Below, one piece after another: positions 1 to 64,000 of a stretch of DNA of 64,000 nucleotides (the stretch's first letter is position 1; every line of letters starts with the position of its first letter). The stretch spans positions 62,001-126,000 of the forward strand of contig JAPDFW010000011.1 of NCBI GenBank assembly GCA_028826165.1. The letters run 5' to 3'. The notes beneath the pieces were generated by a model that was given only the letters and a program-made list of their open reading frames with translations, was not told the DNA's origin and ran no database searches. This DNA is from Anaeramoeba ignava BMAN. Its lineage: Eukaryota; Protista; Anaeramoebae. The position numbers and the translations under genes are program-made.

Positions 1-146
1 TAAAAAAATAAAATAAAAATAAAAATAAAAATAATTATTAATTTTTTTTAATTTATTACTAATTATTTAATTTTTTTTAATAATCTAAAAAAAAAATAAA
101 AAACAAAAAAAAAATTTCAATTTTTTTCTTTCAAATTTTAATTTAA

Positions 147-3100
147 ATGTCCCAAAACAATAATAACAATAATAATAATAAAGATAAACCACATAATAAT
201 TCACAAAAACCTAATAAAGATGAACCAACAATTCAAACTCAAATCATACAAAAGAATGAAAATGAAAAACCAAATGAAAATTTAAATGAAAATATTTCAA
301 ATCCAAATGAAAATCAAAATGAAAAAGAAATTCAAATTGAAAATGATGGAGATGAAGATGAATTTCAAACTTTAGAAAATGAAAATGAAAAAGAAAATGA
401 AAATGAAAAAGAAAAAGAAAAAGAACCAAAAAAACAAACAAAAAGAGAAATAAAAAGAGAAGAAAAAGAAGTAACCTCATTTAGAAGAAAGAAATTTTCT
501 AAAAGAAGATATTTCTTTAGAAAAAGATCTCCTGAACTTTTTGAGTTATTTTCAAGTAAAAATTAACTTTATATAACCCCTTTTTTTTTGGAGTTTAAAA
601 ATCTCCAATATTTGCGATTTTTTAGGTTTTATTGGTGGCAAATTTAATAATAATAAAATAATAATAAAATAATAATAAAATAAAATAATAATTTTAATAA
701 TAAAATAATAATAATAATTTTAATAATAATTTTAATAATAAAATAATAATAATAAAATAATAATAAAATAATAAAATAATAATAATAATTTTAATAATAA
801 TTTTAATAATAATAATTTTAATAATAATAATTTTAATAATAATTTTAATAATAATTTTAATAATAATTTTAATAATAATTTTAATAATAATTTTAATAAT
901 AAAATAATAATAAAATAATAATAAAATAAATAATAATAATTTTAATAATAATTTTAATAATAAAAATAATAATAAAATAATAATAAAAATAAAAAATAAT
1001 AATAATAAAATAATAATAATAAAAATAATAATAATTTTAATAATAATTTTAATAATAATAAAATAATAATAATAATAAAATAATAATAATTTTAATAATA
1101 ATAATAATTTTAATAATAATAATTTTAATAATAAAATAAAATAATAATAATTTTAATAATAATTTTAATAATAATAAAATAATAATTTTAATAATAATAA
1201 TAATAAAATTTTAATAATTTTAATAATAATAAAATAAAATAATAATTTTAATAGTAATAATTTTAATAATAAAATAATAATAATAAAATAATAATAAAAT
1301 AATAATAAAATAATAATAATTTTAATAATAATTTTAATAATAATAATAATAATAAAATAATAATAATAAAATAATAATAAAATAAAATAATAATTTTAAT
1401 AATAATTTTAATAATAATTTTAATAATAATTTTAATAATAATTTTAATAATTTTTAAAGTGTGTGAGAAATTCCCTAAAAAGGTCCGAATCCCAAGACTT
1501 GGAATTAAAAAACATGAAATTGAAAAAACAGCATTTGATTTAAAAGTATGGGATAGAATTAAAGGATCTAAAAATTCAGGAGGATGGGTTTACCAAAATG
1601 TAGAAGAAGTGAAAAAACAAAGAGGGTAAACTAATTTCAAATTAATTTAAAATTGTTTTCATTTATTTATATTTTTATATTGAATTTAAATTAAAAAAAT
1701 ATTATTAGGATTGTTTGGCAAATTGTTAAGAATATTGCTTCTAATTTAGTCAGTAAAGAAAGTGATTTGGAATATTTTTCACTTCCAGTTTCTGTATTTG
1801 AGCCAAGAAGTTATTTGGAAAGATTACTTGATTCTTATTGCTATGCTCCTATTTTTTTGAATTTAGCTGCAGAAGAAAAAAAACCAGTTGAAAGAATGAA
1901 ATTAGTTATTTGCATGATATTAGCAGGATTACATAATACAATTATCCAATTAAAAGTATAAAATTAAAATTAAAATTTAAAATTAAAATTAAAATTAATA
2001 TTAAAATTAAAATTAATATCAAAATTAAAATTAAAATTAAAATTAAAATTAAAATTTAAATTAAAATTAAAAATTAAAATTAAAATTAAAATTAATATTA
2101 AAATTAAAATTAAAATTAAAATTAAAATTAAAATTAAAATTAAAATTAAAATTAAAATTAAAATTAAAATTAAAATTAAAATTAAAATTAAAATTAAAAT
2201 TAAAATTAAAATTAAAATTAAAATTAAAATTAAAATTAAAATTAAAATTAAAATTAAAATTAAAATTAAAATTAAAATTCAAAATTAATATTAATATTAA
2301 TATTAATATTAATATTAAAATTTAAATTTAAATTATTTATAAAAGCCTTTTAATCCAATTCTTGGAGAAACATTTCAAGGATTATTTCCAGATGGAACCA
2401 AAATATATTGTGAACAAATTTCTCATCATCCACCAATTTCTTCATGGCAATTAATAAGTATTGAAAATCAATTTCATCTTTATGGAAAAGGAAAATTTGT
2501 TTCTACTTTTAAAGGAATGTCAATATTGGGATATCAAAAAGGAGTAATAACTGTAGAATTTAGAAATAATGAAAAGATTGAATTTACAACCCCAAGTCTT
2601 TCATTAAAGGGTTTAGCTTTTGGAGAAAGAATTGTACATTATGTAGGAAAGAGTACTTTTGTAGATAAAAAAAATGGACTTCAGTAATTAATAAAATCAA
2701 AATTAATATCAAAATTAAAATTAAAATTAAAATTAAAATTAAAATTAAAATTAAAATTAAAATTAAAATTAAAATTAAAATTAAAATTAAAATTAAAATT
2801 AAAATTAAAATTAAAATTAAAATTAAAATTAAAATTAAAATTAAAATTAAAATTATAATTAAAATTAAAATTAAAATTAAAATTAAAATTAAAATTAAAA
2901 TTAAAATTAAAATTAAAATTAAAATTAAAATTAAAATTAAAATTAAAATTAAAATTAAAATTAAAATTAAAATTAAAATTAAAATTAAAATTAAAATTAA
3001 AATTAAAATTAAAATTAAAATTAAAAATTAAAATTAAAATTAAAATTAAAATTAAAATTAAAATTAAAATTAAAATTAAAATTAAAATTAAAATTAAAAT

Positions 3101-3960
3101 TAAAATTAAAATTAAAATTAAAATTAAATTTTATTCTTTAAAGATGTGAAATTAACTTTACTCCACATTCATCTGGATTTTTTAAGAGCATTTTTGGAAA
3201 AGGAAATAAAAAACCTACAGATTTTTTTGAAGGAGATATCATTAAAACAACTAAATCAACAAAAGATAATCAAGAAATTGAAACAACAGAGAAATTATGC
3301 CATATTCAAGGAAGTTGGCTTGGAAAGATTGATTTTGATGATCAAACGTATCAATATTTATAAATTTATAAATTTATAACTTCAAAATTGGAAAATTTAA
3401 ATTCAAAAAAAAACTTTTCAAAATAAATTTTAAATTTAAAAAAATAAAGCTATTTTTCAGTAAATGATAAATTTCCAAAATTTAAACCAATCCCAGTTGA
3501 TAAACCATTACCATCAGATTCACGTTATAGAGATGATTTAATTGCATTAAAAAAACAAAATTTAAAAGAAGCAGCAAAATATCAATATAAATATTTAAAA
3601 TATAAATATAAATATAAATATAAATATAAATATAAATATAAATATAAATATAAATATAAATATAAATATAAATATAAATATAAATATAAATATAAATATA
3701 AATATAAATACAAATATAATTATCAATATAAATATTTATTTCCTTGACATTTTTTATCTACAGCTAAGCATAAATTAGAAGAAATCCAAAGAAGAGACCG
3801 AAAATTAAGAAGAGAATATCATCCAAATGATTCTCAAAAAGAAATTCAAGCAATAGTTATTGATCATCCAACTGAAGAGAATTATGAAGAATTAGAAAAA
3901 GAAGCAATGAAATATGTTAAAGAGGAAGATAAAAAAAAGAAACAAAACAAAAAGAAATAA
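147..3960 (+). CDS. Oxysterol-binding protein-related (OSBP/ORP) lipid transfer protein, 7 exons
   Basis: Exons 147-555, 1460-1625, 1709-1955, 2346-2683, 3144-3347, 3450-3578, 3762-3960 join in phase. ORD motifs present: SLPVSVFEPRSYLERL, KPFNPILGETF, EQISHHPP, LPSDSRYRDDL, EAAKAKHKLEEIQR. Confidence 0.92.
556..1459 (+). repeat. Intron filled with degenerate (AAT)n/AATTTT microsatellite
   Basis: GT...AAG intron; about 645-1455 is aataat/aatttt/aaaat units. Confidence 0.9.
1956..3143 (+). repeat. Two introns (1956-2345, 2684-3143) filled with (AAAATT)n
   Basis: Near-perfect hexamer arrays flank exon 2346-2683. Confidence 0.9.
3579..3761 (+). other. AT-AC (U12-type-like) intron in the OSBP gene
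   Basis: Starts ATATCAAT, carries branch-point TTTCCTTGAC at 3739-3748 and ends TCTAC. It has an in-frame TGA if retained and no GT in the interval. Removal restores E-A-x3-K-x2-L-E-E-x-Q-R spacing. Confidence 0.85.
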
Positions 3961-4159
3961 ATCAATTAATCAAAAAGAAAAATCAAAAAGAAAATTCAAA
4001 AATTTTAATCAATTTTAATCAATTTTAATCAATTCCATTTTCATTCTTAAAAAGAAAAATTCTTTAACAAATGAAAGAAAAGAATAACAAAAATAACAAT
4101 AAATTTTTTTTTTTAAAACAAAAAACAATAAAAACACAAAAAAAACTTTTTCAATTTGA

Positions 4160-4212
4160 AATTCATTTTTTTCATTTTTTTTCATTTTTTTCATTTTTTT
4201 TCATTTAAATAA
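4160..4212 (+). promoter_or_regulatory. Tandem TCATTTTT putative initiator (Inr) elements
   Basis: Five TCATTT copies lie directly upstream of ATG 4213; the same motif occurs upstream of most start codons in the window. Confidence 0.5.
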
Positions 4213-7200
4213 ATGTCAACTGAAAAAGATCAAGTATTTTTAATTTATAATTTTTAATTTTTTAAATTCAAATTCATTCCTTAAAAAAATTTTTTTTTCT
4301 TTAAAGAATTTAAAAAATGAAGTAAAAAATTTTATGAATTCAATTGGAATAAATCAAAAATCAAAATCAGAAACAAAAAAACCAAGAAACAACAACATAA
4401 AAAACAACAACAGCAGAAACAGAAACAGACAAAAAAAAGAAATGAATCAAAAACAAGAAAAAACGATAATAATGGAAAAATTAGTAAAAGAAATTTGAAT
4501 TGAATTAAATTAAATTTGAATTAAATTTGAATTAAAATTAAAAATCTTTTTTAATTTAATTTAGCAAGAAGGAAATCGATGGAATACAATTTGGAAACTA
4601 CTTCTTGTTCTTCCAGAAAAAACAGAACAAGAAGAAAATGATGAAAATAAAGAAAATAATATAAATTTAGAAAAAGTCAATGAATTAAAAAATCAAGCAA
4701 AAGAATTACTTGAAAAAGAAATTGAAAAACAAAAAAAATGTAAATTAAATTTATAATTAAAATTAAAATTAAAATTAAAATTAAAGGATGAACTTTGGAA
4801 AATAATCATTTGAATAATTTTAGATACAAAAACTGGAGATGGAAAATGGCTTCATTCTATTATGAAAAAAGGAACACTTTCTGATAGATATGCCGCAATG
4901 TCTCTTTATATTCAACAAAATCCTATTCATTCAATTCATACTCTTCAGCAAATGATTTCTCACTCTCTGAATAAGGAAAGAAGAGAGAAAGATATTGCAA
5001 TTATTTATCTTAGAGACTTGTTCCTGTTGATTTTGTTACCCGATGAGAAGCTTACTTTTTTTGAAGACCAGCCGTTAAAGCATTTAATAAATCAAAGAGA
5101 GGATATTTTAAAAATCCAAAAAATTCCAAGAAGAAAAAAGCTTCAAGACGAAGAGAAATTGCAAAATAAATTGGATGAACTTGATTCTGTTTTAATTCTT
5201 TGGATATTTGAAGATGCTCTCAAAAGATGCTATCAAGAATATCTTCAAGCTTTGGAGGTTTGATTAAAAAAATTAAAATTAAAATTTAAAATTAAATTTA
5301 AAATTAATTTTTGCGAAATAGAAAATATCTCATGATACAGTTGAGCATTTCAAAAAATCAGCAATTAAAACAATTTTTGATTTATTAGTGGCAAAACCAG
5401 AAAAAGAAGATCTTTTACTTTGTTTACTAGTTAATAAATTGGTGTGTGATTTATTGATTGATTTATTGATTAATTAATTAATTAAATATTTTAAACAAGA
5501 ATTTTTTAAAATTTAAAATTCAAAATTCAAAATTATTATTGTTAGGGAGATACAAACAGAAAAATATGTTCAACAGTGGGTATTTTATTAAAAAAATTAA
5601 TCAAAAAGCATCAAGGAATGAAAAGTTTTGTAATTCAAGAAGTTCACAATTTAATATTCAAACCAAATGTTCCAGAAAGAGCGCAGTAAATAACATTTTA
5701 TATTGAAAAGATTTTATATTGAAAAAATTATTTAAATTTATTTAAAATTATTAAAGATATTTTGGGGTTGTTTGTTTAAGTCAGATTGATCTGAAATCTT
5801 ATGAAGAAGAACTTGCAAATAAAATGGTAGAATCTTTTCTTTTATTATTTAAATCACTAATAGCAAAAAAAGAATTGGAAACAAGAATGCTTAGCGCAAT
5901 ATTAACAGGAATTAACAAAGCATTCGAATTTACTGATTTTGAAGATGAAATGTATATTTAACAAAAAAAGGATTTGAAAAAAAACAAAATGTTTTTAAAT
6001 TAAATTAAATTAAATTAAATTAAATTAAAAAAAGATATAAAGAACATATGAATACTCTCTTCAAAATTACTCATGTTCCAAATTTTAACATTAAAATTCA
6101 AGCACTGATCCTCATTTCTCATGTTGTTTCAAGAAAATCTGTAAATCATAACAACACATTGTTTTAAAAAAAAAAAGAAATTTATTTTGATTTATAAATA
6201 TTTTAGGAATCAACTGATAGATTTTATAGAACTTTATATGAAGCATTATTAGCACCAGAATTAAACACATCAAGCAAACACACATTATTTTTAAATCTTC
6301 TTTATAAATCACTTAAAAATGATACTTCTTTCCCACGTATTTCTGCTTTTGTGAAGCGATTACTTCAATCTTGTTGTCACAAATCACCATCATTTATTTG
6401 TGGAGCATTGTTTTTAATTTCGGAAATTGCGAAATTACAACCAAGATTAAAAGGTTTAATTACTTCTCCTGAAAATGAATCTTTTCACGAAGAAAAATTC
6501 CAAGATGTGGATAAATTTGAATCAAATCAAGAAAACGAAGAAGAAAACAAGAAAAATATAATAGGATATGATCCAATCAAACATAATCCTTTATATGTAA
6601 AAGCAGAACTAACATCTATTTGGGAATTAGTAAATTTTATATACACACAAAAAAATATAATTATAAATATAAATAGAAAGATATTAATATTTTTTGCTAA
6701 AATTTAGACAATATTCCAAAAACATTATCATCCTTCAGTTCGTGCTTTTGCTCAAACTCTTTTGGATGGAAAGGAAATTCGATATAAAGGCGATCCTCTT
6801 GTTGATTTTAAATTAATTACATTTTTGGATAGATTGGCTTTTAAAAAACCGAAAAAACCGAAAAATGCCAAAAATGATGAAGAGCAAGAAAATCAAAATC
6901 AAAATCAAAATCAAAATCAAAATCAAAAATTTCAGATCCAAAAATTTTAGATCCAAAAATTTTAGTTGAAAAGAAAAAAGAAGAAGTTCCATCAAATGAT
7001 TTATTTTTATATCATTATTTGAAACAAAAAAAAGAAAGAGATCTTCAAATTCAAATGAAGAGAGAAAAAAATAAGAAGAGGAAAAAAGAATTAGAAGATG
7101 ATTTAGATATTGAATCAGATTTAGAATCAGATTTAGAATCAGATATTGAATCAGATATTGAATCAGATTTAGATTTAGAAAAGAAAACAAATATTGATTT

Positions 7201-7522
7201 TTTAAAAAAAGATAAAATGAATCAATTTGATGATCATTTAGATGAATTGAATTCAAGTGATTCAGAGAATTTTTCTTTGAATGAACAAGAAGAAATTCAA
7301 AGTTCATCAAAATCAATTTATGCTCCTTTAGAAGATTATCATAGAATTGTTGAAGATGTTAAAAAAAATCCAAAAAATATTAAGAAATATCGAAATCAAA
7401 CATTTAAAACAATACAACCAATAAAACAACCAATAAAACAACCAATAAAACAAACAAGAAAACAACCAATAAAACAACCAATAAAACAACAAAGAAAAGG
7501 AAGAAATAAGAATAAAAATTAA
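4213..7522 (+). CDS. CEBPZ: CBF/Mak21 (CEBPZ/Noc1) 60S ribosome biogenesis factor, about 10 exons
   Basis: Motifs KGTLSDRYAAM, LVNKLGD, DRFYRTLY, LFLNLLYKSL, HYHPSVRAFA, YKGDPLVDFKLITFLDR and an acidic tail; GT-AG introns. One apparent indel in an A-run near 6925. Confidence 0.88.
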
Positions 7523-7831
7523 AATAAAAATTAAACTAAAATTAAAATAAATTAAAATAAAAATTAAAATTAAAACTAAAACAGAAATTAGAAATTTAAA
7601 TAAAAATAAAAATTAAAATTAAAGGAAATTTGGTTTTTAATTTTGGAAATTAAAATTGAATTAAAATTGAATTAAAATTAAAATTGAATTAAAATCGAAT
7701 TAAAATTGAATTAAAATTAAAATTAAAATTAAAATTAAAATTAAAAATTGAATTAAAATTAAAATTAAAATTGAATTAAAATTGAATTAAAATTGAATTA
7801 AAATTAAAATTGGATTGAATTAAAATGGAAT

Positions 7832-9586
7832 TTAATTGTGTGATTCAGCCTTCTTTAAAGATTTCCCAAAAACTTGAAGATCAATTACTTTATGTCGATT
7901 TTGAGAATAAAACTCAGCCATCCTGTTTTTGGTTGATTGTTTTTCTGCAGGATTCTCATTAGAAGTTTCTTCTGCCCATTTATCCCAAAAACGGTATCCA
8001 GAAGGGAAGCTAGACATTGGTGTTCCATCATTATGTAGAAGAGAAATAGGCAAGTATTCAGAACCCCAATTAGTTGTGCAAACCTTAAGATTACTGGAAA
8101 TACCAAAATCGTAATCACCAAAAATAGGGCCATAAGTTCGAGAATAAAGAAGAGCTTGAGGATTGCCTTTGTTATGTTCTCTTTGAACAAGTCTGAGAAA
8201 GCAAAAGTCTTTGAGAGAGCCTGATTTGAGTCTTGTTTTTTGCTTTTTGATAATTTTTGTGTTTTGACTATCTTTAGTTCCTGTCCGAAGTTTGGTGTAG
8301 AGAATCGCAATGAATGAGTTTGTATCATTAATTCGGAAAGTATTCTCATCGTTGAAATAGTCAGATGTTGAATACGCAAATATAGTGTCATCATTCTCTG
8401 TTGTGACAACAACGAACCAGCTTCCTTCGATGTTTTTGCATCTTTCATGAAGCTCGCTAATTGACCAACCATGTAAACTTGTTGAAAATGCCAGTTTGTA
8501 ATTGCCAAAGTTTTCTTTGACTTGGAAAATATTATTCTTTGAAAGCTCTTCCAGAACCTCATCCAAATATTTGTAGTTATAGATTTTTTCTTTGCTTGGG
8601 TTTGATTTGGGTGTGAATTTTATTTCAGGATCAAATTTTCGAGATTCAAAATTAAAATCTGTTCTTTTTTTCTTAATTTCATCCATTATGTCGGTTTGTC
8701 TTTTCTTTTGCTTATCGTTTTCTTCCTTATTTCCCGATTGTGTTGAGATCCAGGGAAGAAGATTGAGCGCATTCGAGTATTTCTCAAAATCTTGAATTTC
8801 ATCTTTGATAAAGTCAAAATTAAAAGAACGAAGAACTTCAAGTTCGTTTTTTGACATCAAACCAAAACGGATTTTTTTATAGTACTTTTTGAGGAATTCA
8901 TAAGCCTTTTCTGGTACAATTCGTGTGCGTTTTCTTGAAATGTTTTTATACGGTTTTCCGTTTTTGTCTGATTTACAAATGGAAAAATTAACAAGAAGCA
9001 AAAGAAGATCTGACTCTGAATTTAGATTCAAGTTGTCGCTTTCAAAGATGTGAGCAATAATATCCTCGCCAAGTTTATAAATTTGTTTGCGATTATTATA
9101 GATCAAATGAGACAAATTATTCTGGAGAAAAGTCATCAAAGCTGGGAAAAGCACTTCGTTTTTTTTAACCCAACTATTTTGGAGATATTCAAGTACGTTT
9201 TCTGTTGTGAGTGATTCTTGGATAAAATCTTCGCACCAAAACTCCAGTTGTTGATTGTTTTCTAGTATTTCGATCGCCCTTATAATTTCCTCAATATTCT
9301 CTTCCGTTATTTCAATTTCTCCTGTGTAAATGTAGTTGATTATATCATCTCCTGTTTTTCGTGATATTTTACTTAAATCTATTTTGATTTCATCGTTTGA
9401 TTTTTCGTCTGCGTTGTTAATAAGCTCAGGACACTGAAAACGTAAGAATTCTTTGTGAATTTTTACTTCTGTTTCTTTTTTTTCTCCTTCTTTGAGTTTT
9501 ACTATTACTGTTGGATTGCCTAAACTTCTTTCACGAATTGAACGGAAATCATTTGCAAGATCAATTAAATTAATTTGGCTTTGCAT
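7832..9586 (-). CDS. BTB/POZ-BACK-TLDc domain protein, copy 1 (intronless)
   Basis: BTB (IHKEFLRFQCP...IINYIYTGEIEIT), BACK-like (LNLNSESDLL, IRFGLMS) and TLDc (LAFSTSLHGWSISELHERC, YGPIFG). Confidence 0.85.
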   Translation of the reverse strand: MQSQINLIDLANDFRSIRERSLGNPTVIVKLKEGEKKETEVKIHKEFLRFQCPELINNADEKSNDEIKIDLSKISRKTGDDIINYIYTGEIEITEENIEEIIRAIEILENNQQLEFWCEDFIQESLTTENVLEYLQNSWVKKNEVLFPALMTFLQNNLSHLIYNNRKQIYKLGEDIIAHIFESDNLNLNSESDLLLLLVNFSICKSDKNGKPYKNISRKRTRIVPEKAYEFLKKYYKKIRFGLMSKNELEVLRSFNFDFIKDEIQDFEKYSNALNLLPWISTQSGNKEENDKQKKRQTDIMDEIKKKRTDFNFESRKFDPEIKFTPKSNPSKEKIYNYKYLDEVLEELSKNNIFQVKENFGNYKLAFSTSLHGWSISELHERCKNIEGSWFVVVTTENDDTIFAYSTSDYFNDENTFRINDTNSFIAILYTKLRTGTKDSQNTKIIKKQKTRLKSGSLKDFCFLRLVQREHNKGNPQALLYSRTYGPIFGDYDFGISSNLKVCTTNWGSEYLPISLLHNDGTPMSSFPSGYRFWDKWAEETSNENPAEKQSTKNRMAEFYSQNRHKVIDLQVFGKSLKKAESHN

Positions 9587-9737
9587 TTGTTTTGTAAAAA
9601 AAAATGAATTTTTATTTTTCCTTTTTTTTTTCCTTTTTTTTTTCTTCTTTTTTTTTAATTATTTTTCTTCTTTTTTTTTTTCATTTTTTTTTTCATTTTT
9701 TAAAATAATAATAAAAAATAATTATTAAAATAAGAAA

Positions 9738-10808
9738 ATGACACAAAATCCTTATAATTCTAATAATTCCAATAATTTTGGTAAAATTTAAAATTTAAAA
9801 TTAAAATTAAAATTAAATTTAAAATTAAAAACATAAAAATTTAAAACATAAAAAGGAAATTTCTCTCAACAAAGTTTTCAAACAAGTAAAGTTTATTATT
9901 ATTATTATTCTTATTATTTTTATTTATATTATTTTTATTTTTATTCTTCAATTAAATTTTTGTTTTGGATTAAATTACTTTTATATAGACCAAACAATTC
10001 CTCAAAATTTAGCAGGTTAATTTTATTTTTATTAAATAAATTCAAAATTAAACTTAAAATTAAAATTAAAAAATTTTAGATCCAAAAATTTTAGTTGAAA
10101 AGAAAAAAGAAGAAGTTCCATCAAATGATTTATTTTTATATCATTATTTGAAACAAAAAAAAAGAAAGAGATCTTCAAATTCAAATGAAGAGAGAAAAAA
10201 ATAAGAAGAGGAAAAAAGAATTAGAAGATTATTTAGATTTAGATTTAGATTTAGATTCAGATTTAGAATCAGATATTGAATCAGATTTAGAATCAGATTT
10301 AGAATCAGATTTAGATTCAGATTTAGATTCAGATTTAGATTCAGATTTAGATTCAGATTTAGATTCAGATTTAGATTCAGATATTGAATCAGATTTAGAT
10401 TCAGATTTAGATTTAGATTTAGATTTAGATATTGAATCAGATTTAGATTCAGATTTAGAATCAGATATTGAATCAGATTTAGATTTAGAAAAGAAAACAA
10501 ATATTGATTTTTTAAAAAAAGATAAAATGAATCAATTTGATGATCATTTAGATGAATTGAATTCAAGTGATTCAGAGAATTTTTCTTTGAATGAACAAGA
10601 AGAAATTCAAAGTTCATCAAAATCAATTTATGCTCCTTTAGAAGATTATCATAGAATTGTTGAAGATGTTAAAAAAAATCCAAAAAATATTAAGAAATAT
10701 CGAAATCAAACATTTAAAACAATACAACCAATAAAACAACCAATAAAACAAACAAGAAAACAACCAATAAAACAACAAAGAAAAGGAAGAAATAAGAATA
10801 AAAATTAA
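9738..10808 (+). pseudogene. Chimeric locus at the duplication junction: USP 5' micro-exons + CEBPZ C-terminal exon fragment
   Basis: Exons 9738-9780, 9856-9885 and 9989-10015 are followed by a TTTTAG acceptor at 10079 in matching phase into DPKILVEKK...; one extra A in a homopolymer near 10155. Confidence 0.6.
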
Positions 10809-11117
10809 AATTAAAATTAAAATTAAAATTAAAATTAAAACTAAAACTAAAACAGAAATTAGAAATTTAAATAAAAATAAAAATTAAAATTAAAGGAAAT
10901 TTGGTTTTTAATTTTGGAAATTAAAATTGAATTAAAATTGAATTAAAATTGAATTAAAATTAAAATTAAAATTAAAATTGAATTAAAATTAAAATTGAAT
11001 TAAAATTAAAATTGAATTAAAATTAAAATTAAAATTGAATTAAAATTGAATTAAAATTGAATTAAAATTGAATTAAAATTGAATTAAAATTAAAATTGGA
11101 TTGAATTAAAATGGAAT

Positions 11118-12872
11118 TTAATTGTGTGATTCAGCCTTCTTTAAAGATTTCCCAAAAACTTGAAGATCAATTACTTTATGTCGATTTTGAGAATAAAACT
11201 CAGCCATCCTGTTTTTGGTTGATTGTTTTTCTGCAGGATTCTCATTAGAAGTTTCTTCTTCCCATTTATCCCAGAAACGGTATCCAGAAGGGAAGTTAGA
11301 CATTGGTGTTCCATCATTATGTAGAAGAGAAATAGGCAAGTATTCAGAACCCCAATTAGTTGTGCAAACCTTAAGATTGCTAGAAATACCAAAATCGTAA
11401 TCACCAAAAATAGGGCCATAAGTTCGAGAATAAAGAAGAGCTTGAGGATTGCCTTTATTATGTTCTCTTTGAACAAGTCTGAGAAAGCAAAAGTCTTTGA
11501 GAGAGCCTGATTTGAGTCTGGTTTTTTGCTTTTTGATAATTTTTGTGTTTTGACTATCTTTAGTTCCTGTCCGAAGTTTGGTGTAGAGAATCGCAATGAA
11601 TGAGTTTGTATCATTAATTCGGAAAGTATTCTCATCGTTGAAATAGTCAGATGTTGAATACGCAAATATAGTGTCATCATTCTCTGTTGTGAAAACAACG
11701 AACCAGCTTCCTTCGATGTTTTTGCATCTTTCATGAAGCTCGCTAATTGACCAACCATGTAAACTTGTTGAAAATGCCAGTTTGTAATTGCCAAAGTTTT
11801 CTTTGACTTGGAAAATATTATTCTTTGAAAGATCTTCTAGAACCTCATCCAAATATTTGTAGTTATAGATTTTTTCTTTGCTTGGGTTTGATTTGGGTGT
11901 GAATTTTATTTCGGGATCAAATTTTCGAGATTCAAAATTAAAATCTGTTCTTTTTTTCTTAATTTCATCCATTATGTCGGTTTGTCTTTTCTTTTGCTTA
12001 TCGTTTTCTTCCTTATTTCCCGATTGTGTTGATATCCAGGGAAGAAGATTGAGCGCATTCGAGTATTTCTCAAAATCTTGAATCTCATCTTTGATAAAGT
12101 CAAAATTAAAAGAACGAAGAACTTCAAGTTCGTTTTTTGACATCAAACCAAAACGGATTTTTTTATAGTACTTTTTGAGGAATTCATAAGCCTCTTTTGG
12201 TACAATTCGTGTGCGTTTTCTTAAAATGTTTTTATAAACTTTCCCGTTTTTGTTTGATTTATAAATGGAAAAATTAACAAGAAGCAAAAGAAGATCTGAC
12301 TCTGAATTTAGATTCAAGTTGTCGCTTTCAAAGATGTAAGAGATGATATCCTCGCTAAGTTTACAAATTTGTTTGTAATGACTATAGATCAAATGAGACA
12401 AATTATTCTGGAGAAAAGTCATCAAAGCTGGGAAAAGCACTTCGTTTTTTTTAACCCAATTATTTTGGAGATATTCAAGTACGTTTTCTGTTGTGAGTGA
12501 TTCTTGGATAAAATCTTCGCACCAAAACTCCAGTTGTTGATTGTTTTCTAGTATTTTGATCGCCCTTATAATTTCCCCAATGTTCTCTTCCGTTATTTCA
12601 ATTTCTCCTGTGTAAATGTAGTTGATTATATCCTCTCCTGTTTTTCGTGATATTTTACTTAAATCTATTTTGATTTCATCGTTTGATTTTTCGTCTCCTT
12701 TGTTAATAAGCTCAGGACACTGAAAACGTAAGAATTCTTTGTGAATTTTTACTTCTGTTTCTTTTTTTTCTTCTTCTTTGAGTTTTACTATTACTGTTGG
12801 ATTGCCTAAACTTCTTTCACGAATTGAACGGAAATCATTTGCAAGATCAATTAAATTAATTTGGCTTTGCAT
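11118..12872 (-). CDS. BTB/POZ-BACK-TLDc domain protein, copy 2 (intronless)
   Basis: 584-aa ORF nearly identical to 7832-9586. Confidence 0.85.
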   Translation of the reverse strand: MQSQINLIDLANDFRSIRERSLGNPTVIVKLKEEEKKETEVKIHKEFLRFQCPELINKGDEKSNDEIKIDLSKISRKTGEDIINYIYTGEIEITEENIGEIIRAIKILENNQQLEFWCEDFIQESLTTENVLEYLQNNWVKKNEVLFPALMTFLQNNLSHLIYSHYKQICKLSEDIISYIFESDNLNLNSESDLLLLLVNFSIYKSNKNGKVYKNILRKRTRIVPKEAYEFLKKYYKKIRFGLMSKNELEVLRSFNFDFIKDEIQDFEKYSNALNLLPWISTQSGNKEENDKQKKRQTDIMDEIKKKRTDFNFESRKFDPEIKFTPKSNPSKEKIYNYKYLDEVLEDLSKNNIFQVKENFGNYKLAFSTSLHGWSISELHERCKNIEGSWFVVFTTENDDTIFAYSTSDYFNDENTFRINDTNSFIAILYTKLRTGTKDSQNTKIIKKQKTRLKSGSLKDFCFLRLVQREHNKGNPQALLYSRTYGPIFGDYDFGISSNLKVCTTNWGSEYLPISLLHNDGTPMSNFPSGYRFWDKWEEETSNENPAEKQSTKNRMAEFYSQNRHKVIDLQVFGKSLKKAESHN

Positions 12873-13026
12873 TTGTTTTGTAAAAAAAAATGAATTTTTA
12901 TTTTTCCTTTTTTTTTTCCTTTTTTTTTTCTTCTTTTTTTTATTTAATTATTTTTCTTCTTTTTTTTTTTCATTTTTTTTTTCATTTTTTTAAAATAATA
13001 AAAAAAAAAATTATTAAAATAAGAAA

Positions 13027-17043
<4,017 letters not shown>

Positions 17044-17364
17044 AATTTCCAATTTCAATTTAAAAAAAAAAAACAAAACGAAATAAGGAAATTAATTAAT
17101 TAATTGATTAGTTCCTTTTTTTTTTTCATTTCTTTTTTCATTTGAATAAATGGAATAATTAAATCAAGGTTTAAAAAAAATTTTCGAAATGAAAAATTTT
17201 GCTTCTTTCTTCTTTCTTCTTTCTTCTTTTTTTTTTAGATAGTTAAAAAAAATTGAAAAAAAAAAATTATTTTTTTTTACTAATAATTATTTTATCATTT
17301 TTTTTCTTTTTCTTTTTCTCTTTTCTTTTTAAATTAAATTATAATTTTAAAGAAATTTTCATAA

Positions 17365-20300
17365 ATGGAAAAAAAAGTAAATTTTATATATAGATAATTT
17401 AATTTAATTTTCTTTTTTTTTTTTAAAAAGAAATCTGTTTCATCTAAAAATTTAATTTTGTACTTAATTTCAAAAAAAAAACAAAAACAAAAAAACAAAA
17501 AGAAAAATGAATTCGAAAAAGAAATTTCACAAAAAAACACCAATTCAACAGAACACAACTCAGCTTATCAAAATGAGGTTGTTATAATTGGAATAGGAAG
17601 TGATTCTGAAGATTCAAATGAAAATTCAAATGAAGATTCAAATGAAGATTCAAATGAAAATTTAAATGAAGATTCAAATGAAGATTCAAATGAAAATTCA
17701 AATGAAAATTCAAATGAAGATACAAATGAAAATTCAAATGAAGATTCAAATGAAAATTCAAATGAAAATTCAAATGAAAATTCAAATGAAAATTCAAATG
17801 AAAATTCAAATGAAAATTCAAATGAAGATTCAAATGAAAATTCAAATGAAAATTCAAATGAAGATTCAAATGAAGATGATTTTGATGAAAATGATGATTT
17901 TGATTATGGAGATGATGAAGATGATGATTACAATCATATGGCTTACTTAAAAAGTGATTCTTCTGATAGTTCTTTTAGTGATTCTTCTGATGATATTGTT
18001 GATGATAATATTCCTTTAGAAAAGAGAATTGAGATCATTCAATTCTATCAAAATATCAACAAAAAAACTCTTCCTTTTTGGGATAAAGATGAATTAATTG
18101 ATAAAAATGATGGGATTCCTTTTAAAGAAGCTGAACAAATAATTTCGAAATTTTTGGATTTACCTTCTCCAAAAATTGTTCCAATTCTCCAAAATTTTTT
18201 CGAAAATGAAAGTAGAAGTCTTTTTTCTCTTAAAAAAAAAATCAATCAATCAAAAAAAATATTAATGATTTTTGTTTTTTTTTTATTGTTAAAAAAAAAG
18301 TTGTTTGTAGGATTTTAATTAATTTTGTTTCAAATGTTCCTGTTTCAGTTCTTTTTGATCCAAATCAACAAGTTTTAAATGAGAAAGTATTCCCAAATTT
18401 ATGCAAAACTCCATTTGAATCAATCAATGAAAACTTTATTCCTTTTTGTTTCAAAAGAAAAAATACAAACCCAATAACAGGAGATACTAATATTAGTATT
18501 TCTGAAGAAACAGTATTGAAAAAATCATATGCGTTGATTGATTTATTAGTAGAATCATCAAAAGCAAAAGAAATTATTGAAAAAAGAATGGGAGTTATTT
18601 GTAAATATTAATTATTTTACTCTCAATGTTTTTATTCCAAAATTCATTTTCAAAACCAAAATACTTTAACTAGTAAATCAATTGATTTTTATTCTTCATC
18701 CTGAATCAAAAGGAAATATCATCCATTTTAGAACGTTGTTTGAATATTTATTGTCATCTTTTCCTGAATTAACTCTTAATACTTTGAAATCTCAAAATTA
18801 TTTTTTGATGAAAAAATTGTTCCATTTTACTCATGTTCAAGAAATTGCCGAATCAATTTGTGCAATATTTACATTATTGGCAACAAAGAAATATTTTGTT
18901 CTTAATTTTTTATTTGAAATGATTTTAAAAGATCTTTCTGATGAAAAATCCAATTTTATTCAAAATATTTTTTATCAAATATTTTCTCATCAAAATGGTA
19001 TCAAAACAAAATATAAAATCAAAGAAAATCAAGATTCCTAATTTAATTCCGTTTAATTCTCTTATTTTTTAAAAAAAAGAATCTAATATTATTGCTGTTG
19101 GAGACTTCTTTGTTGTTTTAATAGAGAAATTATTATTTATTAAAAATGCAAAATTGCTTTTCAATAATACTTTCAATGATACATTTTTCAAGAATATCAT
19201 AAAAACATTAAAAAATGAAAGAAACCAAACTTCTTCTGAACAAGTTTTTCAAATATTAAGGATTATGACACTTTTAATACAAAAAGGGTTTAAATTTAAT
19301 CTCATTCCAAAAATTTTTAATTTAATTTAATTTAATTTAATTTAATTTAATTTAATTTAATTTAATTTAATTTAATTTAAAAGGCAAGAAGAATTATTTG
19401 ATTTCTCAAATATCTTTCAACCTCAAAAAATTGATAATAATTTATTCTTTATTCAAAATCAAATCATTTCTCATTTACGTTTTTATGTGGAAGATTTATG
19501 TCAAATTTTATTAATTTTAAATTATAATAATGAATCACAAAAAATTCAAAATAATTTTCAAATATTTAAAAAAAATCAAAATAAACCAAATTTTAAACGA
19601 CATTCAAGAAAATCAATCAAAAAAATGAAGAAAAATAAGATAAAAGAAAAATTAGAAAAAGAAGAATGCTTTATTTTGCTTTAAAAGAAAATGAAAATGA
19701 AAATGAAAATCAAAATGAAAATCAAAATCAAAATCAAATTCAAAATCAAAATCAAATGAAAATGAAAATGAAATTCAAAATGAAAATCAAAATCAAAATC
19801 AAAATCAAAATCAAAATCAAAATCAAAATCAAAATCAAAATCGAAATGAAAATCAAATTCAAAATCAAAATCAAAATGAAAATCAAATTCAAAATCAAAA
19901 TTGAAAATGAATTAAAATTAAAATTAAATTTAAAAACTATCAATTTAATTCAATTATTTGTTAAAATTGCAGATTACGAATTAGAAAATTTAAAAGATAA
20001 ACAAGAAAATGAAATTAGCCTCTCATTTATAAGTCCAAAATTATGGAAATGTTTCATTAATTGCTTATTCGATAATGAGTATATTCACTAATATTTCAAA
20101 ATTATCCAAAAAATTCAATAAAAATAATAATTTAATTTAATTTAAAAAAAAACAAAAGAAATAATAATATTTATCATATAATGTTTTATCATCTTTTTGA
20201 TGCAGTTGTAAAACTTGAAAATGAAAAAAGTTTACAAGAAATTTTAATTACAAACAAATTTCTTTCAAGATTGATTGAAAAATATTTTGAAGATGAAAAA

Positions 20301-20676
20301 AGAGGTTTTCATTCAGGTTTAAGTGGATTTATTATTTTATTTTGCAATATAATTCGTTTGAAAGCATCTCTTCTTCAAGAAAATCATTTTATTTGCAAAC
20401 ATTTGAAAAATTTAGAAATATGGAATCAATTCCAAGAAAAATTAGATTTGGAAACTTTTAAATTAGTTTCAAATAAACCTTCAATAAATGCAAAATCTCA
20501 TTTTTCTCCCAAAATATTTCAAATAGATAAACAAGAATATAATTCTGGTTACAAAATTGGTTCTGAATGTAAATCAAATTTTTTTCTTAATTTTTCTTTT
20601 TTCATTCTTAATTTTTTTTATTTAATTTTTCTTTTAAAATTTAGATGCTTGTGCTTTAGGTTTTTTCCAAAAATAA
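17365..20676 (+). CDS. SAPS/SIT4-associated (PP6 regulatory subunit)-like helical protein, multi-exon
   Basis: Phase-compatible GT-AG exons. The C-terminal NNNIYH...GLSGFIILFCNII...W resembles the SAPS WNNFLH/GYMGHL segments. Acidic N-terminal NENS/NEDS repeats; indels in the repeat at about 19680-19900. Confidence 0.55.
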
Positions 20677-20787
20677 ATGAAATCAAACGGAACCATATAT
20701 TTTGGAATCAATTTCTTCTTTTTTTTTCAATAAAATTTAATCCACTTTTTCTTTTAATTTTTTAATTTTAATTTAAATTTCAAATTT

Positions 20788-21766
20788 TTAATCTTGATGT
20801 TCTCTATTTTCTCTATTTTCTCTTTGTTCTCTTTCAAAACAAAAATAATTAATTAATCGATAAACTAAATAAACAGCAGCAACTCTAATTAGAAAAAAAA
20901 GAGTCTTTCCAAAAATTCCTTGACTTTTTTTTTTATTATTAGAATCTTGATAATTTGATCTTGAATCATAATTTTCATAATTTGATCTTGAATCATAATC
21001 TTCATAATTTGATCTTGAATCATAATTTTCATAATTTGATCTTGAATCATAATTTCTTCTTTCATTTCTATTATTATTATTATCAATATAATCAATTGTA
21101 TATCCTATTTTTAAAATTAAAATTAAAATTAAAATTAAAATTAAAATCAAAATTAAAATCAAAATCAAAATTAAAATTAAAATCAAAATTAAAATTAAAA
21201 TTAAAATTAAAATTAAAATTAAAATTCAAAATTAAAATTAAAATTAAAATTAAAATTAAAATTAAAATTAAAAATATACTTAATCCACAACTTCCTTGAA
21301 CAACATATCTATCATTTGGATTATCATAACCTTCACAAGAAACTTCAATAAAATTAAATACCATATCAGAAGGCATATCAGCTTCACATTTCCATTGAAA
21401 AGTGTTTCCATCAAATCCTTGATTATAACATTGAATTGTTTGGTGGTTCATAAGAACATTTTACAGTTCCTCCAATACATTCTATTTGTTGGATTGGCCT
21501 AGCATTTCTTGATTCTGTTAATCTTCCTCGATAAAGTGTTAATACTTGAATCTATTATTATTAATAATAAATAAATAAATAAATAAATAAATGAAAAAAT
21601 TATTATTTTTATTATTTTTGTTAAAATTGGAATTAATTTTTAAATTTAAATTTTAAATTGAAAAACAAACATCTTCCATTAATATTTTATTAGATCTTGG
21701 ATACGAATAAATATCTTGAATTAATAAAAAGGAAAAAAGAATAAAATTTAATAGTAAATGTTTCAT
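20788..21766 (-). CDS. SARAF: SARAF/TMEM66-like protein, copy 1 (C-terminally truncated)
   Basis: Signal peptide, IQVLTLYRGRLT...CIGG, IQCYNQGFDG..QWKCEAD, VSCEGYD..DRYVVQGSCGL and a TM helix. One extra nucleotide at about 21440. Confidence 0.8.
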
Positions 21767-21813
21767 TGTTTTTATTTTAAAAAAAAAAGAAAAAAATGAA
21801 AAATAAATTTTTA

Positions 21814-24800
21814 TTAATTTTTTAATTTGTTTGATAAATCTTTAAATTGTGAATATTTTTCCCTAATTATATCTTTTCCTTTTTTATCAATTTTCTTTTT
21901 TTCAAAAAAATGTTTATAAGCTCTTGAAAATGTATAAAGATCCAAAAATATTCTTAATTTATCTTGTTCAATTTTGTTTTTAATATCAAAACTTTTCTCA
22001 ATTTGATTTTGATTTTGAATTTGATTTTCATTTTGATTTTGATTTTGATTTTGATTTTCATTTTGATTTTCATTTTCATTTTGATTTTCATTTTCATTTT
22101 CATTTTTAATTTCAATTTTATTTTCAATTTCAATTTTATTTTCATTTTCATTTTCATTTTCAATTTCAATTTGATTTTCAATTTCAATTTTATTTTCATT
22201 TTTAATTTGATTTTCAATTTGATTTTGATTTTCATTTTAATTTTCAATTTGATTTTGATTTTCATTTTCATTTTCATTTTTAATTTGATTTTCAATTTGA
22301 TTTTCATTTTCATTTTTAATTTTCATTTTGATTTTCATTTTCATTTTCATTTTCATTTTCATTTTTAATTTCATTTTTATAATTTTTTAATAATTTTTTA
22401 ATTTGATAATATCTTGAATAAAGAGGTATCATTTCAATTTTATCAATTTTATCTGGTGGAAATCTATAATGTTTATTAAATTCTAAAATATATCCATATA
22501 TTTCTTTTTTGATTATTGACTTTTCAATTAATAATTGTTTTAAATTCATTTTTTGTAGTTCTTTTGGTTGTTGTAAAATATATCTTTGAATATTTAATCT
22601 TGAATTTGAAGTTTCGATAGCTTGATATTCTTTTTTTTCGAAATCAAATTCTCTTTTAATTTTATTTGGAAATTCTTCAAAAATTTCGAAATAATGATTT
22701 TTACAACTTTTTAATATTTTTCGTGTTCTAAATCCTCGATATAATTTTGTAATTTTAATTGATGATTTTGTTTCAATATATCTTTTTAATTTGAAAATTA
22801 AATGAATATGAATTAATATTTTGGAATAATCATTATCATCTTTTGCTTCTCTTTCATTTTTATATTTGAATTTTTTCTTGAAACTTTCCATTTTGACTAT
22901 AAATATTCGATAAAGATAAATTGATTCTTCATTTGAAAATTTTAATTGATTTAATTTCATTAAATTTTGGATCATTGTTTTTGTTTTTCCTTGAAATTTA
23001 TTCAAAATATTTTCATATTGTTTGATGATATTATTCATTGAATGAAGAACATCTTGCATTTTTTTTTTGTGTTTGATTCTTTTGGTATCATACAAATTAT
23101 ATTCAGGTATATTAATTGTTAAGATTTTTCCAATTTCCATTTCATTTATTTCTTGAATAATTTCTTTTATATTTTTTTCTTTATCGAATTTAGATTCTTT
23201 TTGGGTTGGTTTTATATCATAAAAAAGCATCATTTCTTGTTCATTAAACTCAAAACTTTCATTATTATTTTTTGTATCACTTTCATTATTGATAATCATA
23301 TTAATTATATCATTATCATTATTGTCATTATCATTATTATTTTGTTGTTTTATTGGTTCTATAGGTTTAGAAAAAGAACTATTTTATTTTTTTTTAAAAA
23401 AAAGAAAAATTAAAAATCAAATTAATTCAAATTATATATTAAAATTACTTTTCTGTTTCATCAAAAGATATTAAATCTCCAATAGAATCGATTTTGTTAA
23501 TTTCTGGTTTTTCAATTATTTCTTTTGATTTTTGTGATTTTGATTTTGGTACATTTGATGATTTTGGTGTATTGTCAGTTGTTTTATCTGATTCTTCAAT
23601 TTCTTTTCTAAGTTGTTCAAGTTGTGATTCTGTAAAGAATTTTCCAAATGCACTCTATTTAATTGAATTTTTATTTATTATTATTAATTATTAAAACTAT
23701 TGTTTTATATTATATTTTTTTACATTTGAAAAATTGAAATTAAAATCTGATTTATTGTTTTGTTCATTTTGATTTTGATTTTGATTTTCAATTTGATTTT
23801 GATTTTGATTTTGATTTTCATTTTCATTTTCATTCTTGTTTTCATTTGGATGAAGATATTTATTATTAATGAATAAATCTTCAAAATTTAATATCATTTT
23901 TTCTAATGGTGAAACATTTCCAATAGCAAGAAGATTAACATTTGATCTACTTAAATTAGGACCAATAACAGCTGCTAAATTTTTAGAATCCATTTTATTC
24001 TTTTTAGAATATTCTGCTACTTTTTTTAAATATTGGATTAAATATTGAAGAACATCTTGATGAATTTTTGGTAATTTTGAAATTAAAACTGAAATTTGAT
24101 CTAAAGTTCCTGTTTAAATAATTTTTTATTAATTTCATTTCTTGATTAATTAATTTTGTTTTTGTTTTTGATTTTTTTTTAAATAAAATTAACTGGCTTG
24201 ATTCCATTTTTCAAATAAATCAAATGTAAATAAAGGTTCAGGTAAATCTCTAAAAAATGTTTTAAAAACTCCAGCAATAACATTTGGATCTTTAATTTTA
24301 GAAAAATCAAAATTTCCTCCTTTTTATTTTTAATAATTATTTTTATTAATTATTGAATTTAGAAAGAAAGAAAGAAAAAAAATTTATTTTCTATTTATGT
24401 TTGTTTTTTAAAAATACTTTTATTATAAGAATCAATAACATTTTCAATTTGAGTTAAACTTCCTGGAACTCGAAATATTCCTGTTAAATTTAATGCTAAA
24501 TAAATAAATAAAATAAAATTTAATAAAAATGAAAAAAAAAGGTTTTTTTTATTTTATAAATTTTATTAATTTACCATTTTTTTCAAGATATTCAACTAAA
24601 TCTCTTAAAACTTTAGGAATATTTCCTTCACAATTTTCTCTTTCAACTAATTCAATAAGTGAAACACCAAATACTTTTGTTGATTTTGTTTGATTTTGAT
24701 TATTTTTTTTCTTATCATTTTTATTATTTTGATTTTGATTTTTTTTATTCTTTTTTGATCGAACTAAAATTATAAATTAAAATTTTAAAATTTATTTTGA

Positions 24801-24853
24801 AAATTAAAAATAAAATTATTTTTTTCTATTTTACATTTGCTTTTAGTTGACAT
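21814..24853 (-). CDS. FAM13-like RhoGAP with IQ motif, copy 1
   Basis: FGVSL...IPKVLRDLVEYL, GIFRVPG (Arg finger), KTFFRDLPEPL, NKMDSKNLAAVIGPNL; IQ-like ITKLYRGFRTRK; FAM13-type repeats EKSIIKKEI...MIPLYSRY and LRIFL...EKYSQFK. Indel in the NQ/NE repeat near 22316. Confidence 0.8.
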
Positions 24854-24959
24854 TTTGTTTTAAATAAAGAAAAAATGAAAAAATGAAAAAAATGAAAAAT
24901 GAAAAATGAAAAATGAATTTTGCTTTTAAAATTTAAATTTTTAATTTTTTTTTTTTATT

Positions 24960-25410
24960 TTTGATTTTTTTAAATTTTGATTTTAATTTTTAAATTTTGA
25001 ATTTGATTTTTGAATTTTGATTTTTTTAATTTTGATTTTGATTTTGATTTTTGAATTTGATTTTTAATTTTGATTTTAATTTTAATTTTAATTTTGATTT
25101 TAATTTTGATTTTGATTTTGATTTTAATTTTGATTTTGATTTTGATTTTTAATTTTGAATTTTAATTTTAATTTTAATTTTGATTTTGATTTTGATTTTG
25201 ATTTTGATTTTGATTTTGATTTTGATTTTGATTTAAATTTTGATTTTGATTTTGATTTTGATTTTGATTTTGAATTTTGATTTAAATTTGAATTTTGATT
25301 TTGATTTAAATTTTGAATTTTAATTTTGATTTGAATTTTGAAATTTGAATTTGAATTTTGAATTTGAATTTTGATTTAAATTTGATTTAAATTTAGATTT
25401 TGATTTTGAT
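24960..25410. repeat. Intergenic (TTTTGA)n-type microsatellite
   Basis: Degenerate hexamer array. Confidence 0.85.
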
Positions 25411-28400
25411 TTAATTTGATTTGGATTTTTTAAGAGAAAGAAATTTCTTTAAAAATGAATTTGCTAAAATAATAGAATCAAAATTAACAAAAAGAGTAAT
25501 TTCCTCAAACTCAATTTTGAATTTAGGTTGAGATTGATCGTAAAATATTTTGGTTTTTTCTGTAATTTTGAAATTATCTTTTTGTTCTTGTTCTGGATAA
25601 ATGATTATTATTCCCTCTTTTGTAAATTGAATTTTTCCATTTCTTTGTGTTTCTCCAAAAGAAATATTAACAATAAATTCTTTTTCTTTTTCTTTTTTTT
25701 TCAATAAAATTGTTGATAATTCTGCAATTTGATTTTCAAGGAAATTAAGGATAAATGATTCATGTTCAATCAAAAATCGTATTTTTGTTGGTGAATTCTT
25801 ATCGAATTGAAGCTAAACAAAAATAAAACAAAAATTTTTTTTCTTTTGAGAATCATTTGGAAATTAAGATGATTTTAAGAAGAAAAAAATTTTTACTTTA
25901 TCAATTTGATTGTAATCAATCAAGTATAAATTATTTGGATAAACAATTTTCATTTCATTATTCATTAAAATTAATGTTCCATTCACTAAATTTTCTGTGA
26001 TTTCAAAAGGAAAGAATTTCATTTTTTTTTGCGCTTGTTGATCCTCTTTAAAGCTTGAAATTTGAGAAATTACTTTTAGATGTTTGCTAAATGAATTTAG
26101 TTCATTTTCATTTTTAAATTTCACAATAAAAAATCTGTTTTTATCAAACTGAATTCTGCCAACATTTGATTTCTTTGAATTTCTCAAAACCTATAATGAA
26201 TTTTGATATTGATTTGAAATTTAATTTTTTTGATTTTTTGATTTTTTGAATTATTTTTTTATTTTTTGATTTTTTGATTTTTTGATTTTTTGATTTTTTT
26301 ATTTTTTGATTTTTTGATTTTTTGATTTTTTGATTTTTTGATTTTTTGATTTTTTGATCCAATTTTGTTTACTTTAATATTTTTGAGGAAATTTATGGAA
26401 AAAATTGAATGTGAAAAAAAACTTAAGCAATGTTTTGAAAAGGAAAGAAAACAATTTTGTTGAATTGAATCATTCTCTTCATTCTCAATAAATTTGGCTT
26501 TAAAATTAAAATGATCAATATTTTTTGGCAAATCAAGAATAGGATCTTCTGGAAGGTTTTTTTTTAAACTTTCCATATCTAAAACTTCGTTTTGAGGTTT
26601 TTGAAGCAATGTTGGAATTGAAAGTCCATAAATTACTTCTTCTTGTTTGAAAAAAATAGGGAGTTTTAAATTAGGTTTTGGTTGATGAAAAACTTGGAAA
26701 CATCTAAAAAACAATTCCCGAATAAATTCTGTTTGGCAATTAATATAAAGTTTGATTAATCCAAGATTAATAATTAGTTCTGTTGGTTTTGAAATTAATA
26801 ATGAACACTATTTTTTTTTGAAAGAATAAAAATTATAAATTAAATTAAAAATTATAAATTAAAAATTAAATTATAAATTATAAATTAAAAATTAAATTAT
26901 AAATTATAAATTATAAATTATAAAATAAATTAAAAATTATAAATTATAAATTAAAAATTATAAATTATAAATTATGAATTATAAATTATCTCATTTGTTT
27001 TAGTTGATGAATAAATACTGTGATTTGATCATTCCATAAAAAAAAAGAAATTGATGAATCTGATAATTTTTTAACTTGAATTTGTTCATTTGTCATTTCA
27101 ATTAAACTCATATATTTTTCTTCATCTTTTGAAAAATTTGAATCTAATAAAAATGAGATTTTGTTTTGATGAGCACATCTTTGTGAAAGAGCTTCTAATT
27201 CATCATGAACTGTTTTTTTTTTAAAATAATATTAAAAAACAAAAAACAAAAAACAAAAAGCAATTACTTGATAAGCAATTTCCTATTGATTTAAAAGAAT
27301 CTTGATTTATATTTTCGAGATCAGTTTGATAAGTTTTGAAAAGATAAAATGTTTTTAAAATAATATGTCTTTGATGGGTATCTTGTGCTCTTAAAACCAA
27401 ACATTTTTCATTATTAATAGCTAATCTTAATAACAATTCATTATCTCTTGAAAAATTCATCTTAATTTTTAAATGAATTTTTAAATGAATTTTGAATTTT
27501 TAAATGAATTTTTAAATAAATTTGAATTTGATTTGAATTTGAATTTGAATTTGAATTTGAATTTGAATTTGATTTTGGATTTGATTTGAATTTGAATTTG
27601 ATTTTGGATTTTATTTTTAAATGAATTTTTAAATGAATTTTTAAATGAATTTTTAAATGAATTTTTAAATGAATTTTTAAATAAATTTTTAAATAAATTT
27701 TTAAATAAATTTTTAAATGAATTTGAATTTGATTTGAATTTGAATTTGATTTGAATTTGATTTTGGATTTGATTTGAATTTGAATTTTGAATTTGATTTT
27801 GGATTTTTAAATGAATTTTTAAATGAATTTTTAAATTGATTTTGATTTGAATTTTTAAATTGATTTTTAAATGAATTTTTAAATAAATTTTTAAATAAAT
27901 TTTTAAATGAATTTGAATTTGATTTGAATTTGAATTTGATTTGAATTTGATTTTGGATTTGATTTGAATTTGAATTTTGAATTTTTAAATAAATTTTTAA
28001 ATGAATTTGAATTTGAATTTGAATTTGAATTTGAATTTTTAAATGGATTTTATTTTTAAATGAATTTTTAAATGAATTTTTAAATGAATTTTTAAATGAA
28101 TTTTACATTCATTTGTGGGAAATCTTTAAATGTAATTAAAAGTAACGTTTCTTTTTTATCTTCAGAAAGTATTTCAAATCCAGTTGTTGTTAAACATAAA
28201 ATAGTTGCAGAAAATTGTCTTTCACTTGAAATTAAATCAAGCTTTTTAAAATTAAAATTAAAATTAAAATTAAAATTAAAATTAAAATTAAAATTCATTT
28301 ATAAAATTAACATTAAATTCAGCTCTTTCTTGAGCAAAATTTGATTGAATTGAAGATAAAAGTTGATGAATTGATGGCTCTTTTGGTTGATTTGATTTCT

Positions 28401-28467
28401 GTTTTGGAGTTTGTGTTAAAGGAGACGGAGAATTAATTTGAAGTGAACCAAAAATATTCCTTTTCAT
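25411..28467 (-). CDS. Uncharacterised protein with about five tandem PH-like modules, 7 exons
   Basis: Phase-compatible GT-AG exons. Repeating beta-strand runs end in helices (QRHIILKTFYLF, FIRELFFRCFQVF, ELNSFSKHL, LANSFLKKF). Apparent indel in exon 1. Confidence 0.55.
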
Positions 28468-28618
28468 TTTATAATTAAAATTTTATTATTAAAAATTTAT
28501 TTTTGCTTTTTTTTAAAAAAAAAATGAAGAAAAAAAATAAATTTTCATTTTTTTATTTCTTTTTTTTTAATTTCCTTTTTTTTTAATCAAAAAAAAATAT
28601 ATAATAATAAATAAATAA

Positions 28619-31600
28619 ATGGAACAAATTCAAAATTTATCAAAAATTTCAGAAATTGCAGAAAAAATCAAGAAATTATTTGAAGAGTCATCAGATTTAT
28701 TACAAGAAATATTAACTTCAATTTCCAAACAACAAGCGAATGAAAAAATCAAAACAACAGTTGAAGATTTCTCACAAAAAAAAGATGAATATTCAAAAAT
28801 AATTGAAGAATATCAAGAAGAATTTGATAAGGTTTTTACTGAAGATAACGAGATGAAGCAAAGCTTCCGAATAAAAGAAACTCTCCCAGTGTCCAAACTG
28901 GAGAATATCATCAAAATCATCACACAAGTTCTTGGCGGAGATCGTAAAATTTACTTGCAAGTCATTATGATGAAAAACGATATTACAAAACGTTGGAATA
29001 CAATTAATTCAAGACTGGAAAAATTGATAGAGCTATATCACGAACAAGAAAAGGAACTGAAGAAGCAAGATCAACAAAATCAAGACAACGAAGTTTACGA
29101 ACTTGAAGAAATGCTTGTTTCTCGCGAAAAAAGTTCTCAAACGGACAAAAATGACCCGGAAATTGTGGATCTTCGTAAAAAATTGATGGAAACCAAAAAA
29201 AAGTTTTTGGATAAGAAAACGAAAGAGACTGATCAGCAGAAGGTAAGAAGAGAAAGCTACGGTCTTGGTCCGCTTCCCCCTATTTGGATGGCAGCTCCCT
29301 TTTTGCTTGAAATTAAGCCTCCAAAACCACGTTTTTCAGAACAAGAAAATGAAAGTGAGAAAAATGAGGAGATAGAAGAAGCAAATGCGGAAATGACAGA
29401 GGAAAACTACGAAGAGAATCAAAAAGTGGAGAACGAGAGTAAGCAAGATAGCGAGATGGATCAAGGGAAGGAATATCAAGATCAAGAAGAATCAATGTCC
29501 AAAAAAAATTGGGAAAATCAAGAAAACTTTGAACAAAAAACAAACGAAAATCCGCAACAGAATCAGGAAACACGGACACAAATAAACGGACCAAATCCTG
29601 CGAAAATTATGGAGACGAATTCAGCGCAGAAAACAATACAAGAAACAAGTTATCAAGCGAGAAATGAGAATATAAACACGAACATTGTAAAAATGAATCC
29701 GATACAAAAGAAGGTTTCGGAGCCAATAAAAACGGCAATCGAGCAAGATCCGCCGCCTCCAAAGCCTCCGCCAAAACCGACGCCTCAAAGAACACCTGCA
29801 AATATACCAGTCAGAAAACCCAGGAATCCTAATGCGAACCAAGTACGAAAAATGGAATCCACAACAACGCAAAATAAGCCAAGAACACTGGCTCGTTTAT
29901 CGGGACCAAAAACAGCAAGAAGAGTTCCGCGAAAGAAACCCACGCATTATAAATCAAACTTTTCTCAAGACAAAACTGTGGATCTTCTTTTTGAATCTTC
30001 TCAAAAAAGTGACGTGAAAAATTACGAAACATTAAGGAAAAAAATACAAGATCCGCAAACATCGCCAATGGAAAGAAAAGAGGTCCAAGCGCCGCAAATA
30101 AAGCCAACAATAACAAGCACTGCACCCAAAAACATTGGGCAGGAATTAATCAACATAGTGGAGAAAGTGGCAAAACCCGAGGTGCAAGTTGAACCGGTGA
30201 AAAAACCGGTAATTAAAGTTGTCAAAGTGTTTCTAATTGACGGATCGTTTAAGACACTTCCGCTCAAAGAAAAAGATACGATCCAAGATCTGATTGGCTT
30301 ATTTATTACAAAAGCACGACTGCAAAATGTTGATGACTTTGTGATGGTGGAAAAGAAAGGATCTGCAGAAAGAATTTTGGCTCCAGAACTTAACGCTTAT
30401 TTCATAAGAAGCCACTGGGAAGATACCAAGGATGATTTCACTCGTTTTGTCTTCAAAAACTCGAAGGAAATCCGAAAAGAAAATGTCGTCGCAAATGAGG
30501 ACAAAATGATCACACGCGTGTATTTCGAAGATGGATCCTATAAAACAATTCCCGTGACAAAGAGAACCACTTGCGCTGATGTCACAAAGACAATGTGCCA
30601 GAAGATCTGGGTCACATCGCTCACTGAATTCGGGATTTTTGAAAAAAGAGAAAATGAAGAAGATCCAAGAATGTGTGAAGAAGATGAAAGGCCAATGGAT
30701 CTCCTCAAATACTGGGAAACAAACTCAGTCGACGCAATTCTTCTCTTCAAGGAAAGCGGTCTGATTTCCCCTGAAAAAACAAAAGTCCTCTGTAACGGAC
30801 TCTATGTCTCGCCAGAAATGGCAAAGCAAATGCAGCAAGAGATGGATCTAACAGGAATTAACCAGATGCCAATGCCACTCAATGCCAATGCAAATGTCAA
30901 TGCAAATGTCAACCTCCAAAACCAAAAGGGGAACAGACTGTCAAACCCAAAACCACTTAACGAAAATTCCCAAATAAATACATCAACCGTTCAAAAACGG
31001 AAACGGTCGACAAAAAAAAGGAGAAGAAGAAAAACCGTCTTTCGAAGGCGTTTTCATGGTTGAAAAAAAGCAAAACCAAAATAGAGAATCAAGATCATCC
31101 ACAAACAACAACAAATCAACCAGTCGCCAATGTTCAGCAAGTACAACAACAAGAAGCACCTGACGCTGGCGAGAATTCAGACAAGCTTCCTGTGATGTCG
31201 ATCCGCGGAGACAAAACAGGGTTTGTTGATATTTTCGATCCACAAACAAATGAGGCATCGCAGGCATATCTGTCGCTTCAAGGCACACGCGTTTACTTTT
31301 TCAAAGACTTCCAGTCCACACGCCCGTCAGGAAACTTTCTTCTCCTCAACGCATCCTTGACGCAAAAAGAGCTCTTTGGAAACAACCAATTTGTATTTAT
31401 TGTTTTAACAATGAACGGCGAGCAATTCCATTTCAAGTGCGATACAAAAGAAAATTGGGAGTCGTGGATTACGGAGATCAAGAAGAGAATAATCACCACT
31501 GGCGCGAAAAAAGATCCGCGGAAGGCGCTTGCAGAGGCGATTACGCGGGGGAAGTCAGGCATTTCTTCTATGAATCCGAAGATTTTAAGTCGAAAAAGAA

Positions 31601-32274
31601 TGGAAGAAATGCAACAACGAACATTTTTGAAATGGATCAATTACCATTTGGAGCATAGTAAGAGCAAGATCCGACCCGTGCAGAATATCGAGAAGGATCT
31701 CTGCGACGGTGTTGCATTAGCCAAGATAGTGGAAGACATCACAGGAGAGACACTGGGAAAAATTATTCCTGATCCAACAGCAATTTTCCAAAAAATGGCC
31801 AATCTCAGTGTTTTTCTCCAGTACCTTAAGTCCAAGGACATTGTTCTCTCCTTCATCTGCGAGGAGGATATTCTCGATGGTGCGGGAAAGAACTTGAACT
31901 TGTTGATCTGGAACTTGATATATCGTCTCGAAAATAACCTATCTCGTAACGAACTGCTTCAGTGGATTCGCGATTCTGTAAATGGTATCCCCGCTGTGGA
32001 TCTTAAATCCATCGAGAACTTCGACTCTTGCTTCAAGTCTGGTGTCTTGCTTAATGCTCTTCTCTTCTCAAAAGACAATTCTTTGCCTCAGCCTTCTTCT
32101 CTTCTTAATAATGATCCTCTTGATAATTTTAAATTGGCTTTTGATAATGCTTTTTCTAAGTTTATGATCCCAAAAATTCTTTCTCCTCAAGACTTTAAAA
32201 CAAGGCCTGATGAGAGATCTGTTATGGCTTATATGATTTTGATGAGGAAACAATTCAATCTTATGAAGAAATGA
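28619..32274 (+). CDS. Intronless cytoskeletal adaptor: coiled-coil, Pro-rich, 2x RA/FERM-N-like, PH, tandem CH (actinin-type)
   Basis: VKVFLIDGSFKT and RVYFEDGSYKT ubiquitin-like modules; PH (LQGTRVYFFK...WITEI); CH1 (QQRTFLKWINYHL, DLCDGVAL) and CH2 (PDERSVMAY). The two track ORFs join with one missing A at about 30993-30997. Confidence 0.75.
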
Positions 32275-32487
32275 TTTTTATCTTTTTATCTTTTTATCTT
32301 TTTATCTTCTTATCTTTTTAGTGTTTTTCTTAAATTGAATAATTATTTCTCATTTCTTCGTTTTTTGATCAAATTGAAAATTTCAAGAACAAAAACAAAA
32401 ACAAAAACAAAAACAAAAATAAATAATAATAATTAAAAGAGTGATTTTTGTTTTTATTATCATTTCTGCAATATTCTTTTTCAGAAA

Positions 32488-35400
32488 TTAAATTCCAATT
32501 GATTTTTCTGCATATTCTCTAACTTTTTTATTGTATGCTTTTCTGTTTTGAACGTATAATTTTGCAGCTTCTTGATTTGCAGGTGAATTTGGATTTGGAT
32601 CTGTTAATAAACTCTAATAGAAATTAAAATAGAAATTTAAATAGAAATTTAAATAGAAATTTAAATTAATTACTTGAATTGAAGTAAGAATTGTATCTAC
32701 AGTATAAACTGGAGACCATTGATTTTGGAGAATATCTAAACAAAGTTCGCCAGATGGAAATACTTTTTTTTTTAATTTAATTTGATTTTGATTTGATTTA
32801 ATTTGATTTAATTTGATTTAATTTTGATTTAATTTTAATTTAATTTGATTTGATTTAATTTGATTTGATTTAATTTAATTTGATTTGATTTAATTTAATT
32901 TGATTTAATTCGATTTAATTTGATTTAATTTGATTTAATTTGATTTGATTTTGATTTAATTTGATTTAATTTGATTTAATTTGATTTGATTTAATTTGAT
33001 TTAATTTAATTTGATTTATTTTGATTTGATTTAATTTAATTTAATTTAATTTAATTTGATTTAATTTAATTTGATTTGATTTAATTTAATTTAAATTGAT
33101 TTGATTTTAATTTAATTTAATTTAATTTGATTTTGATTTAAATTGATTTGATTTTAATTTAATTTAATTTAATTTTGATTTAATTTAATTTGATTTAATT
33201 TAATTTTAATTTAATTTTGATTTGATTTTGATTTGATTTTTTTTTGATTTTGATTTAATTCGATTTAATTTAATTTGATTTAATTTAATTTGATTTAATT
33301 TGATTTAATTTGATTTAATTTGATTTAATTTGATTTTGATTTGATTTGATTTGATTTGATTTAATTTGATTTAATTTGATTTAATTTGATTTAATTTGAT
33401 TTAATTTAAATTGATTTGATTTAATTTGATTTGATTTAATTTGATTTAATTTAATTTGATTTAATTTAATTTAATTTAATTTGATTTAATTTGATTTGAT
33501 TTAATTTGATTTGATTTGATTTAATTTAATTTAATTTGATTTAATTTTAATTTGATTTAATTTAATTTGATTTAATTTAATTTAATTTGATTTAATTTGA
33601 TTTAATTTTGATTTAATTTGATTTAATTTGATTTAATTTGATTTAATTTGATTTTGATTTGATTTAATTTTGATTTGATTTAATTTGATTTGATTTGATT
33701 TGATTTTTGATTTTGATTTAATTTGATTTAATTTGATTTGATTTAATTTTAATTTGTTTTTTTTTTTACTATTTGGATGAAACATTTGAGTAACAAATTT
33801 AACTCTTGGAGGTTTTGAAGGATATTCTTGAGGGAATGATAATTTGAGAGAGAAAATTCCTCCTTCTAAATTTAAAATTAATTAAAATTGAAATTAAAAT
33901 TAAATTAAAATTGAATTTAAAATTGTATTTAAACTTGAAATTAAACTTGAATTTAAACTTGAATTTAAAATTGAAATTAAAATTAAATTTAAACTTGAAA
34001 TTAAACTTGAAATTAAACTTGAATTTAAAATTTAATTTAAAATTGAATTTAAAATTGAATTTAAAATTAAATTTAAAATTGAATTTAAAATTGAAATTAA
34101 AATTGAATTTAAAATTGAATTTAAACTTGTATTTAAACTTGAATTTAAACTTGAAATTAAAATTGAATTTAAACTTGAATTTAAAATTGAATTTAAAATT
34201 GAATTTAAAATTAAATTTAAAATTGAAATTAAAATTGAAATTAAAATTGTATTTAAACTTGAAATTAAAATTAAATTTAAACTTGAATTTAAACTTGAAA
34301 TTAAAATTGTATTTAAACTTGAATTTAAAATTGAAATTAAACTTGAATTTAAACTTGAATTTAAAATTAAAATTAAAATTGAAATTAAAATTAAATTTAA
34401 ACTTGAATTTAAACTTGAATTTAAACTTGAAATTAAACTTAAATTTAAACTTGAATTTAAACTTGAATTTAAAATTGAATTTAAAATTAAATTTAAAATT
34501 AAAATTAAAATTGAAATTAAAATTAAATTTAAAATTAAAATTAAACTTGTATTTAAAATTAAATTTAAAATTGAAATTAAACTTGAAATTAAAATTAAAT
34601 TTAAACTTGAAATTAAAATTAAATTTAAACTTGAAATTAAACTTGAATTTAAACTTGAATTTAAACTTGAATTTAAACTTGAATTTAAAATTGAATTTAA
34701 AATTAAATTTAAACTTGAATTTAAACTTGTATTTAAAATTGAATTTAAACTTGAATTTAAAATTGAAATTAAACTAAATTTAAACTTGAAATTAAAATTG
34801 AATTTAAAATTGAATTTAAAATTAAATTTAAACTTGAATTTAAACTTGAATTTAAACTTGTATTTAAAATTAAATTTAAAATTAAAATTAAACTTGAATT
34901 TAAAATTGAATTTAAAATTGAAATTAAAATTGAATTTAAAATTGAATTTAAAATTGAATTTAAAATTGAATTTAAAATTGAATTTAAAATTAAATTTAAA
35001 CTTGAAATTAAACTTGAATTTAAACTTGTATTTAAACTTGAAATTAAAATTAAATTTAAACTTGAATTTAAACTTGAATTTAAACTTGAATTTAAAATTG
35101 AATTTAAAATTGAAATTAAAATTGAATTTAAAATTGAATTTAAAATTGAAATTAAAATTGAATTTAAAATTGAATTTAAACTTAAATTTAAACTTGAATT
35201 TAAAATTGAATTTAAACTTGAATTTAAAATTGAAATTAAACTTGAATTTAAAATTGAATTTAAAATTGAATTTAAAATTGAAATTAAAATTGAATTTAAA
35301 CTTGAATTTAAAATTGAATTTAAAATTGAATTTAAACTTGAATTTAAAATTGAATTTAAAATTGAATTTAAAATTGAATTTAAAATTGAAATTAAACTTG

Positions 35401-35882
35401 AAATTAAAATTGAATTTAAACTTGAAATTAAAATTAAATTTAAACTTGAATTTAAACTTGTATTTAAACTTGTATTTAAAATTGAATTTAAAATTGAAAT
35501 TTAAAATTAAATTTAAACTTGAATTTAAACTTGTATTTAAACTTGAATTTAAAATTAAATTTAAACTTGAAATTAAACTTGAATTTAAACTTGAAATTAA
35601 AATTGTATTGATTTTATTTTATACCAAAAGGTGTTTCTTCAGGTCCTGTAATTATTGCTTCCCATAGAAAAATATTATCATCAACGATACCTGCAGATAT
35701 TCCCTAAATTAAATTGAATAAATTAAAATGAATAAATTAAAATGAATAAATTAAAATTAAAATTAAAATTAAAATTAAAATCAAATTCGAAATTAAAATT
35801 AATTTTTTTGTACTGAAGGAGGATTTGTTGTCATTGCTTTTAAATCATTTTGTAATCTAATAAAAGAAGGAGATAAATTCAT
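32488..35882 (-). CDS. Ubiquitin-conjugating enzyme E2, Rad6/UBE2A-like, 5 exons
   Basis: [59 protein letters not shown]. Not in the ORF track because the exons are short. Confidence 0.92.
32763..35623. repeat. Two E2 introns (about 32763-33769 and 33868-35623) made of 5-mer (TTTGA/TTTAA) and 6/12-mer (AAATTG/AATTTA/AAACTT) satellites
   Basis: Direct reading; these explain the spurious LNLK ORFs. Confidence 0.9.
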
Positions 35883-36041
35883 TTTATATTTTTTTAATTT
35901 TTTATTTTTTTAATTTTTAATTTTAAAAAACAAATCGGAAAAAAAAAAAAAATGAAAAATAAAAGGAGAAAAAAAAAATAATTTTTTTTAATTTAAAAAA
36001 AAAAGCAAAATCATTTTTTTCTTTTTTAAAATTAAAAAAAG

Positions 36042-37127
36042 ATGGAGGATTTATTAATGGGATTAGGAAATCCGTTATTGGATATTTCAGCAGATGTAGA
36101 AGAAGACATTTTCCAGAAATACGATTTAAAACCAGCTAACGCAATTCTTGCTGAAGAAAAGCATATTCCACTTTACAAGGAGTTAGTTGAGAATTACAAA
36201 GTCAGTTACATTGCTGGAGGAGCGACACAGAACAGCATTCGCGTAGCTCAATGGTTGCTTCAAAGTGAGAACTCCACAACATACTTAGGCTGCGTCGGCA
36301 AAGACAACTTTGGTGAGGAACTGGAAAAGGCTGCAAAACAAGATGGACTTCTTCCGTTATACCAAAAGATCGACACACATCAAACCGGAACATGTGCAGT
36401 CCTTGTGCACAAAAACGAACGTTCTTTGGTCGCAAATTTGGGCGCTGCGAACCACTTCAAAATTACCCATTTGGAGGATCCAGTCGTGAAGAAACACTTC
36501 GAGAACTCGCTTGTCTTCTATTCTGCCGGCTTTTTTATCACCGTATCTCCAGACACCCTTTTCAAAATGGCAAAATTCGCCGCGGAAAATGACCGTGTGT
36601 TCTGCATGAATCTTTCTGCTACCTTTCTTATGCAAGGCCCCTTCTGGGAAACAATGCAGAAGTTGATTCCCTATTGGGACATTATTTTTGGAAACGAAAC
36701 AGAATTTGTTGCTTTTGGAAAAGCAATGAAAATTATCGGCCAAGACGAATCCGAGGAATCCGCGCTTTCCAAAATCAAGGATGTCATGAAAGCTCTTGCC
36801 GAAATGCCAAAAATTAATTCCAAAATGCCACGTGGCGTTATTGCAACCCAAGGAAAAAATCCTACTCTTGTTTACTTTAAGGATTATAAAGACGAGGTCG
36901 TCGAATTCCCTGTTGAACTTTGTCCAAAAGAAGAGTTCGTTGATACTAATGGTGCTGGTGATTCTTTTGTTGGTGGTTTCCTTGCTCAATATTCTCTTAT
37001 GAAAAAGAATAAAAAACCTATTTCAATTCCTGATTGTGTCAAGGCTGCTCATTATGCTGCTGGTTATATCATTAGAAGAAGCGGTTGTTCTTTTTCTGGA
37101 AAGCCTAATTTCGAACTTCTTAAATAA
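36042..37127 (+). CDS. ADK: Adenosine kinase (PfkB family), intronless
   Basis: GLGNPLLDISA, AGGATQNSIRVAQW, RSLVANLGAAN, DTNGAGDSFVGGFL. Confidence 0.96.
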   Translation: MEDLLMGLGNPLLDISADVEEDIFQKYDLKPANAILAEEKHIPLYKELVENYKVSYIAGGATQNSIRVAQWLLQSENSTTYLGCVGKDNFGEELEKAAKQDGLLPLYQKIDTHQTGTCAVLVHKNERSLVANLGAANHFKITHLEDPVVKKHFENSLVFYSAGFFITVSPDTLFKMAKFAAENDRVFCMNLSATFLMQGPFWETMQKLIPYWDIIFGNETEFVAFGKAMKIIGQDESEESALSKIKDVMKALAEMPKINSKMPRGVIATQGKNPTLVYFKDYKDEVVEFPVELCPKEEFVDTNGAGDSFVGGFLAQYSLMKKNKKPISIPDCVKAAHYAAGYIIRRSGCSFSGKPNFELLK

Positions 37128-37139
37128 ATTACAATCCGA

Positions 37140-37920
37140 AAATCAATTCAAAATTCATTTAAAATCAATTTAAAAATTTAATTCAAAAATCAAAATCAAT
37201 TTAAAAATCAAAATCAATTTAAAAATTTAATTCAAAATCCAAATCAAAATCAAAATCAAAATCAAAATCAAAATCAAAATCAAAATCAAAATCAAAATCA
37301 AAATCAAAATCAAAATTAATTTAAAAATCAAAATCAAAATTAATTTAAAAATCAAAATCAAAATCAAAATCAAAATCAAAATCAAAATCAAAATCCAAAT
37401 CAAATTCAAAAATCAAAATCAAAATCAAAATCAATTTAAAAATTTAATCCAAAAATCAAAATCAAAATCAAAATCAAAATCAAAATCAAAATCAAAATCA
37501 ATTTAAAAATTTAATTCAAAAATAAAATTAAAAATCAAAATCAAAATCAAAATCAAAATCAAAATCAAAATCAAAATCAAAATTAATTTAAAAATCAAAA
37601 TCAAAATCAAATCAAAATCCAAATCAAAATCAAATTCAAAATCAAAATCAAAATTAATTTAAAAATCAAAATCAAAATTAATTTAAAAATCAAAATCAAA
37701 ATTAATTTAAAAATCAAAATCAAAATCAAAATCAAAATCAAAATCAAAATTAATTTAAAAATCAAAATCAAAATTAATTTAAAAATCAAAATCAAAATAA
37801 AAATCAAAATCAAAATCAAAATCAAAATCAAAATCAATTTAAAAATTTAATTCAAAAATCAAAATAAAAATCAAAATCCAAAAATCAAAATCAAAATAAA
37901 AATCAATTTAAAAATTTAAT
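37140..37920. repeat. Intergenic (AAAATC)n microsatellite
   Basis: Direct reading. Confidence 0.9.
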
Positions 37921-38142
37921 CCAAAAAATTAACAAATAAATCCAAATCCAAAAAAAAAATTTATTCTTTCTTTTGTGTGTTTTTTTCTTTTTATTTTTTT
38001 AATCATTTCTGAATTTGTTTAATAATTTGTAAATATAAAATTTTGATAATAAATTATTTGATTCTAAATTTTTTTTTTCAAAACAAAAAAAACAAAAATT
38101 TAACTAATTTCACTTTGAATTTTTAATTAAGAAAAATTGTTT

Positions 38143-41115
38143 TTAACAACAATGAGATCTGCCTTTTTTATCTAAAGCTATAGTTTCTTCTTTCTTTTTA
38201 TTTGCACTTTAAAATTTTTGATTTAAAAGTAATTTAATTTAAAAATAATTTAATTTAAAGGTAATTTGATTTAAAAGAGATTTGATTTAAAAATAATTTA
38301 ATTTAAAAGTAATTTAATTTAAAAGTAATTTAATTTAAAAGTAATTTAATTTAAAAGTAATTTAATTTAAAAGTAATTTGATTTAAAAGTAATTTGATTT
38401 AAAAGTAATTTAATTTAAAAATAATTTAATTTAAAAGTAATTTAATTTAAAAGTAATTTAATTTAAAAGTAATTTGATTTAAAAGTAATTTAATTTAAAA
38501 ATAATTTAATTTAAAAGTAATTTAATTTAAAAGTAATTTAATTTAAAAGTAATTTGATTTAAAAGAGATTTAATTTAAAAGTAATTTAATTTAAAAGTAA
38601 TTTGATTTAAAAGTAATTTAATTTAAAAGTAATTTGATTTAAAAATAATTTGATTTAAAAGTAATTTAATTTAAAAGTAATTTGGTTTAAAAATAATTTG
38701 GTTTAAAAATAATTTGATTTAAAAATAATTTAATTTAAAAGTAATTTGATTTAAAAATAATTTGATTTAAAAGTAATTTAATTTAAAAGTAATTTGATTT
38801 AAAAGTAATTTGATTTAAAAGTAATTTGATTTAAAAGTAATTTGATTTAAAAGTAATTTGATTTAAAAAGTAATTTGATTTAAAAGTAATTTAATTTAAA
38901 AGTAATTTAATTTAAAAGTAATTTAATTTAAAAATAATTTGATTTAAAAATAATTTGATTTAAAAATAATTTAATTTAAAAGTAATTTGATTTAAAAATA
39001 ATTTGATTTAAAAGTAATTTGATTTAAAAATAATTTGGTTTAAAAGTAATTTGATTTAAAAGTAATTTGGTTTAAAAGAGATTTGATTTAAAAAAGATTT
39101 TTAAAGGAGTTGAATTTAAAGAGAATTTGATTTATAATTAAATTATTTATTGAATAATTTACCTTTTCAAAGTATTTTTTGCTAAAATATGAAAAGCCTC
39201 TTTAATATTTTCACCAGTTTTGGCACTAACTTCAAGAAAAGGACAATTTTGAGTTTGAGCAAAATTCTATTTTAATATTTTAATATTTATTTTTATTATT
39301 TAATTTAATATTTTTATTATTTAAAAACAAACTTCTCCTTCACTAAAAGAAACTTGTCTTTGTTCTTCAAGATCCTTTTTATTAGCAATTAAAATAAGTT
39401 GTGTATCTTCTGGAGCAGAAGAATTAATCTCTACAAACCATTCTGAAAGTTGAGAAAAACTCTCCTTATTTGTTAAATCATAAGTAATCATAATTCCATC
39501 TGCTGTTCTATAATAAGTATTAGTTATTGATCGAAATTTTTCTTGACCTAATAAATTAACCAATTATTAAATTATTAAATTATTAATTAATAAAAATAAA
39601 TTATAAATTATTAAATTATAAAATAAATTATTAATTATTAAATTATTAAATTATTAAATTATAAATTATTAAATTATTAATTATTAAATTAATCAATTAT
39701 TAAATTAATCAATTATTAAATTAATCAATTATTAATTTATTAAATTATAAATTATTAAATTATTAATTTATAATTTATTTAATTATTAAATTATAAATTA
39801 TTAAATTATTAAATTATTAAATTATTAATTAATTTATTAAATTATTAAATTATTAATTTATTAAATTATTAAATTATTAAATTATTAAATTATTAATTTA
39901 TTAAATTATTAAATTATTAAATTATTAAATTATTAAAATTATTAAATTATTAAATTATTAAATTATTAAATTATTAAATAATCAATTATTATTAAATTAT
40001 AAAATTAATCAATTATTAAATTATAAAAATTAATCAATTATTAAATTATAAATTATTAAATTATTAAATTATTAAATAATCAATTATTAAATTATAAAAT
40101 TAATCAATTATTAAATTATTAAATTATTAAAATTATTAAATTATAAATTATTAAATTATTAAATTATTAAATTATAAATTATTAAATTATAAATTAATCA
40201 ATTATAAATTATTAAATTAATCAATTATTAATTATAAAATTATTAAAATTATTAATTATAAATTATTAAATTATTAATTTATTAAATTATTAAATTATTA
40301 AATTATTAAATTATTAAATTATTAAATTATTAAATTATTAAAATTAAATTATTAAATTATTAAATTATTAAATTATTAAATTATTAATTTATAAATTATT
40401 TAATTATTAAATTAATCAATTATTAATTATAAAATTATTAAATTTATTAAATTATAAATTATTAAATTATTAAATTATTAAATTATTAAATTATTAAATT
40501 ATTAAATTATAAATTATTAAATTATAATTTTATTAATTTATTCAATTATTAAATTATTAAATTATTAAATTATTAAATTATTAAATTATTAAATTATTAA
40601 ATTATCAATTATTAAATTATTAAATTATTAAATTATTAAATTATTAAATTATAATTTATTAATTATAAATTATTAAATTATTAAATTATTAAATTATAAA
40701 AATAATAAAAATAAATTATAAAAATAATAAAAATAAATTATAAAAATAATAAAAATAAATTATAAAAATAATACCTGCTGTATCCCACTTTAGTTTTTTA
40801 AATTGAAAAGTTTTTTTTAAATTAAATTTTTAAATTAAATTTTTAAATTAAATTTTTTTTAAATTAAATTTTTAAATTAAATTTTTAAATTAAATTTTTA
40901 AATTAAATTTTTTTTAATTGTACAATTTGTAATTTAATTGGCTTTTTATGTATAATAATATCTGCAAACCGAAAATCTACTCCTATTGTTGAATCAGTTT
41001 CTGTTCGAAATTTTGATTCACAAAAATTTAAAAGAACACAACTTTTACCAACATTTGAATCTCCAACTATTAAAATTTTTAATACTCTTGATGAATTTGA
41101 TTGATTGAATTCCAT
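38143..41115 (-). CDS. Rab GTPase (Rab1/8-related), 5 exons including a 13-nt micro-exon
   Basis: GDSNVGKS, TIGVDF, WDTAGQEKFRSIT (micro-exon 40775-40787), ANKKDL, EVSAKTG and a C-terminal CC prenylation motif. Confidence 0.92.
38215..39100. repeat. 16-bp intronic minisatellite (AAAAGTAATTTRATTT)n
   Basis: About 50 copies inside the last Rab intron. Confidence 0.9.
39560..40770. repeat. 8-bp intronic repeat (AAATTATT)n
   Basis: Fills Rab intron 2. Confidence 0.9.
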
Positions 41116-41260
41116 TTCCAAAGAAAAGAAAAAAATTGAAAAGAAATTGAAAAGAAAAAAAATGAAAAAATTTTTTTTGCTTTAATTTTTTAATTTATAA
41201 TTCTCAAATCAAAATTCTTTCTTTTTAAATCACATTTTAAAAAAAAAATTGAAATTAAAA

Positions 41261-44200
41261 TCAATCCAAATTTTCTTTTGATTTAGATTGAAAATTTTTT
41301 ATAAGCCAATCATTTAAAACTCTATTTGATATTCTTGCTTTTGCAATTCTGTTTTGAATCTTTTGAACTTGATAATCTATAAGACTTTTTGAAACAACCA
41401 ATTCTTGTATTTTTTTGATTGCAAATTCAATATATTTTTCTTGATCGATATGAGGAATTGAAAGAATTCTTAAAATCATCTCAACATTTGGAATTGTATT
41501 TTGATTCTGCGAAATTCTTTCAACACAAACAATCAAAAAGAAAAAAATAAAATTGCGATTTCGAGAACAAATACTTGTGAAAAATGAATCAATAATTCCT
41601 GATATTTTTGGATCTTTTGATAAAAAAACAAAAGATGCCAAATTGTCTTTAAATATTCTCAACAAATCCTCAATTTCTTGATCAATATTTAGTTGAAGTA
41701 TTTCCAAAATCAGATATTGCAATAATTTGAAAAATGTTGATATAAACTGGAAATTTTCTTGTTCTAAAAAGATCTCCTTTTTTTCTTCCTCTTCTTGTAA
41801 ATTTGGTGATAATTTTTCAACTGGAATCAAAGTATTTTCATTCGATAAATTGGTAATTTTAGGAAAGAAATCAATCATTTTCTTATGCAATTTCATCTCC
41901 AACAAAGTCAGAGGAATTTGAGGATTAACAGAGATAATATAAATAAGGAGTCTTAAATAATTGAGGAAAATTGACCAACTTATTGAAAAAGTTTTCATCT
42001 TTTTTAAAATTTTAAAAATTAATATAAAATTAATATAAAATTATTATAAAATTAATAAATTTTTGTTGTTATTACATTATCAACTAAATATTTGATGAAT
42101 CCTTGGAAAAACAAATTGTTTTGTTGGATAAACTCCTTTCCAAAATTCTCGTTTTCTTGCATACTGTTTACTCCTTTGAATATAGTTTGAAGTAAATTGT
42201 ACGTTTCAAATTTTTGTTTATCACTCAAAATATCATCGTTTATCAGTCGATTAATCGAGATTGGACAGACAGGATCTTTCAACTCAGAAATCAACCATTT
42301 GAAAAGGGATTTTGATTTTTGGAAAATTGATTGAATTTTTTGATCCCAATCGAATAACTGCATTTTAGCAGGAACAAAAACAACAACTCTAAAAATGGAA
42401 TGGATAATTAATTTCATCACTTCATCATCCCAGTCGCTCAGAACACCTTCTTTCTTGTTATAAATCCCATCTAGAATTCTTGAGCAAAAATCTATGAATT
42501 GATCATTAATGTCTGTTGGAGGTGAATATGAATCAACAACTGCATCTGAGAAAGAATCTCCACTTTCCCGAGTGCCAATAAGATCAAATTCGCTAATGTT
42601 CTCGAGACTGTTGATATTTTCCTGCGAACTATTGAGTACTAAATCTTCTGGATTTCCGTTTGTTTGTTCACTATTGGGATTCTCTATTTTTTTCACGATT
42701 TCTGTTTGCTTTTCATTTTCGTTGAAAGTTTCTTTTGTTTCTTCTTCTGTGCAGGAATCCCGCTCGTAAAATAAGAGATATGCAGAAAACGGTTTTCCTC
42801 CAAAGGCCATTTTAGGTAATTCTGAAGTATCGAAAATATCAACCTTTCGATCATCGAATTTATGCCATTTTGGAATTGGATATTCAGGATCGACACTAAT
42901 CTCATCAATATCTTCTGCATCATCCTCTGATTGCTCGTGATCGCTTGTATTGTTTTGGTATATTTCTGCTAAATTCTCTTGAGTATTGAAATTATATAAT
43001 TTTTCTGTTTGATTTTCTTGAATATTGAAATTATATAATTTTTCTGTTTGATTTTCTTGAATGTAGGAAATATAATGGCCTTGATTTAAATTTCCGTTAT
43101 GAACAACAACTCCAACAAGATGATAATGGAAGTAGTCAGGTGAATGCTTGATTGTTTTGCATTTTTCATTTTGATTTCCATTATTTTTTTGATTTTCATT
43201 TTGGTTTTGATTTTCATGATTCTCAATTTGAATTTGAATTTGCTTCGTTTTGATCTTAGTTTGTCTCTCTTTTTCTTCCAAAGTAAACTTGCTCATATCA
43301 AGTTCCACTGGAAATTCAAATTCAGAATCAACTTTAGTCCGGCTACCATTTTGTGGGTTATACTCAAATCTTTTTAAATGAATAATTAAAATTTTTGGAA
43401 GCGATCCAAAATATATTTTTTTCAATGCATCCACTTTCTTTTCACATTTGGAACAATAAAATTGGTTTTCTGCCTTCATAAACTCGCCTTCAACATAATG
43501 CTCCAATGATTCAATCAAATTTGTCTTGTGTTTCACTTCAACAGAGACAGACAGCTCCTTCTCAATGTGGTTTATTTTGTGCCTCTTCTCGTTGCAAATA
43601 AAATGGTTCACCAATTCAACTTCAAATAATTTCTGCAACAAATCATAATTTTCTGTGTTTTTCAAAGCTCTTGCGATTTTGTCAAAGAGATTGTGAAGAA
43701 ATTCAATCGCATCTTCTTGTTTTCCAGCTTTTATTGGATTTCCATCGATATTTTTAAATGTTTGACAAAATTCAAAAGTACTTTGTGATTTGTCTTCCTT
43801 TCTTTGAAGTCCTTGAAATATTTTCTTCAGTTCAAATAAAACAGGAATTGCATCATCTTGTTCATCATCAGTTTGCTGTTGTGATTCTAAAATGATTTAT
43901 AAAAAGAATTAAATAAAAAGAAATTTTTCTTTGATTTTGTTTTTTTTCAATTATTACTTAATAATTCTTCAGTATTAATTGATAAAATTGTTTCTCGAAA
44001 AAATTGGATTCCAAATAATTGCTGAAGCACAGAATTCGCATAACAAGTAGAGCCAATATTTTCAAGACCAACATATCCATCTGCATTAGCATCTTCGGTA
44101 AAAGAAAACTTGTCTTGTATTCTGTAGTTTTTCTTGATTTGATTCACAAATGGATCAAGTTTATTAAAACAACTTGAAAGTATTTTAAAAGATAATTTTT

Positions 44201-47200
44201 GGTCTTGTTTCATGATTTCAAGAAACAATTTCTTGCACATTTTGCGTGGGAAATCTTCGTGAAAGACTAGAAGAAAAGCATCAACCAGTTCACCAACAAG
44301 AGATTCAGTTTCCAAATAAAAATCATTAGACTTATCGCTATCAGAAAACACTTTGCGTTTTTCGGTTTCAAAAATGAACAATAATTTGAGTAACTTAATA
44401 AGCAATCCGACAACAATTTCAAATTTGGGATCTGTGAATTTTTTCGCAAGAAATTTCCTGATTTGGTTTGAAACTTGATAGTAAATGTTTTTCTTTTGGT
44501 TAAGGATAAGGATTTGATGAGTCGAAATCAAGCGTTTTGTTTCAGTCTTTACTAAATCCAGAAGAAGATGAAAATATTCGTGAATTGTGGTTTTGTATTT
44601 CCAGACATAAGGCAAGAATTCGAAGATTTGGTCGAAGAAAAGTCTTCTGAGCTTGGAGTTCTTCATTTCGTCATGAGTTTCTTTTTTGTTTTCGTGTGAA
44701 TTTTCTTGTGATGAGAAAAACTTGATAAACCGAAAAACAGATTTTTTGATTGAATCGCATTTGTTTGTAATAAGACTAAAAAAAATCCATTTCGAAAATT
44801 CAGAGTGAATCTTGACAGACTGCCTTCCTCCTTTTCTGGGAGAAGTAACAAGCATAAAAGAGTGTTGGTTCTGTATCCTTGGCGATGCGAAGTGGAATAA
44901 TTTTGACGGATCCTTGATAGAAATCAAAAGGAGCATGTAAATAGAAGTATCAACAAGTGATTCAATCATTGCTTGAATTGAATGATCTCTTGATGAAATG
45001 TATATTTGGAATGAAGAAGAGAATTTCGAGAAGAATTGGGTTGCACGAAATAGTGAGTCTGTTAGTTCTTCTTCAGAATCGGGATTCTGAAGCTGCAAAA
45101 GTGCTTTTGTTTTCATGATTTTTTTGGATTCCATTTTGCGGTTAAGCGGTTGAAACGAAATCAAAAACAAAATTTCGTTAGTTATTTGCATTAAAATTGT
45201 CAAGAGCACTGAATAACTTTGTATAATATAGCGAAACAAAGAAAGCTGATAAAAATATCGCTGTTTGGAAAAGTTTTTGATCGAGAAAGTGGACATAAAA
45301 TTTCCTGAACTTTTCAAACTAACCAGATTATTCAAGCTCCGAAATTTTTCCACTTTGGAAGTTTGTTGAGAAATGCTTATTCTCAAGCTGCTCTTCAGAA
45401 AGCTTTTTCTTTTCCAACTCCTCCATTTTTTTGTGGAAGTAATTCACAATGTCTGTGAAAATTGTGATCAAATGGTCGACTCCTCCTTTTGCAAATAGAG
45501 CTTCACACCAATTATAATTTTTAAAATGGAAAAAATGGTATTTCTCTTTGCACAAATCTTCTTTGTGGAAAAAAAACAGCTGCATTGTTTGTAGTTGATA
45601 TAATAATTTATAGAAATTGTTTTTGTTGATAAAATCCCATTGAATTGTGTCATTTTGTAATTCTTCTGTTTGAGTTTTATTTGGATTTTCAATTTGCTTG
45701 TCGTTTTGTTTTTTTCTTTTGCTTTTTTCTTTGAAATATTCGTCCATATCTGCTTTTTTTTTGAGTACATTTGGCGGGATGTGGGCTGGTGGTGGTATTG
45801 TAGATGAAACATTGAATAAAGGTTCTACAAATCGGAAATTTGTTGGTAATAAAGATATCAATTCAAAGGTTTCAGAAGCAATTAAATGTGAGAAATTCCA
45901 AAGTGTTACTAAATGGTCAAAATTTTCTTCATAGAGTAGAAAAAGCGCAGGAAATCTTGCATTTGCAGTAAAGTATGATTTTGTTTTGGATGAAAGGATG
46001 TTGAGTTTCTAATAAAAATTTAAATATTTGAAATGATTTAAATATTTTGAAATATTTTGAATATTTGAAATTTACTTTCATTTTCACAAAACAACCAACT
46101 GACGTCTCCTTCATCTGTTGCGTATTTTGAGTAATTTCAGAAATTGAATCAGGATGCCCATTTGGAACCCTTGTAAAAGAAAGAACGCAAGTATCTGAAT
46201 CCTTTTAGAAAATTTAAAGGTTTTTGGATATTCTCACGTTTCAAAACATTTTTGTTGTGAATAAAAACAAGCTCATTAACAGGTATTTCCATAATTTCGG
46301 AAACTAAATTCACAATTGATAATAACGGAATATGAGTGTATGTTTTGAAAGAGAAACATAAAGTATTCTCTGTGCGTATTTGCACCTTGATAGATTCAAA
46401 TCCAATTCGTGAAATGTGAGGAAGCAATTCTTCTGTGAATTTGAAGTATGAGAATTTTTCATCGTATTGAATCACAAATTCTTTGAACAAAGAAATGAAA
46501 CGAATAATCCTTAATTCAGTAATTTCTGTTGGATCATAAACCAAAAAAGAATTTTGCATTATTGATTTCGTTTTTGATTGGCGAGTCTCTTTTGGTTGAA
46601 TTTTTGATTCTGTTTTGTATTTATGAGAAACTTCTCGAAATTTTTCCATGCAAGTCTCAAGAAAGCTAAATTGATCCTTTCGTGTTTCTTGAGTTGATAT
46701 TGAGAGAAAAAGTTGCACACAAAAATCGATTGCATGTTGTCCAACTGAATTATCAATTGCAGAACTGATGATATTAAGTAGGTGTTCAAATCCAACTAAA
46801 TTTTTGGAGCGAACAATAAAATAGTTCATATAAACAGATTTTTTTTGTTTCTGTGTTGTGATCCGTTTCTCGACCCTTGTATCTGTGTGAATCTTCTTCA
46901 AGTGGAATTATTGCGCTATTTTCCTTGTTGTGAAAAAGGAAATATTCTCGAAAAACTTCGAATTGCGAAGGATAAAGATGAGCAGGATCCAATCCACAAA
47001 TATTATTTGTAAACAGTTTTTTAAGAATATCCGTTTGAATTGAATTTGTTGATTTAGTTGCCAAATTATTTATTTCTTTCGATTGTATTTTTCCTACTTC
47101 AAAAACACTTTGTTGTTCATCATTTCCAGATTCAGAGTTTTCTTTTATGAGCTTTTCTAGCCATTGGAAGAAGATATCAATTTCTGTTTTAGTTATGTGC

Positions 47201-49762
47201 TTTGTGATGATTATATCCCATATTTTGTTGATTTGTAAAAAAGTAAGTGTGATTTTGGGTTTTTCAAGTAAGCATTCAAGAAATTCCAATCTCTTTCTAA
47301 TTTCATCAGCATGCGAAAAGTTTCCTGCAAGACATTTTGCATTTGCATCAAATGGTTCATGATAAGCAAATTCTTTATAAAAAAATTTAATAATAAAATT
47401 TAATAATAAAATTTAATAATAAAAATATTTTTATCATTTTGATTTACTTTCTTCGCTAACTCCTTTCATCTTCTGAAACTCAATGATAGAAAAATCATAA
47501 TATGTGCTCAAATCCTCAATTATCAAATCAATCAAATGATATTTCTTCTCCGCATTAATAAACTCCACCCAAGAAAGCTTGTTGAGATCCTTTGCATTTG
47601 ACTTATTGGGATCAACAAAAGATAAAATTTCATTCAAAAGATCAAGAGAAGAAGGAATATCTTGTCTTTTAAGAAGATTCTTAAGACACACTAGTTTAAA
47701 ATAGTCTCGATAAATTCCACATTCGCCAAGAAACAATATCTCTTGGAATGTCTTCTTGATTTGCGATCCAAGATTTCTTCCTGTATAAACAGTATTGAGC
47801 AATTTCCACAAGGTCAGAAGTCCAAATCCTTCGATATTGATTTGCTCAATCTCAGAAATAAGTTGTTTTTCAGGAATGTTATCTTTGGATTCCTTGGAAA
47901 TCTTGTTCAGATAAACCTCAATGCTCTTTGCTGAGTTGCGATTGTTGAGATTCTTGTTTCGGATTGCTTTTCGTGTAATCGAGTCAATAAAAGAAACAAG
48001 TCGACTATCTGGATGCGAAATTTCCAAATCTTGAAATAGATTATTTAATTCAGAAAGATTTTCTGTTGTTAAAAAAGACACTATTTTTGTAAATAGGTTC
48101 ATAATTTCCATGCTTTTCGTATCATTAATCTTGCTTGGTAGATAATCATTAACAAGAAATATCCAAATTTGGTTTATTAATTCATTTGGGAATATCCCAT
48201 ATTTCAGCAACCAAACTAACAGTGTTTTGAGATATTTCGCAAAATTGGATTTCAGTTGATTTTCACAGCATCCATCAAATACAGTGGATATATAATACTG
48301 AAAAAGAGCAACAGCAATATTTTGAAAAGTTTGGCAGTTTTCTTCCAATTTAGCTTCTTTTATATCCTGTATTTTTGTTGTGATTGATTCAAGTTCCTTA
48401 TCCAATTCCTGAAAGAAAATGTTTTTTTTCTCAATTCCACTTTTTGATAAAAGAAAATTAATGAAAATTTCAATTTTGGCTGTTAAAGAATTAGTGTTGA
48501 TTTTTGTATCTGTACTCAATATTGGTATTTTTTTTTGGAAAAATGCAAATATATTGAAGAGTGATTGAGTTTCTTCCTGATAAATTTCTGGTTTAAATGA
48601 TCGAAGTCGAGAAATGACTGATTGAACAAAGATTTCATTGAAATGAGTTTGAAATCCAAGATCAAAATTGAAGTAATTCTTTATTTTTATTTTTATATTT
48701 TTTATTTGTTTTAATTAAGATTTTTTTAATTAAAAATTTTGGATTTTCTTACTCGATCAATTATTTCTGTCATTTTTTCTATATGAATAAGTTTTAGTGA
48801 TTTTGATGAAGAAATTTCATTTAAAAAAAGATCAAATCCAGCAAAAGATCCAAAAAATTGAATATTTTCAATTAAATACAAAGAAGTTTTCAAATCTTCA
48901 AACTTAGAAAAATGATTTAAATTTTAAATTTTAAATTTTAAATTAATTCTTTTTTTTTTTGAATTTACTTCTAATTGGGAATAAACGGTTGAATTTGTCC
49001 AAATTTGACCAGAAAAATTCATTTTAAATGATTTCTTAATCAAAGCATTTTCAAGAAGACTTGGTTTAACATCTTTTTGATTTTTATATTTCTTTTTTAA
49101 TCTTAATTTTTGTTTTTTGGATTTTTTCTTTTGATTTTCTTTTAAATAAAAAATTCTCCTTTCAAAATATTTTTGGTTTTGGAGAAATTTAGTAACATTA
49201 TCAAAAACATAACAACATTTAGAAAATCAAAAGATATAAAATAGAAAGAAATATATCAACATCAAAATTAAAATTTCTAATGCATTTTAATATGATTTCT
49301 TGGTAAATAAATTGCAGTGAATTTGAAGCTTCAAAAGTTTCAAAAGGTCTAAATTTAAAAAATTTAAAAAATTGGTTTAAAAATTTGTTTAAAAATTAAA
49401 AATTTGAATAAATATTAACTTGAGATTAACAAATGTTAAAAATAAAGGAATCGTTTTCTCATAAAAAATTTTAGATTTTTGATTAAAAGAATCTCCAATA
49501 GAAGTCAAAGTATCAACAAATGAATTAGTTACTTCTGTTGTAAATTCTAATATTGATTCATTTTGTTTTGAATCCAAATCTAAATTAAAAACAAACAAGT
49601 TAATTTTTTTTAATTTTTTTTAATTTAGATTTTTTTAATTTTTTTACTTTTATTATCAATTAATTGTTGAAATTTATTATTCAATTTTTCTATCTCTTGA
49701 ATTTCTTGTGTAATTTTTTGTGGTAAATCAATTCGAAATTCTTCCCAATCGTTTTCGTTCAT
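41261..49762 (-). CDS. Large ubiquitin-specific protease, USP9X/USP24/USP34-like
   Basis: Long helical N-terminus (LIENIQFFGSFAGF), GLENIGSTCYANSVLQQLF, QEDAIEF, C-x2-C (YCSKCEKK), IHLKRFEY, HNGNLNQGHYISYI, WHKFDD. Several apparent indels (about 45400, 46210, 46845, 49230). Confidence 0.85.
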
Positions 49763-50027
49763 CAAAAAATTTAATAATTTTTTTAAATTAAAAATAATAA
49801 TTAAAATTAAAAAAAAAAAATGAAAAATTTATTTGTGAAAAAAAAAAAAAAAAATTTTTTTTCATTTTAATTATTATTTTTAATTTATTTGAATTTGTAT
49901 TTTTATTTTAATTTTATTTTAGTTTTAATTCCTAAAAAGAAAAATGATTAATAAAAATTTTTTTAATGATTAAAATTTGATCAATAAAATTTAATCCACT
50001 TTTTCTTTTAATTAATTATTTTATCTT

Positions 50028-50797
50028 TTATTTTTTTTTATTTGGTTTTTTCTTTTTATGAGAAATTTTCAATTTTTTCTTTTTTTGTTTTTCTTTTTTT
50101 GATTTTGGTTTTGATTTTGATTTTGGTTTTGATTTTGGTTTTGATTTTAATTTTGATTTTGATTTTAATTTTGATTTTAAATTTGATTTTAATTTTTGTT
50201 CAATTTTTCTTTTCTTTTTATTTGCATTTGGATTTAAAATCTTTTTTGTATTTTTATTTGTATTTGTATTTGTATTTGTATTTGTATTTGTATTTGTATT
50301 TGTATTTGTATTTGTATTTGTATTTGTATTTGTATTTTTTTGGATTGATTGATTAATTAATGTTTTCTCAATTTCAGTTTCAACTTCAAATTTTGGATAA
50401 ACATCAATAACTTTTTCAATTTGTTTTCCAAAACTAAATTCTTGATTCTCAAGATCTGGAAAAACTGTTAAAATTTGTGAAATTTCTTCTTCTGAATTAT
50501 TAGTTGTTTCTTGAATTTTTAATTTATCAGTTTCAGTTTGAAATTGTCTATCTTTATCAATTTTTAATTCTAATCCATCTAATAAATTCACATCAACCTT
50601 TTTAATTATTTTAAATTTTTAATTTTAATTATTATTATTTTTATTATTTTTAAAAAATATACTGTGTTTGGAATTCTAAATAACCAAAGTTTTGTATTTG
50701 ATGTATTAATATTTCCTGCTTGAGAGATTTCAAATTTTTTTGTATTTGTTTTTTCATCATTTTTAATTTCAATATTTTCAAAAGATTTATGAAACAT
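50028..50797 (-). CDS. RNA polymerase I subunit RPA34-like, 2 exons
   Basis: TKLWLFRIPNT|VDVNLLDGLEL resembles the A34.5 LWLIxxP motif; long Lys-rich tail. Confidence 0.6.
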
Positions 50798-50879
50798 TTT
50801 TAAAAATGAAAAAAATGAAAAAAATGAAAAAATGATTTTTTATTCATTTTAAAAAAAAATTTTTTCTTTTTTTTTTTTT

Positions 50880-52030
50880 CAGATTTTGATTTTCAATTTG
50901 ATTTTGATTTTGATTTTGATTTTGATTTTGATTTTTGATTTGATTTTGAATTTGATTTTGAATTTGATTTTGAATTTGAATTTGATTTTAAATTTGATTT
51001 TAAATTTGAATTTGATTTTAAATTTGATTTTAAATTTGATTTTGATTTTAAATTTGAATTTGAATTTGAATTTGAATTTGATTTTGATTTTGAATTTAAA
51101 TTTGATTTTAATTTGAATTTGAATTTGAATTTGAATTTGAATTTGATTTTGATTTGATTTGATTTTGATTTTGATTTTAATTTTTTGAAAATTTTGATTT
51201 TGATTTTGATTTTGATTTTCAATTTGAATTTGAATTTGATTTTAAATTTGAATTTGATTTTTTGAATTTGATTTTTGATTTTGAATTTGATTTTGATTTT
51301 TAAATTTGATTTTGATTTTGATTTTGAATTTGATTTTGAATTTGAATTTTTTCATTTTGAATTTGATTTTTGATTTTTTAAATTTGATTTTGATTTTGAT
51401 TTGATTTTGATTTTAAATTTGATTTTGATTTTGATTTTGAATTTGATTTTTGAATTTGGAATTTTGAATTTGAATTTGAATTTGAATTTGAATTTGATTT
51501 TTGATTTTGATTTTTAAATTTTGATTTTTGATTTTGAATTTGAATTTGAATTGATTTTTTTTTGAATTTGATTTTGAATTTGATTTTGATTTTCATTTCA
51601 ATTTTCAATTTGATTTTCATTTTGAATTTGAATTTGATTTTCAATTTGAATTTGATTTTCAATTTGATTTTGATTTTGATTTTGATTTTAATTTTCAATT
51701 TGATTTTGATTTTGATTTTGAATTTGATTTTGAATTTGATTTTGATTTTGATTTGAATTTGAATTTGAATTTGAATTTGATTTTGAATTTCATTTTGATT
51801 TTAAATTTGATTTTGAATTTGAATTTGATTTTGAATTTGATTTTGATTTTAATTTTCAATTTGAATTTGAATTTGAATTTGAATTTGATTTTGAATTTGA
51901 TTTTGAATTTGATTTTGAATTTGAATTTGATTTTGATTTTAATTTTCAATTTGAATTTGATTTTGATTTTGATTTTGAATTTGAATTTGATTTTGATTTT
52001 GAATTTAAATTTCATTTTGATTTTGATTTT
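50880..52030. repeat. Intergenic TTTTGA/TTTGAA microsatellite
   Basis: Direct reading. Confidence 0.9.
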
Positions 52031-52033
52031 AAT

Positions 52034-53149
52034 TTATCGATTATTTGTTCCACCATAACCAGTTGATTTATGAGTGTTTGAAGAATGAAAATTTGAAGAG
52101 CGACGATTACGATCAGAAAATGATTGATGAGTATTTGAACTTCTTCTAGAACCTAAACCATAACCAAGTGCAGCTCCACCAGCAAATGAAAGAAGGCTAT
52201 TTGTTACATTATTTGTTGATCCATAATTAGGTCTTTGTGCTTGATAATTTGTATAATAATTTTGATTTGGATTTGGATTTGGATAAGGATTTTGATTTGG
52301 ATTTTGATTTGGATTTTGATTTGGCATTTGATTTGGCATTTGATTTTGATTTTGATTTCTGAATCTTCTTTGTTCTCCTCCAAAACAAACTTTTATTAAT
52401 CGATAAAATAAATAAACGAAAATTCCAAAAAAAATATAAGAAACTATCTTTGAAAAAATTCCTTTTTGCGTTTTATAATTTTCATAATACGGATCTCGAT
52501 AATTTCCTCTTTCATTTCTTCTATTATTATCAATATAATCAATTGTATATCCTATTTTTAAAATTAAAATTAAAATTAAAATTAAATTAAAATTAAAATT
52601 AAAATTAAAAATTAAAATTAAAATCATAATTAAAATTAAAATTAAAATTAAAATTTATAAATATACTTAATCCACAACTTCCTTGAACAACATATCTATC
52701 ATTTGGATTATCATAACCTTCACAAGAAACTTCAATAAAATTAAATATCATATCAGAAGGCATATCAGCTTCACATTTCCATTGAAAAGTGTTTCCATCA
52801 AATCCTTGATTATAACATTGAATTGTTTGGTGGTTCATAAGAACATTTTGCAGTTCCTCCAATACATTCTATTTGTTGAATTGGCCTAACATTTCTTGAT
52901 TTTGTTAATCTTCCTTGATGAAGTGTTAATACTTGAATCTATTATTATTAATAATAAATAAATAAGTGAATAAATGAAAAAATTATTATTTTTATTATTT
53001 TTGTTAAAATTGGAATTAATTTTTAAATTTAAATTTTAATTTGAAAAACAAACATCTTTCATTAATATTTTATTAGATCTTGGATACGAATAAATATCTT
53101 GAATTAATAAAAAGGAAAAAAGAATAAAATTTAATAGTAAATGTTTCAT
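52034..53149 (-). CDS. SARAF: SARAF/TMEM66-like protein, copy 2 (full C-terminus)
   Basis: Lumenal domain near-identical to copy 1; keeps GGAALGYGLG and the terminal STGYGGTNNR. Same extra nucleotide at about 52827. Confidence 0.82.
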
Positions 53150-53197
53150 TGTTTTTATTTTAAAAAAAAAAGGAAAAAAATGAAAAATAAATTTTTA

Positions 53198-56100
53198 TTA
53201 ATTTTTTAATTTGTTTGATAAATCTTTAAATTGTGAATATTTTTCTCTAATTATATCTTTTCCTTTTTTATCAATTTTCTTTTTTTCAAAAAAAGTGTTT
53301 ATAAACTCTTGAAAATGTATAAAGATCCAAAAATATTCTTAATTTATCTTGTTTAATTTTGTTTTTAATTTGATTTCCATTTTCATTTTGATTTTCAAAT
53401 TGATTTTATCTTGAATAAAGGTTTTATCAATTTTATCTTGTGGAAATCCATAATGTTTATTAAATTCTAAAATATATCCATATATTTCTTTTTTGATTAT
53501 TGATTTTTCAATTAATAATTGTTTTAAATTCATTTTTTTGTAGTTCTTTTGGTTGTTGTAAAATATATCTTTGAATATTTAATCTTGAATTTGAAGTTTC
53601 GATAGCTTGATATTCTTTTTTTTCGAAATCAAATTCTCTTTTAATTTTATTTGGAAATTCTTCAAAAATTCTGAAATAATGATTTTTACAACTTTTTAAT
53701 ATTTTTCGTGTTCTAAATCCTCGATATAATTTTGTAATTTTAATTGATGATTTTGTTTCAATATATCTTTTTAATTTGAAAATTAAATGAATATGAATCA
53801 ATATTTTGGAATAATCATTATCATCTTTTGCTTCTCTTTCATTTTTATATTTGAATTTTTTCTTGAAACTTTCCATTTTGACTATAAATATTCGATAAAG
53901 ATAAATTGATTCTTCATTTGAAAATTTTAATTGATTTAATTTCATTAAATTTTGGATCATTGTTTTTGTTTTTCCTTGAAATTTATTCAAAATATTTTCA
54001 TATTGTTTGATGATATTCTTCGTTGAATGAAGAACATCTTGCATTTTTTTTGTATTTGATTCTTTTGGTATCATATAAATTATATTCAGATATATTAATT
54101 GCTAAGATTTTTCCAATTTCCATTTTATTTATTTCTTGAATAATTTCTTTTATATTTTTTTCTTTATCAAAATTAATTTGTTTTTGGATTGGTTTTATAT
54201 CATAAAAAAGCATCATTTGTTTTTCATTAAACTCAAAATTTTCATTATTATTTTTTGTATTACTTTCATTATTAATATTATTAATATTATTATCATTATT
54301 TTTGTTTTACTGATTCTATAGGTTTAGAAAAAGAAAAATTAAAAATCAAATTAATTCAAATTATATATTAAAATTACTTTTCTGTTTCATCAAAAGATAT
54401 TAAATCTTCAATAGAATCGATTTTGTTAATTTCTGGTTTTTCAATTATTTTTTTTTGATTTTGGTTTGTTTTCTTCTTTTTTAGATTCATTTTTAGATTC
54501 ATTTTTAGATTTATGTTCAGATTTATGTTTAGATTTATTTTTAGATTCATTTTTAGATTTATTTTTAGATTCATTTTTAGATTCATTTTTAGATTCATTT
54601 TTAGGTTCATTTTTAGATTCATTTTTAGATTCATTTTTAGATTCATTTTTAGATTCATTTTTAGATTCATTTTTAGATTCATTTTTAGATTCATTTTTAG
54701 ATTCATTTTTAGATTTATGCTTAGATTCATTTTTAGATTCATTTTTAGATTCATTTTTAGATTCATTTTTAGATTCATTTTTAGATTCATTTTTAGATTC
54801 ATTTTTAGATTCATTTTTAGATTCATTTTTAGATTCATTTTTAGATTTAGATTCATTTTTAGATTCATTTTTAGATTCATTTTTAGTTTCATTTTTTAGA
54901 TTTAGTTTCATTTTTAGTTTCATTTTTAGTTTCATTTTTAGATTCATTTTTAGATTCATTTTTAGTTTCATTTTTAGATTCATTTTTAGTTTCATTTTTA
55001 GTTTCATTTTTAGATTCATTTTTAGATTCATTTTTAGTTTCATTTTTATATTCATGTTTAGATTCATTTTTAGATTCATTTTTAGATTCATTTTTAGATT
55101 CATTTTTAGATTCATTTTTATATTCATTTTTAGATTTATTTTTAGTTTCATTTTTATATTCATTTTTAGATTCATTTTTAGTTTCATTTTTAGATTTATG
55201 TTTATATTCATTTTTAGATTTATGTTTAGATTTATTTTTAGTTTCATTTTTAGATTTATTTTTAGATTCATTTTTAGATTCATTTTTAGATTCATTTTTA
55301 GATTTATTTTTAGATTCATTTTTAGTTTCATTTTTAGTTTCATTTTTAGTTTCATTTTTAGTTTCATTTTTAGATTTATCTTTAGATTTATGTTTAGATT
55401 TATTTTTAGATTCATTTTTAGATTTATCTTTAGATTTATGTTTAGATTTATGTTTAGATTCATTTTTAGATTTATCTTTAGATTCATGTTTAGTTTCATT
55501 TTTAGATTCATTTTTAGATTCATTTTTAGTTTCATTTTTAGATTTATCTTTAGATTTATGTTTAGATTCATTTTTAGTTTCATTTTTAGATTTATTTTTA
55601 GTTTCATTTTTAGATTTATTTTTAGATTTATCTTTAGATTTATGTTTAGATTCATGTTTAGATTTATGTTTAGATTCATTTTTAGATTTATTTTTAGATT
55701 CATTTTTAGATTTATTTTTAGATTCATGTTTAGATTCATTTTTAGGTTCATTTTTAGGTTCATTTTTAGTTTCATTTTTAGTTTCATTTTTAGTTTCATT
55801 TTTAGATTCATTTTTAGTTTCATTTTTAGTTTCATTTTTAGTTTCATTTTTAGATTTATTTTTAGATTCATGTTTAGTTTCATTTTTAGTTTCATTTTTA
55901 GATTCATTTTTAGATTCATTTTTAGATTCATTTTTAGATTTATCTTTAGATTTATGTTTAGATTCATTTTTAGATTCATTTTTAGATTCATGTTTAGATT
56001 CATTTTTAGATTCATTTTTAGGTTCATTTTTAGTTTCATTTTTAGTTTCATTTTTAGTTTCATTTTTAGTTTCATTTTTAGTTTCATTTTTAGTTTCATT

Positions 56101-58362
56101 TTTAGTTTCATTTTTATATTCATTTTTAGATTTATCTTTAGTTTCATGTTTAGATTTATTTTTAGTTTCATTTTTAGATTCATTTTTAGATTCATTTTTA
56201 GATTCATTTTTAGATTTATCTTTAGATTTATGTTTAGATTCATTTTTAGATTCATTTTTAGATTCATTTTTAGATTCATTTTTAGATTCATTTTTAGATT
56301 CATTTTTATATTCATTTTTAGATTCATTTTTAGTTTCATTTTTAGATTCATTTTTAGATTCATTTTTAGATTCATTTTTAGATTCATTTTTAGTTTCATT
56401 TTTAGTTTCATTTTTAGTTTCATTTTTAGATTCATTTTTAGATTCATTTTTAGATTCATTTTTATATTCATTTTTAGTTTCATGTTTAGTTTCATGTTTA
56501 GTTTCATGTTTAGTTTCATTTTTAGATTTATCTTTAGATTCATGTTTAGTTTCTTTTTCAATTATTTCTTTTGATTTTTGTGTTGTTTTTGATTCTTTTG
56601 ATAATTTTGGTGTATTATCAGCTGTTTTATCTGATTCTTCAATTTCTTTTCTAAGTTGTTCAAGTTGTGATTCTGTAAAGAATTTCCCAAATGCATTCTA
56701 TTTAATTGAATTTTTATTTATTATTATTAATTATTATAATTGTTTTATATTGTATTTTTTACTTTTGACAAATTGAAATTGAAATTAGATTTATTATTTT
56801 GAATTTGATTTTGAATTTCATTTTCAATTTGATTTTCAATTTGATTTTGATTTTGATTTTGATTTTGATTTTGATTTTGATTTTGATTTTGATTTTAATT
56901 TTGATTTTGATTTTGATTTTGATTTTGATTTTGATTTTGATTTTGATTTTGATTTTGATTTTGATTTTGATTTTGATTTTGATTTTGATTTTGATTTTGA
57001 TTTTGATTTTGATTTTGATTTTGATTTTGATTTTGATTTTGATTTTGATTTTGATTTTGATTTTGAATTTGATTTTGATTTTGATTTTGATTTTGATTTT
57101 GATTTTGATTTTGATTTTGATTTTGATTTTGAATTTGATTTTCATTTTCATTTGGATTTTGATTTTTATTTTGATTTTGATTTTTATTTTGATTTTGATT
57201 TTTATTTTGATTTTCATTTTGATTTTCATTTTGATTTTCATTTTGATTTTGATTTTGATTTTGATTTTCATTTTGATTTTGATTTTGATTTTGATTTTCA
57301 TTTTGAATTTCATTTTGATTTTCATTTTGATTTTCATTTTCATTTTGATTTTGATTTTCATTTTCATTTTCATTCTTGTTTTCATTTGGATGAAGATATT
57401 TATTATTAATGAATAAATCTTCAAAATTTAATATCATTTTTTCTAATGGTGAAACATTTCCAATAGCAAGAAGATTAACATTTGATCTACTTAAATTAGG
57501 ACCAATAACAGCTGCTAAATTTTTAGAATCCATTTTATTCTTTTAGAATATTCTGCTACTTTTTTTAAATATTGAATTAAATATTGAAGAACATCTTGAT
57601 GAATTTTTGGTAATTTTGAAATTAAAACTGAAATTTGATCTAAAGTTCCTGTTTAAATAATTTTTTATTAATTTCATTTCTTGATTAATTGATTTTGTTT
57701 TTGTTTTTGATTTTTTTTTAAATAAAATTAACTGGCTTGATTCCATTTTTCAAATAAATCAAATGTAAATAAAGGTTCAGGTAAATCTCTAAAAAATGTT
57801 TTAAAAACTCCAGCAATAACATTTGGATCTTTAATTTTAGAAAAATCACAATTTCCTCCTTTTTATTTTTATTAATTATTTTTATTAATTATTGAATTTA
57901 GAAAGAAAGAAAGAAAAAAAATTTATTTTCTATTTATGTTTGTTTTTTAAAAATACTTTTATTATAAGAATCAATAACATTTTCAATTTGAGTTAAACTT
58001 CCTGGAACTCGAAATATTCCTGTTAAATTTAATGCTAAATAAATATATAAAATATAATTTAATAAAAATGAAAAAAAAGATTTTTTTATTTTATAAATTT
58101 TATTAATTTACAATTTTTTCAAGATATTCAACTAAATCTCTTAAAACTTTAGGAATATTTCCTTCACAATTTTCTCTTTCAACTAATTTAATAAGTGAAA
58201 CACCAAATATTTTTGTTTCATTTTGATTCTGATTTTGATTATTTTTTTTCTTTTTTAATCGAACTAAAAATTAAAAATTAAAAATTGAAAATTTAAATTA
58301 AAAATTAAAAATTTAAATTTAAATTAATTTTTTTCTGTTTTACAAATGTTTTTAATTGACAT
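53198..58362 (-). pseudogene. FAM13-like RhoGAP copy 2, repeat-expanded and C-terminally disrupted
   Basis: Same exon structure as copy 1, with a 2.1-kb 12-mer insertion and a longer NQ tract. Deletions around 53400-53430 remove EMIPLYSRYYQIKKLL and break the frame. Confidence 0.6.
54470..56553 (-). repeat. Exonic 12-bp minisatellite (AAAAATGAATCT variants; NESK/NETK/HESK/DKSK)
   Basis: About 170 units, absent from copy 1. Confidence 0.92.
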
Positions 58363-58483
58363 TTTGTTTTAAATAAAGAAAAAAAATGAAAAAAATGAAT
58401 TTTGATGATTTATTTTTGCTTTTTTATTTTTTCAAAATTAAGAGAAAAAAAAAAGAAGAAGAGAAAAAAATTTGGTTTTTTTT

Positions 58484-61400
58484 TTAAAAATACTTTTGCC
58501 AATCTTGATTTGGAACTATTGAAAAATCAAGTTCAAAAGGGAGAATTTGATTTGAATTAAATTTATCTTCAAGTGATTGATCTGTATTTGGAAGAGAATC
58601 ATTGGAAATAACAAGTTGATGAAAAATATTAAGATTTTCTTTTGCGATTGGTATTGGATCAAAACTAGAAAATAATTAATAAGATAAAATAAGATTAAAT
58701 TAATAAAATAAGATTAAATTAAATTATAAGATAAAATAAGATTAAATAAAATAAAATAAGATTAAATAAAATAAAATAAGATTAAATAAAATAAAATAAG
58801 ATTAAATAAAATAAAATAAGATTAAATAATTAATAAAATAAGATTAGATTAAATAAAATAAGATTAATAAAATAAGATTAATAAAATATAATAAGATTAA
58901 TAAAATAAAATAAGATTAAATTAAATAATAAGATTAATAAAATAAGATTAAATAAAATAATAAAATAAGATTAAATAAAATAAAATTAAATTAAATAAAA
59001 TAAAATAAGATTAATAAAATTGTTATTTACTCATCTTTTTGGAAATTAATTAAAAGTTTCTCCACTTGATATAAACTAAGAGAAGGACAAATTGTTTGGA
59101 GAACTTCTTGATATTTGTTTTCAGATATTTCTTTTAAAATTGTCTTATTTAATATAATACAATTCGCAGAATCAACTAAGGTTTTAAATTCTTGACTAAA
59201 AATACCAAAAATATTAAAATTTCTTGTTTTTAGAAAAAAAATGTTTTTTTTTGTTCTTTTTGATGATTTTTAAAGAATAAAATACTTCATTGATGTGTAT
59301 CCTTTATCTGAGAGCCATTTTGAAAATTGCTCAATAACATATTTAGTTTGAATAGAATTTGAACAAGTGCACAAATAGATATTTTTGAAAAATTCCAATG
59401 TGAGAAATGAATTGAAGGAGAAACAAAGTTGTCTGATTGCAAATTTCTCAAATTGTTTTGGAACATAATTGTTTTTAAATAAATTAATAATCTCTTGGAA
59501 TCCAGAAATGATATCCGACAAAGAAGCGGTTTTGGGTGAATTGATTTTTTTTGGATTTGATATCATTTGGTGTTCGTGAATAAGAAAGGCTTGAATTGCT
59601 TGTGTTTTGAATTCCTTGATGAAGATGCGATTAAGGGATGAAAAGGCATCGAAAATAAGATGAGAAAATTTCGAAATGAAATCCTTAAGATATTCCAAAT
59701 GAGGAGAAGATTTGCACGAAACGGATTGGTGTATAACAGCAGTAATAAAGAAAACATTTGAGATGATCCAACAAAGTTCAGGCTTTTTCTCTTGGTTTTG
59801 GCTAGTCAAGGAGCTCCAAAAATCGAAGAAGATTTGGAGGAAATCTGAGCAATTATTATGAAAACCGTTTTTCAGCAAAAACTTGACTACTAATAATCCT
59901 GAAGCGGGATATCCTTGGTTTGTGTACTCTTTCTTTCCGAAATAGTATTCTTGTTGGATCAATTTATAAAACTCGACAACTTGGTTGAGTCTTGAGATTG
60001 TCTTTTCTTTGCTTTTGGATGTTTCTTTATCCTCAATTTCGATTGTTTTGCTGAGATTTGTGATCCGCGATTTCTTGATGACGCTTGGAGAAAGATCTTC
60101 AAATTCGTCACTTTGAATATCACTAAGAATTGGTTGTTCTGCTTTGATTTCATCTTTTTGTTTTGTGGGTTGGTCTGGGAATTGGAATTCGAATTGGTCT
60201 TCGAATTGGTCTGAATCAAGGTTTAAATCGTTTTCGTTGTCAGTTGAAAAAGAAAGACTTGAATCATCTAATTCTGATTCTTGATCGAAATCCCATTTCC
60301 AATCTGATTGAAGATCGATATATCCCTTTTGAATGCAATAGTCAATAACGATATGGCTTCGCTTGATTTCTTCTCTCATATCCATGTTGTGGTTCTGTAT
60401 TTTCTCGTAGAATTGTTTGAGTAGACTTTCTGAGCTTTCCAACTGGGTGACTTTGTCAAGTAGCTCAAACTCCTTATTCTTCATTTTTGTTAGTTCTCTT
60501 AATAATTTGCTATTTTCATTTCTTTCTATTTTCAAGTCCTCTTCCAACTTCGATATTTTCACTTGCAATTCTCCAATTGATTTCAGTGTCTTGTTTTTGT
60601 TCATTTTGGCTGTGAACTGCTCTCGGAATTGTTTGAGTTCTTTTTCTTGTTCTTCGTTGCATTTGTTTGAGTTTTGTAGTTGAAGTTCATAGCTTGAGAT
60701 TACTGATGATTGTTGTCGAATTTTTTCCTTCTCGCTTAAAATTTGTTTTTCAAGAAATTGTTTTGATAAAATGAGTGATTCTATCACCTGATATAAATCA
60801 TTAATTTGATTTTCAAAGTGTTTGTTTGGGATATCTTCTTTTTCTTTCTTATTTTGAATTTGAATTTGATTTTGATTTTGATTTTGATTTTGATTTTGAT
60901 TTTGATTTTGATTTTGATTTTGATTTATATTTTGAATTTGAATTTGATTTTGATTTTGATTTTGATTTTGATTTTGATTTTGATTTTGATTTGTGATTTC
61001 TTCTATTATAAATTCAAAAAGAAAAAAAAGTAATCAATTAAAAAGAGAAATGAATTTATTAAAAAACAACACAAACTTGGTTGATCTTTTTCTGAAAATT
61101 GTAAATTGAGATATAATTTGGTTTCAAGAAATTCTTTCTCTAAAAGTAGTTCTTGTGTAAGATTAATTAAATTCGTATTTTCTTTATGCAAATTTAAAGG
61201 AGTATTGTTATTTTCATCTTTTTTTTCATTTTTGGGTTTATTTTGATTTTTCTTCATTTCGAAAATTAATTCAAATTAAAATTTTAAAAAGAAGGAATAA
61301 TTTTTTTTTTGTAATTAAAATAAGATTTACAAGCTTTTTTTCAAGTTTGGAAATCATTTCTTCAAGTTGAATATTCGCAATTTCTAATTCTGCTTTTTTT

Positions 61401-63219
61401 GCTATTTGTTCTTTTAAATGAACATTTTCATGAACAATATTTTCAACTTCATGATTGTCAGGTTTGAGATTTATATTCTTTTGCCATTGCGAAAATGCCA
61501 AGATATTTGAATTGATAATTGGTTCTACTTTCTAAAGAATGAAATTAAATTAAATGAAATTAAATTAAATTAAATTAAATTAAATGAAATGAAATTAAAT
61601 GAAATGAAATTAAATGAAATTAAATTAAATTAAATGAAATTAAATGAAATTAAATGAAATTAAATGAAATTAAATGAAATGAAATTAAATTAAATTAAAT
61701 TAAATGAAATTAAATGAAATGAAATTAAATTAAATGAAATTAAATGAAATTAAATGAAATCTACAGAAACAATATTTTCTTTTTTGTTAAAGAGCTCTTT
61801 GAAATGTTGGAATTTTTTAGTATATTTTTCAATGTCTGCTGTAAGTTCAGAGTTTTTAACAAGAGTAGATTTCAAAGTTGATTCAATTTTCTTAAATTTT
61901 GATTTTTTTTGTTCAAGTTTTGTATGTTCCACATTTAAAAAATCGGATCTAGACATATTTTCGATTTCTTTTTGAAGTTCTATAATTATAATTTTTAATT
62001 ATTGATTTAATTTTTAATTGATTTAATTTTTTATTGATTTAATTTTTAATTGATTTAATTTTTTATTGATTTTTTAACCTTGAATCCGTGATTTTAAAAG
62101 TTTAACTTCAATTAAACATGCATTTGTTGATTCTTGTCTTATAGCATTATTTCTAATTTGCTTTGCCTTTTTGGCAAATTGTAAAGTTGAGAGAGTAGCA
62201 AAAGATGAATTGTGATGAGGAGAAATATTGCAAATAATAGCAGTTTTATGAGAACCACCGATCGAATTCTTGAGAAGAAAAGTGAGTTTTGAATCGGAAA
62301 AAGGAATATATTGATGTTGTTCATTTGAGGCAAGAGAATAAAGAGCACCAATAACGTTGTGCAAAGCAAACAAATTAGGATCTGTTTTTACTTGATTTTT
62401 AAGAGGCATTCCACAAATTTGGTCGTGATTTTCTCTTTGGGAATCTCCAAGATCAACGAAATGAAGTTTTGATATTTGGATGTTAGTGACACCATTTGTT
62501 GTGAAAACTTTTCTTTCGAGGGAGATCGAAAACCACACATGGGAAAGAGAGCTCCCCTTGTTTGAACTTTTGACACTGATCATCTTGCTCTCGTTCCCTT
62601 GACGCAAAACACTCAAGACATCCTTTAGATTGTGAGCAATGACTTCTTTTAATCCGTTGACATCAGGACCCAAAATGGGATTTTTTTGAATATTCAAATT
62701 TGTTGAGGTTGGAGAAAGAAGATCCACAAGAGAATCCTCATAAATTTCGAAGTATTTGCATGTGATTTGGAAGTCTATTTTGGCATTTTTTCTTTCCTTC
62801 TTTTTTTCCGACTTGATTTTTTGGAAAATATCATCAACAATACGCGGAAGTAAACCTCTCATTTGAAAAACAGGGTCTGTTTTCTTTTCTGTTTCAAGGG
62901 ATTCCAATGAACCAAAAAGTGTGAAAGATTTTCCTGAGTATTTATCTCCGAAGGCGATGATTGTTGATGTGAATCCTTGCATAAAGGCATTTGAGAAGGA
63001 TTTTCCAATGAAATTATGAACTTGTTCTTGAGAAGTGTCTTCATCCATAACGTAATCAAACCCAAATAGTTTTGGTGGATCAGTCAAAAGTGCAATTTCG
63101 TTTCGAAGATTCCTCACCTCTATGCATTTATCTGGTCCTTTTTCTATTTCTTCTTCAAGTAAGGGTCTAACTCTTATTAAAACACTTAAATCTCTTTGGA
63201 TTGTTAAATTTGTTGTCAT
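58484..63219 (-). CDS. Kinesin-like motor domain + coiled coil + Dilute (myosin-V tail) domain protein, 7 exons
   Basis: Exon 1: VLIRVRP, GDKYSGKSFT, FEIYED, DSKLTFLL, TLSTLQFA. All downstream GT-AG joins are in phase to IRQLCFSFNSFL...LCTCSNSIQTKYVIEQFSKW...ICPSLSLYQVEKLL...DDFD. Confidence 0.8.
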
Positions 63220-63392
63220 TTATTGAATTAGTTATTTTTTTTTTTAAATCTAAAAGAAGAAAAAAATGAAAGATTGAAAATAAAAAAAAATAAAAAATAT
63301 AAAAAATAAAATTTGGTTTTAATTGTTTAAAAGAAAAAGAAGGAAATTTTTTATTTGAAAAATTTTTTCGTTTTTCTTGATCTTTTCTTTTT

Positions 63393-64000
63393 TTATAATT
63401 CAAATTCGACATTTAAAAATTTTGAAATTGGAGAAGTTTTCTCGAGTTCAAGAGCTGATATGAAACATTTTGCGGCTTCTTTGTAATAGTTTGAAGGATT
63501 ATTATTATCGAGTTGGGCTTTTCTTTGCAAAACTTTTCCAAGACAATACCAGACTCTGTGATTCATTGGATCGAGCCTGATAGAACTTTTGAGAAAAGAT
63601 TCCGCAAGATGGATGTTGTATTGTTTTTCTGTTTGATTTGGTGAAATTTTCTGGTGGTTTTCTGTTGATTTTTGTTGCGGAAGGGAGGAAAGATTTGGAT
63701 CATTAAGATGATTTGAAATCAATGATTCTTTTGGGTTGTCAACAAGGGAGTATTCGTTTTTTGATCTATGAAGATAAGAATGGACATTGGAATTTGGTTT
63801 CAAATGGAGTTTTGATTTTGATTTTGATTTCTGTTGGGGATCGTCTGTTTTGGAGTCTTTGTTGTTGCTGTTGTCATTTCTTTTATTTTTGCTATTATCA
63901 TTATTTTTTGGATTGTCATCATTTCTTTTATTTTTGTTATTATCGTTATTTTTTGGATTGTCAGTATTTTCGCTATCATCACCATTTTCCGAGTCGATAA
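63393..64000 (-). CDS. C-terminal part of a TPR protein, TTC7/Ypp1-like (runs off the window)
   Basis: LAESFLKSSIRLDPMNHRVWYCLGKVL...AAKCFISALELEKTSPI matches the TTC7-type terminal TPRs. Confidence 0.7.
   Translation of the reverse strand, partial: IDSENGDDSENTDNPKNNDNNKNKRNDDNPKNNDNSKNKRNDNSNNKDSKTDDPQQKSKSKSKLHLKPNSNVHSYLHRSKNEYSLVDNPKESLISNHLNDPNLSSLPQQKSTENHQKISPNQTEKQYNIHLAESFLKSSIRLDPMNHRVWYCLGKVLQRKAQLDNNNPSNYYKEAAKCFISALELEKTSPISKFLNVEFEL

Follow-up and report, generated by a model that had tools for sequence, protein, structure and literature searches.

Among described kinesins, a precedent for a kinesin bearing a domain of myosin-tail type is KCBP, a kinesin-14 with a MyTH4-FERM module. 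Some heads of kinesin fold are also known not to power movement: Smy1p, Vik1/Cik1 and KIF26 act as tethers, partners or passengers, and yeast Smy1p acts with the tail of myosin V, the two being separate proteins that bind each other. To our knowledge, work on the Dilute (DIL) cargo-recognition module has been confined to actin motors and afadin/RADIL. In the window analyzed here (the whole stretch of 64,000 nt of Anaeramoeba ignava DNA), a gene of seven in-frame exons on the minus strand (63219-58484) encoded both a kinesin head and a DIL-type tail. Head and tail are each well-known modules, while their combination was found in no paper searched, kinesin surveys included, in agreement with the original prediction, which knew of no established kinesin+DIL family. 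A review of Dictyostelium kinesins listed no such kinesin, and the ESM Atlas, searched by features and by shape among clusters of at least 50 members, displayed DIL and Ank+DIL clusters and no kinesin+DIL cluster. The reading favored here, with a probability of about 0.6, is that of an expressed gene with a kinesin-12-derived head and a DIL tail, which would be the divergent, non-stepping third member of a three-gene family and would play a tether or partner role.

The exons summed to 3795 nt, i.e., 1264 codons and a stop, each exon being open in its running-phase frame, and GT..AG borders were present at all six introns (Table 1). Exon G+C content was higher than intron G+C content at the locus, where DNA ranged from 13 to 37% G+C. 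Splicing of the seven exons in phase, as first proposed, was confirmed by these borders, by the open frames and by intron-less contigs, and the peptides quoted with that proposal were all found on the minus strand. In the product of exon 5, an (NQ)n repeat (~60998-60851) was followed by a coiled-coil-like stalk, then by an acidic linker and by the first ~230 residues of the globular tail (from ~59986). All searches reported below were run exon by exon and not on the joined seven-exon protein.

Table 1. Features of the kinesin+DIL gene, from 5' to 3' of the gene (positions are those of the window; head motifs are listed after exon 1)
Feature	Position	Strand	Basis
5' untranslated stretch	63220-63244	-	contig record 2 (run X1) starts at 63244; ATG at 63219
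Exon 1: kinesin head and neck, residues 1-380	62079-63219	-	Pfam Kinesin 244.7 bits; KIF15 best solved relative
P-loop, residues 91-98: GDKYSGKS vs GQTGSGKT of kinesin-12-like proteins	62926-62949	-	alignment
Switch I, residues 223-227: SSLSH for SSRSH	62539-62553	-	alignment
Switch II, residues 256-261: DLGDSQ for DLAGSE	62437-62454	-	alignment
Intron 1, 99 nt	61980-62078	-	absent from contig record 2; CT..AC ends on + strand
Exon 2: helical stalk	61765-61979	-	contig record 2 and open frame
Intron 2, 233 nt, tandem repeat	61532-61764	-	record 2 pieces stop at 61765 and restart at 61531
Exon 3: stalk	61331-61531	-	contig record 2 and open frame
Intron 3, 79 nt	61252-61330	-	joint 61251/61331 in contig
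Exon 4: stalk	61077-61251	-	contig record 2 and open frame
Intron 4, 74 nt	61003-61076	-	loose end (38 nt) of record 2 at 61077 matches 61002-60973 exactly as reverse complement
Exon 5, 571 codons, no stop	59286-61002	-	open frame; record 1 covers 60835-59286 and 43 nt upstream
Pfam DIL match, split by intron 5	59033-59437	-	30.6 bits, profile 3-104, intron read through (G000:C2:121033-121437)
Intron 5, 90 nt, within DIL domain	59196-59285	-	joint 59195/59286
Exon 6: DIL second half	59031-59195	-	profile match, contig record 1, open frame
Intron 6, 366 nt, tandem repeat	58665-59030	-	joint 58664/59031
Exon 7: C-terminal tail end and stop codon	58484-58664	-	contig record 1 and open frame

Transcript evidence supported the head, the helical stalk and the Dilute/globular tail as the product of a single spliced gene. 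Five of the six GT..AG joins were seen directly in intron-less contigs of the public run X1, which was taken as RNA because its contigs lack introns, the run itself not being recorded as RNA. Exons 1-2-3-4 were joined in record 2 of this run and followed by 38 nt of exon 5, exons 5-6-7 were joined in record 1, and record 3 showed no relevant join. Contig depth was similar over the head (71.5) and the tail (79.2), and 0 to 7 over intron sequence. A single continuous mRNA is deduced, as no contig bridged ~86 nt (~60964-60879) of the (AATCAA)n repeat that lies in frame in exon 5. That the (NQ)n repeat is spanned by no single contig would suit an artefact of the gene model, in which head and tail are two adjacent genes or separate transcripts, but such an artefact is hardly credible: exon 4 was spliced to the beginning of exon 5, ahead of the repeat, within which the tail contig began, exon 5 formed one open frame of 571 codons through this repeat, and the head-to-tail order and spacing were repeated at two other loci.

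Three kinesin+tail loci were present in the A. ignava genome, namely the window gene and its paralogues L001 (G000:C58) and L002 (G000:C72), so that the fusion is not unique here but has two sister genes with intact motors in the same genome. Both sister genes shared with the window gene the order of head, stalk and tail and a spacing of ~2.6-2.7 kb. In L002 the DIL match was divided near the profile position at which that of the window gene is split, only the first DIL half was detected in L001, and exon 2 of the window gene weakly resembled the stalk exon of L001. The motor motifs of L001 and L002 were canonical (GQTASGKT, SSRSH, DLAGSE, INRSL, PYRDSK), and their heads scored 339-345 bits against the Pfam Kinesin profile vs 245 bits for the window head. 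Among kinesin-12-like proteins of 264-877 residues, none of the 120 nearest had a globular tail.

The window head displayed a kinesin fold. Exon 1 matched the Pfam Kinesin profile (PF00225, curated cut-off 29.3 bits) over profile positions 1-327 with 244.7 bits (244.8 bits in the scan of its own genome), and the kinesin head of the original prediction was upheld as a kinesin fold. The nearest solved structure was that of KIF15, a kinesin-12 (192 bits, vs 169 bits for KIF4), and the top database matches of the L002 head were KIF15 and KIN-12 proteins (44-50% identity). Derivation from kinesin-12, a class taken from best matches, appears somewhat favored as part of the best explanation as a whole. 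In the head tree of eight kinesins of the genome, the three kinesin+tail heads clustered together (SH-aLRT 96), with a branch length of 2.07 for the window copy vs 0.27-0.47 for L001 and L002. Exact look-up of the head exons in the sequence collection found none of them present.

Catalytic motifs of the window head were degenerate. Twelve head positions, each invariant or nearly so (119-120/120) in kinesin-12-like proteins and kept in L001 and L002, were replaced, among them the Arg of switch I, the Gly and Glu of switch II, and the Asn of L11. The P-loop retained the Walker A pattern GxxxxGK[ST], with replacement of four residues that were invariant in 120/120 matches. The switch I Arg, found in 120/120 kinesin-12-like matches and in both paralogues, was replaced, as were all three of the switch II Ala (120/120), Gly (119/120) and Glu (120/120). 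The Arg of the microtubule-binding YRDSK motif in L12 was gone as well (R308S), so microtubule binding may itself be weakened, while RxRP, DSKLT and the hydrophobic core motifs were retained. What had been described as a motor head is accordingly not a canonical one, as shown by the changes in switch I, switch II, L11, L12 and four P-loop residues.

In studied kinesins, coupling between microtubule binding and ATP hydrolysis depends on the Arg of switch I, the Gly and Glu of switch II and the Asn of L11, and single mutations at these positions each abolish microtubule-stimulated ATPase activity. Judging from these residues, the window head is probably ATPase-dead, and a tether or partner is more likely than a walking motor because the ATP-burning residues are lost. 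The reading first put forward, that of an active stepping kinesin hauling myosin-V-type cargo along microtubules, would agree with the clearly retained kinesin fold (244.7 bits), with the retention of Walker A GxxxxGKS, RxRP and DSKLT, with an intact and expressed gene, and with two paralogues that both resemble real motors. It is nonetheless unlikely, given that the four coupling residues of switch I, switch II and L11 are replaced, although conserved in 119-120/120 relatives, and that the long head branch fits a changed function.

The last three exons encoded a myosin-V/XI-type globular tail. Taken per exon, the Pfam DIL profile (PF01843, curated cut-off 24 bits) gave 14.6 bits in exon 5 and 20.6 bits in exon 6, as collinear profile halves each below the cut-off, and 30.6 bits when the intron was read through. 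Against a leave-one-out profile of the genome's 21 other tails, the window tail scored 117.6 bits. Like the Kinesin score of exon 1, these scores lie far above what chance would give. The tail-family profile matched the myosin XI-K tail (E 3e-27) and the myosin Va tail (E 3e-23) over ~210 positions; only this profile reached myosin tails, the window tail as a single sequence giving no match among solved structures. The exon 5 part of the tail (264 residues) was modeled by AlphaFold with a pLDDT of 84.2, and the 40 best PDB matches of this model were all myosin V/XI tails (TM 0.57-0.66; TM 0.65 for MyoVa). The PDB matches included 6IXQ, the complex of the Myo2 tail with Smy1. DIL score, family profile and, for the exon 5 part, structure match thus agreed with the Dilute/globular tail recognized at first reading.

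The closest relatives of the window tail were not myosins but the other members of a tail family of the A. ignava genome. This family comprised 26 members, most of them linked to NT-C2 domains. No myosin head was found beside any of the 26 tails in a scan of the about six myosin-head loci of the genome. When the tail piece was searched with HMMER against 1.84 billion representative proteins, three matches were obtained, of which two were real and corresponded to NT-C2+DIL proteins of A. ignava, P0001 (KAJ5074139.1, 'myosin-7') and P0002 ('nucleolar-like protein', encoded in the A. ignava genome G000 with 99% identity), with E-values of 3.5e-7 and 2.8e-6. The third match was a low-complexity repeat protein without DIL, and the window gene's own protein was not among the matches in this collection. 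The public names of the two NT-C2+DIL proteins are misleading and are corrected by the present finding. A Dictyostelium origin of the DNA, which AT-richness and NQ repeats might suggest, was rejected in view of the P0002 match in G000 and of the Dictyostelium kinesin review. A word search with the P0002 tail region returned only P0002 itself, and one with the 505-residue tail ORF gave no match among proteins of 278-884 residues.

The DIL match was broken at about the same profile position in most other tails of the genome. The tree of 22 tails was an unresolved star and, because of this shape, makes no statement on origin. A single clade of the three fusions was not rejected by the AU test (p 0.195), and a single origin of the three kinesin+tail fusions is compatible with these sequence data. 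The domain swap from a myosin that had been suggested is not supported by these data, the nearest relatives being mostly NT-C2-linked tails, none of them beside a myosin head. As the head is degenerate, two sister genes are canonical and the kin of the tail are not myosins, the interpretation given in the original prediction is only partly supported.

Divergence of this extent could also reflect a decaying duplicate, i.e., a copy still expressed but functionless and turning into a pseudogene. The window copy has the longest branch of the three heads and has lost 12 invariant or nearly invariant positions, and its tail is the most divergent, with no single-sequence match to solved structures. 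Against such decay, which is accordingly improbable, 1264 codons run without internal stop over seven exons in DNA of 13-37% G+C, the introns keep their GT..AG borders and are spliced, exon G+C content is still above that of introns, the tail model still adopts a confident globular-tail fold, and the head has kept its hydrophobic core motifs.

The window gene encodes a protein of 1264 residues, with a head probably derived from kinesin-12, a stalk of ~550 residues and a myosin-V/XI-type tail of ~340 residues. The stalk consists of helical segments, probably dimerising, together with the (NQ)n repeat and the acidic linker. By analogy with myosin V tails, the tail may bind organelle adaptors, of Rab type or other. 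Rather than stepping, the head would keep that cargo on microtubules, acting either as a static tether (or brake) or as the non-catalytic partner of an active paralogue. Whereas the analysis shows the gene structure, its splicing, the two domains, the lost motifs and the paralogues, we infer that ATPase activity is lost and that the head still binds microtubules, and likewise which cargo is bound and the role as tether or partner.

The kinesin+tail genes can be regarded as a natural track-swap experiment, with the cargo module of an actin motor wired to a kinesin-type microtubule head, in a genome where no myosin carries a DIL-type tail (tails compared with the myosin-head loci of the genome). 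The family includes its own internal control, with two intact-motor copies and one dead-looking head, and makes both the cargo choice of the globular tail and the purpose of non-catalytic kinesin heads directly testable. A broader scenario can be advanced only tentatively, in which Anaeramoeba would be without myosin V and an ancestral myosin-V-type tail on kinesin-12-derived heads would carry Rab-marked cargo on microtubules. The window copy would then be an ATPase-dead brake, anchor or non-catalytic dimer partner of the two active chimeric motors, and the arrangement, if true, would be the equivalent, in a single chain, of the yeast Smy1-Myo2 pairing.

Compared with known systems, the window tail shares a homologous helical fold with the tails of class V/XI myosins (MyoVa, Myo2p, Arabidopsis XI-K), but its identity to the solved tails is 12-15%, and a kinesin head is attached to it, where in class V/XI myosins the tail follows a myosin head and an IQ neck. 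Kinesin-12 proteins (KIF15, plant KIN-12/PAKRP/POK) resemble the window gene in their N-terminal head followed by a long stalk. They differ in that this coiled-coil stalk is without a globular cargo domain, whereas the window gene ends in a DIL tail, and the window copy is further set apart from kinesin-12 by its degenerate catalytic motifs. The NT-C2+DIL proteins P0001 and P0002 belong to the same tail family, with an N-terminal NT-C2 membrane-targeting domain and no kinesin head. KCBP differs in carrying MyTH4-FERM instead of DIL, at its N-terminus, and in its active, minus-end directed motor. The yeast Smy1-Myo2 pair differs in that the kinesin-like head and the globular tail of the window gene form one chain.

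The window gene was an expressed chimera in which a kinesin head, its active site degenerate, was followed by a stalk and a globular tail. In this strongly AT-rich window (13-37% G+C), the ORF listing and reading of the sequence displayed seven open stretches on the minus strand, separated by AT-rich spacers consisting in part of tandem repeats. All introns had GT..AG borders, the running phase set the frame and each of the seven exons was open in it, for a sum of 3795 nt (1264 codons and a stop), which bore out the in-phase splicing of the original prediction; all the peptides quoted there were also found at the locus. Exon 5, a single open frame of 571 codons, started with a perfect in-frame (AATCAA)n repeat encoding (NQ)n. 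Short tandem repeats, with units such as AATTTCATTT and CTTATTTTATT, made up nearly all of introns 2 and 6. On the same strand, the last exon of the upstream neighbour, whose protein looked TPR-like by eye, ended ~170 nt before the ATG of the gene, and the downstream neighbour displayed an exon with a long NQ repeat at its end. A low-complexity repeat of ~2.1 kb was open on both strands, where ORFs of ~700 codons encoded (KMNL)n and (FRFI)n.

Coordinates of the gene, matching contigs, window features and related loci of the A. ignava genome
Feature	Position	Strand	Basis
Exon 1	63219-62079	-	exon-by-exon check
Exon 2	61979-61765	-	exon-by-exon check
Exon 3	61531-61331	-	exon-by-exon check
Exon 4	61251-61077	-	exon-by-exon check
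Exon 5	61002-59286	-	exon-by-exon check
Exon 6	59195-59031	-	exon-by-exon check
Exon 7	58664-58484	-	exon-by-exon check
Intron 2	61532-61764		
Intron 6	58665-59030		
Record 2 (1795 nt)	63244-62079, 61979-61765, 61531-61331, 61251-61077		
Record 1 (1934 nt)	60835-59286, 59195-59031, 58664-58493		
Upstream neighbour	63393-63803	-	
Downstream neighbour	56895-57533	-	
Low-complexity repeat	54441-56574	both	
Example tail loci	C66:133717-138354, C60:296983-299069, C115:868455-873470		
Myosin-head loci	C117:73845-76115, C93:378561-382260, C56:117098-121058, C61:409025-411664, C91:287228-288478, C81:35045-38345		
Kinesin locus with insertion	C64:110316-113084		

The sole public sequencing run containing this DNA (X1, its kind not recorded) behaved as a transcriptome. 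Its contigs lacked the introns, with breaks precisely at CT..AC, which reads GT..AG on the strand of the gene; depth was 0-7 in intron sequence versus 71-79 in exons. One contig (record 2) joined exons 1 to 4, and its 38-nt loose end, once reverse-complemented, matched 61002-60973 exactly, which also displayed the joint between exons 4 and 5; another (record 1) joined exons 5 to 7, with 43 nt further upstream. According to their coordinates, the two contigs ended ~86 nt apart within the repeat at the start of exon 5, which we read as an assembly break in the repeat rather than as two transcripts. The predicted single transcript was recovered in two contigs separated by ~86 nt of repeat, and an artefact of the gene model appeared very improbable.

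The tail, predicted as a Dilute domain of class V/XI myosins, is a genuine globular tail of this type, based on its DIL score, the family profile and the matches of its model. Head and tail were analyzed per exon. Two collinear halves of the Pfam DIL profile gave matches, positions 3-49 at the end of exon 5 (14.6 bits) and positions 58-102 in exon 6 (20.6 bits); reading through intron 5 raised the score to 30.6 bits, above the cut-off of 24. The tail sequence was strongly divergent. Whole-library HMMER search of its exon 5 part (1.84 billion representatives) reported three matches, two being NT-C2+DIL proteins and the third a low-complexity repeat protein without DIL, while single-sequence search with the tail gave no match among solved structures. 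In an alignment of 22 tail pieces taken from genomic DIL loci (A2), the window tail scored 117.6 bits against the profile of the other 21. The family profile matched the tails of Arabidopsis myosin XI-K (E 3e-27), human myosins Va, Vb and Vc (E about 1e-23) and yeast Myo2p (E 1e-10) over ~210 positions, well past the 105-residue Pfam domain. The structural comparison with the myosin-V tail agreed: for an AlphaFold model made with A2 and covering the part encoded by exon 5 (pLDDT 84.2, pTM 0.78; exons 6 and 7 encode ~110 further residues), the best 40 PDB matches were all myosin V/XI globular tails (TM 0.57-0.66 by model). In the ESM Atlas, the matching clusters were of DIL and Ank+DIL, and the related Vps53/Sec6 fold gave weaker matches.

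Scanning the 42.8 Mb A. ignava genome, in which the window is C2:62001-126000, with the A2 profile revealed 26 myosin-V-type tails (about 24 DIL loci by Pfam), at least nine of them with an NT-C2 domain upstream, as well as about 11 kinesin and about 6 myosin-head loci. None of the 26 tails lay near any of these myosin heads; by the scans made, the genome was therefore without a myosin bearing such a tail, and no class V/XI-type myosin was detectable. In most tails a break in the Pfam DIL match fell at profile position 50-57, suggestive of a common intron. Two A. ignava proteins, P0001 (KAJ5074139.1) and P0002 (encoded in the genome at 99% identity), were NT-C2+DIL without a myosin head, and the labels under which they are public, 'myosin-7' and 'nucleolar-like protein' respectively, mislead. 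At one kinesin locus, on contig C64, Pfam Kinesin positions 252 and 254 were ~1.5 kb apart; PMC10710043 mentions a kinesin with an intein, which may be this one.

Exon 1 covered the whole Pfam Kinesin profile (244.7 bits), KIF15 heads (kinesin-12) being its best solved relatives (192 bits; KIF4, 169 bits). The predicted motor was thus recognizable as a kinesin, but its catalytic motifs were altered in alignments to KIF15 and to two paralogous heads of the genome (L001 and L002). Among the 120 best kinesin-12-like database proteins, the replaced residues were invariant or, in one case, almost invariant: P-loop GQTGSGKT to GDKYSGKS (Q, T, G and T each 120/120), switch I SSRSH to SSLSH (R 120/120), switch II DLAGSE to DLGDSQ (A 120/120, G 119/120, E 120/120), L11 INxSL to TDPNL (I, N and S each 120/120) and L12 YRDSK to FSDSK (R 120/120). 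In studied kinesins, microtubule-stimulated ATP hydrolysis depends on each of three features: the salt bridge between switch I Arg and switch II Glu, the Gly of switch II and the Asn of L11. As these residues were replaced, the head is most probably not a stepping motor, and its binding to microtubules may be weakened by R308S, a change within YRDSK. The head retained its hydrophobic core, the Walker A pattern GxxxxGK[ST], RxRP and DSKLT, and a motor active in spite of the substitutions seemed rather unlikely.

A kinesin head was found 2.6-2.7 kb upstream of a tail on the same strand at three loci: the window gene, L001 (contig C58) and L002 (C72). Order, strand and spacing make the latter two putative single kinesin+tail genes. 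One stalk exon of the window gene resembled one of L001, but only weakly. Their heads (345 and 339 bits against Pfam Kinesin) displayed GQTASGKT, SSRSH, DLAGSE, INRSL and PYRDSK, and are predicted to be canonical motors. The best database matches of the L002 head were KIF15 and KIN-12 proteins (44-50% identity), and none of its 120 best matches (among proteins of 264-877 residues) carried a DIL or A2-type tail. In separate trees, the three tail-bearing heads grouped together when eight of the genome's kinesin heads were compared (SH-aLRT 96), but the tails formed a star; the AU test did not reject a constraint keeping the three tails together (p 0.195), so that a single fusion with later duplications would fit the data. 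Branch length was 2.07 for the window head versus 0.27 and 0.47 for the other two; with this long branch and the replaced residues on one side, and seven open, transcribed exons on the other, a duplicate copy in decay was judged quite improbable.

In line with the original prediction, which knew of no established kinesin+DIL family, no description of the architecture was found in full-text literature searches, and it was absent from a pan-eukaryote kinesin survey. The public proteome of A. ignava very likely contains it under automatic names; this locus contributes evidence from spliced transcripts, the context of a tail family with 26 members and the non-canonical head of the window copy. By analogy with myosin V/XI tails, the tail would recruit cargo marked by Rab-type proteins or adaptors. 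The head, probably unable to cycle, would keep this cargo on microtubules, acting as a tether or brake, or alternatively could pair through the stalk with an active paralogue.
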